Shown here: positions 1-21,182 of the stretch, one piece after another
Layout: every line of letters starts with the position of its first letter
How positions within the stretch are numbered: the first letter of the stretch is position 1
From: a virus
Strand: one strand, 5' to 3'
Virus genome (UHGV): UHGV-0103843
DNA: 21,182 bases
Made by a program: the position numbers and the translations under genes
Notes under the pieces: generated by a model
The model's input: the letters and a program-made list of their open reading frames with translations, nothing else
What the model was told of the DNA's origin: nothing
Databases searched by the model: none

Positions 1-228
1 GTTATATACAGGATACCCGCCAGCGTTAATGATGATTGGCTGTGCAACAGGAACGAGAGAACCGTCTTCGTTTTCCACATAAACCTGAATCCGGTTTTCA
101 GGATTTACCGGGTCAGTGTCAATTTTCCCGATATAAATTTTTCCATTGGCTACGGCTTTAAAAGAACGAGCCATAGTGAAGAGTTGCGAAGGCATCGATA
201 CGATCACATTGGCTGTAATGTCTGTCAT
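1..228 (-). CDS. 9: Tailspike protein, N-terminal head-binding domain (partial; the 3' end of the gene lies beyond the window start)
   Basis: Minus-strand ATG at 228-226 preceded by GGAG. Translation [57 protein letters not shown]... matches the conserved N-terminus of P22-family tailspikes as I remember it. Lies directly downstream of ant, as in P22. Confidence 0.9.
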
Positions 229-284
229 TTAATTTGCTCCAGATACAAGGAAACGTCGCTGAGTGGCTACGGTGAATTTTGGGC

Positions 285-310
285 ATAAAAAAACCCAGCC
301 GAAGCTGGGT
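285..310 (-). terminator. Intrinsic terminator downstream of ant
   Basis: Minus strand reads ACCCAGCTTCGGCTGGG followed by TTTTTTTAT: a 6-bp GC stem, 4-nt loop and U-run, 20 nt after the ant stop. Confidence 0.7.
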
Positions 311-328
311 CGTTGCGTTGGTTATCTG

Positions 329-1207
329 TCAGTAGTTATGTACTGAAGGAGGTAATTCTTTATTCTTGAGTCTCATCCATGCGGAAAGATTCGTTGGTCC
401 ATCTGGCTCATTAATATCAACATCTCGTGTGTGGTTTATTAAAACGTCTCTCGCCATTCCGATAACATACGAGAATTCATGACCGTAGTCGTAGCATCTG
501 CCGGAATAGTTCGATTGAATTTGTTTTAATGCCGGATACAGTTCGCGGAATAATGCCTGTGAGCGGTTGGCATAATCCCATAACCATACAAGGCTGTTTT
601 CTTCTTTTGCAGAAAGCTCGTTGGTTTTCTTCTCTTGTTTGCCGATGAACTCACCTTCAAGCACTACCCTGTGGATGTACTCTACGGCCAGCGGGATTTG
701 TTCAATTGAAAGTTCATCAATGCTGTCAATACCAAAACGCTGATGAACCATATTGTATGCATCGTCATAGCGAAGTCCTTTCTTTCCTACCAGCATGTTT
801 ACTGCATCGCGTAGCGGCGTTCTTTCCTCAACAGTGGTTTTCTTGCCTTTCACATACTCGCCATGTTTGCGAATTGAAGGTAGAACTTCTGCTGTTACCC
901 ACTTGCGGAATTTGTGCGGGACCGAACCTTTATTGACAGCATCGCGGCAGCGCAGAACCAATGTATACATACCTGATTCGCTAACAATGCTTAGATTCTG
1001 CTCACCACCAAGGGTGTAACTTAAAGTTACTCCCTTTTCATCGTCATCAAGTGCAGTAAGCGCCTTGCGTGAGTTAGTCAGGGTTAAAGCATCACAAACA
1101 TCTTTTGCTACAAACCACGGCTCACCGCATTTGTTGATGACGCGGATTTCACTGTCGCCGAATTTGAAGATGGTGAAATCGTTTTGTGCCTTTGCTATAC
1201 TTTTCAT
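329..1207 (-). CDS. ant: Antirepressor Ant
   Basis: Translation from the internal Met [43 protein letters not shown]... matches P22 Ant as remembered. Start moved from the track start (1273) to the ATG at 1207, which has an AGGAAA ribosome-binding site. Position downstream of arc as in immI. Confidence 0.85.
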
Positions 1208-1275
1208 GTCAATATTTCCTAATCCGATTTGTTGATACCGAAGCCCTGACTGTTCCCGCAGTTGGGGCTTCAACT
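1208..1275 (+). ncRNA. sar: Candidate sar-like antisense RNA covering the ant ribosome-binding site and the arc-ant spacer
   Basis: Plus-strand extended -10 TGCTATACT at 1193-1201 inside the 5' end of ant, pointing opposite to ant. The 68-nt arc-ant spacer contains an inverted repeat GAAGCCC...GGGCTTC (about 1241-1272). P22 is known to make a 68-69 nt sar RNA from this position. Ends are not mapped. Confidence 0.4.
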
Positions 1276-1437
1276 TTACGCGCCAATGCGCCCTTCCTTC
1301 TTAAAGCTTTCCATTACTCTCTGATAAATCTCAGAGTTAACAGACCGACCATTCTCTTCCGCCACCTTGCGTACCAAATCCAATACTTCTTTAGGCCACC
1401 GCAAATTGAACTGCGGCATCTTGCTCATTCCTTTCAT
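1276..1437 (-). CDS. arc: Arc repressor (ribbon-helix-helix)
   Basis: 53-aa product [53 protein letters not shown], essentially the P22 Arc sequence. The track ORF extends upstream across the operator; the real start is the ATG at 1437. Confidence 0.95.
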
Positions 1438-1453
1438 ATTCACCTCACAATAT

Positions 1454-1470
1454 AGGTCCACGGTGGACCT
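1454..1470. promoter_or_regulatory. Mnt operator
   Basis: Perfect 17-bp palindrome AGGTCCACGGTGGACCT, the known P22 Mnt operator sequence, placed at the Pant transcription start. Confidence 0.85.
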
Positions 1471-1476
1471 ATTGAG

Positions 1477-1505
1477 AATATAGTAGAGTGCTTCTATCAT
1501 GTCAA
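1477..1505 (-). promoter_or_regulatory. Pant promoter for arc-ant (overlaps the divergent Pmnt)
   Basis: Minus strand has -35 TTGACA (1505-1500), a 17-bp spacer, and -10 TATATT (1482-1477). On the plus strand a divergent TTGAGA-17-TATCAT fits Pmnt upstream of mnt. Confidence 0.7.
1480..1500. promoter_or_regulatory. Arc operator
   Basis: Minus strand reads ATGATAGAAGCACTCTACTAT, the 21-bp P22 Arc operator, lying between the -35 and -10 of Pant. Confidence 0.85.
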
Positions 1506-1527
1506 TACACTAACTTGGAGTGATGGC

Positions 1528-1779
1528 ATGGCTAGAGATGATCCGCACTTTAACTTCCGTATGCCTATGGAAGTAAGGGAGAAATTAAAATTCAGGGCGA
1601 AGGCGAATGGGAGATCAATGAACTCCGAGTTGTTACAAATCGTCCAAGATGCTCTATCAAAACCATCGCCTGTGACTGGATATCGCGACGATGCAGAACG
1701 ACTCGCTGATGAGCAGTCAGAGCTTGTTAAGAAGATGGTGTTTGATACGCTGAAGTATTTGTACAAAAAACCCACCTGA
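1528..1779 (+). CDS. mnt: Mnt repressor (ribbon-helix-helix)
   Basis: 83-aa product MARDDPHFNFRMPMEVREKLKFRAKANGRSMNSELLQIVQDALSKPSPVTGYRDDAERLADEQSELVKK... matches P22 Mnt as remembered. GGAG 7 nt upstream of the ATG. Divergent from arc, as in immI. Confidence 0.95.
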   Translation: MARDDPHFNFRMPMEVREKLKFRAKANGRSMNSELLQIVQDALSKPSPVTGYRDDAERLADEQSELVKKMVFDTLKYLYKKPT

Positions 1780-1795
1780 AGGTGGGTCCTATTTA
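1765..1795. terminator. Bidirectional intrinsic terminator between the convergent mnt and lipoprotein genes
   Basis: AAAAAACCCACCTGAAGGTGGGTCCTATTTATT: a 6-bp GC stem with a 4-nt loop that contains the mnt stop codon, A-run on one side and T-rich tract on the other. Confidence 0.65.
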
Positions 1796-2215
1796 TTAGT
1801 CTTGCTTTGTTGATGGTATAAGAGATGCGTTTGCCTCTTTTGGCTTCAAGGTATACATCCCACCATTAAAAGGATCTACAGCAAGCCAACCAATTAACCC
1901 ACCAAACACAAGGTTTCCACCAATATACCAACCATTAGCATTGGCTTTGATTGGCAGGGTAACTGGTTCGTACCCATCCTTTTCCATAGTGATCTGGTAG
2001 CTCTTTTTGCCAAAATAACTACCATCTGACTTGGCAAGAGTTACTCCTTGCGGGGTCTTGCCTTGCGCAACAATCACGCCTGATTCGTCTTTTACTTTAA
2101 AGCTCGCACCGGAAGGATTGCTGTTCACTTGCACGAGCTGTGTTTCGTCACCAACAATAGTTGCGCACCCAGATAACAATATAGCGCCAGCAACAACGCC
2201 GATAATCCTCTTCAT
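1796..2215 (-). CDS. Predicted lipoprotein (candidate superinfection-exclusion or accessory protein)
   Basis: From the internal Met the product begins MKRIIGVVAGAILLSGC: a positive n-region, hydrophobic core and lipobox LSGC. Gly-rich C-terminal segment GGNLVFGGLIGWLAVDPFNGG. Sits between gene 16 and immI, where P22 carries sieA. Confidence 0.6.
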   Translation of the reverse strand: MKRIIGVVAGAILLSGCATIVGDETQLVQVNSNPSGASFKVKDESGVIVAQGKTPQGVTLAKSDGSYFGKKSYQITMEKDGYEPVTLPIKANANGWYIGGNLVFGGLIGWLAVDPFNGGMYTLKPKEANASLIPSTKQD

Positions 2216-2333
2216 ATCAATTTCCATATTTGAAAAAACCGGAAACATCCTAATGACAAACCATTCAAATGTGAAGTAGGCAAAAGATGTTTACTTTTTT
2301 CATGGTATCCTGCTCAAAACTAAGGAGGTTGGT

Positions 2334-2657
2334 GTGTATACAACAGTTATCGTGATAGCTATCGCACTCATTGTGGTTCAGTACCAACTGGCATCTTTAA
2401 AACAAAAGATATCTGACCTCAAGACTGAGAACGAAGCACTTAAAAACTCAATAAAAGATGAGAAGAACAAACTATCATTCACTATATCTGATATTGAGCA
2501 ATCCATTGAAATTATTGAGAATAATATTAACAGACTAAAAAAAGAAGATATTCATGAAATCAATGACAATATCAAGGATTTGAAATCTTGGCTTAGGAAT
2601 GTAGGACAAATCGCCACATCAACACGAGATAAGCTCAATCCATCCATGGATGATTAA
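2334..2657 (+). CDS. Small single-pass membrane protein with a long coiled-coil (hypothetical)
   Basis: GTG start 5 nt after a perfect AAGGAGG. N-terminal hydrophobic helix YTTVIVIAIALIVVQY, then a K/E/N/I-rich heptad-like region. Markedly AT-rich compared with its neighbours. Divergent from the lipoprotein gene. Confidence 0.55.
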   Translation: MYTTVIVIAIALIVVQYQLASLKQKISDLKTENEALKNSIKDEKNKLSFTISDIEQSIEIIENNINRLKKEDIHEINDNIKDLKSWLRNVGQIATSTRDKLNPSMDD

Positions 2658-4784
2658 TTACTCCTGTGCTATTCCGCTTAGCGACGCTACAATGCCAGCC
2701 CTCGCTAAGCGATTGAACTCTTCGTTTCCAACTGCATCACGTATTGCTTTTACGGCGGCTTTATTTGCCATAAATCTGCGTTCCGCCGCCGCTAATGCTT
2801 CTTTACTTCCGCCAGCTCTTACTGCTTTCGTGGCTTCCTGAACTGCTTTCTCTATCGCATATCGACCGCTACGCGTGGTGGCAATTTTAGATACAGCACC
2901 TTTTAACCCGGCGCCAACTAAAGCACCTGCGGCCGCGCCTGCAATGCCCCCACCTGCTCCACCAACAATGGCACCCGACGTTGAGTTTGCAATTGCATTT
3001 AATACTGTTGAGGTAACGTTGGATAAACCAGCGTCAAGATCACGTAGAACATTGGCTGTTCTCCCTGTTCTTTCAATATACTGCTGAGGCTTCACTGCCG
3101 CTCTTGCAAGAGTGCCATATGCATCAGCAATTCTTCCAAGTTCTGAGGAATATCTGCTAATGGCTTTTACATTTTGTGGGGTAAGTATCCCTGCGATATG
3201 GTTAATTCCTGCTGCATCAGATTTGCCACCACGTACACCATGCGAGATAGCATCCTGCAACATTGATGATATAGCAGGAACACGCTCTGATTCTGGCAGC
3301 GCGCGGATCATAGAATGGAATCCAGCAGGACCATTAAGACCTTTAGCTGACGATGATTGAAGAGATTTTACTCCATTCGTAATCAGTGCATCTGTTGCCA
3401 AATCACGCCCAAAAACAGACTCTGCACTCTCTTGTGCGGATAGCCTCGCTTTAGACAGATCATTAGCTTTTTGCCAGTCATCAAGAAATCCGCCGTTTTC
3501 CGCCATTGTGCGCATATCATCAGTAATTGCCCGGCGTATTTCCCCTGCTCTCCTTGCCGCATTTGCCTCTCCGCTACGCTTATATTTTTGCTCAGCATCA
3601 GCAAATTTCGCTCTCCATGCTTTCATGCCATCAAATGTTACTCCACCTTGATTGTTTGCCTGAACAAACTGTTTCATTTCAGGAGTAAGCGGTATGCCAG
3701 CAGATCGCTCTGCCTGAATAACGGCATTACCATTTAGCATTCTTGCTTTTTGATTTGGCATTGTTGACCGCACGTCATCCCATGCCGCGCGCTCGGCATC
3801 CTTCATCTGATCAAGATTTTGAAGAATCCTTTGTTTTATAGCCGCACTTTTTTCTGATGCCGTTCCAGATGCGGCCCCAAATTCATCAAGGTTTCGACTT
3901 AACTTTGATGATATTTCGTTAAATGCTGCCTGATGGGCATCCTGAACAATTCCTGGTGTTGATGCCAATGCGCCTTCGGCTTGTGCAATTCCACGACTTC
4001 CAGATCGCATTCCTGGTGTTAATGCGTTTATATCAATTCCAGCAGACTCAGCCGCTTTTGCTACATCTTCGGACACATTAGCGGCCTGACTGGCAATTGA
4101 CTGACGCCCAGCACCTGACTTTGCCATCCTGGAAACATCATTAGCAGAATTCAGTGCTGCACCACCAAGAGCCTGTGAAACTCTTGGCGCAATAACGCGC
4201 CCGACACCTGAAAGAACGCCTTGAGCACCAATATTGATACCACCGTTAATGGCAGCATTTTGTGCAAAGTCGCCCTCCTGATTTGCAGCATCAGCAAGAG
4301 AACCTGCAATCATGTTTCCTGCGGAACCGATATCTCCAGCGAGCTTTGCTGTCGCTCCAACAGCTTTTGCCGCTGTGCCAATTGGCAGGAGATACCCACC
4401 AATTGTTTCACCGGCTTGTGCGTAAGGGTCTGTCGGTCGATCGACAGGGCGATAAACATCATCCAAAACCTTGGGGCCACCAAGCCCCTGACTGATTGCA
4501 TTAATCAGACTTGCGCCACCCTGCAATACGTCAAATGGTATGTTTACCAGACCACGACCAGCCTGTTCTGCAATTTGCCCTGCACTTTGACCACCAGTGA
4601 GCCAATCGCCAGCTTGTTGCATCAATGATGGTTCTTCCCGTGTTGGTGCATTATTGGCCTGATTAACTGTTTGTTGCTGAACAGCCTGACCAGCAAAATA
4701 CTCATCAATGGCGGTGCCAATATCTTCGGTGCTCGTACCATCAGGAAAGGTAAATGTCTTACCGTTTGCAGTTACTTTCATCAT
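2658..4784 (-). CDS. 16: Ejection (internal virion) protein, gp16 homolog
   Basis: 708-aa Gly/Ala-rich protein in the gp7-gp20-gp16 position. Its start overlaps the gp20 stop as ATGA. Confidence 0.8.
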
Positions 4785-6160
4785 TCCACCGTAAATTGAA
4801 TGCCTGATTTTGACGTGTAGCTACCTCCTGCTGATTGCTGAGTAGGCGGCTGTTGCATTGATGATTTCTTCCCTCCATTACCGACATTAACGTTATATTG
4901 CTGGTTGTAATTGTCGGTATATTGCTGAATGTCGCGCATTGATTGTTGCAGTGCTTCAGGGCTTGAGAAATCAACCTGTGGCATACCTTGAAAATACATC
5001 TTTGCTTCTGCAACGGTGTTGATACCGGATGCCCCCATGTCTCTGGCTGCTGCAATGCCCTGATTCTGCATCTTTCCTTGGATTCGCTGTGCAGCGTTGT
5101 ATAGTTTCCTCTGATCACCACCAGATGCACGGCTACGAATATCTGCACCAAGAGCAGGAGAACCTGAAGAGCCTGTAATGCCAGTCATGAAGCCAAGATC
5201 GTCAATTGATGCACCAGAAATTGCATCAAGATCTTTCTTCATTGCGTAATTCTGCGCGCTTGCTGCCGATGTAGCCGGAGCGGCAATAGAGCCAGCAGGG
5301 ACGCGAACCATATTCCCCTCGTTGTCGATACCTTCGTAGAACGCATTAGCCCCAGCGCCGTGAAGCTTCCCGCCTACCGTTACAGTTCTGCCATCTGCTA
5401 ACTGAACTGTACGCTCATTATTCCCAACCGACCCTTTCATTGATGCTCTCTGCATCGATAAATCCTGACCGCGCATCGTGATATTCTGACCACGCGCTGT
5501 TAGCGCCTCGCCAGCCTGATTGCTGCGGATTGTCTCTGCCAGTCTGCCTCGGTCAATTTCACGACCAGCCATCTTGTCCTGAACAGCAAACGCCTTTTCT
5601 GGTCCAAGCGCACCGAGAGACATAGTAGTCAGCATGTGTGATAGCTGCTCTGGATTCTGGATACCTGTCTGAATCATCCAGTCAGCATTCGCACCCACAC
5701 GATTTAACCTGTCCTTGTTGTCAGTAATGAATTTACTGTAGGCTTCCGGTCCCTGAGAAAGAGCGACGTTAGCCCTCATGGCTAAATCGCCCATATCGTT
5801 GCGTTGCTGATCATTAAGACCGGAAAACGCCTGTTGTGCCTGTGCAACAAACGCTGGATTTTCCTGGGCAAACTTAAATAGTCCCGATGGATCACCAGAA
5901 GCCCATGCATCAGCGTGAACCTTATTGAACGCACTAATAGCTTTCTGTTGCTGTTCCTGATTGTAAATATCAGCAACTCCAGCCAGACCACGTAACGCGG
6001 TCAGGCCAACGTTATTTGCACCTGAGCGAGCCAGTTCATTGTTTTCGCGGATCAGACCAAGCGTTGCGTTAATGTCGCTTGCCTTTGGCGCATTCTCATT
6101 TTGCGTACCGATGCCAGCCAGAAAACCACCAGAATTAATACCCTGTTGCCACGTAGCCAT
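4781..6160 (-). CDS. 20: Ejection protein, gp20 homolog
   Basis: 459 aa, AAGGGG ribosome-binding site, placed between the gp7 and gp16 homologs. Confidence 0.8.
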
Positions 6161-6169
6161 GATTACCCC

Positions 6170-6862
6170 TTAAAACAACGAGCCAAGCAGACCAAGACCG
6201 CCGCCGATCGCAGCCCCCCACGGAGTTGATGAACCAATTAATTTCGCAAGTCCAGCCCCAGCAATAGCACCAGACGCACCTCCGCCAATAGCAGATTGCA
6301 TTGCTGATGGTCTGTTGGCATTTGCCGCTGCAAGAGCCGCACTTTGCTGCGAAATCTGACTCATGTTGTTGGCATATGTCTGCCCGGCGTTTGCCTGACC
6401 TTGCAGTGCGCCAAGACCAATGTTTGCCAGATTCTGGTAGTTGTTCATCTGACCAGACAGCCACTGCTGACCAAGCGTTGGTGCGATTGTTGCTAACTGA
6501 TTACCGGTTGCAGTGGAACCCAATCCACCTGTTGCTTCCGCTGCCGCCAGACTCTGATAGCGAGCCTGACCAGCAAGATCTTTGTACTGCTGAGAGTTGT
6601 AATACTGGTTAAGTGCCTGACCTTGCCCTTCCAGAGACGATAAGTTCTCGAGGCTGCCGACATACATATCAGCCAGAGGAGTAAACGGCTTCAGGTTGTT
6701 CATGATGGTGTTGAACTGCTGATTTTGCAGGTCTGCGGCATACTTCTGGGCTTCTGCTGCATACTTTGCGCTTTTATCAGAACTGCCACCTTTCCCGCCT
6801 TTTTCAGGGCAATAAGGTTCCTCGCCGCGCAGTTTTCTGCCCAGCTTAAATGCATATAACAT
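6170..6862 (-). CDS. 7: Ejection protein, gp7 homolog
   Basis: 230 aa (P22 gp7 is about 229 aa), Gln/Ala-rich, directly after gp14. Confidence 0.8.
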   Translation of the reverse strand: MLYAFKLGRKLRGEEPYCPEKGGKGGSSDKSAKYAAEAQKYAADLQNQQFNTIMNNLKPFTPLADMYVGSLENLSSLEGQGQALNQYYNSQQYKDLAGQARYQSLAAAEATGGLGSTATGNQLATIAPTLGQQWLSGQMNNYQNLANIGLGALQGQANAGQTYANNMSQISQQSAALAAANANRPSAMQSAIGGGASGAIAGAGLAKLIGSSTPWGAAIGGGLGLLGSLF

Positions 6863-6864
6863 GG

Positions 6865-7320
6865 CTATCTCCCGTGATTCAGAAATTCGATTAGTTCTTC
6901 GCGTGTAGCACTGTAAAATGTCACGTCATCCACGCCTTTGAAGTATTTCTTGATGGTTCCTACACGATTAAGGCCAATCATTGCGCAGTACATCTGCCCG
7001 TGGCGGAATTTGCGCGCAGCGAACGATGTGACACACTGAACAGTGGTGTTAGTCAGAATGTATCGCCAGAACTCCAGCCCGATTTCCTTGCTGAAGCCAC
7101 GAACCTCTGGCAGGTACATGGCGTGGCAATCGAATGTAAGCGGCTGAATCTCCTGATAGTAAACAATGCCGCCGAACTGCCCGTGCACGTTCACCTCAAA
7201 GTAACGGCAATCAGGTTTGTAGTCGTATCCATCACCGTTGTTGCTTCCGGCAATAATGTCAGGGTGATTTCCGACTGCTTCGATCAGGTCGATGTTTCGC
7301 GTTGGTTTGAATGTAATCAT
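6865..7320 (-). CDS. 14: Tail accessory protein, gp14 homolog
   Basis: 151 aa between the gp26 and gp7 homologs. Its start overlaps the gp26 stop as ATGA. Confidence 0.75.
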   Translation of the reverse strand: MITFKPTRNIDLIEAVGNHPDIIAGSNNGDGYDYKPDCRYFEVNVHGQFGGIVYYQEIQPLTFDCHAMYLPEVRGFSKEIGLEFWRYILTNTTVQCVTSFAARKFRHGQMYCAMIGLNRVGTIKKYFKGVDDVTFYSATREELIEFLNHGR

Positions 7321-8021
7321 CAGTCAATCAACCCATGAGTCCGTAATGCATCTTCCAGAGCTTTGATACGCTGCCGCGCCTGCTGCAATCCTGTAGCCAT
7401 AGCCGACACCTCAGACCGTGTGTATGTGGCACTTACCGTGTATGTCTGGTTAGCGTTGAATGAGCCGCGAAGAGCCGTACCTGTAGCCGCTGTCCACCCT
7501 GTCTGACGAGCACCAATAACCTTGGTGCCGCCGACCGAATAGGATGTTGTTACATTGAGGGGAGATGCCAGCGATTGTGTTGCAGTGGCTGTTTTCGATA
7601 CATAGTCGTCCTGTAATGCAGAAATGTTGCTCTCAGCAGTCGTAACCCGGCCATCAAGAGCGCTGACGTCAGCCTGTAAAGTGACTATTTCTCCTTCAGC
7701 CGTGGTTAGTCTGACATCCAGCGCTGCAATTGCCGCAGTATTCGCAGCAATACGGATTTCATGGTCATCTACTTCAATGCGGAGCTGACGAATTCTTTCT
7801 TCGTGATCGACCAGAATCACATCCTGCTCATCGTTCCTGACTTGTGCGTCATAAGCACCATGTCCGGCCTCGTTGGCCTTGTTCGCCACGTTACCAACAT
7901 CAGCACCCTGTGCAATAACGTACAGCAGATATGACTGCGAGAAGATATTGCGTGGAAGGATTGATGTATCGAGCCGCGTCGCCTGCACAATAACAGGGGT
8001 GTTGAGATTCGAATCAGCCAT
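7320..8021 (-). CDS. 26: Tail needle protein, gp26 homolog
   Basis: 233 aa (same length as P22 gp26). N-terminus [25 protein letters not shown] and C-terminal ...[14 protein letters not shown] match the P22 tail needle as remembered. Confidence 0.9.
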
Positions 8022-9439
8022 TACTCAATCCTTATCTGGCAACCAGACAGGGTGACAGGTGACTTAGTGATAACGCGCAATTTGAAGCCGACATTTTTCC
8101 TGATGCGCCCGACACGCTTCCACAAAACGCGTTTGTCGTAAACGAACGGTTCATTCTGCTCAATCATCTGCTCACGCCCATAATTTATGCCGTCAGTGGT
8201 TGCAGAGAGGAACAGGCGGTCGGCGTACTGAGCTACGCCAGTGGATGATTCCACCTCCAGATCGAAGCATCTGGCGTTATCCGCTTTGAACAGTGGAGTA
8301 AACAGCAGGTGTTCCTGTTGAAGCCCATACTGACTGCTGATATCGAACTGCAATTTCCCGGTCACCGATTCCAGCTTATCGCCGCACGTTATCTGATTTC
8401 CTTCGTAAATGAAGTCGATAGCGCGGTACACATCGTCATACAGACCTGTTTTCAGCACACACCATTGCGGACCATTGGCACTTGAAGATGCGTCGTATAC
8501 CAGGACATGGCGCGGAAGGTGGATAATCAGCAACTCATGCGCATCAAATCGCAGAGACTCCATCACGCCATCAGCCAGTTCATCAGCAGTGTAGGAGCGG
8601 AGGATTTTCTCAATGCTCGCGCTGGCGATTGGTGAAACCTGACCGGATCCGATGATGTATACAGACGGAGCACCTGTTGCCGGATTGCTGATGAACGCAT
8701 ACGAATCAGCAAACGGCGTTTTGCAGTAAGTCCCGGCAATGCCTTTTTGCACCATCAGCGATGGCTGTGCGACATACAAAGCGGCACCAACGGTGGTTGC
8801 CCCAGTCAGGGAGAAATATTCAATCGTCGATGAACCAAAACAGACGATGAAATCTCGCCATGTGCCGATACCTATGATGCCGTCCGGCTGAGATTCTGCG
8901 CGATATTGAGCACTGTAACGGTCAGGGTGCGATTCGTCTTCAAGGTCAGTGATAAACCATGAATCAGTACCGTCTTTTGACCACGCATAACGCCCACGTA
9001 AGCGCGTAATGTCGCGGACTGAGCCTAACTCATACTGCGTGAATCCGCTGTCTGTAGGCCAGTTTGAGACGGTTTTAACCGTGCCATCATAGCGATACTC
9101 GACCAGTTGACCATTAACGCCTACCGCCTGTGATGTCCGACCATGCGCCATTGATACGCGACCACTTCCGGCAACATCACCGACTTCGCTTTCGCCTTTG
9201 TAGAGCTTGCCGCCACACACACGATAGACAGCATTCTGCGCCATGTTGTACTCGACGCCGCGAGATACACCATTCACATCAGAACGTTTGGCAATGCCCG
9301 GGAATGAGCGAAGATATCCCGATGAATTCAACACCTCCTTGGGCGTAGCTAAAAGATTGACTGGAAGTTGGTCTATATAATCAGCATTAACCGCACTTTT
9401 CCCTAATCCCTTCATTAGTGGTAGTTGTTGTATTGCCAT
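8021..9439 (-). CDS. 10: Tail hub / head-completion protein gp10 homolog, with a replaced 5' segment
   Basis: From codon 32 onward the product ([18 protein letters not shown]...CQIRIE) is close to P22 gp10. The first 31 codons [31 protein letters not shown] are a divergent, AT-rich copy that overlaps the 3' end of the HNH gene. Start set at the ATG at 9439; the track start at 9448 is a TTG. Confidence 0.85.
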
Positions 9440-10019
9440 TGGAATCAACCTTTATATGAACCCAGTTAGCATCACGCTTTAGCCTACTTGCCCAGGTCTT
9501 AGATATCCCGTACTTAGCCGCAATTACTGACAAGCTTTCTTTTGATGACTTGATTGCAAGAACATCGTCATCACTCAACTTGTGTTTTGGGTGCTTGGTT
9601 CCGAAAAACTTGATTGGTTTCTTTAATCCTGTGGCGTATGCATGTTTGATGTTTTCGCTTTGAGTGCACCACTCAAGATTATTGACGTTATTATTGAGTG
9701 GATTGCCATCAATATGATTTACCTGAGGCTTGTTTTCAGGATTTGGCAGGAATGTAATTGCAACGATTCGATGGGCAAAAGTCCATTTTGCTCCGATATT
9801 ATAAAGCACCCTTCCCTGATTTATTTTAGGCTTTAACCAGCGCCCCTTTCTGAGTTGCGTGCTGCCATGCGCAGCCTTAACAACACGTGAGTGAGAATAC
9901 ACCCTGCCATCTTCTGTTACGGCATAAACACCTTCAAATCCAGGTATATCTTTAGCATTCTCAGAAAGCATATCTACTCCTTAAAGTTTCGATTTTTCAT
10001 GTACTTATTATATCAAAAT
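9347..10019 (-). mobile_element. Homing-endonuclease cassette: the HNH gene plus a recoded 31-codon 5' segment of gene 10
   Basis: Inferred insertion bounded by the end of homology of the displaced gene-10 fragment (about 10020) and codon 31 of the functional gene-10 copy (about 9347). Boundaries are approximate. Confidence 0.6.
9387..9971 (-). CDS. HNH homing endonuclease with an N-terminal NUMOD4-like motif and a C-terminal helix-turn-helix
   Basis: 194 aa with GFEGVYAVTEDGRVYS near the N-terminus, an HNH core HRIVAITFLPNPENKPQVNHIDGNPLNNNVNNLEWCTQSEN, and a C-terminal DNA-binding-like segment. Own AAGGAG ribosome-binding site. AT-rich island inserted inside gene 10. Confidence 0.85.
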   Translation of the reverse strand: MLSENAKDIPGFEGVYAVTEDGRVYSHSRVVKAAHGSTQLRKGRWLKPKINQGRVLYNIGAKWTFAHRIVAITFLPNPENKPQVNHIDGNPLNNNVNNLEWCTQSENIKHAYATGLKKPIKFFGTKHPKHKLSDDDVLAIKSSKESLSVIAAKYGISKTWASRLKRDANWVHIKVDSNGNTTTTTNEGIREKCG

Positions 10020-10112
10020 TGCCAGCATATTCACTGGCAGATAGTCGATATAGTCGGCGTTTCGAAAGTCTTTGCCGACACCTTTCATAAGCGGAAGTTG
10101 CTGAATCGGCAT
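10008..10112 (-). pseudogene. Displaced original 5' fragment of gene 10 (31 native codons, then ILI-stop)
   Basis: ATG overlaps the gp4 stop as TAATG, as expected for the native gene-10 start. Encodes [31 protein letters not shown], which matches the P22 gp10 N-terminus, then runs into a stop 3 codons into the inserted DNA. Confidence 0.8.
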
Positions 10113-10612
10113 TATTCGCTCCCGTTATCGCAAGGTTCCTTTCGGTGGAAGTAATTCCAACCGTTCCACTTCGCCAACTGGTTTCCACTGCCAACAGGCA
10201 TACGGTTTGGATAACCGGACTTACATTTAGCGGCTTTTGCTCTGTCCATTGCAGACAGTTTGACGAGTCGCTCTTTCCCGTATCTGGCAGTGGTTATAAG
10301 TTTTGCTGACGCTTCCAGCGCATAATCTGGAGCAATGCGGCAGGCAAGGTTGAAAATGACGGCATTTATAGCGTTATTTGATAATCCGTGCTCATCTCCC
10401 GGATCTGGAGCGACATCTGCATCAGCAAAAATGTAGCCAACGTTGATACCAGGTGACACATCACCGCCAAGCCATTCAGCCATCATCATTTCAAGGTCGT
10501 TGACGCCATCTTCCATGGACTGCGGTTCGACATCGGTTAACGTGGCATTTGATGCCACACCGAGCTTACGTAATGCCGCAAGAACTAAATCACCCTTCGT
10601 TGTCAGGTTCAT
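10112..10612 (-). CDS. 4: Head-completion / portal-closure protein, gp4 homolog
   Basis: 166 aa from the internal Met [33 protein letters not shown]...; same length and similar sequence to P22 gp4 as remembered. Confidence 0.85.
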
Positions 10613-10820
10613 CTGCTGCCGCCTTAGGTTTTCGACCAGGCTTTTTACGCTGTTTTTCTTCTGGCTCTGGCTCTGCAACATCCTTCAGAAGATCATCAGG
10701 ATGTGCAAACCAGCCAGCATCCAGATATTCCTGAAGCTCTTCGGCTTTCACGATTTCAAAGTCGTATCCAACGCCTTTCCACTTCTTCATGTCTCCATGA
10801 CGAAAGATCATGTGTGTCAT
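10590..10820 (-). CDS. Small hypothetical protein between the coat gene and gene 4, with a charged low-complexity C-terminal tail
   Basis: ATG at 10820 preceded by GGAGACAAGC. 76 aa, [38 protein letters not shown]... ending [27 protein letters not shown]. Confidence 0.55.
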
Positions 10821-10832
10821 GCTTGTCTCCAG

Positions 10833-10856
10833 ATAAAAAAGGGAGCCGAAGCTCCC
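10833..10856 (-). terminator. Intrinsic terminator or attenuator immediately after the coat gene
   Basis: Minus strand GGGAGCTTCGGCTCCC followed by TTTTTTAT, about 9 nt after the coat stop codon. Confidence 0.7.
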
Positions 10857-10864
10857 TCTGGTTA

Positions 10865-12160
10865 TCACGCGGTCTGGTTAGGCAGACCAACACCAATTGC
10901 CTCTGGTCGTACAGCACATGCTGAATACCACACAGCAATACGGCACTTGCCAGACAGAGTGTTGATATCCCCCTGCGTTGCGAAGATGCCGTTAACACCA
11001 ATACCTGGAATGCTGAAGGAAGAAGTTTTCATGCCAGCAAACAGTTCATGGGTTACCGGAATCGGCTGAGACAGCAGGCGGATTGAGTCATCAGCCCAGA
11101 ACACGTTAGCGGTGGTTGTTGCCACGTTCAGAACGTTTACCGGAGTGGTATCAGCAAGAGAGGTGTTTACGTTAGCGTAAGCCTTCTCTTCTTTTGTCAG
11201 TGACGCGTCATCCAGCGCAATCGGCTTCGGCGTGATTTCGATGTGAGTACCATCTATCACACGGGTGATTGAGAAAGTCGCATCATCAGTCAGCACGTTC
11301 TTCGCCATCTGAGACAGGAATTTCACACCAGTGAAGCTGATTTTGTCGCCGCGCTTAAATCCGGTGGTGGAGGATACGGTCACCGTTGCAACACGGTTGT
11401 CGACGTTCTCTTTGTTACCATCGGTATCAAGGGTGTATGCCTGCGGCTTAAACTTCTGCGCACCAGAAACAGTTACACCAGTAGCGGTTGACTTGGTAAC
11501 TGCCGGAAGTTTCGGTGAGCGAAGAATTTCATCAAAGCCAGCAATCTGACGCTGAATAGTACCGTTACGATACGCTTCTTCAGGAACGCGCCCAAAGATG
11601 TCACCATCTACCAGGTTGCGGCCTGCTTTGCGGTAATCGTCAGGGTTCAGGAAGTAACTGATGCCCATATCGCGGTTTAGCTCACGGGAGAACATCAGGC
11701 GCTCTGCATCAGACACAAAATCCCAACCAGACAGGCCAGTAGATGGACCAATTGCGCGGGTATCGTGAACAACAAGTGAGCCCATTTCAGTTGCCTGTTT
11801 GGCAATTGCTGACTCAATGTTATTCGCCAGTTTTTTGGCGGATGCCTGGATGCGGCGACGGTAAGAACGCTCATCACGCAGATCATCTGCACGAAGCTCG
11901 AAGAAATCGTTATCCGGATCGCCCATGTTGCATTTCACGGAGAGTTCCAGAATCCCGGTTGCGTTGCCAGTTAAATCCCAGCCAGTCTGGGTTGGCGCTT
12001 CCTGCTCAACAGGCATCCACACGGTGTTGCTTGAACGCTGCATGGATTCTGCCGGAGGGGTGTATTTTGTCACTTTGGACGCCATTGGCGTCAGGTTCTG
12101 GACGGTTTCGATGATTTCATCCAGAGCATACGTGACCAGTTGACCTTCATTTAATGCCAT
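10865..12160 (-). CDS. 5: Major coat protein, gp5 homolog
   Basis: 431 aa, [20 protein letters not shown]... and ...[14 protein letters not shown]; colinear with P22 coat protein as remembered, with many substitutions. Confidence 0.95.
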
Positions 12161-13071
12161 TATCGAATTCCTTTATTCAGTTGCGCCTTAAGCTTGCGGT
12201 ACGTCTCTACATCCCCTTTGTTTGCTGCCGCTTCCATCTGCTTTTCAATCGCAGAGATATTTGCAGCAACAGCGTGCCCCTGAATGGGTTCATCAGGTAA
12301 CGGGGCTTCTGAAACAGGCTTGGCTCGAGGCTTGAGAGTTAAACGTTCTGACAGTCGAGTGAGTTCAATCAGCGCGGATTGCCCGTCCATCGCCAGCAAC
12401 TGGCGTGTTTTCTCAGGATTAGCACCAAGGTGATACATGAGAGCGGCGGATTTCTCCGGGAAGAGGCGCATGATGTCGGCACCGACTGCTGGCGGCACCA
12501 GTTGCATGAATGCATCCTCTTTCTCCTGATAGTCAGGGATATTGAGCTTTTCCGCTGCGTCGTAGTGCTTACGGGCTGCCTCGACGTATTGCGCTGATTG
12601 CTGGGTGAACTCCTGAGTTTTGCGACCCTGCTCGGCGACAGCCTGGCTTCGTGCGTCCATAGCCTTGATCTGCCATTCACTGTTTGCCTGCTGGAAGGCA
12701 GCCAGTGCGCGGCTCTGGTCATAGTCGTACTTAGCCAGTGCATCTTCGGAAAGATAATCGTTAGGGTCTGGTTGTTTTGGTAACTCAGGGTTCACCCGCA
12801 GGTGCTCCGGCAACTCTCCACGCTTAACCGCTTCCATCTGCTGCTCAAGCTCACGCTGGCGTTTGCGTTCAATGCGGCGACGGGCAAATTCAGCATTAGT
12901 TGCCGGGTCTTGTTTTGGTTTCTCATCGTCTTTCAGGACAATCTCGAAGCCTTCTTCCTGACCTGCGTTGTCGTTGGCATTATCGACAACTAAGCCATCA
13001 GCAGATGCCGCTGCATGATTGCCGGGCAGGGTTAATTCTTCAGAAGCCTGAATGTCGGTGGTTTGGTCCAT
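12160..13071 (-). CDS. 8: Scaffolding protein, gp8 homolog
   Basis: 303 aa (same length as P22 gp8). Central [40 protein letters not shown] and C-terminal [11 protein letters not shown] match P22 scaffold as remembered. Confidence 0.95.
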
Positions 13072-13084
13072 GATTAACTCTCTC

Positions 13085-15250
13085 TTATTGAGGTGTCTCG
13101 GCTACTCCGCCGGAGGGGATTTGAACTTGACGCATAAGATTCGCGAAATCCATGCGTTGTGAATGAGTCTGGTCTGCATCTTTAAGAAGCAGCTCAGCGT
13201 TAGCACGAGCATCTTTGCTGCGCTGTTGCTGGAATTGACCTACGAGCTTGAGGTACTCACGCAGTTCTGCCTGCTTGTCGAGGTCCATATTGTTGAAGAT
13301 TTCTGCAATCTTCGCGGCGTTGAGTTGGTTTTGGGCTTCAACCTTGGCAGCTTCAACCTGAATCTGCGCCTGTTGGTTCTCTGCCTTGAGCAATTCAGCC
13401 TGACCTTGCAGAAGGATACCCTGCGCCTGAATTTGCTCTGCTGATGGCTGCTGCGGCTGTTGTTGTGCCTGCTGCACCATCTCCATCTCTTCAGGTGTTT
13501 CTGGTTTCTTCAGCCCCATCATCACCAGTTGCTTGTTCGCGTACTCTCGCATCATCTCGACGCCTTTACCGTCAAGCAGCGTGAAGTATTGCAGCATCAG
13601 CATCTGGAACTCTGGAGTACCTTGCGGAACCTTGGTGAGTAACTCCTGAATCTCTGCGCGGTTCTGTTCCTTCATACTCTGGAAGGATGGTCCAACGTCT
13701 GTATAGCACTCATAGCGACCGCGAATGTCGTTGAGTGTGACCACATTGCCAGACTGGTAATCTACAACTTGCGCATAGAGTTGAATGTCTTTCTCGCTTC
13801 CATCTTCAAGTGTCAGCGTTACATGGCGAGGAACGTCATAAATATCGTTGACCATTGAGGCATAAATCTCGCCATCACGTCGCATTGCGGTAGCCAGGTT
13901 ATCCTGAAACACGTATGTCTCAAGGTCTGCCCGCATGTTCAGTTGATTGACGGTATCGAAAGCGACCTGACCATTTGCCTCCTGCGCATCCACGCCAAGA
14001 CTAGCCACCTCTTTCACTGCGTTGGTGGCAGCCTCAAGCATGTAAGCGTTGGCTTGCGGCACTTCAGGGTTTTCCATGTAGGAGATTGGACCAATCGGCA
14101 GGTCGTTACCGTTTTCATCGGTCCTGTTCTGCAGATAGTACGGATAGTCATCATTTCCACCGTACATGTATTCGTAGCCTTCGATTTGCTCAGGGAAGAA
14201 GGTAGGTTTCTTCTTCGGTGAACGAGCAACAATATCGGCGTTGAACGACATGATCATGTTACGAAGGCGTTGACCGTCTTTCGTCAGCCTTACCACTCCT
14301 TCGTAGCACTCCTTGTCACCAGCGAATGACCATTCGCCATACACTGGAACGATTGGAATATGCTCTCCGGCTATCTTCTCGCGGTCTTTCAGTATCTGCG
14401 TGCAGGTGATGATCGACTTATACACACGCCGACGCTTCAACTTGCGCTCTGCTACCTTAATGAATCCACGATTAGCCAGGTCGTCGATGACGTCTTTGAT
14501 ATCCTGCTGGTAATAGCTGACCGGCTCACCTGTCAGCGGGTCGCGGTAGATGAAGACTTTCTCTTTCTTCTCTTCTACCTCGTAATACTCAGCGACGTAG
14601 ACGACATCATTCGATACCCACGGAAACAGCCATGTGTCGTTCGGATTCTGGAAAGATGGCAGGGTGTCCGGATCAATACCGTAATCCTCTGCGAACTCTT
14701 TCCAGCCATTGCGTGACAAAGCGTTAATCACCGTGCAGTGCTTAGCGTCGCTCTTATCCATCTGCTTGCTGTTGGCGTCCCATATGACGTGTGAGCAGGC
14801 TTCATGGATTGGCAGGCGTCGGATTACCTGATTGTTGCTTGTTGGGTCGTTGTCTTCGTACTGTGTGACCAGACGCCATGCACCAACGCCGGACTCTATC
14901 TGCTCACGAACGCCAACGTTAACGGCAATCTTTGCCGTGTTATGGCGCATATCAGTACGATACATCCCCATCAACACATCGGCTGCCTCAGGATTAGCGC
15001 CGTCTTTGGGTCGGAAGAGAACGTCGATAGGGTTCCGGCGCATCTCTGCGACCAGTTTCCTGACCACTGGGCGGACAACATCGAATTGTCCGCGATATTG
15101 CAGGGTGGTGTAGTTTGATAGCCAGTCATCCCATTGCGACACTCGGCTAAAATACAGGTCATTTGTCGCCTCGGTTCTGGCTTCATCGCTCGCCATCCAG
15201 TCCGCGTCAAACTTACACAGAATGGAATTGAGTCTGTTTTCGTCGGCCAT
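13085..15250 (-). CDS. 1: Portal protein, gp1 homolog
   Basis: 721 aa directly after the terminase large subunit (TAA followed by ATG), with a long Gln-rich coiled-coil C-terminal barrel region as in P22 portal. Confidence 0.9.
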
Positions 15251-16750
15251 TTAAGTTCTCCGTGCGATGGGCCTGATTGGGGCTGGTATCTTTTTCTCTT
15301 TTGGTTTTTTGATGTCGCGCATCATTTTTGCGAAGCGGCGCATCATGTATGCATAGCGAACGGCTGAGAGAACGTCGTCGTTAAGCTTGACGATTTTCCC
15401 GTTTTCATCACGGTGATAGAGGCGGAACTCCTCAAAGAATGGCTCACAGGTGTTGAATACTTTGAAGCGACCATCGAGCATCATGTCGCGCAATTCAGTG
15501 ATGCCAGGCTCAACAGCATTACCGCCATCAGGCCATGTCGCATGCTCCTGTAACATCATAAATCCAGCGTCTGCATACTGCCCTTTGAGCTGCTCACCGC
15601 CGCCCTTCTCATGCTGGTTTCCGTCATGAGGCCATGCGGTTGGCACTTTATGCGCCCATGATTTAACAGCCCCCCATGCCTGAACAGCTGTTTTTTCTTT
15701 CGCCTTCCACACGCGTGAAACGTAGATTGTGTCTGCGTCCTTATCCCACCAAAGCTGAACCTGAGCCTGTGGGTGATCCCATCCGAAATCCATCCCGCCA
15801 ATCACGTAGAAGTGATCAGGACACTCGAACGGCTGACACTTAATAGTCTCTTCCGGTATCTGGAAGATTCGACCACTACCCATCGTAGGAATACCGCGAG
15901 CACGCGCCTCTCTCTCATGCTCAGGATAAGATGCGATGATTTGCTCTTTCTGTTCGTCTGTGTAGTGCTCAGCGTCGTAGATGGTCATGTTGACCACTTT
16001 CTGCGACTTGCTGGGATTCTTCAGGAACTTGGTAACAACGTCAGACATCCCCATCAGCGGGGTAAACGTCAGAATTGAGAATTGACCGTATTTGTTGGTA
16101 CGGGTAAGACCTTCGCCATAAATGCTGTATGGTGGCTCTTCGTCAAACCACACGCCGTGGATTGTGTCACCCTGCCAGCGAGCACGGCCTTGCGAGTATG
16201 GTTTGAAGTAGCAGATTGAAATGCCATCTTCAACGCCATCAGCCGTGTGATGCTTAACCAGAAGGTGATCAACAAGGTTCGGAAAGAAAGGAGACTTCTT
16301 CCAGCTAATGATGTCATCTTTCGGTATTGAACCGTAGCCCGGTTCATCATTCTCTTCAATACGACCGCACAGGATGCGTTGAGTCGTTTTGGTTACCGTC
16401 TCGTTTGTCTCGCCGCCAATCCAGAAGACAACAGGCTCATAGAAACGCCTACCTTTCCACTCACCGCCATATTTACCATCAGCAGGATAGCCTTTTGTGC
16501 CCGGATAACGCCCGGTAAGGTGAAACGCGACTTCAGCAGCACCAGTAAATGACTTACCAATCTGGTTACCAGCCATAAAACAGCGCTCTGGATAGTCATG
16601 CCCGGCGTCGATGAACTCACGCTGTTTGCTGTATGGCGTAAATTCATATAGCAGGTGTGTGTTCCGGTAGTTCTCTTCTTCTTCGAGTAGCTCGAGCAAT
16701 TCGATTTGCTCTTCGTCGCTCAGGTTATCAAGAATCGCGTCCAGTTCCAC
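15251..16750 (-). CDS. 2: Terminase large subunit, gp2 homolog
   Basis: 499 aa (same length as P22 gp2). Its 5' end overlaps the 3' end of gene 3 by 23 nt, as in P22. Confidence 0.9.
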
Positions 16751-17216
16751 GGTTGAATAGCTCCTTGATACGAGAGCGTCGCTTATCGCGATCTCCCTTA
16801 TCAGGTGTCACGTCTTCAACTTGCGACTGCTCTTTGAGGCCCAAATCACGGGCGATGATGTTAGCGTTGAGAAGGTCAGCGGCTGCGCCAGAGAATTTCT
16901 GGTCGTAGATGACCTGCTCTGCTCGCGTAACGACTTCAGATAAATCTTCTCGCAGGCGATATGTGCGCCATGTTTCAAGCGTCACATCAATGAAAAGAGT
17001 GAGGCCTGTAATGGTCATCGCTCGCATCTTGGCGATAGGCTCTTGTATCACTTCACCCTGATACGAGAACGCCTTCATCTCCCATAGCGGGTTAGCTTCC
17101 ACCCACTCGAAGTATTCACAACAAGCAGCCCACAGCGCCTCAGGCGATTCGAATTTAGGATTTCGCCCATGACTACTGCGGGCCTCCCAAAATCGGTTGC
17201 CCTTTGGTGCTGCCAT
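16728..17216 (-). CDS. 3: Terminase small subunit, gp3 homolog
   Basis: 162 aa, [45 protein letters not shown]...; matches P22 gp3 as remembered and contains the pac sequence. Confidence 0.9.
16928..16949 (-). other. pac site (headful packaging recognition sequence) inside gene 3
   Basis: Minus strand reads GAAGATTTATCTGAAGTCGTTA, the 22-bp P22 pac sequence as I remember it, encoding ...EDLSEVVT... of the small terminase. Confidence 0.75.
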
Positions 17217-17221
17217 ATTGA

Positions 17222-17710
17222 TTATTTCCCTTCTGCTTGCTTCCCAGTGGTGAACGAATCAACGCTGCCGCCGGAATAGCAGTCAAGATCAATTGCGACT
17301 TGTACCGCTTCTCTCGCATTTTTGCCACAGTGCATGGCAGTGCGAGCAATCAGCCCACCACTACCAATGGCGTATGGTTCAACCTGTGGCGAAATACTCG
17401 CCCGCGTTTCGCCTTTCTCTTTTGAGATGATGTAAGCACGACCAGCACCGATGATAGCAAGCGCTGTGAAAGAGAATGTCGGGAGAAATTCTGATGCATA
17501 CGTCAGGTTGTTCTTAAGCAGTTCCTGCAATTCCATCTCCGCGCCGCAATCACCAGAACAACCTAATGCAACCACTTTACTGCCGCAAACCTCCCACCCA
17601 GATTCTGGCGGTGTGTAAATCTTTTGTTCTGTATACGAACACACAACATCACCAGATGTTGCCTGGGTGTCAGATGCCAGGGTCTTTCCATCCCATGCAA
17701 TAGTGGTCAT
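17222..17710 (-). CDS. HslV-like / proteasome beta-type Ntn-hydrolase peptidase (phage cargo)
   Basis: 162 aa beginning [21 protein letters not shown] (Thr exposed after Met removal), an internal Lys near position 30, and the motif [12 protein letters not shown]. Pattern resembles HslV as remembered. Stop lies 5 nt before the gene 3 start. Confidence 0.6.
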
Positions 17711-17711
17711 A

Positions 17712-17954
17712 TCATGCTCCGGTGGTGAACAGGTCTAACGCTTCCTTCGATTTACGCACCGCTTCGATAGTGCGGGTCGTGATATCTGAATTAGCGCCGC
17801 CTGACTGGAAGTGAATTTTAAATAGCTCAAGCTTCAGCTCGTCAGTGCCAATGAATTGAAATGCTTCCTCTGCGGCTGCGTTCTGGTTCATGACCAGTTT
17901 GTAAATCTCTAACTGGAATTTCTGTTCTTCAGTCATGGGAATAATCTCTGCCAT
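17712..17954 (-). CDS. Small hypothetical protein translationally coupled to the HslV-like gene
   Basis: 80 aa, GGAG ribosome-binding site. Its stop TGA is 1 nt from the ATG of the peptidase gene. Confidence 0.5.
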   Translation of the reverse strand: MAEIIPMTEEQKFQLEIYKLVMNQNAAAEEAFQFIGTDELKLELFKIHFQSGGANSDITTRTIEAVRKSKEALDLFTTGA

Positions 17955-18057
17955 TGTTGGCTCCGTTTATCCGTTAAAAGGGATATCAGTTAATTTATCC
18001 CGTGTAGGGTATAAGCCATTATCAAAGCCACTCTGTAGGGAATGGCTTTTGTAATAA

Positions 18058-18419
18058 CTACTGTTCGCTTAGCTTCTGCTTCAGCAAGTAACCTTCCAGC
18101 ATCCAGATTTTATTCACCGCATTTTCGCGGGCGATCTTACGCCCGATCTCCTGGTCAAAGTTCTCCGGGCTGGCGCACGCAGACTCGCCGGTTACGGTAA
18201 AGCCGTTCTCCAGCACAAGAACGCAGAAGGTCAGCAGTTCGAGTGATTGCGGGCCGGTTCAGGCTCTTCCTGCTTCAGCCACAACGGTGAGCTGCGATAT
18301 CCGTCCGCGCCGGTAAAGTAAAACTCGCCTGAGATAACAGCTTCAATGCGTTCCGGGGTAACACGCGCGGCCGTTTTGCCTTTCTCAACGATTTCTTTTT
18401 CGATTTGCTGTTCGTTCAT
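18058..18419 (-). pseudogene. Frameshifted hypothetical phage gene
   Basis: Reading frame opens at the ATG at 18419 (MNEQQIEKEIVEKGKTAARVTPERIEAVISGEFYFTGADG...) and hits a stop at 18231. A different frame continues with clean coding character (LLTFCVLVLENGFTVTGESACASPENFDQEIGRKIARENAVNKIWMLEGYLLKQKLSEQ) to a stop at 18058. Confidence 0.45.
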
Positions 18420-18701
18420 AATTATGACCCTGTGGAGTGGTTGCTTGATTAGGATGTCTTTCCATCAGTCCGCCACCACAAAGAATCTTTTTTGCCATAA
18501 GGCAGGAGGTTCATCTTTCAGTGGCTGCCAGTGTTATTTCCCCACTTACTGGCTTGGGTTGCTTCGTGGCACTGCCGTAACTGGTGGTGCACAGATTTAG
18601 TTAAATCTGTTCTCGCCTGAACTATCTTTTACATACCCGGATTGTGGGGTGTAAATCACGGTTTCATTATCAAGCCCACCCGTAGATGTGCTTTGGAATG
18701 G

Positions 18702-18902
18702 CTACTGGCGGTCATTATGCTCGTAACGAGATACCGTCTTCCCGTTCTGGTTCATCACGTAGGCGACCTCGCCAGGTTTCAGGAATACATTTTTGTCCAT
18801 TCCCGATACCGCGATGCTCTGCTGCCCCGGATTGAACCCTACACTCAACCCGCAATGAATCTCTTCACCGCCACCTGGCGACATTACTTTTACTGTTAAC
18901 AT
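18702..18902 (-). CDS. Small hypothetical protein
   Basis: 66 aa with a strong AGGAGAAG ribosome-binding site, just downstream of the post-Rz terminator. Confidence 0.5.
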   Translation of the reverse strand: MLTVKVMSPGGGEEIHCGLSVGFNPGQQSIAVSGMDKNVFLKPGEVAYVMNQNGKTVSRYEHNDRQ

Positions 18903-18926
18903 GCTTCTTCTCCTGCTTCTTCTGGG

Positions 18927-18953
18927 AATAAAAAAGCCCGACAGAAGTCAGGC
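18927..18953 (-). terminator. Intrinsic terminator after the lysis cassette
   Basis: Minus strand GCCTGAC-TTCT-GTCGGGC (7-bp stem including one G-U pair) followed by TTTTTTATT, about 20 nt after the Rz stop. Confidence 0.55.
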
Positions 18954-18973
18954 TCTGTTATTTGGGTGACGAA

Positions 18974-19447
18974 TCACTTAAGACACTGCTCTTTGATGTA
19001 GTCCTGCATGCCGCGAATCATTTTGTCAGCGGTTGCGATTCCGTCCCGGTGATCGAAATAATTCCGTCGAGCGTCTGGAGTAAGTTCGGGGGCTCCTGCA
19101 TCATCCACGCCGGTGGAGGAGGTGGCTTTTGGCACTCCAGGGCAGGTTGCGGCGATGCGCAGCCGTTTAGCGCCAGAATCGACATCACGACGCAAATCGT
19201 TAATGGTCTTTTTCGCATCGGACAATTCCTTCGTGTATTTGGCATCCAGTGCAGCGACATCACGCTGGCGGGTCTGCATGTCTTTAATGGTGGCGGTCGC
19301 CAGGAGGAGTTTCTCAGTGGCCTTATCGCGCTGGTCTCTGTAAGTGATGGCGTTGTCGCGGTAGTGGTTCACGAAGAAAGCCAGTGCGCCGATTAACGCC
19401 AGCACCAGCAACTGCAGCCAGTAACGCTTAACCAGTGCGCTAATCAT
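18974..19447 (-). CDS. 15: i-spanin Rz
   Basis: 157 aa with an N-terminal transmembrane helix ([15 protein letters not shown]) and a coiled-coil periplasmic domain. ATG overlaps the endolysin stop as ATGA. Contains an embedded Rz1 frame. Confidence 0.85.
19018..19218 (-). CDS. o-spanin Rz1 (lipoprotein embedded in the +1 frame of Rz)
   Basis: 66 aa from [20 protein letters not shown] (lipobox-like LNGC), followed by a Pro-rich segment [16 protein letters not shown] that resembles lambda Rz1. GAAGGAA ribosome-binding site. Confidence 0.75.
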
Positions 19448-19893
19448 GACAGGAACAGAGCTCGCTCTGCCTTGCGGCGATTCGTGAGCCCCGGCATCAC
19501 CTTTCCGCCTGATTTATTCCAGCGCAGAAATTCATCTGCCGCGCCTTTTATATCGCCAGCATTCAGCTTTTTCAGCAGTGTAGATGTGGAAAGAGCACGC
19601 GACCCAACGTTGTAAGCGAACGACACCAGTGCGTCGAACTGGCCTTGTGTCAGCTTCACCCTGACAACTTTCAGCACGTCATTCTCATAACCAACAAGCC
19701 CTGTTTTCAGAAGCCTGTCAGCGGTTTGCTGGTCGATAGTCATACCGCGCTTTACTGGCTTTCCGTCAACCGGATGGGTCCAGCCATAGCCGATGGTCCA
19801 CGGCGCATCTCCCGTTCCGGGGTCTGGGTAAGCAGTCAGCCGACAACCTTCAAATTTTTTTATCAGAGCAATTCCGTCAGGACTGGTTTGCAT
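19444..19893 (-). CDS. 19: Endolysin, GH24 (T4-lysozyme-like) family
   Basis: From the internal Met [39 protein letters not shown], carrying the Glu / Asp / Thr catalytic pattern of phage lysozymes. C-terminus ...[11 protein letters not shown] matches P22 gp19. GGGAG ribosome-binding site; start overlaps the holin 3' end. The track start at 19965 would overlap the holin by 89 nt, so the 19893 start is preferred. Confidence 0.85.
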
Positions 19894-20200
19894 CGTCAAC
19901 TCCCGCCTTTTTTGCTGCAAGTTTTTTAATAAGATTGCCGATCGAATCGGTGCCGATGTATCCAATAAAGACGCTGGCTATGTAGGCGAGGTTGCTGCTC
20001 AGGCCGATAAAGTCCAGAAGGTCACGAACGAACCAGGCAATCATCGCGCACATCAGCGCATCAATTAGCGTTTTTGTTACCGCGCCGCCGTTATAGCGAC
20101 CACGCAGATACGCCATGATAAAAGCCAGCATTGCACCAATACCCTGCTCCTTGGCGGCAAGTAGCGCAGCGATGAAATCTTGTTTGTATGGCATTTTCAT
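19877..20200 (-). CDS. 13: Class I holin (lambda S / P22 gp13-like) with a dual-start motif
   Basis: From [39 protein letters not shown]...; close to P22/lambda holin as remembered. Strong GGAGGTGA ribosome-binding site. Met1-Lys2-Met3 dual start. The track start at 20278 is a TTG well upstream. Confidence 0.9.
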
Positions 20201-20308
20201 AGGCCTCACCTCCGATTTTTCGGATGGCGCTGTGTGTGTATGAAAAGGATCAGGCTTCACTGGCTGGATTTTCAACAAAGCACGTAGTGATTGATTCCCG
20301 TGAGCCTG

Positions 20309-20333
20309 AAATAAAAAACCCGCTCAAGGCGGG
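20309..20333 (-). terminator. Intrinsic terminator between the tRNA pair and the holin gene
   Basis: Minus strand CCCGC-CTTGA-GCGGG followed by TTTTTTATTT. Confidence 0.6.
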
Positions 20334-20389
20334 AATGTTAGGGTGTGGCAATGTCAGCTCTGCGGCTGAAGATACCCTGGCTGGGTTTT

Positions 20390-20465
20390 TGGTGCCGGTT
20401 AACGGATTTGAACCGCTACCTATTCACTTACAAGGCGACCGCTCTACCATTGGAGCTAAACCAGC
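20390..20465 (-). tRNA. tRNA-Thr (anticodon UGU)-like, phage-encoded
   Basis: 76 nt folded by hand: 7-bp acceptor stem with one G-U pair, D-stem GCUC/GAGC with the GG loop, anticodon loop CUUGUAA (U33, UGU, A37), T-arm AGCGG-UUCAAAU-CCGUU, discriminator A and encoded CCA. The anticodon stem has one mismatch. Confidence 0.55.
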
Positions 20466-20470
20466 ATGTT

Positions 20471-20545
20471 TGGCGGGACAGCGTGGACTCGAACCACGAT
20501 AAGAAGGTTAACAGCCTTCCGTAATGACCTTTATACGACTGACCC
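20471..20545 (-). tRNA. tRNA-Asn (anticodon GUU)-like, phage-encoded, atypical D-arm
   Basis: 75 nt folded by hand: anticodon stem GAAGG/CCUUC, loop CUGUUAA, T-arm CGUGG-UUCGAGU-CCACG, discriminator G and CCA as in E. coli tRNA-Asn. Acceptor stem has one U-U mismatch and the D-stem is weak, so it may be degenerate. Confidence 0.5.
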
Positions 20546-20546
20546 A

Positions 20547-20591
20547 AATAAAAAAAGCCACCGTTGCAACTTAAGAGTCACTAACGGCAGC
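20547..20591 (-). terminator. tR'-like intrinsic terminator immediately downstream of Q
   Basis: Minus strand GCUGCCGUU ... AACGGUGGC (9-bp stem with two G-U pairs, large loop) followed by UUUUUUUAUUU, ending 1-2 nt before the first tRNA. Confidence 0.45.
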
Positions 20592-20601
20592 TTACCCTCT
20601 A

Positions 20602-20631
20602 ATTATGGCTAAATGGCTAATTGCATGTCAA
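20602..20631 (-). promoter_or_regulatory. Candidate late promoter (PR'-like) overlapping the 3' end of Q
   Basis: Minus strand -35 TTGACA (20631-20626), an 18-bp spacer, and -10 CATAAT (20607-20602) directly after the Q stop codon. The predicted transcript would enter the tR'-like hairpin almost immediately. Confidence 0.4.
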
Positions 20632-21127
20632 GGCTTTTAACAGCAACATGCTTAACTTTCTCAACACGTTTACGCATTTTGAAAGCATTTTGCATTGGCT
20701 GGTATAAAACAAATAATGACGCTTTCAGGATGTCGTCAATTTCGTTTCTACAGGTTGCCAGTGAAGGTTTTCTCCATCCCTCGCCACCACGTCCACACAT
20801 CTTGCGTGGCTTTGCAGTCGCGTGATAGTAGGATGCAATTGCTCGCTTAGATGAACCATGAGCGTAGTAGCTGAGGAGGATGCCAAAGGCTTTCTTGTCA
20901 ATGTACATGACGGAATCGACGACCTGAGAAATCAACATTCCATCATCATCATTACACATTGGCCTTGTCATAATTCTTCCCGGCTCTACGCTCTCCATGA
21001 ACTTCGCTATTACGCTGCTCATGCGCTTTTCCAGACGACCTGAATAAACCCATGCGCCCCACAGTTCAAGCCAGCCATTCAGCCACTCGTGCTGCTCTTT
21101 GGTGAGGTTTAGTTCTCTTATGCCCAC
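20609..21127 (-). CDS. Late-gene antiterminator Q (phage 82 / Q-family type)
   Basis: 172 aa containing ELWGAW and RPMCNDDDGMLIS, which resemble conserved features of Q82-type antiterminators as remembered. Immediately upstream of the lysis cassette. The track start is a GTG with GGGAGAAGG upstream; the exact start is uncertain. Confidence 0.75.
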   Translation of the reverse strand: MGIRELNLTKEQHEWLNGWLELWGAWVYSGRLEKRMSSVIAKFMESVEPGRIMTRPMCNDDDGMLISQVVDSVMYIDKKAFGILLSYYAHGSSKRAIASYYHATAKPRKMCGRGGEGWRKPSLATCRNEIDDILKASLFVLYQPMQNAFKMRKRVEKVKHVAVKSLDMQLAI

Positions 21128-21182
21128 GCGCCTTCTCCCTGTACCTGAATCAATGTGAGGTTTCCGCAGAACACTGCGCCGG

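Follow-up and report, generated by a model that had tools for sequence, protein, structure and literature searches.

A P22-Type Immunity I Region with a sar Antisense RNA Gene and a Mosaic Antirepressor Gene in a P22-like Virus Genome

Identity and Genomic Context of the immI Region

The window, as the whole stretch of 21,182 nucleotides of virus genome UHGV-0103843 analysed here is called, carries what is very likely a copy of the immunity I (immI) region of phage P22 that is complete, probably functional, and consists, as judged from its sequence, of a control module at 1173-1779 and the antirepressor gene ant at 329-1207. Over positions 1192-1540, alignment with the annotated immI regions of P22 (BK000583 / NC_002371) and Salmonella phage epsilon34 (EU570103, genes 14-18) gave 95-96% overall identity and no indels, and over 1192-1787/1800 (about 600 bp) identity was 95.2% to P22 and 96.1% to epsilon34, which among database entries matched the arc-mnt block best. 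These identities, together with the match of the sar antisense RNA to its Rfam family (E = 2e-13), place the similarity far beyond chance. As the alignment to P22 is gap-free with a constant offset of 309 bases, it gives a window coordinate for each annotated P22 feature, namely Psar, sar, the sar terminator, arc, Omnt, Pmnt, Pant, Oarc, and mnt. All of these elements are directly observed in the window, as are the ant, arc, and mnt ORFs, which are intact and full-length with recognisable ribosome-binding sites, in agreement with an earlier sequence-only reading that had considered the regulatory circuit intact. The Mnt and Arc operators, Pant, Pmnt, and the antisense extended -10 element proposed in that reading were all recovered at the positions it had given.

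The window corresponds to a syntenic P22-like (Lederbergvirus-type) late operon, which is complete from a Q-like antiterminator through lysis, terminase, and ejection genes to the tailspike gene. In this P22-like E. coli phage or prophage, the immI module sits in the "ant moron", flanked on one side by the ejection-protein genes and on the other by the tailspike gene, and it has the same gene order, orientation, and position as in P22, and both its location and the surrounding gene context (Pfam) agree with the published "ant moron" layout (PMC2629481). The sequence-only reading had also stated that the structural genes differ from those of P22; this holds only in part, the operon being syntenic and P22-like and the window ~83% identical to P22-type Salmonella phages over ~58% of its length. 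With E. coli phages such as Dewey and Louie, identity reaches ~95%. The primary immunity region lies outside the window. The P22 and epsilon34 records already annotate both immI and sar, which textbooks have described since the 1980s, and therefore the identification of this switch with its sar RNA is correct but ordinary, concerns an already known system, and carries little weight as a discovery.

Operators and Promoters of the arc-mnt Intergenic Region

The Mnt operator, located by alignment to the annotated P22 operator, lies at 1454-1470 as a 17-bp palindrome (AGGTCCAC-G-GTGGACCT) centred on G1462; it follows closely on the Pant -10 hexamer in the direction of transcription, covers the predicted Pant start, and abuts the Pmnt -35. 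Its half-sites are identical to those of P22, whereas the central pair is G:C in the window and C:G in P22, and one flanking base change in the window lengthens the palindrome, which is perfect over 21 bp (1452-1472). The difference in the central base is a common natural polymorphism, G being present in 17 (window included) and C in 28 of 50 related loci. The Arc operator (1480-1500; 21 bp, ATAGTAGAGTGCTTCTATCAT) is 100% identical to the annotated P22 operator, fills the Pant spacer, and covers the Pmnt -10; the 59-bp segment that contains it (1472-1530) is unchanged in 40 of the 50 loci.

Two divergent promoters, both detected by the promoter scan and both identical to promoters annotated in P22, flank and overlap this operator. 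Pant (1505-1477, minus strand) combines a -35 hexamer TTGACA (1505-1500), a 17-bp spacer, and a -10 hexamer TATATT (1482-1477), with 11/12 consensus matches in the hexamers, while Pmnt (1472-1500, plus strand) consists of TTGAGA (1472-1477), a 17-bp spacer, and TATCAT (1495-1500), with 10/12 matches. The block holding the Arc operator, Pant, and Pmnt thus has 100% identity to P22, and the alignment proposed as a check in the sequence-only reading leaves the central base pair of Omnt as the sole difference in these operator and promoter elements. The weight of the promoter assignments rests on this homology, given that the generic scan by itself was not significant (5 hits versus 4.7 expected). 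A further promoter-like arrangement on the minus strand (TTCTCA, 18-bp spacer, TATATT; 1478-1449) was rejected, as its 9/12 score is at chance level and its start would fall inside the arc Shine-Dalgarno.

The arc, mnt and ant Genes

The gene arc (1276-1437, minus strand) encodes a ribbon-helix-helix repressor of 53 aa (Pfam Arc, E = 1e-30), which is identical to P22 Arc in 52 of 53 residues, R16K being the sole substitution, and it lies directly upstream of ant (1207-329) in one minus-strand operon. Transcribed divergently from arc, mnt (1528-1779, plus strand) encodes a product of 83 aa with an Arc-like N-terminal domain and the Mnt C-terminal tetramerisation domain (PF03869 and PF11423, both exceeding cut-offs). 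It shares 79 of 83 residues with P22 Mnt, and none of the four substitutions falls in residues 1-24, the part containing the N-terminal beta-strand. The terminator scan detected a hairpin over the mnt stop codon (1770-1787, both strands), likely a two-way terminator, with a minus-strand T run that would serve the convergent gene at 2215-1796; a terminator is annotated at the same place in epsilon34. An intrinsic terminator on the minus strand follows ant at 292-311 (stem GACCCAGC/GCTGGGTT, then a T run), in the same position as the annotated ant terminator in P22 and epsilon34.

The one real difference from the P22 immI region is found in the N-terminal half of ant together with the linked leader/sar 5' half. 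The product of ant (292 aa, minus strand) carries Bro-N (residues 20-110) and P22_AR_C (residues 192-264) domains according to Pfam; its C-terminal 171 aa show 85% identity to P22 Ant, in contrast to the N-terminal 121 aa, which are unrelated and belong to Bro-N instead of the P22_AR_N of P22. The gene is accordingly predicted to encode a mosaic antirepressor. Neither this mosaicism nor the linked change in the 5' half of sar had been noticed in the sequence-only reading. The ant start codon was assigned to the ATG at 1207-1205, with the Shine-Dalgarno AGGAA at 1220-1216. A longer ORF of 314 aa with a TTG start at 1273, as in the ant annotation of Escherichia phage Kapi1, was rejected because the ATG start is conserved, has its own Shine-Dalgarno, and agrees with both the P22 start and RefSeq, which uses the same start codon in an E. 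coli prophage with 99.8% identity across 1150-1800.

The sar Antisense RNA and Its Promoter

The sar antisense RNA was mapped to 1208-1277 of the plus strand (~70 nt) from the annotated P22 sar (L001:1517-1586), with the same length and the same start relative to the ant ATG. What had been put forward as a candidate is here more firmly identified, since the match to Rfam family RF00262 is full-length (model positions 1-68 of 68; window 1209-1275, plus strand) and reaches 71.6 bits, above the gathering score of 43. The RNA starts one base past the ant start codon, abutting the ATG at 1205-1207, and is complementary to the ant start region, the ant Shine-Dalgarno (1216-1220), and the arc-ant spacer, its 3' end overlapping the arc stop codon. 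It adopts a two-hairpin fold with an MFE of -29.7 kcal/mol (z = -7.3). The 3' hairpin is the sar terminator (1240-1277), which has a 14-bp stem (1240-1253/1258-1271) as in P22, a UCCC loop, and a CAACUUU tail; it corresponds to the annotated P22 terminator except for one loop base and is identical to that of epsilon34, loop included. The identical sar sequence was found in 17 sampled loci, and near-identical regions occur in many E. coli prophages.

In the 5' stem-loop (1208-1236), folding pairs 1208-1214 with 1230-1236 and exposes the anti-Shine-Dalgarno UUCCU (1216-1220) in the loop. This half of sar, which is also the ant leader, shares 14/32 bases with P22 and keeps the hairpin fold, with compensatory changes in 4/6 stem pairs. 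When each sequence was folded separately with the ant start codon as anchor, all 11 distinct types of 5' half formed a helix from nucleotide 1. This procedure replaced a MAFFT/RNAalifold alignment of 14 sar variants, in which several 5' halves were misaligned and gave "broken" pairs. In shuffle tests, single 32-nt 5' halves were individually weak (MFE p 0.0005 to 0.10), and the support for the hairpin is persuasive only as consistency across the 11 types, which are not fully independent.

The promoter of this RNA, Psar (1173-1201, plus strand), was found by the promoter scan within ant codons 3-12 and is collinear with the annotated P22 Psar (L001:1482-1510). It comprises a -35 hexamer GTGAAA (1173-1178), a 17-bp spacer, a TG at 1193-1194, and a -10 hexamer TATACT (1196-1201), scoring 9/12 matches plus the TG. 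The -35 is weak (4/6 matches), as in P22 (3/6), while the -10 and TG are the same as in P22. Antisense transcription had been proposed from the extended -10 (TGcTATACT, 1193-1201, within ant codons 3-5), with 1193 as the left boundary of the control region; this boundary includes the extended -10 but cuts off the -35 hexamer. The proposal had been made dependent on conservation of the element, and the extended -10 is indeed kept across P22-like immI regions. Comparing eight groups of unrelated ant 5' ends, defined by ant codons 6-20 being <70% identical between groups, T-12, A-11, T-7, and G-14 were retained in 8/8 groups and T-15 in 7/8, and [G/T]TG at -35 to -33, 17 bp upstream of the -10 hexamer, was kept inside otherwise unrelated ant coding sequence. 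The persistence of these elements across the 5' ends argues for selection on the promoter.

The same -10 also encodes Ser-Ile-Ala of Ant (codons 3-5), and its conservation could be due in part to shared ancestry or recombination, because the site is both coding and a recurrent mosaic junction. Carried further, this leads to an improbable alternative in which no regulatory RNA is expressed from the sar-like segment: the hairpin at 1240-1271 would serve only to stabilise the arc-ant transcript, as a spacer within it, or as a linker for recombination, and TGcTATACT would be conserved only as the code for a shared Ant N-terminus (M-x-S-I-A) and as the mark of a mosaic junction. Consistent with it, homology to P22 ends exactly at 1192, at the -10 element, in phages, and matches in E. 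coli prophages with other ant types likewise begin at query position 43, so that the conserved island coincides with a recurrent recombination boundary, and the codons AGT-ATA-[G/T]CA are kept in every variant. However, the variation sits where promoters tolerate it, in the n of TGn and in the discriminator (ant codon 2), with none at -12, -11, -7, or -14, and the [G/T]TG at the -35 is retained within ant coding sequence that is otherwise unrelated. ATA is the rarest isoleucine codon in enterobacteria, and its use here fits a constraint at the nucleotide level. Moreover, the diverged 5' half of sar keeps its hairpin with the anti-Shine-Dalgarno in the loop, and experiments with P22 have detected the homologous RNA (Liao et al. 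1987, cited in PMC2629481; reads in PMC13397905). Taken together with the family match, the fold, and the promoter conservation, which are direct observations, this favours sar as an expressed antisense regulator. In the literature found on Kapi1, including PMC12922286, sar was unmentioned, and a search on convergent transcription from Psar and Pant returned no relevant report.

Predicted Regulation of the Antirepressor

The steps of the immI mechanism are established for P22, and Arc and Mnt binding, sar transcription, and repression in the window element are predicted from its near-identity to that phage. Pant (1505-1477, minus strand) would transcribe arc and then ant, and Arc dimers bound to the 21-bp operator at 1480-1500 would shut off Pant and Pmnt soon after infection, both promoters being affected because the operator occupies the Pant spacer and extends over the Pmnt -10. 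In a lysogen, Mnt expressed from Pmnt (1472-1500) would bind 1454-1470 over the Pant start, keeping ant silent and favouring its own promoter. A third layer would be provided by the ~70-nt sar, which, transcribed from the extended -10 promoter that lies within ant codons 3-12, would run from the base adjoining the ant ATG across the ant Shine-Dalgarno to the terminator hairpin in the arc-ant spacer, and whose pairing with the ant mRNA would block ant translation. RNA-seq of Kapi1, which has another arc/mnt allele, showed that mnt is not expressed in lysogens (PMC12922286), a warning that what holds for P22 may not hold for each of its E. coli relatives.

That the module is instead a decaying remnant in a defective prophage, with a circuit intact in looks only, is very hard to credit: although degraded ant morons exist in several P22-like phages (PMC2629481) and, in the Emek type, the -10 is poor (TAAGCT) and ant is annotated as possibly defective, the three genes of the window are full-length, its operators and promoters are unchanged from P22 apart from the Omnt and Psar differences given above, the late operon around it is complete, and 56 E. 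coli RefSeq records have the same arrangement at ≥99% identity, the best-listed of them matching over all 651 bp of the query at 98.6-99.8%.

Variation in the 5' Half of sar

At least eight distinct cassettes of ~30 nt were found in the 5' half of sar, all of which refold into the same hairpin, and their flanks are near-invariant, with the terminator hairpin on one side and, on the other, an island made up of the Psar -10 and ant codons 1-5. We tentatively raise the possibility that sar comes in discrete specificity types travelling with the 5' end of ant, the ~30-nt leader/5' hairpin being swappable, which would amount to heteroimmunity at the RNA level. The window sar would pair poorly with a P22-type ant ribosome-binding site, because so few of the 32 bases are shared. 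If the proposal is correct, an antisense-RNA layer of heteroimmunity would insulate P22-like phages, whether co-resident or superinfecting, from each other at the RNA level, and the two conserved flanks would act as recombination joints exchanging ant N-terminal domains and arc/mnt alleles. This variation, with fold and promoter kept, offers a small testable question on antisense specificity in P22-like phages.

Comparison with Related Phages and Prophages

The closest known systems resemble different parts of the region. Where P22 has sieA, orf59a, and hkcC, the window carries epsilon34-like genes 15 and 14: the same two genes lie downstream of mnt in epsilon34 (gp15-like, 1796-2215; gp14/hkcB-like, 2334-2657), and the gene that comes next encodes a 708-aa ejection protein of the same type. 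In contrast to the window, epsilon34, in which sar is annotated, has a P22-type Ant N-terminus and a P22-type sar 5' half. Escherichia phage vB_EcoP_Kapi1 (MT813197) shares the Bro-N/P22_AR_C ant, with 97.5% identity over 300-1277, and the same sar variant with one base different in the 5' loop, but its homology stops at the arc stop codon, beyond which it carries another Arc/Mnt allele and, for that reason, different operators. The prophage of E. coli strain HCP6S3_I2 is 99.8% identical across 1150-1800.

The sar RNA is annotated in neither the Kapi1 nor the HCP6S3_I2 record, and more generally sar and the operators are unmarked in RefSeq and in the Kapi1 record, so that the window coordinates have annotation value and are transferable to the E. 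coli copies. The Arc/Mnt operators of Salmonella phage P22 circulate as a complete and unchanged set among E. coli prophages, where they are linked to an antirepressor with a different N-terminal domain.

Structure of the immI Control Region and Comparison with Phage P22

The immI control region, which corresponds to the immunity I switch of phage P22, is present in the window. Inspection of nucleotides 1-3000 and of the ORF list, with domains assigned by Pfam, placed the start of the tailspike gene, whose product has a head-binding N-terminus of P22 type, at an ATG near 237 (minus strand) and a terminator at 311-292. These are followed by ant (1207-329, minus), a 292-aa antirepressor with Bro-N and P22_AR_C domains, arc (1437-1276, minus; 53 aa, PF03869, E = 1e-30), and mnt (1528-1779, plus; 83 aa, PF03869 and PF11423). 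A megablast search of 1150-1800 against phage genomes matched Salmonella phage epsilon34 at 96.1% and P22, together with many P22-like Salmonella phages, at 95.2%, the left edge of the matches being window position 1192 in every case. The annotated regions of P22 (BK000583) and epsilon34 (EU570103) were aligned to the window. The P22 alignment had no gaps, and subtracting 309 from a P22 locus coordinate gives the window coordinate throughout; each annotated P22 feature therefore maps directly: Psar (1173-1201), sar (1208-1277), the sar terminator (1240-1277), arc (1276-1437), the Mnt operator (about 1454-1476, with a 17-bp core at 1454-1470), Pmnt (1472-1500), Pant (1477-1505), the Arc operator (1480-1500), and mnt (1528-1779).

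A consensus scan found the three promoters proposed in the sequence-only reading, namely Pant (1505-1477, minus; TTGACA and TATATT with a 17-bp spacer, 11/12 matches), Pmnt (1472-1500, plus; TTGAGA and TATCAT with a 17-bp spacer, 10/12 matches), and Psar inside ant (1173-1201, plus; GTGAAA and TATACT with a 17-bp spacer, and a TG one base 5' of the -10 hexamer). Such a scan alone performs at chance level (5 sites against 4.7 expected), and homology, rather than the scan, should be taken as the real test of these promoters; each of the three maps onto a promoter annotated in P22. Positions 1463-1540, spanning the Arc operator, Pant, and Pmnt, are identical to P22, and the Arc operator lies between the -35 and -10 of Pant, as had been described. 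Operators differing from those of P22 had been named as evidence against an intact region: the Arc operator showed no difference, and the 17-bp Mnt palindrome retains both half-sites but carries G instead of C at its central base. Both alleles are common in the matches listed, across 50 related loci whose arc is of P22 type; the exact 29-bp operator segment of the window (1450-1478) occurs there at least 13 times. Base 1453 is C in P22 and T in the window, the commoner allele among related loci in the matches listed, and so the perfect palindrome is lengthened to 21 bp (1452-1472). The same change produces TATATT, which resembles a -10 hexamer and is separated by 18 bp from an upstream TTCTCA (1449-1478, minus; 9/12 matches), with the Mnt operator as spacer; this is probably a chance match, since its transcript would start within the arc Shine-Dalgarno.

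The Arc proteins of P22 and the window differ only by R16K, and the Mnt proteins by E25K, N54D, D77Y, and T82P, none in the N-terminal beta-strand region. Beyond mnt, where P22 has sieA, orf59a, and hkcC, the window carries homologues of epsilon34 gene 15 (1796-2215, minus), which is probably a lipoprotein, has a weak PEGA-like match, and bears the RefSeq name "peptidase associated/transthyretin-like domain", and of gene 14 (2334-2657, plus), an hkcB-type coiled-coil protein anchored in the membrane.

The sar RNA and Conservation of Its Promoter

The candidate antisense RNA is supported by Rfam: the sar family, RF00262, matched plus-strand positions 1209-1275 across its full model, scoring 71.6 bits (E = 2e-13) against a gathering score of 43. 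When the ends of sar are transferred from P22, the 70-nt RNA (1208-1277) adopts a two-hairpin fold (MFE -29.7 kcal/mol, z = -7.3 against shuffles). In the 5' stem-loop, 1208-1214 pair with 1230-1236, and the loop holds UUCCU (1216-1220), complementary to the ant Shine-Dalgarno AGGAA. In the 3' hairpin, a GC-rich stem of 14 bp (1240-1271) leads into CAACUUU; P22 has this hairpin annotated as the sar terminator, and, just as there, its end overlaps the stop codon of arc. The same 70 nt occur in at least 17 loci, the window included, among the matches listed.

Conservation of the extended -10 had been set beforehand as a test of the reading. Scanning IMG/VR with the sar terminator hairpin yielded at least 119 loci which, anchored on the ant start codon, gave at least 26 distinct segments (-60 to +12); among the matches listed, these were sorted into 8 groups with ant codons 6-20 less than 70% identical. 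Within those matches, T-12, A-11, T-7, and G-14 are kept in all 8 groups and T-15 in 7; [G/T]TG at -35 to -33 is kept too (G-33 in 8/8, T-34 in 7/8). Variation is seen at the discriminator, which is ant codon 2, and at the n of TGn. The -10 element is weakened in two minority types among these matches, the Emek type (TAAGCT) and a single locus carrying CGcTACAAT. Each of the 11 distinct sar 5' halves in the matches listed forms a helix from nucleotide 1 with a pyrimidine-rich anti-Shine-Dalgarno in the loop, and RNAalifold detected compensatory double changes at 4/6 pairs of the 5' stem. The lineages are not independent, because the -10 doubles as the Ser-Ile-Ala codons of Ant and sits at a recombination joint. 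Even so, the comparison favours selection on the Psar promoter, since variation is confined to tolerant sites, the -35 TG is kept in unrelated coding sequence, and the Ile is encoded by ATA, a rare Ile codon.

Mosaicism of the ant Module

Homology to P22 is approximately 97-98% from 1238 rightwards, falls to 14/32 bases in 1208-1239 (ant leader and sar 5' half), reappears in the small island 1192-1209 (TTGCTATACTxTTCATGT), which includes ant codons 1-5 together with the TG and -10 of Psar, and does not extend left of 1192. This pattern is explained by the Ant protein: the C-terminal 171 residues of the window's Ant are 85% identical to P22 Ant, whereas its N-terminal 121 residues form, in place of P22_AR_N, an unrelated Bro-N domain, the DNA of which has 80-90% matches in many Stx-converting phages. 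Escherichia coli phage Kapi1 (MT813197) shares ant and sar with the window except for one base, but homology stops at the arc stop codon, beyond which a different Arc/Mnt allele is found. The module is therefore a mosaic, joined at the Psar -10, where Ant is swapped, and at the sar terminator, where Kapi1 departs. Two near-invariant islands mark these recurrent joints: different ant N-termini attach at 1192 (island 1192-1209), and other arc/mnt alleles at the sar terminator (island 1240-1277), as in Kapi1, Emek, and approximately 70 of 120 loci among the matches listed. In the Kapi1 record, which has no sar annotation, ant (1530-2474 in locus coordinates; 314 aa) starts at an upstream TTG, so that its reading frame crosses the hairpin of the sar terminator. 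The more likely start is the conserved ATG, which has its own Shine-Dalgarno and is used by P22 and by RefSeq in E. coli prophages.

The immI module is an already known system in its known arrangement, and the observation is confirmed and its interpretation as an intact circuit supported. What is new, and only mildly so, is that interchangeable cassettes make up the ant leader and sar 5' half while fold and promoter are kept; these could plausibly set RNA-level specificity types.

Proposed Regulation

The mechanism known from P22, reportedly described by Liao et al. 1987, Wu et al. 1987, and Vershon et al. 1985/1987, is most likely the one at work here. Pant would fire upon infection, producing Arc and Ant, and Arc would then bind its operator within the Pant spacer and shut down both Pant and Pmnt. 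Once lysogeny is established, Mnt on the palindrome over the Pant start would keep ant off and favour Pmnt, while sar, made from inside ant, would pair with the ant ribosome-binding region and block translation of residual ant mRNA. The sequence requirements of this mechanism are all present in the window, and operator binding, transcription, and repression are inferred. PMC2629481 cites this mechanism as the work of Susskind, Sauer, McClure, and colleagues. RNA-seq of a Kapi1 lysogen found mnt not expressed (PMC12922286), which calls for caution, although the Kapi1 mnt/arc allele differs.

Genomic Context and Distribution

The window carries the late operon of a P22-like phage, in the order: a Q-type antiterminator, two tRNAs, holin, lysozyme, and Rz, a gp3-type small terminase, the large terminase, portal, and related head genes, injectosome proteins, the ant moron, and the tailspike. 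E. coli phages Dewey and Louie share approximately 95% identity with the window over some 60% of its length, compared with approximately 83-85% for epsilon34 and P22-type phages. The 1150-1800 segment was matched in 853 of 5,426 complete E. coli genomes, in 123 of which a single match covered at least 80% of the query (best, 99.8% identical). RefSeq E. coli copies annotate ant, arc, and mnt with the same boundaries as the window; sar is not annotated in the RefSeq prophage record checked.

In the late-operon leader, adjoining tRNA-Thr(UGU) (20390-20465, minus) and tRNA-Asn(GUU) (20471-20545, minus) are flanked by the genes for the Q-type antiterminator (21127-20609) and the holin (about 20278-19877), a placement recalling that of the tRNA clusters which follow Q in Stx phages. 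A 162-aa ORF (17222-17710) had no match in the Pfam search. Next to it, the approximately 1.2 kb that separate Rz from the ORF preceding the small terminase gene (17712-18970) hold only short ORFs (at most 85 aa) on both strands, and the corresponding P22 region contains small genes.

Follow-up and report, generated by a model that had tools for sequence, protein, structure and literature searches.

The DNA analysed here (the window) is a 21,182-nucleotide stretch of the virus genome UHGV-0103843. Between mnt (1528-1779) and a homologue of the ejection-protein gene 16 (2658-4784) it carries two divergently transcribed genes, one for a 139-residue lipoprotein (1796..2215, minus strand) and the other for a 107-residue homologue of HkcB (2334..2657, plus strand). 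The gene order matches the P22 layout mnt-orf59a-sieA-16, in agreement with an earlier note on this DNA that placed the pair where P22 carries sieA. Salmonella phage epsilon34 has this region at 97.6% identity, as its genes 15 (lipoprotein) and 14 (hkcB homologue), which were in print in 2008 as genes of unknown function in the "ant moron". Neither gene is therefore new. Both are morons, accessory genes of a P22-like prophage, and both had been catalogued before without being characterised. Related phages carry one or the other variably in the ant moron, as expected of the exchangeable cargo for which the earlier note had taken them.

Both ORFs are real genes, each under purifying selection, given their PHROG matches (6e-86 for the lipoprotein to phrog_6823 and 1.4e-58 for HkcB to phrog_5962) and dN/dS values of 0.03 and 0.26-0.32, respectively. 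By sequence, both products are envelope proteins, as had been claimed, the one having a lipobox and the other a hydrophobic transmembrane segment. The atypical composition ascribed to the pair belongs to hkcB, which is 33.3% GC compared to 48.9% for the whole window, but not to the lipoprotein gene at 44.8% GC. Of the two genes, hkcB alone sits in the sieA slot; the lipoprotein gene replaces hkcC, and does so on the other strand.

Lipoprotein gene

The ORF at 1796-2248 (minus strand) encodes 150 residues if counted from its first ATG. The 139-residue form begins at the ATG at 2215, a start backed by an alignment of 46 family sequences in which every member begins MK. The signal peptide and lipobox (MKRIIGVVAGAILLSG/C; 2165..2215, minus strand) end in Cys17, the predicted lipidated residue. 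The lipobox reads L14-S15-G16-C17, fits the pattern [LVI][ASTVI][GAS]C and is not followed by Asp at +2; both Cys17 and the +2 residue, Ala18, are invariant among the 46 homologues, so that the lipoprotein described in the earlier note is upheld. Under the established rule of the Lol pathway the +2 residue governs sorting, and Ala at this position is of the outer-membrane type. The +2 Ala thus indicates a lipoprotein that is predicted to be sorted to the outer membrane.

The mature lipoprotein is modelled, with high confidence overall, as a 123-residue beta-sandwich protein, in which the sandwich (residues 25-93) is followed by a glycine-rich hydrophobic helix (95-112) and by two strands that return to the sandwich. 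The Gly-rich C-terminal segment noted earlier is present (residues about 94-125, NGWYIGGNLVFGGLIGWLAVDPFNGGMYTLKP) and is the most conserved block of the family alignment. Its motif, NGWYIGGNxxFGGLIGWLxVDPFNGGMYTLxP (residues 94-125; 1841..1936, minus strand), is hydrophobic and resembles a glycine zipper, with a Kyte-Doolittle mean of 1.28, and the helix that it forms in the model has low confidence. Residues 68-133 also give a weak NCBIfam match, to LEPBI_I2678. The dN/dS of 0.03 denotes very strong constraint.

A terminator scan placed a bidirectional intrinsic terminator at 1770..1787, common to mnt on the plus strand and the lipoprotein gene on the minus strand, where seven T in a row follow the stem. 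The corresponding place in the epsilon34 record is marked as a Rho-independent terminator. Upstream of the lipoprotein gene, a motif scan gave a weak candidate sigma-70 promoter (TTCACA-17-TAGGAT, 9/12; 2247..2275, minus strand). However, sigma-70-like sites occur in the region in the number expected by chance, and the -35 of this candidate is not kept in phage Gally; the gene may be transcribed by late read-through alone. Of the promoter and terminator that a moron typically has to itself, the lipoprotein gene has the terminator and a weak promoter-like site, and hkcB has a conserved upstream cassette with no terminator of its own.

Comparison with intact hkcC of HK620 and of E. coli 55989, using the ORF list and an alignment, identified a remnant of hkcC at 2265..2303 (minus strand), which retains the start codon and the first six codons (MKKVNI) and is unrelated from there to its stop. 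On this alignment, the remnant marks the joint at which the lipoprotein cassette took the place of hkcC.

hkcB and the sieA slot

As the earlier note had it, the 107-residue ORF lies behind a perfect AAGGAGG site (2322-2328), which is followed by a 5-nt spacer and a GTG start codon. The match of HkcB to phrog_5962 spans residues 1-107, making it a full-length member of the family. It is 99% identical to epsilon34 gp14, 97% to the CUS-3 protein and 51-56% to that of HK620, in which the C-terminal 40 residues are near-identical. Length is constant across 48 clusters, and the family is confined to P22-like prophages of Enterobacteriaceae, where hkcB always abuts gene 16.

The protein consists of an N-terminal transmembrane helix, a segmented coiled coil and a conserved C-terminal tail. 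The transmembrane segment covers residues 4-22 (2343..2399, plus strand; Kyte-Doolittle 19-residue mean of 2.2). Local heptad periodicity, measured in windows, was 0.66 compared to 0.31 +/- 0.06 in shuffled sequences, with 0/1000 shuffles reaching the observed value, and it has two breaks; a single uninterrupted heptad register was not significant in the same comparison. The single transmembrane helix claimed earlier is therefore confirmed, and the long coiled coil is confirmed in a segmented form. The AlphaFold model shows one continuous helix over residues 2-101, and the conserved residues of the tail are W86, N89-V90-G91 and ATSTRDKxNPS. No basic residue precedes the transmembrane segment and four lysines lie in the 15 residues that follow it; the HK620 variant has an acidic N-terminal flank and a C-terminal flank rich in R and K. 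By the positive-inside rule, HkcB is probably oriented N-out/C-in, with the coiled coil in the cytoplasm. Matches of HkcB in Pfam, NCBIfam and PADLOC, among them RIMB1, COG5, BicD, SMC, Rad50, JetC and LmuB, all fell below cut-offs and covered the coiled coil; they were taken as compositional, and these assignments were rejected. In PADLOC-DB 2.0 the lipoprotein had no match and HkcB had only matches to coiled-coil composition, at E 6e-4 or weaker.

Upstream of hkcB lies the expression cassette of the sieA slot (2286..2336, plus strand), comprising the -10 side of PsieA, a TGnTATCCT extended-10-like element, AAGGAGG and GTG. About 50 bp are common to the region upstream of P22 sieA, where P22 records annotate PsieA. 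Near-identical copies stand before P22 sieA, HK620 hkcB, a 75-residue ORF in E. coli 55989 and a secreted protein in O111 strains, and the cassette was found in 70 phage records and in at least 119 viral contigs. The earlier note had proposed looking for different cargo at this junction in P22-like prophages, and such cargo is abundant: in 118 viral contigs the cassette precedes at least 12 unrelated families, of which 11 have a transmembrane segment or a signal peptide. Since the remaining family (140 residues) lacks a membrane signal, the slot is not exclusive to envelope proteins.

The window does not preserve the -35 annotated for PsieA, because the joint of the lipoprotein insertion falls between the -35 and the -10. 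Expression of hkcB in the lysogen is therefore not to be assumed. With P22 sieA placed alone in the chromosome, 85 bp of upstream sequence were enough for exclusion (PMC10883804). Positioned between genes 16 and 9, behind a PsieA without the annotated -35, and sharing slot, orientation, upstream cassette and junction with gene 16, hkcB is, as far as these sequences can tell, a positional allele of P22 sieA.

hkcB and gene 16 are convergent and their stop codons abut (TAATTA), a 0-nt gap that recurs in CUS-3, SEN22 and HK620 and in Salmonella, Leclercia, Citrobacter and Klebsiella loci. A C-terminal module of 66 residues, delimited by alignment (2661..2858, minus strand), is encoded at this end of gene 16 and accompanied hkcB in 24/24 loci. 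A comparison of module counts gave 16/16 versus 12/99 (Fisher p = 2e-12, for loci that are not independent), and the linkage holds though synonymous sites are near saturation. However, the module is not exclusive to hkcB, and since it also adjoins other cargos the linkage may be mere adjacency. No signal of nucleotide-level constraint was seen at the 3' end of gene 16, where synonymous sites have diverged as they have in hkcB. We also considered HkcB as a helper needed by module-bearing gp16, but genes 7, 20 and 16 of CUS-3 or HK620 function in P22 hybrids that lack hkcB and are viable, which rules this out.

Distribution of the two genes

We surveyed 50,697 phage records, 5,426 complete E. 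coli genomes and 118 viral contigs for the two genes. Epsilon34 was the only phage record with both; CUS-3, SEN22, HK620 and vB_EcoP-611R6 have HkcB without the lipoprotein, and Gally and vB_EcoP-720R6 have the lipoprotein without HkcB. The E. coli genomes yielded hkcB in 155 cases (about 3%), the lipoprotein gene in 126 (about 2%) and the contiguous pair in 10. Within the viral contigs the lipoprotein stands beside five different slot cargos, and HkcB stands beside the lipoprotein, hkcC or other genes. A Salmonella prophage combines a near-identical lipoprotein with an HkcB that is 60% identical. Co-occurrence in the viral contigs was 7/15 versus 19/99 (Fisher p = 0.04, again for loci that are not independent), a modest level that adjacent genes would show anyway. 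As read from these distributions, the lipoprotein gene and hkcB are two independently assorting genes with a mosaic joint between them, not one system.

The lipoprotein matches the Gally protein at 100% identity and epsilon34 gp15 at 98%. Its family is that of the "PEGA domain-containing protein" lipoproteins of Gammaproteobacteria, all of which have the lipobox, the beta-sandwich and the C-terminal motif in common; against Pfam PEGA (PF08308) the protein itself scored 17.6, compared to a family cut-off of 20.8. Most members are chromosomal and unconnected with phage, as was true of 74 among the best 80 species loci. At least 31 species of Pantoea and Erwinia have the gene at a fixed chromosomal site with conserved synteny, and hundreds of clusters keep a constant length. 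The chromosomal neighbourhoods inspected (mmuP, mmuM and GNAT in Pantoea; unrelated genes in Enterobacter and Xenorhabdus) gave no functional hint. Capture by phages has occurred at no fewer than four late-region positions: prophage copies separate the tail chaperone gene from that of the tape measure in E. coli and Proteus and gpI from gpJ in Pseudescherichia, and others lie in the ant moron. The copy in Proteus comes with terminators on both sides and a clearer promoter-like site than the one here, and one relative is fused to an OmpA-type barrel. Prophages bearing the lipoprotein also carry porin morons. To judge from this spread, the lipoprotein gene is a copy from a widespread chromosomal gammaproteobacterial family that has apparently been inserted repeatedly in the late regions of temperate phages. 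The earlier note had named identification as a housekeeping envelope protein among the outcomes that would tell against its reading, and its mainly chromosomal family takes the lipoprotein part of the way there.

Discussion

We favour an explanation in which the locus holds two separate morons, with HkcB acting as an exclusion protein in the sieA slot and the lipoprotein having been captured from chromosomes. Taken whole, this explanation seems to us marginally probable. We have high confidence in its structural and evolutionary part, namely two independent morons, a sieA-slot allele and a lipoprotein acquired from host chromosomes. The exclusion function of HkcB rests on analogy and is tentative, a little short of probable, and an exclusion function for the lipoprotein is speculative. 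We found no experiment on either protein in the searchable literature.

In the mechanism that we propose, the conserved PsieA -10/Shine-Dalgarno/GTG block beside the end of gene 16 would drive interchangeable small envelope proteins. HkcB would be one of these: it would cross the inner membrane once and probably expose its coiled coil and conserved C-terminal tail to the cytoplasm. On the model of SieA, it would be made in the lysogen and keep incoming P22-like phages from delivering their DNA. It would be likely to do so by disturbing the ejection-protein channel, for which the gp16 C-terminal module that accompanies hkcB is the most plausible point of contact; escape mutations from SieA fall in gp16 and gp20 (PMC10883804), and escape from the exclusion of phage BTP1 by a prophage transcript from the same side of gene 16 likewise involves changes in gp16 (PMC7067206). 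The lipoprotein gene would be a self-contained cassette, ending at its terminator, that took the place of hkcC on the other strand, and its product may alter some outer-membrane property of the lysogen, whether phage entry or envelope robustness.

The earlier note had instead suggested a two-part module spanning the envelope for superinfection exclusion or receptor masking, which could resemble a spanin-like pair of inner-membrane coiled coil and outer-membrane lipoprotein. The two genes are adjacent and divergent with an intergenic region in common, one product is predicted for each membrane, HkcB has weak PHROG matches to Rz-like spanins (E about 1e-3), and Leclercia carries a different lipoprotein in the same divergent position beside hkcB; the modest enrichment in the viral contigs also points this way. 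Set against these are the independent assortment of the genes in all three of the collections surveyed, the occurrence of the lipoprotein with five slot cargos and also in siphovirus prophages and chromosomes without hkcB, and the mosaic joint with its hkcC remnant that separates the two genes. HkcB also departs from an Rz-like i-spanin in its locus, the ant moron instead of a lysis cassette, in a lipoprotein neighbour that is divergent and not on the same strand, and in a coiled coil for which the positive-inside rule favours the cytoplasm; its spanin matches are architectural only, and the 123-residue beta-sandwich is unlike o-spanins. The module does not survive these observations, and we consider a joint function very unlikely. 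Even less credible, to the point of being negligible, is that neither ORF has a function, both being in decay or having arisen by chance. They are annotated as hypothetical only, and hkcB is AT-rich, a composition that tends to give helical, coiled-coil-like translations. However, both are under purifying selection and of constant length (48 HkcB and hundreds of lipoprotein clusters), the lipobox is invariant and the fold model of the lipoprotein is of high confidence.

hkcB could also act mainly as RNA, running antisense into the 3' end of gene 16 and silencing incoming late transcripts, with the protein secondary. The precedent is STnc6030 of phage BTP1, a lysogen transcript that approaches gene 16 from the tailspike side and extends over its 3' end (PMC7067206). 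It excludes BTP1 and only those phages with a matching gene 16 end, and was described as a non-coding antisense RNA (PMC7067206). The convergent arrangement of hkcB and gene 16, with a 0-nt gap and no terminator between, the location of STnc6030 on the same side of gene 16 and the strict linkage of hkcB to one gene 16 3' module would all suit such an RNA. However, the length, transmembrane segment and C-terminal tail of HkcB are conserved with dN/dS of about 0.3 and saturated synonymous sites, and a perfect Shine-Dalgarno site precedes the gene. The BTP1 phenotype, in which entry is blocked, induction is unaffected and the escape changes in gp16 are all non-synonymous (PMC7067206), fits a protein acting on gp16 equally well, and a 23-residue hydrophobic ORF lies within the STnc6030 transcript. 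We regard a main role as RNA as improbable. Less remote, though still unlikely for the pair, is that neither gene is anti-phage, the lipoprotein being a host-fitness conversion factor in the manner of lambda Bor and HkcB having some other membrane role. The chiefly chromosomal lipoprotein family with its fixed Pantoea/Erwinia site, its dN/dS of 0.03, the porin morons of the same prophages and the failure of either gene to match a defence database agree with this. For hkcB, however, phage entry is suggested by the slot and cassette that it has in common with sieA and by its linkage to the gp16 module. For the lipoprotein gene alone, a role other than anti-phage is close to equally likely, and a chiefly chromosomal family agrees no less well with a general role in the envelope than with an anti-phage role.

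Our preferred explanation of two separate morons can be taken further. The sieA slot could be a hypervariable exclusion cassette in which each cargo is a DNA-delivery blocker matched to a class of ejection proteins; HkcB would then recognise the gp16 module, STnc6030 would be the mRNA of a 23-residue membrane peptide belonging to this slot, and the lipoprotein would form an independent outer-membrane layer in a common arms race. We think this extension doubtful. Exclusion by P22 SieA, with the ejection-protein channel as its target, is the sole understood function at the locus, and sieA is absent from two-thirds of sequenced P22-like phages (PMC10883804). Should the other cargos, HkcB included, also block entry, this would account for the place of gp16 and gp20 among the most variable of virion genes, would provide a natural set of probes for how podovirus DNA crosses the envelope, and would matter for predicting the phage susceptibility of E. 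coli and Salmonella lysogens. If they have no anti-phage role, both genes would be ordinary lysogenic-conversion cargo.

The lipoprotein may be likened to the exclusion lipoproteins Cor (phi80, N15, HK022) and Llp (T5) and to lambda Bor, small phage outer-membrane lipoproteins encoded in or near the tail genes and co-oriented with the late genes. The Cor models NF047972 and phrog_1119 match the present lipoprotein in its signal peptide only (residues 1-20 or 1-30, E of 0.0034 and 0.19), and the mature domain is unrelated to Cor in these profile matches. In E. coli and Proteus, relatives of the lipoprotein occupy the gap between tail chaperone and tape measure, which we take to be the position of the gene 15 moron of HK97. 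However, HK97 gp15, a superinfection exclusion protein, is an inner-membrane protein unrelated in sequence to the lipoprotein.

P22 SieA resembles HkcB in slot, orientation, convergence with gene 16, upstream cassette and GTG start. SieA is, and HkcB is predicted to be, a small inner-membrane protein, and SieA acts on gp16 and gp20 (PMC10883804). They differ in that SieA has three transmembrane segments (three or four in types A-C), whereas HkcB has one and a long coiled coil. BLASTP between them found no more than an 18-residue stretch at E 0.047, the two fell in separate clusters in an all-against-all BLAST, and the SieA motif FxRYPxEAxxFNK is absent from HkcB. BTP1 is unlike the window in having no ant moron, no hkcB and a different upstream sequence. 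The family of epsilon34 gene 15 (PHROG 6823) is mostly chromosomal, unlike the phage-borne gene here. HkcB of HK620 and CUS-3 and epsilon34 gp14 (PHROG 5962) belong to the same family and slot as HkcB of the window, with no difference of substance.

Gene content and earlier descriptions

The window is a P22-like (Lederbergvirus) prophage whose minus strand carries the late genes. Ant (329-1273, minus strand), Arc (minus strand) and Mnt (1528-1779, plus strand) are followed in gene order by a gene for a 139-aa lipoprotein (1796-2215, minus strand), by hkcB, which encodes 107 aa (2334-2657, plus strand), and by homologues of gene 16 (2658-4784, minus strand) and gene 20 (4781-6160, minus strand). 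Between bases 1500 and 2900 the window shares 97.6% identity with Salmonella phage epsilon34 and 99.8% with a prophage of E. coli strain 162.2. The epsilon34 record labels the lipoprotein gene 15 and hkcB 14, each as "conserved hypothetical". Villafane et al. (2008, PMC2629481) included the interval with both genes in the variable "ant moron" of epsilon34, identified gene 14 as a homologue of HK620 hkcB, and noted that gene 15 matches many bacterial genes, function unknown. Both genes have therefore been in the literature, since 2001 and 2008, without assigned functions. New from the present analysis are a shared cassette at the sieA slot, behind which many envelope cargos are exchanged, the linkage of HkcB to a gp16 module, and the chromosomal origin of the lipoprotein. 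Elsewhere in the window, Rfam matches comprised sar, an antisense RNA of the immI region (1209-1275, plus strand; 71.6 bits), and a pair of neighbouring tRNA genes towards the other end (20393-20545, minus strand); in the BTP1 annotation, tRNA-Asn and tRNA-Thr separate Q from the genes for lysis.

Independence of the two genes

An earlier note had described the lipoprotein and the membrane coiled-coil protein as acquired cargo, and the description stands. The lipobox cysteine (C17) is invariant in a 46-member alignment, with alanine at +2 and a start at MKRII; hkcB begins with GTG five bases 3' of AAGGAGG, is AT-rich (33% GC vs. 49% for the window), and encodes a strongly hydrophobic N-terminal segment within what AlphaFold predicts to be one long helix. 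Both genes vary in presence across phages, E. coli genomes and viral contigs, which confirms their accessory status.

The proposal that they form a two-part superinfection-exclusion or receptor-masking module is not supported, as the two do not behave as a unit. Among 50,697 phage records, HkcB is carried by epsilon34, CUS-3, SEN22, HK620 and vB_EcoP-611R6 and the lipoprotein by epsilon34, Gally and vB_EcoP-720R6, so that only epsilon34 has both. The 5,426 complete E. coli genomes include 155 with hkcB and 126 with the lipoprotein gene, vs. 10 with the contiguous pair. In strain NRG 857C the slot is deleted and gene 16 directly adjoins the lipoprotein gene, and in O111 strains the lipoprotein's partner is a secreted protein, not HkcB. 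A Salmonella prophage has a lipoprotein one residue different from that of the window and an HkcB just 60% identical. HkcB has other neighbours in Citrobacter and Klebsiella prophages, and in a Leclercia P22-like prophage the divergent position is held by a different, unrelated lipoprotein (134 aa, lipobox TGGC; compared locus L018, 5514-5918, minus strand). Across 118 viral contigs, the lipoprotein adjoins five different slot cargos, and HkcB lies beside the lipoprotein in 7 cases, beside hkcC in a single case and beside other genes in a further 7; the enrichment for co-occurrence is weak (p = 0.04, with loci that are not independent).

The sieA slot and its cassette

The sieA position suggested in the earlier note holds and can be sharpened for hkcB. 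The P22 sieA gene directly precedes gene 16, is oriented like mnt and converges on gene 16. The approximately 50 bp 5' of hkcB (2286-2336) are nearly identical, Shine-Dalgarno sequence and GTG included, to the DNA that precedes four other genes: sieA of P22, hkcB of HK620, a 75-aa two-helix ORF of E. coli 55989 and the gene for the secreted protein of O111 strains. The PsieA promoter is annotated at the position of this block in P22 records, and an 85-bp upstream fragment sufficed for function of sieA at single copy (PMC10883804). Position and upstream sequence mark hkcB as an alternative allele at the sieA slot.

The block at 2286-2336 also contains, on its minus strand, the start of hkcC, of which the window retains just the opening six codons (MKKVNI..., 2265-2303, minus strand). 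This indicates that hkcC was replaced by the lipoprotein cassette at a joint near 2286; the annotated PsieA -35 is consequently not conserved, and the promoter is reduced to its -10 side and a TGnTATCCT element. Intact HkcC (122 aa; HK620, E. coli 55989; compared locus L023, 2054-2419, minus strand) bears an HExxH motif (HECAH) and so may be a small metalloprotease-like protein.

Other P22-like prophages do carry different cargo at this junction, as the earlier note had asked. At least 119 loci with the cassette were recovered from viral contigs, and at least 12 unrelated ORF families lie behind it. Among the loci listed (L038-L156), these were a secreted 129-aa protein (22 loci), a 109-aa transmembrane and coiled-coil protein (20), HkcB (16), SieA (10), several membrane proteins of one to four helices (62-149 aa), two small secreted proteins and one 140-aa protein with no membrane signal; 11 of the 12 families have a transmembrane segment or signal peptide. 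Function is known for SieA alone. We found no description of the shared cassette in the searchable part of the literature. In Gally and E. coli QML220601, the sieA slot itself is filled by a Q-rich lipoprotein; the Gally protein is 161 aa from its lipoprotein start and is annotated as 171 aa.

HkcB and the gp16 C-terminal module

A profile search of 5.8 billion proteins recovered just 48 HkcB clusters, all of 90-110 aa excepting N-terminally over-extended gene calls and fragments, and every match with a named organism came from Enterobacteriaceae. Each context examined lay in a P22-like prophage, where hkcB and gene 16 abut (gap of 0 nt). The protein is under purifying selection (dN/dS 0.26-0.32), and its heptad periodicity is strong, if in segments. 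No basic residue precedes the transmembrane segment and four follow it, and the HK620 variant has Glu ahead and Arg/Lys behind; by the positive-inside rule, these charges favour a cytoplasmic coiled coil.

All 24 hkcB loci examined, HK620 among them, encode a gp16 with the same C-terminal module of approximately 66 residues (8 of 8 inspected manually, plus 16 of 16 from viral contigs); in the window it is encoded at 2661-2858 (minus strand). Outside this module, HK620 and CUS-3 gp16 share only 26% identity (PMC10883804). The module is missing from gp16 of P22, O111-type prophages, Gally and BTP1. Since synonymous sites in both the module and hkcB are near saturation between distant loci (pS 0.47-0.8), the association is old and kept at the protein level. 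It is not exclusive, as the module also lies beside a few other slot cargos, and could reflect either functional coupling or plain linkage. The 109-aa cargo (MLEIIVFVLGIACCALYAELVSLKKKV..., L045 and 19 other viral contigs) shares the architecture of HkcB and a weak N-terminal similarity (BLASTP E 4e-5, hhalign 65%); the C-terminal halves differ, and among the loci listed the 109-aa cargo never adjoins the module in its 20 contigs. This hints that the C-terminal half may set specificity.

Origin and possible role of the lipoprotein

The most conserved block of the lipoprotein alignment is NGWYIGGNxxFGGLIGWLxVDPFNGGMYTLxP, and a dN/dS of 0.03 indicates purifying selection. The AlphaFold model (pLDDT 77.7 overall) has a confident beta-sandwich at residues 25-93 (pLDDT approximately 94), a low-confidence glycine-rich hydrophobic helix at 95-112, and two strands returning to the sandwich. 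The family is large (3,682 clusters at 50% identity, E 1e-3 or better), with one relative that is a fusion to a barrel of the OmpA type.

In Enterobacteriaceae, the close relatives belong to prophages, which carry them as cargo at several sites in the late region and in every case in the orientation of the late genes. E. coli ED1a-type and Proteus prophages have the gene between tail chaperone and tape measure, Pseudescherichia has it between gpI and gpJ, and the window has it in the ant moron. Terminators flank the Proteus copy, which also has a promoter-like site. Lambdoid hallmark genes lie near only 6 of the best 80 loci across species. In at least 31 Pantoea and Erwinia species (L159-L238; e.g. 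L217, 5540-8955) the chromosomal location is constant, with mmuP-mmuM (for S-methylmethionine permease and homocysteine methyltransferase) on one side of the gene and a GNAT acetyltransferase gene on the other, and the Enterobacter and Xenorhabdus copies are likewise chromosomal. Chromosomal sites together with several prophage positions identify it, on genomic context, as a host lipoprotein, predicted to reach the outer membrane, that temperate phages have captured repeatedly. The E. coli lambdoid prophages L005-L008, which have a relative between tail chaperone and tape measure, also carry a Porin_1 family gene between the gpM and gpL homologues (approximately 12260-13425, plus strand), and so would alter the outer membrane by more than one route.

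That the lipoprotein was captured repeatedly and is so strongly constrained speaks for an effect open to selection, in lysogens or during late infection, which may be either receptor masking or envelope fitness. An exclusion function is speculative for this protein, and less probable than for HkcB.

Comparison with known exclusion systems

Prophage BTP1 offers a precedent at the same junction. Its transcript STnc6030, which is highly expressed, extends from the tailspike side into the 3' end of gene 16; expressed alone it excluded BTP1 and not P22, induction of the resident prophage was unaffected, and all four escape changes were non-synonymous and in gp16 (PMC7067206). The authors, having excluded ORFs >60 aa, read it as an antisense RNA (PMC7067206). 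On the STnc6030 strand of BTP1 (LT714109, L158; 14011-14082, minus strand) we found a 23-residue hydrophobic ORF (MERDLLNFVFLIFGLVVGKLLFA) with a GGAGGG ribosome site, TATAAT upstream and a 12-nt overlap with the gene 16 stop. STnc6030 could encode a membrane micro-protein rather than act as antisense RNA, and either a protein or an RNA mechanism may operate at the slot generally.

With respect to SieA, P22 hybrids that have CUS-3 or HK620 ejection genes, and sieA in place of hkcB, are viable (PMC10883804). This rules out a dependence of gp16 on HkcB, which is dispensable for gp16 function. By analogy with SieA, an exclusion function for HkcB is plausible, at somewhat below even chances. Mutations that escape SieA map to gp20 and to gp16 (G532W and P546S in a protein of approximately 609 residues; PMC10883804), which makes the gp16 C-terminus a reasonable candidate for the target of HkcB.

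What the first reader, a model, noticed from the sequence alone, without database searches (positions are those of the whole stretch)
17222..17954. HslV-like Ntn-hydrolase peptidase plus a coupled small gene, wedged between lysis and terminase genes
The 162-aa product starts Met-Thr-Thr-Ile, has a Lys near position 30 and a GSGG motif near position 120, the hallmarks of HslV and proteasome beta subunits. It is preceded by an 80-aa ORF whose stop is 1 nt from its start, and its own stop is 5 nt from the small-terminase start, so both would be expressed with the late operon. P22-type phages have no prohead protease, so a proteasome-like peptidase here is unexpected. It could recruit the host HslU ATPase, act on host or defence proteins, or be part of an uncharacterised two-gene module.
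Basis: partly seen in the sequence, partly recalled or inferred. Interest (0 to 1): 0.7.

Follow-up and report, generated by a model that had tools for sequence, protein, structure and literature searches.

The report
Orphan HslV-like peptidase in P22-like prophage
A P22-like prophage carries a small proteasome/HslV-type threonine peptidase gene in a swappable slot just before its DNA-packaging genes; the fold call is right, but the gene belongs to an already catalogued, functionally untested phage family, and the small gene in front of it is not a dedicated partner.

Summary
On the minus strand, an 80-aa ORF (17712-17954), a 162-aa ORF (17222-17710) and the small terminase gene are separated by 1 nt and 5 nt.

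The 162-aa protein is a proteasome-beta/HslV-type N-terminal-threonine hydrolase:
- PHROG 1040 "peptidase HslV family", E 4e-38.
- M1, T2, K30, G53 and G116/G118 are invariant and D14 nearly so; dN/dS is about 0.1.

It is a shortened variant. The second apical helix of HslV and the equivalent of Lys28 are missing, and no ATPase gene accompanies it.

The 80-aa gene is P22 ORF80 (DUF2560). It is present in 899 of 5426 complete E. coli genomes, but only 10 also carry the peptidase. It lies within a region that can be deleted from P22 without loss of viability. The "two-gene module" reading is therefore not supported.

The peptidase occupies an exchangeable slot: P22 has a 59-codon ORF there and other phages a 134-aa gene. 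The family is large, with about 8,700 clusters. Across unrelated phages the gene usually sits just upstream of the terminase genes.

Function is untested. Most likely it is an accessory late-expressed peptidase. Interest is modest.

The parts
17222..17710 (-). 162-aa HslV/proteasome-beta-like N-terminal-threonine peptidase gene (PHROG 1040 'peptidase HslV family')
17717..17720 (-). GGAG Shine-Dalgarno for the peptidase gene, lying inside the 3' end of the 80-aa ORF, 6 nt upstream of the ATG
   Evidence: Read directly from the sequence.
17712..17954 (-). 80-aa DUF2560 gene, the homologue of P22 ORF80; a predicted four-helix bundle of unknown function
16728..17216 (-). Small terminase subunit (P22 gp3 type), which starts 5 nt after the peptidase stop codon
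   Evidence: PF16677 E 3.5e-33; phrog_606 E 1e-71.
15251..16750 (-). Large terminase subunit (P22 gp2 type)
   Evidence: ORF listed. The homologous position is annotated as large terminase in P22 and E. coli ET729.
18933..18956 (-). Intrinsic-terminator-like hairpin just downstream of Rz, upstream of the accessory gene block
   Evidence: 10-bp stem followed by a T-run. It is a consensus match only; function was not tested.
18058..18419 (-). Gp49 / Sf6 gene 66 family gene, split into 62-aa and 52-aa ORFs; upstream neighbour of the 80-aa gene
   Evidence: PF13876 and phrog_322 match the two pieces. There is a net 19-nt deficit (gaps of 14 and 5 nt) within a poorly aligned central segment relative to the intact 126-aa gene of E. 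coli ET729.

Best explanation
The 162-aa gene encodes a catalytically competent, shortened member of the proteasome-beta/HslV (MEROPS T1) threonine-peptidase superfamily. It belongs to the large phage-borne clade that PHROGs lists as 'peptidase HslV family'.

**How it most likely works**
- It is an accessory cargo gene, not a core gene. It occupies an exchangeable slot between ORF80 (DUF2560) and small-terminase gene 3 of a P22-like prophage.
- It is transcribed and translated with the Q-dependent late operon.
- After the host removes Met1, Thr2 becomes the N-terminal nucleophile. Asp14, Lys30, Gly53 and Gly116-Ser117-Gly118 support it, as in HslV (inferred).
- It probably assembles into HslV-like rings and cleaves host or phage polypeptides late in infection (inferred).
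- It has no dedicated phage ATPase. It also lacks the HslV surface elements that I recall as the HslU docking face, so I think it more likely acts without canonical HslU docking (inferred).

**Shown versus inferred**
- Shown: fold, catalytic residues, purifying selection, slot exchange, rarity, absence of a conserved partner, and synteny with terminase genes.
- Inferred: activity, oligomer state, timing of expression, independence from HslU, and substrates.

The 80-aa neighbour is an independent, common, dispensable P22-group gene of unknown function.
For: **Identity**
- phrog_1040 E 4e-38.
- AF2 pLDDT 94.8.
- Every Foldseek hit listed (top 50) is a proteasome, HslV or BPH chain.
- The family profile hits HslV chains in the PDB at E about 4e-8. 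hhalign against E. coli HslV gives probability 96.4%.

**Catalytic set**
- M1, T2, K30, G53, G116 and G118 are invariant and D14 nearly so across 56 homologues down to about 30% identity. They align with HslV T1, D17, K33, G45 and GSGG.

**Selection**
- dN 0.06 and dS 0.59 against the Dewey-type allele.

**Accessory slot**
- P22 homology stops within a few bases of the ORF80 stop codon and resumes about 14 nt before the gene 3 ATG. In between, P22 has an unrelated 59-codon ORF.
- UPF_BP1 and SF6 hold a 134-aa phrog_3018 gene at the same place.
- The peptidase is in 10 of 5426 E. coli genomes; DUF2560 is in 899.
- This stretch of the P22 late region is a documented moron site (PMC3573128). Deleting orf25-orf80 leaves P22 viable (PMC11016777).

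**Late expression**
- Q, holin, lysozyme and Rz lie upstream on the same strand.
- The consensus scan found no sigma-70-like promoter on that strand.
- Spacers are 1 nt and 5 nt.

**No partner**
- Upstream genes are heterogeneous.
- No ATPase family ranks among the commonest PHROG families of the two genes upstream or downstream across 65 dereplicated loci; only the top 25 families were listed.
- No PADLOC hit.
Against: - No activity, oligomer or expression data exist for any member of this clade. I found none in the searchable literature.
- Pfam PF00227 and the NCBIfam HslV and proteasome models do not reach threshold. Membership therefore rests on PHROGs, profile-profile comparison and a predicted structure.
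- The model has only one helix in the layer where HslV has two. This could alter ring assembly as well as ATPase docking.
- The recurrent position next to terminase genes in unrelated phages might reflect a packaging-linked role rather than a generic accessory role.
- The loci recovered here are almost all from Proteobacteria. From general knowledge these hosts generally encode HslU, so dependence on host HslU is not excluded.
Confidence: 0.6

Rival explanations
1. Host-HslU hijack. The phage protein forms an HslV-like dodecamer that docks on the host HslU ATPase. It would replace or compete with host HslV and so redirect ATP-dependent proteolysis during late infection.
For: - Neither the window nor the commonest neighbour families include an ATPase.
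- Hosts of the retrieved relatives are almost all Proteobacteria. From general knowledge these carry hslVU.
- A jumbo-phage paper likewise reports HslV genes without HslU (PMC7823757).
Against: - The roughly 14-17-residue HslV segment that forms the second apical helix and the following loop is absent from the whole family.
- The column aligned to HslV Lys28 is Ser25 here and is variable across the family. From memory of the HslUV structural literature, not checked here, Lys28 anchors the HslU C-terminal carboxylate.
- The score against the NCBIfam HslV equivalog is 13 bits against a cut-off of 137.
Confidence: 0.25
2. Packaging- or head-linked protease. The gene is kept next to the terminase genes because its product acts on a packaging or morphogenesis component, for example terminase turnover, scaffold clearance, or removal of DNA-bound proteins.
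For: - In 17 of 37 dereplicated loci a recognised terminase lies within three genes downstream.
- Across 65 dereplicated loci the two downstream genes are dominated by at least five different small-terminase PHROGs plus large terminases.
- In beta-proteobacterial loci L097 and L109 the gene overlaps the large terminase start by 4 nt.
Against: - P22 and about 99% of DUF2560-bearing E. coli prophages assemble without it.
- The boundary between the lysis and head modules is a known site where cargo genes accumulate (PMC3573128). Linkage can therefore be positional rather than functional.
- In Jersey-type and Jedunavirus phages the gene sits next to holins or tail genes instead.
- The loci are phylogenetically non-independent.
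Confidence: 0.1
3. Counter-defence or host-takeover effector. The peptidase degrades a host immunity or stress protein, and being made at the head of the late operon helps it do so. This is a specific version of the best explanation.
For: - The distribution is accessory, patchy and horizontally exchanged.
- The catalytic residues are strongly conserved.
Against: - There is no direct evidence.
- No similarity to catalogued defence components.
- The literature searches run here found no report of a function for phage HslV-like proteins.
Confidence: 0.15
4. Dedicated two-gene module of DUF2560 plus peptidase, for example adaptor-protease or toxin-antitoxin.
For: - The two ORFs are separated by 1 nt.
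- DUF2560 directly precedes the peptidase in 20 of the 85 loci examined, before dereplication.
Against: - 899 E. coli genomes carry DUF2560 and only 10 carry both genes.
- Dewey-type phages insert a 95-aa gene between them.
- L036 has the reverse order.
- Among 65 dereplicated loci only 6 have DUF2560 within the two upstream genes.
- Upstream neighbours in other phages belong to unrelated PHROGs.
- No PADLOC hit.
Confidence: 0.03

Closest known systems
HslV (ClpQ), the peptidase subunit of the bacterial HslUV ATP-dependent protease (MEROPS T1B)
   Same: - N-terminal Met-Thr-Thr with no propeptide.
- Asp, Lys, Gly and Gly-Ser-Gly-Gly catalytic positions align.
- Similar small size.
   Different: - About 14 residues shorter.
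- Lacks the second apical helix and the adjoining loop.
- The Lys28 equivalent is not conserved.
- No hslU gene nearby.
- Phage-borne.
- About 20-30% identity; fails the NCBIfam HslV equivalog model.
PHROG 1040 'peptidase HslV family' of tailed phages, e.g. Escherichia phage Dewey CDS0077, Salmonella phage vB_SenS-Ent3 gp49, Xanthomonas phage OP1 ORF51, and jumbo Salmonella and Erwinia phages
   Same: - Direct family membership: E 4e-38, full length.
- 88% identity to the Dewey protein.
- Same length class and the same conserved MTTIAWDG N-terminus.
   Different: Nothing essential. This is one more member, and only one deposited phage genome holds a >80%-identical copy (Dewey). The family has an annotation but no experimental characterisation that I could find.
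20S proteasome beta subunits, and the orphan bacterial homologues BPH and Anbu
   Same: - Same Ntn sandwich fold and Thr1/Asp17/Lys33 chemistry.
- From general knowledge, BPH and Anbu also have no known ATPase partner.
   Different: - No propeptide.
- Much shorter.
- One helix fewer.
P22 late-region morons, e.g. pid between orf25 and orf80
   Same: Same genomic neighbourhood, and the same behaviour as an insert that related phages lack or replace (PMC3573128).
   Different: pid is divergently transcribed and has its own terminator. The peptidase gene is co-oriented with the late operon and tightly packed into it, with no promoter of its own predicted.

Membership tests
Proteasome-beta/HslV superfamily (MEROPS T1 Ntn hydrolases) | Threonine that becomes the N-terminal nucleophile (directly after Met1, or after a propeptide) | tested here: met
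   M1-T2-T3. M1 and T2 are invariant in 56 homologues and align to M-T-T of E. coli HslV.
Proteasome-beta/HslV superfamily (MEROPS T1 Ntn hydrolases) | Asp17, Lys33, Gly45/47 and the Gly-Ser-Gly loop that support Thr1 | tested here: met
   D14 is conserved in at least 90% of sequences. K30, G53, G116 and G118 are invariant. They align to the corresponding HslV residues.
Proteasome-beta/HslV superfamily (MEROPS T1 Ntn hydrolases) | Alpha-beta-beta-alpha Ntn sandwich fold | tested here: met
Proteasome-beta/HslV superfamily (MEROPS T1 Ntn hydrolases) | Passes the curated sequence models (Pfam PF00227; NCBIfam proteasome beta and HslV) | tested here: not met
   No Pfam hit at E up to 1. NCBIfam scores are 13-16 bits against cut-offs of 137-224. 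The clade is too divergent for these models.
Proteasome-beta/HslV superfamily (MEROPS T1 Ntn hydrolases) | Stacked-ring oligomer with an internal proteolytic chamber, and measurable peptidase activity | not testable with these tools
   No multimer prediction or biochemistry was available. Tandem paralogues in jumbo phages hint at hetero-oligomers.
HslV proper (partner of HslU) | Encoded with, or functionally tied to, an HslU AAA+ ATPase | tested here: not met
   No ATPase gene was identified in the window. Among the neighbours in 65 loci, no ATPase family ranks in the top 25 PHROG families. Full-length phage HslU homologues were found only in RAY-like jumbo phages.
HslV proper (partner of HslU) | Apical helix 2 with the pore loop, and Lys28, which form the HslU-facing surface (role recalled from the HslUV structural literature) | tested here: not met
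   The HslV segment of about 14-17 residues has no counterpart. The model has a loop there. HslV K28 aligns to S25, a variable column.
PHROG 1040 'peptidase HslV family' | Significant full-length match to the family HMM | tested here: met
   E 4e-38, 132.6 bits, residues 1-158.
DUF2560 (PF10834), for the 80-aa ORF | Match above the Pfam gathering score | tested here: met
   147.7 bits against a cut-off of 25, covering residues 5-76 of 80. Homologous to P22 ORF80.
Prohead maturation proteases of tailed phages | Fold of a known prohead protease family (known ones are serine proteases, from general knowledge); gene lies between portal and scaffold/capsid; present throughout the phage group | tested here: not met
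   The fold is that of a Thr Ntn hydrolase. The gene lies upstream of the small terminase. It is absent from P22 and from about 99% of related E. coli prophages.
Two-gene defence or toxin-antitoxin module | Obligate co-occurrence of the two genes; similarity to catalogued defence components | tested here: not met
   10 of 899 genomes carry both genes. Order and spacing vary. No PADLOC hit.

The most novel reading that the evidence does not exclude
The phage 'mini-HslV' clade has about 8,700 clusters at 50% identity, is invisible to Pfam, lacks HslV's second apical helix and has no ATPase partner. On the most novel reading it is a self-sufficient proteasome-like protease. Its recurrent placement immediately upstream of unrelated terminase genes would then reflect a real functional link. 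Two possibilities are a role in DNA packaging, or pre-emptive destruction of host sensors that recognise terminase or portal proteins. The alternative is that the position only reflects a convenient insertion site.
Probability: 0.12. Interest if true: 0.7.

Novelty: new member of a known kind. Interest (0 to 1): 0.35.

Why it matters
For this window the result is mostly clarifying. The gene is a correctly recognised but already catalogued phage HslV-family peptidase, sitting in a known cargo region of P22-like phages. The small gene next to it is an ordinary, dispensable P22-group gene.

The wider point is that a very large phage-borne clade of proteasome-like peptidases has no experimental characterisation. 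It differs structurally from HslV on what I recall as the ATPase-docking face. It also shows a consistent position ahead of terminase genes.

Members sit in tractable E. coli phages: Dewey, and prophages that seem to excise in strains 0H24 and 0H26. Simple genetics and biochemistry could therefore establish what an orphan proteasome-like enzyme does for a virus.

Tried and rejected
- **Curated sequence models.** Pfam gave no hit for the peptidase. NCBIfam gave only sub-threshold proteasome and HslV hits.
- **Single-sequence search of PDB sequences.** Only marginal hits, E 0.16 or worse. A profile was needed.
- **PADLOC.** No defence-system similarity for the peptidase, DUF2560 or the upstream small ORFs.
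- **Literature.** No paper on the function of phage HslV-like proteins or DUF2560.
- **Erwinia phage RAY gp116.** I followed this 'HslVU family, nucleus-localised' protein as a possible family member. It is a 569-aa HslU-type ATPase, not an HslV-like protein, so I dropped the lead.
- **A conserved small upstream partner.** The upstream ORFs in Ent3, IME346, OP1, the Proteus phage and Dewey fall in different PHROGs or in none. Aggregated over 65 loci no family dominates.
- **Homology to the alternative slot occupant.** The 134-aa gene in UPF_BP1 and SF6 is not a diverged homologue (BLASTP E 6.5). It is phrog_3018.
- **A deletion scar in P22.** I looked for remnants of the peptidase gene in the P22 ORF80-gene 3 interval and found none.
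- **DUF2560 fold search.** Uninformative; only generic helical matches.
- **My simple gene caller.** It failed on half of the high-GC genome loci, so I replaced it with a same-strand chain approach.
- **One PHROG scan failed.** The coordinates were off by one; I repeated it correctly.

Full report
**1. What is in the sequence**

All the genes concerned are on the minus strand. The window is the late region of a P22-like prophage. In transcription order it holds:
- a Q-type antiterminator (20609-21127);
- a holin (19877-20278);
- a lysozyme (19444-19965);
- Rz (18974-19447);
- a 66-aa phrog_3909 ORF;
- a split Gp49/Sf6 gene 66 family gene (18058-18419);
- the 80-aa ORF (17712-17954);
- the 162-aa ORF (17222-17710);
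- small terminase gp3 (16728-17216) and large terminase (15251-16750);
- portal, scaffold, coat and the rest of the P22-type virion genes, down to gp16 and an Ant antirepressor.

The same layout is annotated in an E. coli ET729 prophage.

- The 80-aa ORF stops at TGA (17714-17712). One base follows, then the ATG at 17710.
- A GGAG lies 6 nt upstream of that ATG.
- The peptidase stops at TAA (17224-17222). Five bases follow, then the ATG of gene 3 at 17216.

A crude consensus scan predicts no sigma-70-like promoter on this strand between Rz and gene 3. A terminator-like hairpin follows Rz. Co-expression with the Q-dependent late transcript is therefore the reasonable inference, but it was not shown.

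**2. What the 162-aa protein is**

Pfam gives nothing. NCBIfam gives only sub-threshold proteasome-beta and HslV hits. PHROGs places the protein in phrog_1040, 'peptidase HslV family', at E 4e-38 over residues 1-158.

I aligned 56 homologues reaching down to about 30% identity.
- M1, T2, A5, K30, G53, G116, G118 and A122 are invariant.
- T3, W6, D7, G8 and D14 are nearly invariant.

An AlphaFold2 model built on that alignment is confident (pLDDT 94.8, pTM 0.89).
- Foldseek returns proteasome beta, HslV and BPH chains throughout the 50 hits listed.

The family profile finds HslV chains in the PDB at E about 4e-8. I recalled the E. coli HslV sequence and verified it against PDB chain 5ji3_A, which differs at one residue. 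hhalign against E. coli HslV gives probability 96.4%. It aligns M-T-T, D14 with D17, K30 with K33, G53 with G45, and GSGG with GSGG.

Against the Dewey-type allele, dN is 0.06 and dS is 0.59, so dN/dS is about 0.1. The gene is therefore a real one under purifying selection, and it encodes an Ntn threonine hydrolase with a complete catalytic set.

**3. How it differs from HslV**

The phage clade is shorter. Most members are 140-165 aa, against 176 aa for E. coli HslV.

Both the profile alignment and hhalign show that a stretch of 14-17 HslV residues has no counterpart. In E. coli HslV this stretch reads roughly '[20 protein letters not shown]'. It forms the second apical helix and the loop after it. 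The model has a single helix (57-66) and then a loop where HslV has two helices.

The residue aligned with HslV Lys28 is Ser25, and that column varies across the family. From my memory of the HslUV structural literature, which I did not check here, this face and Lys28 receive HslU and its C-terminal tail. If that is correct, canonical docking on host HslU is doubtful. It is not excluded.

**4. The 80-aa gene and the 'module' idea**

The 80-aa ORF is DUF2560 (147.7 bits against a cut-off of 25) and phrog_571. It is the homologue of P22 ORF80.

The co-occurrence data argue against a dedicated pair:
- DUF2560 DNA is present in 899 of 5426 complete E. coli genomes. The peptidase gene is in only 10.
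- In Dewey-type phages a 95-aa phrog_11049 gene lies between the two.
- In locus L036 the order is peptidase, then DUF2560, then small terminase.
- In other phages the small ORF upstream of the peptidase belongs to unrelated PHROGs or to none.
- Over 65 dereplicated loci, DUF2560 appears among the two upstream genes only 6 times.
- P22 with orf25-orf80 deleted still makes viable particles (PMC11016777).

The tight spacing reflects ordinary phage gene packing, not a dedicated pair.

**5. The slot**

- **P22.** Comparing the junctions, homology ends within a few bases of the ORF80 stop codon and resumes about 14 nt before the gene 3 ATG. In between, P22 has an unrelated 59-codon ORF that is not annotated in AF217253. 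No remnant of the peptidase gene is present.
- **Salmonella phages UPF_BP1 and SF6.** These hold a 134-aa phrog_3018 gene at the same place. It is unrelated to the peptidase.
- **Published context.** The neighbouring interval of the P22 late region, between orf25 and orf80, is a documented moron site (pid; PMC3573128).

The peptidase gene is therefore one of several alternative cargo genes in an exchangeable slot. It is rare: one close relative among deposited phages (Dewey, 88% identity) and 10 E. coli genomes, six of them from one strain series. In two of those strains a 39-kb circular copy is also assembled, which suggests that the prophage excises.

**6. The family at large**

tblastn finds relatives in 332 phage records. 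They include Jersey-type siphoviruses, Jedunavirus, Xanthomonas, Vibrio and Proteus phages, and jumbo Salmonella, Erwinia and Pseudomonas phages. Many are already labelled 'peptidase HslV family'.

A profile search of 1.84 billion cluster representatives gives 8,718 proteins at E up to 1e-10. Among the homologues, where precomputed Pfam domains are listed, all but one carry none.

I fetched 80 IMG/VR loci and 45 genome loci and examined the gene neighbourhoods.
- In 17 of 37 groups dereplicated at 90% identity, a recognised terminase lies within three genes downstream.
- Over 65 dereplicated loci, the families most often found in the two downstream genes are small terminases and large terminases. 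The small terminases are phrog_51, 1482, 606, 370 and 1206.
- In beta-proteobacterial loci the gene abuts the large terminase directly.
- Upstream genes are heterogeneous, with a few spanins and endolysins.
- No ATPase family ranks among the 25 commonest neighbour families, upstream or downstream.

The simplest reading is that the boundary between the lysis and head modules is where cargo accumulates. A functional link with packaging cannot be excluded, and I keep it as a rival. The counts are not phylogenetically corrected.

**7. Mechanism, stated with its limits**

Shown:
- the fold and the catalytic residues;
- purifying selection;
- slot exchange and rarity;
- absence of a conserved partner or ATPase;
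- synteny with terminase genes.

Inferred:
- Met1 is removed and Thr2 acts as the nucleophile.
- The protein forms HslV-like rings. Jumbo phages carry two or three tandem paralogues, some with degenerate catalytic positions, which is reminiscent of mixed rings.
- It is made late.
- It cleaves host or phage polypeptides as a non-essential aid to the phage.
- It more likely works without canonical HslU docking.

I put 0.6 on this overall picture, 0.25 on HslU hijack, and less on the other rivals.

**8. Comparison, novelty and scores**

The gene is a new member of an already catalogued phage family. That family is itself an uncharacterised, shortened variant of HslV.

A specialist would not be surprised by the annotation. 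They might be interested in the missing helix, the size of the family and the terminase linkage.

Interest is 0.35.

The most novel reading still open is a self-sufficient proteasome-like protease functionally tied to packaging or to counter-defence. I give it probability about 0.12 and interest 0.7 if true.

Noticed in passing
window 18058-18419 (-): The Gp49 / Sf6 gene 66 family gene is split into 62-aa and 52-aa ORFs. Relative to the intact 126-aa gene of E. coli ET729, its poorly aligned central segment carries a net 19-nt deficit (gaps of 14 and 5 nt). It is probably a pseudogene or a recombinant variant.
   Followed up: partly
window 9387-9971 (-): A 194-aa HNH endonuclease gene (phrog_59) sits between the gp4-type adaptor and gp10 and overlaps the gp10 ORF start. 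In ET729 the same insert is flanked by a truncated 'packaged DNA stabilization protein' fragment. This suggests a homing-endonuclease insertion in the head-completion genes.
   Followed up: partly
L061 6001-7954; L065/L066 5081-7124; L057 6001-7209; L089 6001-7274 (IMG/VR jumbo-phage contigs): Jumbo phages carry two or three tandem HslV-like paralogues. Some keep MTT/Lys/GSG. Others have Thr2 changed to Ser, Lys30 to Arg, or a degenerate GSG. This resembles the active and inactive beta subunits of eukaryotic proteasomes and hints at hetero-oligomeric rings. A PhuZ tubulin gene lies two genes downstream in three loci.
   Followed up: partly
L136 6353-8062 (Erwinia phage RAY gp116): RAY-like Agricanvirus phages encode a full-length HslU-type AAA+ ATPase (17 phage records with at least 80% coverage). 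It is reported to localise to the phage nucleus (bioRxiv 10.1101/2023.02.24.529968). The A1 profile found no HslV-like gene in the 45 kb around it. Other jumbo phages match only the HslU N-terminal region.
   Followed up: partly
L001 3018-3221 (P22 AF217253, between ORF80 and gene 3): The 204-bp 'gap' in this P22 record holds an unannotated 59-codon ORF. It starts at a GTG 1 nt after the ORF80 stop codon (GGAGCATGATGTGG). It occupies the same slot as the peptidase gene in the window.
   Followed up: partly
E. coli 0H24, 0H25 and 0H26 records NZ_CP081778.1, NZ_CP081694.1 and NZ_CP081786.1 (hits H119, H121, H123): Two 39,448-bp (and one 29,741-bp) 'plasmid' records carry the peptidase gene in addition to the chromosomal prophage copy. 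They are probably assembled excised phage genomes, which would indicate an active prophage.
   Followed up: no
L097 5001-6844 and L109 5001-6757 (Burkholderiaceae and Rhodoferax MAGs): A 143-aa HslV-like gene overlaps by 4 nt the start of a large terminase gene, which is followed by a 700-736-aa portal-sized ORF. The peptidase gene thus sits where a small terminase gene would normally be expected.
   Followed up: partly
window 2334-2657 (+), 1796-2248 (-) and 329-1273 (-): Downstream of gp16 there is a 107-aa ORF on the opposite strand (phrog_5962, unknown function). It is followed by a 150-aa phrog_6823 ORF and an Ant antirepressor. This is the immI-like accessory region of this prophage.
   Followed up: no

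Follow-up and report, generated by a model that had tools for sequence, protein, structure and literature searches.

The question raised by positions 18058-18419 of the window (the whole stretch of 21,182 nucleotides analysed here) is whether a single phage gene has been broken at this point and, if so, whether the break belongs to the phage or to the assembly. An earlier note had described a gene apparently split by a frameshift, and had put this down to either a recent inactivating indel in a cargo gene or a sequencing or assembly error. The reading favoured here, with a probability of about 0.8, is that of an ordinary and very recent inactivating 1-nt deletion in a gene of the acb4 family.

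The window covers the late region of a P22-like (Lederbergvirus-type) phage or prophage, is encoded on the minus strand, derives from a human gut metagenome and includes no host DNA. The gene order starts with a Q-like antiterminator, tRNA-Asn, tRNA-Thr, holin, lysozyme, Rz, a 66-aa ORF, the acb4 pseudogene and a DUF2560 gene; it continues with an HslV-like ORF, the small and large terminase, portal, scaffold, coat, gp4, HNH endonuclease, gp10, gp26 and gp14 genes, and then with the ejection proteins, a lipoprotein, an arc-like gene, sar RNA, ant and the tailspike N-terminus. The pseudogene thus falls in the accessory region that has the lysis genes on one side and the terminase genes on the other. 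Its upstream neighbour is the 66-aa protein (phrog_3909; 18702..18902, minus strand), which follows the Rz spanin gene (19447..18974), and its downstream neighbour is an intact DUF2560 protein, the homologue of Sf6 gene 67 (17712..17954, minus strand; PF10834, E 1e-43), in the same order as in Sf6.

Two reading frames and one missing base

The whole gene is an acb4-like frameshifted pseudogene of the Gp49/Sf6 gene 66 family (PF13876) that occupies 18058..18419 on the minus strand, as delimited by alignment with the copy in Escherichia coli Z142-1 and by end-to-end alignment with Sf6 gene 66 and mEpX1 gp63. In the ORF listing and the three-frame translation, the ATG at 18419 opens an ORF of 62 codons (18231..18419) that closes at a TGA stop at 18233-18231, and a second minus-strand frame, -1 relative to this ATG, is open from 18258 to a TAG at 18060-18058 and reads ...PQSLELLTFCVLVLENGFTVTGESACASPENFDQEIGRKIARENAVNKIWMLEGYLLKQKLSEQ. 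The N-terminal ORF comprises 56 authentic residues (M1-A56), six residues that are out of frame (RNHSNC) and the stop codon. The C-terminal part, at 18058..18252 on the same strand, supplies the codons for P57-Q120 and the TAG, and is defined by translation, by its PF13876 match, by alignment with 9e4w_A and by the structural model. Coding in two frames across 18230-18300, as the earlier note had proposed, is borne out: the deletion site falls inside this bracket, both frames are open, and the C-terminal frame alone matches Pfam PF13876, entitled 'Phage protein (N4 Gp49/phage Sf6 gene 66) family', with 107.5 bits against a cut-off of 27 (E 5e-31; profile 22-82 of 82). The note was also right that the N-terminal part runs from the ATG at 18419 and that the part ending at 18058 lacks a start of its own. 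This frame contains no ATG before M107, and its earliest possible start is a GTG at 18216, which opens the sole mechanical ORF in the frame (52 aa; 18058..18216, minus strand); a Shine-Dalgarno sequence was sought in the bases upstream of the GTG (ACCTTCTGCGTTCTT) and none was found.

The nature of the lesion was established by comparison with intact relatives. When positions 18040-18440 were compared by megablast with 5,426 complete E. coli genomes, the lone full-length match at ≥99% identity was an intact allele in E. coli Z142-1 (NZ_CP159700.1). Pairwise alignment revealed that all 401 window bases are identical in this strain, and that the one difference is a CCCC run in Z142-1 against CCC at 18251-18253 in the window, so that the lesion is a 1-nt deletion in a 4-nt homopolymer. 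The Z142-1 copy is annotated as an intact 'Gp49 family protein' (WP_354143018.1, 120 aa), and the intact protein, which reads ...YRSSPLWLKQEEPEPAPQSLELLTF..., shows the window's product to be genuine through A56. To the earlier note the tail of the N-terminal frame had looked like out-of-frame translation; this holds for RNHSNC, but not for YRSSPLWLKQEEPEPA, which is in frame and present in every intact homologue of the allele. Z142-1 carries the gene in a P22-like prophage, in which it is likewise followed by genes for DUF2560, the small and large terminase and portal. It differs from the window in that its own gene is intact (CCCC, 120 aa), in having a KilA-N protein and an 85-aa protein upstream in place of the window's 66-aa ORF, and in its flanks, which are mosaic at 94-98% identity. 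A search of complete E. coli genomes with the whole window recovered only mosaic relatives, covering at most 76% of it.

A DNA pattern across the site that accepted either three or four bases in the run matched 30 contigs (one GTDB representative genome, from Kluyvera, 19 from IMG/VR and 10 from metagenomes). The extra base was present in all 30, as a C or, in the two contigs with CCCT in place of CCCC, as a T; the run in the window (18251..18253) corresponds to GGG on the plus strand. Every complete copy matched by the pattern is an uninterrupted ORF of 120-121 aa, and the 3-base variant was not found in the IMG/VR, GTDB-representative and metagenome scans. Seven contigs from other samples encode a protein identical to the restored one, again in an uninterrupted ORF. 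Further afield, Sf6 gene 66 (126 aa) and mEpX1 gp63 (123 aa) are each one ORF and can be aligned with the window over their entire length; the main difference is a variable linker that immediately precedes the conserved LLTFCVLVL strand. At least 8,000 clusters were recovered in a protein search, of which the best 120 are all 106-174 aa long and all carry PF13876, and in a locus search with the family alignment the best 80 of 593 matches are all full length. The two parts are therefore not normally separate genes, since the homologues form one continuous gene of ~120-126 aa, and in the C-terminal frame conservation is not lacking but at its highest for the family. The locus has no uninterrupted reading frame and is a PF13876-family pseudogene, in which the 1-nt deletion leads to the stop at 18233-18231. 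Nor does it have the character of a phase-variable homopolymer locus, in that the tract is 4 nt long (3 nt here) and the window's allele is the lone length variant. Scans around the gene revealed no promoter-like site, no Rfam match near the gene and, among terminators, one weak hairpin on the opposite (plus) strand, which is no more than shuffled sequences give.

An Acb4-family protein and the consequence of the break

The protein restored by adding back the missing base is a member of the Acb4 family by both profile and fold. It matches phrog_322 (E 8e-59), and a sequence search of the PDB returned one match, 9E4W, 'anti-CBASS 4 (Acb4)' (E 0.0036; residues 64-105 against 39-80 of the chain). 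An AlphaFold2 model of the restored 120-aa protein, built from a 36-sequence alignment (mean pLDDT 82.4), contains helices at 3-12 and 22-28, a strand at 29-36, short helices at 37-48, a short helix at 58-61, strands at 63-70 and 75-81 and a long helix at 90-119. When this model was compared with the PDB using Foldseek, ranks 1-13 were all chains of 9E4W (probability 1.00; target-normalised TM 0.61-0.72) and the next match had an E of 0.19, leaving 9E4W as the only significant fold match. The model reproduces the Acb4 protomer fold of N-terminal helices, a three-stranded antiparallel sheet and C-terminal helices.

The founding anti-CBASS 4 sponge is Acb4 of the Bacillus phage SPO1, which belongs to PF13876; its tetramer acts as a sponge for 3'3'-cGAMP and related CBASS signals (Chang et al., bioRxiv 10.1101/2024.12.30.630793). 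Eight further Acb4 homologues were all found to bind 3'3'-cGAMP, and those from phages of Gram-negative hosts bind 3'3'-c-di-AMP as well; specificity is reported to vary among homologues. Sf6 gene 66 (Q716B1) appears in the Table S3 list of 1,331 Acb4 family members of the same study (bioRxiv 10.1101/2024.12.30.630793). The other name-giving member of PF13876, gp49 of phage N4 (N4 Acb4), binds c-di-AMP (111 nM) and triggers PanDA (bioRxiv 10.64898/2026.08.10.743972). By homology with SPO1 Acb4 and N4 gp49, the restored protein would be expected to form a homotetramer and to bind cyclic dinucleotides with nanomolar affinity, and the sponge activity of Acb4 in the P22-like clade is likewise putative. 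SPO1 Acb4 shares the Pfam family and is the best fold match, but it is only ~23% identical, is 96 aa long and lacks the N-terminal extension and the linker. In the HMMER alignment, three of the SPO1 ligand contacts are kept (F48, F62 and I66, as F74, F88 and I92) and five are not (E49, V56, Y57, N63 and T70, where the restored protein has T, C, A, D and I); K36 and K81 fall outside the aligned stretch. Because five contact residues are replaced, the ligand preference may differ from that of SPO1 Acb4. Sf6 gene 66, which gave PF13876 its name, has the same position as the window's gene, between the lysis genes and gene 67 (DUF2560), and its N- and C-terminal thirds are ~90% identical to the window in DNA; it is intact at 126 aa, and the variable linker that joins its N-terminal part to strand 2 is different and longer.

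In the model, the break at residue 57 falls between the strand at 29-36 and that at 63-70. The 62-aa product retains the N-terminal helices and strand 1 and is without strands 2-3 and the C-terminal helix; the C-terminal part holds every position aligned to the SPO1 ligand contacts from F48 on, and the window's copy is, unlike SPO1 Acb4, truncated before the ligand-contact residues. In SPO1 Acb4, strands 2-3 and the C-terminal helix form both oligomer interfaces and the ligand pocket (bioRxiv 10.1101/2024.12.30.630793). Since the break separates strand 1 from these elements, the sponge function is expected to be lost and the allele to be null.

The proposed account runs as follows. From the intact gene, by homology, a tetrameric sponge of ~120 aa would be made and would take up CBASS cyclic dinucleotides (3'3'-cGAMP, and c-di-AMP in homologues from Gram-negative phages), and sequestering these signals would block abortive-infection immunity. 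One C would then have been lost from the CCCC run, most likely by replication slippage, and translation from the normal ATG would yield 56 correct codons, a shift of frame, six wrong residues and a stop. The outcome would be a null allele of very recent origin, as is suggested, if the deletion is real, by the lack of any other change against intact alleles in 401 nt and by the single mismatch in 1,231 nt against the locus L040. The 'inactivating indel in a cargo gene' of the earlier note is accordingly retained as far as the indel is concerned, but the gene is not an anonymous cargo: it belongs to the Acb4 anti-CBASS sponge family.

Taken alone this is a minor observation, concerning a single damaged accessory gene in a single phage of one gut sample, and an ordinary frameshift pseudogene of a kind already known. 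It is of use for annotation, where the locus should be labelled as a frameshifted acb4 (anti-CBASS sponge) pseudogene and not as two hypothetical ORFs; by family, the 'Gp49 family' genes beside the terminase genes of P22-like prophages would be putative anti-defence genes. Annotation of the family is uneven in another respect, as the Gp49/Acb4 homologue of Escherichia phage Huey (PQ850609.1, 37814-38194) has been labelled 'anti-CRISPR protein' by an automated pipeline, at odds with the experimentally based Acb4 assignment; this is probably a mis-annotation.

Mutation, error or function

The two options offered by the earlier note, a recent inactivating indel or a sequencing or assembly error, proved to be the right ones to weigh. 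If the base count were an error, the phage would really carry CCCC and an intact gene, and a base would have been lost in the reads or the assembly. The exact 62-aa product has been called on six public contigs with the same neighbouring proteins: ERZ1744996 NODE_1104 (the window's own contig, identical over 389 nt around the gene), ERZ920157 ERR1018197...k127_50865, Logan ERR1018197_1147, ERZ28662119 YUJU15-1_SAMEA3541481 scaffold_871, ERZ19634338 k119_13048 and ERZ27260189 k119_73239. Two of these name the run ERR1018197 (human gut, PRJEB10878) and one names SAMEA3541481, from the same cohort; going by the names, all six probably come from one biological sample and the others are re-assemblies, and the agreement therefore speaks for reproducibility across assemblers, not for independent occurrence. 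An error would fit an allele that is private to contigs probably from one run, the modest coverage given in the contig names (cov 9.73, multi 9.0), a site within a homopolymer and flanking DNA that is otherwise identical to the intact allele over 401 nt and bears no sign of decay. That the variant was absent from the IMG/VR, GTDB-representative and metagenome scans and from the 5,426 complete E. coli genomes would likewise be expected of an error. On the other side, the six assemblies, in at least four naming styles (SPAdes-style NODE, MEGAHIT-style k127 and k119, a scaffold set and Logan), give the same base count, and the data appear to be short-read shotgun. In such data, indels in 4-nt runs are rare. 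In the sibling phage L036 (run ERR1018248, same study) the genes come in the same order and the acb4 gene is unbroken. Over 10.7 kb this phage shares 98.8% identity with the window, with a single net indel, at 18253; four further gaps cancel out as two pairs where the portal gene has diverged. Among the 206 homopolymers of ≥4 nt in the window, which include 19 of 6-7 nt, no other run disrupts a gene, and the lengths of all other genes agree with the sibling's. A general homopolymer error in the assembly is rejected on these grounds (no other net indel against L036, longer homopolymers unaffected, gene lengths matching). An error confined to this one site is unlikely, and the agreement among assemblies and the comparison with the sibling favour, with good confidence, a genuine recent deletion, whose presence in the reads is inferred from the assembled contigs.

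A further group of explanations would have the locus still function, through programmed recoding (a -1 ribosomal frameshift or transcriptional slippage) that yields the full-length protein, or as a two-piece gene whose products complement one another. The downstream frame does lie at -1, and many phage genes with programmed frameshifting shift in this direction, but the 25-nt overlap in which the frames could join (18258-18234, AACCGGCCCGCAATCACTCGAACTG) contains no slippery heptamer of the form X XXY YYZ, the run is only 3 nt long and the two-frame layout occurs in none of the homologues examined. Both programmed -1 frameshifting and transcriptional slippage are rejected for want of a slippery heptamer in the overlap and of a conserved layout. 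A two-piece gene meets the difficulty that the C-terminal frame offers no start bearing a ribosome-binding site, and that its GTG lies inside the strand at 63-70. Re-initiation at the GTG at 18216 to give a working C-terminal piece is unlikely for the same reasons, and the 52-aa product is in addition absent from a collection of 15 billion proteins; this ORF is probably not translated. As a whole, a functional locus of either type is barely credible.

The deletion might also be real and have been selected, which would refine the account of an inactivating deletion. Two 2026 preprints (one of them bioRxiv 10.64898/2026.08.10.743972) describe guard systems that are set off once their constitutive cyclic dinucleotide is taken up by a sponge. 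E. coli PanDA, which restricts Acb4-encoding phages, is triggered by N4 or Bas69 Acb4 expressed on its own, and most Bas69 escapers of PanDA carry acb4 mutations, chiefly premature stops (bioRxiv 10.64898/2026.08.10.743972); in the second 2026 preprint, SPO1 Acb4 was found to trigger E. coli Panoptoo. Loss of Acb4 could in the same way have allowed escape from guard systems (PanDA/Panoptoo or Panoptes-like), and the window's allele is the same kind of null mutation as those of the acb4 escapers. N4 and Bas69 are, in contrast, lytic Schitoviridae, and the Bas69 mutations are mostly SNP stops selected in the laboratory, whereas the window holds a natural 1-nt deletion in a temperate P22-like phage, without a known selective agent. 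Nothing in the window bears on selection: the metagenomic contig contains phage genes only, a single private frameshift is equally expected from neutral mutation, and all other relatives examined are intact. Selection of this kind is rather improbable, and the specific proposal that a temperate gut phage discarded its Acb4 sponge because its host carries a guard system of the PanDA, Panoptoo or Panoptes type is more doubtful still. Were it true, it would amount to counter-counter-defence selection in the wild and not in laboratory escapers; null alleles, if enriched in hosts with sponge-sensing guards, would be field evidence for an arms race, but nothing here points to such enrichment.

Related elements and neighbouring features

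The deletion apart, the closest group of Acb4 alleles (121 aa, beginning MTDMDIEKEI...) is found mostly on contigs and plasmids of ~100-110 kb from many Enterobacteriaceae (loci L004-L033, and E. coli plasmids such as NZ_CP025894.1), whose size suggests that they are phage-plasmids. The variable linker YRSSPLWLKQEEPEPAPQSLELL is common to these ~100-110 kb elements and P22-like phages, and this sharing suggests that the Acb4 linker may have been exchanged between them by recombination. The 90%-identity cluster that holds the protein also lists 'GrxA family glutaredoxin' members of 81-82 aa and unrelated sequence from contigs of ~105-110 kb; these would seem to reflect an artefact of clustering, or else genes called as fused or overlapping on the phage-plasmids.

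Elsewhere in the window, the 162-aa ORF at 17222-17710 (minus strand), directly upstream of the small terminase gene, resembles an HslV-family peptidase (phrog_1040, E 4e-38) and has no Pfam match; it is also present in the siblings L036 and L039, and other genes occupy its place in Z142-1 and Sf6. Between gp4 and gp10 there is a gene for a 194-aa HNH/NUMOD4 endonuclease (9971..9387, minus strand), just upstream of which a 34-aa ORF (10111..10007, minus strand) is a diverged duplicate of the gp10 N-terminus; the full gp10 follows. In L036, gp4 and gp10 are contiguous and a different HNH gene, of 181 aa, is found after gp10, and the segment at 9387-10111 has the look of an insertion by a homing endonuclease in which the target end was duplicated. 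The phage also carries two tRNA genes, tRNA-Asn(GTT) and tRNA-Thr(TGT), at 20390-20545 (minus strand), between the Q-like antiterminator and holin genes. At the other end of the window, a full-length match to the Rfam family of sar RNA (RF00262), the antisense RNA of P22 immI, was found at 1209-1275 on the plus strand (71.6 bits), between the ant-like gene (1273..329) and the arc-like gene (1500..1276).

Follow-up and report, generated by a model that had tools for sequence, protein, structure and literature searches.

The window analysed here, i.e., the complete stretch of 21,182 nucleotides from the viral genome UHGV-0103843, carries a spacer of 408 nt between the stop codon of a Q-type antiterminator gene (TAG, 20611-20609) and the holin start codon (ATG, 20200). 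A preliminary description made from the letters and their open reading frames had claimed that this spacer of about 400 nt is not empty, and we indeed found it to be occupied by a promoter, two hairpins followed by U-runs and two tRNA genes, all of them at the positions given there and on the minus strand, which the description had not specified. The order of the elements (late promoter, leader terminator, two tRNA genes, second terminator, holin) likewise agreed with that description, and it matches the curated annotation of near-identical DNA in Sf6 and phage 21. The individual features are as follows:

20609..21127, minus strand: Q late-gene antiterminator of the Q21 family, 172 aa (ORF, PF06530, homology)
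20626..20631, minus strand: -35 hexamer of PR', TTGACA, within the last Q codons (promoter scan, alignment)
20607..20622, minus strand: putative Q-binding element (QBE), tandem 8-bp direct repeat AATTAGCC/ATTTAGCC in the promoter spacer (sequence, homology)
20602..20607, minus strand: -10 hexamer of PR', CATAAT, directly after the Q stop codon (promoter scan, alignment)
20589..20595, minus strand: predicted transcription start (20595) and -10-like sigma-dependent pause element TAAGCT (20594-20589, +2 to +7) (homology)
20546..20593, minus strand: leader terminator tR', hairpin 20593-20555 and U-run 20554-20546 (fold, homology)
20471..20545, minus strand: tRNA-Asn(GUU), 75 nt, CCA encoded, discriminator G73 (ARAGORN, Rfam)
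20390..20465, minus strand: tRNA-Thr(UGU), 76 nt, CCA encoded, discriminator A73, a rare variant (ARAGORN, Rfam)
20309..20333, minus strand: second intrinsic terminator, CCCGC-CTTGA-GCGGG followed by TTTTTTATTT (T6ATTT) (terminator scan, fold)
19877..20200, minus strand: holin of the lambda S / P22 gp13 type with MKM dual-start motif (PF05106, translation)
19893-19444: endolysin, after the holin
19447-18974: Rz, after the endolysin

Plus-strand open reading frames across the same region (e.g., 20224-20502, 92 aa) overlap the tRNAs and terminators and were deemed spurious.

From the promoter through tRNA-Thr (20640-20390) the window is about 97% identical to the DNA of Sf6, whose record (AF547987) lists gene 59/Q, PR', qut, tR', tRNA-Asn and tRNA-Thr in the same order and with the same spacing, and phage 21 (AJ237660) likewise shares 97% identity with the window from +2 on. 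The region is thus very probably the late-gene control region of a P22-like, Sf6-type lambdoid prophage, and its two-tRNA cassette is of the type first seen in phage 21. Directly upstream of PR' lies the Q21-family gene itself, the product of which matched PF06530 at 1.6e-25 in a domain search and, at E ~1e-92, the structures determined for Q21 (6jnx and 6p18). It is 99% identical to Sf6 gp59 (171/172 residues) and 82% identical to the Q protein of phage 21, which comprises 161 aa as opposed to 172 aa in the window. Since the C-terminal, DNA-contacting part differs from that of phage 21 Q (e.g., H95 to R), the target specificity of the window protein is probably a different one; the authors of the phage L paper likewise argue for an altered Q target specificity in phage L.

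The promoter at the 3' end of Q matches the sigma-70 consensus at 11 of 12 positions (TTGACA 20631-20626, an 18-nt spacer, CATAAT 20607-20602), and the promoter scan returned just two matches of this quality in 20 kb on both strands, the second being a P22-type Pant. It had been described as a candidate late promoter inside the end of Q and overlapping the stop codon. The hexamers and their spacing were confirmed, but Q contains no more of the promoter than the -35 hexamer and the upstream portion of the spacer, the -10 hexamer beginning directly behind the stop codon. In the alignment, TTGACA is conserved without exception in Sf6 and in phages L, 21 and 2851, and the Sf6 record labels the promoter at this very site PR'; the element is the known PR' of the Q21 family and goes beyond a mere candidate. 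Concerning the -10 region, the window differs from phage 21, which has a weak hexamer instead of CATAAT. No promoter serving the tRNAs themselves was found, PR' being the sole strong minus-strand promoter match in the spacer.

Between the -35 and -10 hexamers, the tandem direct repeat AATTAGCC/ATTTAGCC represents a putative QBE to which Q would bind. In phage 21, the QBE is likewise a direct repeat in the promoter spacer; it consists of two TGAGCA copies, and its C:G pairs at -21 and -13 are essential (PMC6606751), whereas the putative subsites of the window read TTAGCC. The register is nevertheless the same, as the C residues of the repeat at 20616 and 20608 fall exactly on -21 and -13 if 20595 is taken as +1. 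This predicted start is the position to which the start of the 'aRNA' in the phage 21 record (4652) maps. The paper on phage L proposes the same repeat as QBE. Immediately downstream, TAAGCT at +2 to +7 is invariant in all five aligned sequences (window, Sf6, L, 21 and 2851) and is predicted to act as a -10-like pause element, a type of element which takes part in Q loading (PMC6606751). Promoter, QBE repeat, pause element and tRNA-Asn are all identical between the window and Sf6.

Shortly downstream of PR' and ahead of the late genes, an intrinsic terminator is found, so that the hairpin with U-run which had been placed immediately behind the promoter was recovered at 20593-20546. It folds with -20.2 kcal/mol (z = -5.4), none of 200 shuffled sequences folds as well, and it ends in a U7 run; the length of its stem and the interruptions in it kept it from being picked up by a simple terminator scan. 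The phage 21 terminator has the identical sequence, and that of Sf6 differs only by one T in the T-run. The Sf6 record labels this hairpin tR', and in the phage 21 record, which annotates a pQ promoter and a terminated 'aRNA' of 50 nt, it forms the 3' part of this RNA. For the window, we predict that termination releases a leader RNA of about 45-50 nt. The first base of tRNA-Asn directly follows the U-run of tR'.

The arrangement follows the same logic as PR'-6S RNA-tR' of phage lambda, in which a constitutive promoter behind Q yields a short leader that is terminated unless Q brings about read-through. The lambda PR' leader, at about 194 nt, is however far longer than the approximately 50 nt predicted here, the lambda Q protein is unrelated in sequence to Q of the Q21 type, and lambda itself carries no tRNAs. 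A fusion of the lambda tR' itself to the same tRNA cassette as in the window is found in HK446, IME10 and Dewey.

Both tRNA-like sequences of the preliminary description are recognised as tRNA genes. ARAGORN called tRNA-Asn(gtt) at 20545-20471 and tRNA-Thr(tgt) at 20465-20390, and the Rfam model RF00005 gave 55.3 and 55.4 bits, respectively, at a gathering score of 29, so that the very low scores which might have spoken against them did not appear; on the same scale, the genuine K-12 tRNA gene tyrU reaches 53.4 bits. The anticodon loops, CUGUUAA and CUUGUAA, are identical to those of K-12 asnT and thrU, the T loops are GGTTCGAGTCC and GGTTCAAATCC, and both genes possess U33, a purine at position 37, the D-loop GG, a GTTCRA T loop and an encoded 3' CCA. 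The matching discriminator bases, also part of the earlier claim, were found as G73 (Asn) and A73 (Thr), as in K-12 asnT and thrU. Asparaginyl-tRNA synthetase recognises G34, U35 and U36 together with G73, and threonyl-tRNA synthetase G1-C72, C2-G71, G35 and U36. All of these nucleotides are present in the two sequences, and the same positions match K-12 asnT and thrU. Single-sequence folding was uninformative (z = -1.7 and -1.6; the minimum free energy structure of tRNA-Thr is no cloverleaf), and tRNA structure was therefore judged by covariance models and covariation.

One imperfection had been assigned to each tRNA, and its bearing on function or decay had been left open. The acceptor-stem mismatch of tRNA-Asn (U4.U69) and the anticodon-stem mismatch of tRNA-Thr (G27.A43) are indeed present; the former is, however, not the single irregularity of tRNA-Asn, which has a further U13.U22 in the D stem, and tRNA-Thr carries C instead of A at position 14, which is unusual yet conserved in the lineage. 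Such non-canonical positions could suggest that the genes have lost their function and are in decay, being carried along between tR' and the lysis genes as remnants of host tRNA genes captured long ago, a reading to which also the Rfam scores of about 55 bits, below those of host asnT and thrU (~73 bits), and the five substitutions of the window tRNA-Thr relative to the common form would point. Relatives contribute to this picture as well: phage 2851 keeps only the first ~24 nt of tRNA-Asn, the second 'tRNA' of phage L/ST64T reaches 42 bits and is not called by ARAGORN, and the cassette is absent from most Q21-type loci.

Comparison across phages nevertheless makes decay very unlikely. Among 129 collected copies, 102 of which are Asn+Thr pairs, compensatory double changes affect six base pairs in tRNA-Asn and eleven in tRNA-Thr, preserving both cloverleaves across lineages; for covariation score and paired cells, none of 500 shuffles reached the observed values, and controls with slid positions dropped to 0-4 pairs. 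The apparent defects are conserved and non-random, with U4.U69 kept in 16 of 18 Asn variants and G27.A43 in 21 of 25 Thr variants. The sequence of tRNA-Asn is 100% identical to the copies of Sf6 and phage 21, and exactly this sequence occurs in 90 of the 129 copies; the Q/tR' units preceding it are of two or more unrelated types. Neither tRNA shows damage in its anticodon loop, T loop, discriminator or CCA end. The window tRNA-Thr is 71/76 identical to the copies of Sf6 and phage 21, differing at positions 26, 40, 45, 59 and 70, and scores 6 bits below the common variant (55.4 vs. 61.5 bits for the Sf6 copy), yet all five substitutions are structure-neutral, as they fall on variable positions or yield G.U pairs (G.U replaces a Watson-Crick pair in two cases). 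Two further copies (L070 and L141) carry this variant, which looks like a hybrid, with U3 as in the phage 21 type and G70 as in the type of Klebsiella phages. As far as can be judged from these comparisons, the imperfections are conserved lineage features and not signs of decay. Given that the two mismatches pointed out earlier persist throughout the lineage and that the stems covary at other positions, the question of functional or decaying genes is answered largely in favour of functional tRNAs. A downstream tRNA of any kind was present in just 6 of 32 species-representative loci with a Q21-family gene, and the cassette is thus dispensable for late regulation.

The borders of the cassette offer another option, in which the tRNA sequences serve mainly as landmarks at the DNA or RNA level, i.e., as recombination junctions for the exchange of modules or as sites where cleavage by RNase P/RNase E separates leader and lysis mRNA, with decoding being incidental. 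Homology to Sf6 and phage 21 stops right after the CCA of tRNA-Thr, phage 2851 breaks within tRNA-Asn, the lambda-type tR' is joined to the same tRNA-Asn at a shared T-run, and one IMG/VR copy (L145) combines the 5' end of the phage tRNA-Thr with a 3' part identical to host thrU. Junctions at conserved sequence are, however, expected as a by-product of homologous recombination, and use as a junction leaves the compensatory changes that keep four stems, the intact anticodon loops and the encoded CCA unexplained. We consider this highly improbable, even more so than decay.

Downstream of tRNA-Thr, the window and Sf6 are unrelated: Sf6 continues with a lambda/21-type segment, the window with a terminator-bearing segment and a holin leader of the HK225/mEp237/Gifsy-2 type. 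The second hairpin with U-run, which had been noticed ahead of the holin, was verified at 20333-20309 by both the terminator scan and folding (-8.4 kcal/mol, z = -2.3). Relatives have a hairpin and T-run at the same place with other stems (GCCAG/CTGGC, CCCGCC/GGCGGG or GCCTGC/GCAGGC), and Gifsy-2 has the stem GGTCGC/GCGGCC there, upstream of the same holin leader. Judged by this pattern, the second terminator belongs to the holin module and travels with it, and tRNA cassette and holin module are separate pieces of a mosaic. The holin gene (PF05106, 8.5e-30) is the first gene past the regulatory and tRNA region. An in-frame TTG extension of its reading frame to 20278 was rejected, as the ATG at 20200 has a GGAGG ribosome-binding site and the MKM motif. 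Rejected as well was a relic of isrK (the Gifsy-type PR' leader sRNA, Rfam RF01394) at 20395-20313, which scored 16.1 bits against a gathering threshold of 50; in this alignment the first hairpin is unformed and the terminator alone aligns well, and the homologous region of Gifsy-2 gave no isrK match. Further intrinsic terminators on the same strand lie inside the late operon (18956-18933 and 10859-10838), which fits the need for processive antitermination.

With respect to a benefit for the phage, codon usage of the late genes in the window was compared with a sample of 34 K-12 genes, which stands in for the true host genome. Relative to this sample, ACA is the codon with the most significant difference (16.8 vs. 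5.2 per 1000, 3.2-fold, p = 1.6e-13), and Asn codons in total are raised (50.9 vs. 37.6 per 1000, 1.35-fold, p = 6e-5). In the comparison of AAC and ACA use proposed in the preliminary description, ACA is thus enriched; the AAC fraction of Asn codons (0.56) is not above that of the K-12 sample (0.64), leaving total Asn demand as the only basis of a supply case for tRNA-Asn. In the coat gene, 22 of 24 Asn codons are AAC, and an AAC bias in the coat gene was also described for phage L (PMC8022706). Phage SfI, with tRNAs for Asn and Thr downstream of Q, shows the same ACA bias, while its authors found no clear rationale for tRNA-Asn (PMC3636060). Codon supplementation by the tRNAs has been discussed for both phages (PMC8022706; PMC3636060). 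The host-rare codons TCA, GGA and AGA are equally enriched in the late genes of the window, without a matching tRNA at this locus.

Taking the evidence together, we favour (with a probability of roughly 0.85) a model of Q-antiterminated late transcription through tR', in which the tRNAs are cut from the late transcript and support late translation. Host sigma-70 RNA polymerase would start at PR', with +1 near 20595, and pause at the -10-like TAAGCT (+2 to +7). Without Q, transcription would terminate at tR' (20593-20546), releasing a leader RNA of about 50 nt. Once Q has accumulated, two Q protomers would bind AATTAGCC/ATTTAGCC, load onto the paused polymerase and render it terminator-resistant by the 'nozzle' mechanism of Q21; loading and antitermination by this mechanism are known for phage 21 (PMC6606751). 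The modified polymerase would then read through tR', the two tRNA genes and the second terminator (20333-20309) into the genes for holin, endolysin, Rz and the virion, whereas unmodified, leaky transcription would most likely be halted by the second terminator before the lysis genes. From the late transcript, host RNase P and 3' processing enzymes could excise tRNA-Asn(GUU) and tRNA-Thr(UGU), which would raise the decoding of Asn codons and of the host-rare ACA, both used heavily by the late genes. For the window, the start site, the Q dependence, and the processing, charging and benefit of the tRNAs are predictions made from sequence and by analogy to these relatives.

Functional tRNAs could also have a main role other than late codon supply, e.g., counter-defence against anticodon nucleases or colicin-type toxins, or expression in the lysogen as a locus of benefit to the host, where leaky read-through of the constitutive PR'/tR' would make the tRNAs and the second terminator would confine transcription. 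In line with such roles, terminators flank the cassette as they would an accessory unit, phages can do without it and exchange it as a module, and codon supply gives no clear rationale for tRNA-Asn. The transcriptome study of a BTP1 lysogen, in which the module is 97% identical, mentions the two tRNA genes alongside highly expressed prophage genes but treats them apart from the list of these genes (PMC7067206), which is the sole, indirect hint that mature tRNAs of this kind are made; the supplements of this paper contain no tRNA values, and the BTP1 culture includes spontaneously induced cells (PMC7067206), so that the RNA-seq signal is no proof of expression in true lysogens. Against such roles, the anticodon loops equal those of host asnT and thrU and show none of the alterations that evasion of a nuclease would call for, no separate promoter precedes the cassette, where the U-run of tR' adjoins tRNA-Asn, and the ACA bias fits the supply model well. 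We therefore regard a main role of this kind as quite unlikely. Somewhat less improbable, but still unlikely, is that the cassette is more than a codon supplement: a constitutive PR' and a tR' immediately followed by tRNA-Asn might, through leaky read-through, supply both tRNAs to the lysogen, with the terminator of the holin module as safety stop, and U4.U69, C14 and G27.A43 might mark nuclease escape or other non-canonical tuning. If this applied, the hybrid tRNA-Thr would illustrate that recombination inside tRNA genes yields viable chimeras.

Among known systems, the module shared by the window and Sf6 is also found in BTP1, vB_SosS_Oslo, SPN9CC and many E. coli prophages, where the NCBI pipeline (PGAP) calls both tRNAs. 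Phage 21 shares the leader from +2, tR' and tRNA-Asn in identical form, and phages SfI and L/ST64T have the same tRNA-Asn at the same position, followed in L/ST64T by a divergent second gene annotated as Leu-UAA where the window has an intact tRNA-Thr. The parallel drawn earlier to tRNA clusters downstream of Q in Stx phages holds for position: phage 2851 has Q, then three tRNAs and stx2A, and shares the 21-type leader and tR', with tRNA-Asn reduced to the stump of about 24 nt. Its tRNAs are, however, Ile/Met(CAT), Arg(TCG) and Arg(TCT), whereas the window carries Asn and Thr and no stx, so that the resemblance to the ileZ-argN-argO cluster of Stx phages is a positional one only. The promoter-terminator-tRNA unit is thus already known, and its finding in the window is correct but ordinary, as annotations of the unit in Sf6 and phage 21 date back some two decades and papers on SfI, L and epsilon34-related prophages describe it. 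It does serve as a clean annotation anchor, from which the strand, the Q type and the point where the late operon begins can be fixed for this P22-like prophage.

The 408-nt spacer between the stop codon of Q and the ATG of the holin gene was found to contain, on the minus strand, every feature that the preliminary description had proposed for it: a late promoter, a hairpin with U-run, two tRNA genes and a second terminator, so that this stretch of about 400 nt is by no means empty. This confirms the observation, and the interpretation is supported as well, since the Sf6 GenBank record annotates the same series (PR', qut site, tR', tRNA-Asn, tRNA-Thr), calling PR' “nearly identical to phage 21 late promoter” and the tRNAs “similar to phage 21”. 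The window represents a P22-like prophage in its late half, comprising Q, lysis, terminase, portal, scaffold, coat, ejection proteins, ant and sar, with the following features in Q, the spacer and the late operon:

21127..20609, minus strand: Q-like ORF, stop codon TAG at 20611-20609
20631-20626 and 20607-20602, minus strand: PR', -35 TTGACA and -10 CATAAT separated by 18 nt, 11/12 match to the sigma-70 consensus
20622-20607, minus strand: putative Q-binding element (QBE), tandem 8-bp direct repeat AATTAGCC/ATTTAGCC in the PR' spacer, identical to Sf6
20594-20589 (+2 to +7), minus strand: -10-like element TAAGCT
20593-20546, minus strand: tR', long hairpin and U7 run
20545-20471, minus strand: tRNA-Asn(gtt)
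20465-20390, minus strand: tRNA-Thr(tgt)
20333-20309, minus strand: second terminator, 5-bp all-G:C stem, 5-nt loop, T6ATTT
20200, minus strand: holin ATG, next gene after Q
18956-18933, minus strand: intrinsic terminator after Rz, strong match
10859-10838, minus strand: intrinsic terminator after the coat gene, strong match

Q itself is identical to Sf6 gp59 at 171 of 172 positions, shares 82% identity with Q of phage 21, is assigned to PF06530 and matches solved Q21 structures (E ~1e-92). The promoter overlaps its stop codon, as described before, and the unusual 18-bp spacer is explained by the tandem repeat filling it. The QBE of phage 21 likewise lies between -35 and -10; it consists of TGAGCA repeated in direct orientation, and its C:G pairs at -21 and -13 are essential (PMC6606751; bioRxiv 10.1101/651190). 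The phage 21 record annotates Q, the promoter and a 50-nt “aRNA”, i.e., the terminated leader, whose first base maps to window position 20595; taking this as +1, C residues of the window fall exactly on -21 (20616) and -13 (20608). An equivalent repeat was put forward as QBE for phage L, where the authors tied its altered sequence to divergence of Q in the C-terminal part that contacts DNA (PMC8022706), and the window Q shows the same kind of C-terminal change relative to phage 21 Q, e.g., H95 to R. TAAGCT does not vary between the window, Sf6, L, 21 and the Stx2c phage 2851 and, by analogy to the Q21 system, would be the expected sigma-dependent pause element for Q loading.

Directly downstream of PR', the tR' hairpin folds at -20.2 kcal/mol (z = -5.4; 0/200 shuffles as good). 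At the position of the second terminator, relatives of the downstream segment always carry a hairpin with T-run, the stems being GCCAG/CTGGC, CCCGCC/GGCGGG, GCCTGC/GCAGGC or, in Gifsy-2, GGTCGC/GCGGCC; this constancy of place with differing stems supports a conserved terminator belonging to the holin module. A small hairpin at about 20369-20353 (CAGC..GCUG) is apparently exchanged for CGGC..GCCG in relatives, e.g., at loci L089 and L102. Identity of 20395-20313 (minus strand) with the Gifsy-1 sRNA isrK was dropped, as the Rfam match reached 16 bits (threshold 50) and the terminator alone aligned. The two terminators further down the late operon lie on the coding strand and have stems of 10 and 9 bp, each with a T-run, which is consistent with a need for processive antitermination by Q in late transcription. 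The stretch 17710-18974 (minus strand), between Rz and the small-terminase region, holds short ORFs only (e.g., 18702-18902, 66 aa), beside a 162-aa ORF at 17222-17710 (minus strand).

Both tRNA genes are called by ARAGORN and score 55.3 (Asn) and 55.4 bits (Thr) with the Rfam tRNA model (gathering score 29 bits), compared to about 73 bits for host asnT and thrU and 53 for host tyrU. CCA is encoded in each, and the anticodon loops and discriminators (G73 for Asn, A73 for Thr) are the same as in asnT and thrU of E. coli K-12; the anticodons are GUU and UGU, as described before. The single mismatches noted earlier were likewise found, namely U4.U69 in tRNA-Asn and G27.A43 in tRNA-Thr, and tRNA-Asn has an additional U13.U22 in the D stem.

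The preliminary description had left it open whether these genes are functional or decaying. We consider the possibility that they are decaying passengers, to which their imperfections might point, against 129 copies of the tRNA cassette, gathered from IMG/VR by means of the distinctive tRNA-Asn D arm and from the other loci compared here. The exact window tRNA-Asn sequence recurs in 90 of these 129 copies; Asn+Thr pairs make up 102/129, other arrays being Asn+Gly(UCC), Asn-Phe-Thr-Arg(UCU) and similar. The copies comprise 18 different sequences of tRNA-Asn and 25 of tRNA-Thr, among which compensatory double substitutions at 6 pairs of tRNA-Asn (e.g., A6-U67 to G-C, G7-C66 to A-U, A28-U42 to C-G) and 11 pairs of tRNA-Thr keep both cloverleaves. 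None of 500 column shuffles reached the observed covariation score and cells paired, and slid-partner controls collapsed. This covariation of intact cloverleaves contradicts decay, and the imperfections are lineage features rather than fresh damage, because U4.U69 persists in 16/18 Asn and G27.A43 in 21/25 Thr variants. Position 14 of tRNAs is near-universally A, the partner of U8. In tRNA-Thr (20390-20465, minus strand) it is C, a family trait as judged from its conservation in >90% of lineage variants.

Codon use was compared between 17 window late genes (5347 codons) and, as host stand-in, 34 annotated K-12 genes (13,636 codons). Of the two codons proposed for comparison, AAC and ACA, the latter shows the most significant difference of all codons (16.8 vs. 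5.2 per 1000, p = 1.6e-13; 29% vs. 10% of Thr codons); the AAC fraction in the late genes overall (0.56) is not above that of the K-12 sample (0.64). Total Asn is raised (50.9 vs. 37.6 per 1000, p = 6e-5), and AAC makes up 22/24 Asn codons of the coat gene. These results agree with the published ACA bias of SfI (PMC3636060) and AAC use in the coat gene of phage L (PMC8022706). TCA, GGA and AGA are likewise enriched in the window late genes, and sister cassettes carry tRNA-Gly(UCC) and tRNA-Arg(UCU), readers of GGA and AGA. A role of the tRNAs in counter-defence or lysogen benefit is conceivable as well, although their anticodon loops equal those of the host.

Reasoning from the experimentally defined Q21 system, PR' would fire constitutively and RNA polymerase would pause at TAAGCT; without Q, termination at tR' would yield a leader RNA of about 50 nt. 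With Q on the repeat, a terminator-resistant polymerase would read on through both tRNA genes and the second terminator into the lysis and virion genes, passing 18956-18933 and 10859-10838 by the same route, and the tRNAs would be excised from this late transcript. No promoter of their own was found for the tRNAs and tR' adjoins tRNA-Asn; they are thus most simply late products, and an additional supply could come from the early operon by read-through under N-type antitermination. RNA-seq of a BTP1 lysogen sets the two tRNA genes of BTP1 apart in listing highly expressed prophage genes (PMC7067206); that culture includes spontaneously induced cells.

The series of PR', tR', tRNA-Asn and tRNA-Thr is already known and widely annotated. 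Window 20640-20390 has ~97% sequence identity with Sf6 and with many relatives, among them BTP1, vB_SosS_Oslo, SPN9CC and S107, and phage 21 shares 97% identity from +2 through the end of tRNA-Thr. Asn and Thr tRNAs downstream of Q were reported for SfI and likewise Sf6, ST64T, PS3 and p21 (PMC3636060); the same position is treated for phage L (PMC8022706), and P22-like prophages in PMC2629481. Part of a 541-bp query from the Q end to the holin start matches 884 of 5426 complete E. coli genomes, and RefSeq annotates tRNA-Asn and tRNA-Thr among the top matches listed.

The cassette is optional: a Q21-family gene is present in 32 species-representative genomes, but only 6 of these carry any tRNA in the 1.5 kb downstream of it, in 4 of the 6 this tRNA-Asn. 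It also sits behind other Q types: in about 14 copies it is preceded by a hairpin that matches lambda tR' at 100% identity (J02459 44734-44781), joined at the shared T-run. Among these fusions are HK446, IME10 and Dewey, to which the window virion genes are most closely related. The parallel drawn to Stx phages is borne out by phage 2851 (L005 1501-1573; alignment columns 87-160), where the 21-type leader and tR' are followed by only the first ~24 nt of tRNA-Asn, then by Ile/Arg tRNAs and stx2. This stump marks a mosaic junction inside the tRNA-Asn gene.

The homology that the window shares with Sf6 and phage 21 breaks off directly behind the tRNA-Thr CCA; the following ~70 nt (20386-20319) show only ~70% resemblance, to Klebsiella-phage sequences, and the holin leader from 20318 onward matches HK225, mEp237, Louie and Gifsy-2. 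The window tRNA-Thr variant is rare among the cassette copies collected, occurring only here and at two further loci (L070, L141), and is always accompanied by the window-type downstream segment. It differs from the Sf6/phage 21 form at positions 26, 40, 45, 59 and 70; three differences fall at variable unpaired positions and the other two replace a Watson-Crick pair by G.U (U3-A70 to U3.G70, G30-C40 to G30.U40), the Rfam score dropping from 61.5 bits for that form to 55.4 for the window variant. Its U3 is as in the 21 type, its G70 and T-loop A as in the Klebsiella-phage type, which suggests a recombinant origin.

Could the tRNA genes then serve as a recombination landmark? Junctions at and inside them speak for it, as does L145, an IMG/VR copy in which phage tRNA-Thr is fused to host thrU, and such a role is real as a by-product, but it leaves the conservation of structure unexplained. 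In L145, the tRNA-Thr is of phage type over its 5' 17 nt and identical to K-12 thrU over the other 59 nt, pointing to phage-host recombination within the tRNA gene; the chimera lies downstream of tRNA-Asn, its acceptor stem is pairable via G.U, and tRNA-Gly(UCC) comes next. Phage L carries a second gene (L002 1075-1146), annotated as tRNA-Leu(TAA) in L and ST64T, with ends as in the tRNA-Thr lineage. It gave no ARAGORN call and only 42 bits with Rfam, its anticodon arm lacks a normal 5-bp stem and 7-nt loop, and it may be degenerate or non-canonical. The full arrangement of Q, tRNAs, window-type terminator and holin was seen in a single E. coli genome of the collection (L158, NZ_LR536431.1, 19594-21745; 99.1% identity), joined to entirely different, myovirus-like virion genes and with holin and Rz annotated as frameshifted; it exemplifies a module moving between phage types.

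At the other end of the window, sar RNA gave a full-length Rfam match (1209-1275, plus strand; 71.6 bits vs. 43) and runs antisense to the beginning of an ant-like ORF of 314 aa (329-1273, minus strand). Two strong promoter matches face each other in 1449-1505, an 11/12 match at 1505-1477 on the minus strand and a 10/12 match at 1472-1500 on the plus strand. Taken together, the elements resemble a P22-type immI region (Pant/Pmnt, arc-ant, sar), Pant being the sole 11/12 sigma-70 match besides PR' in 20 kb on both strands.
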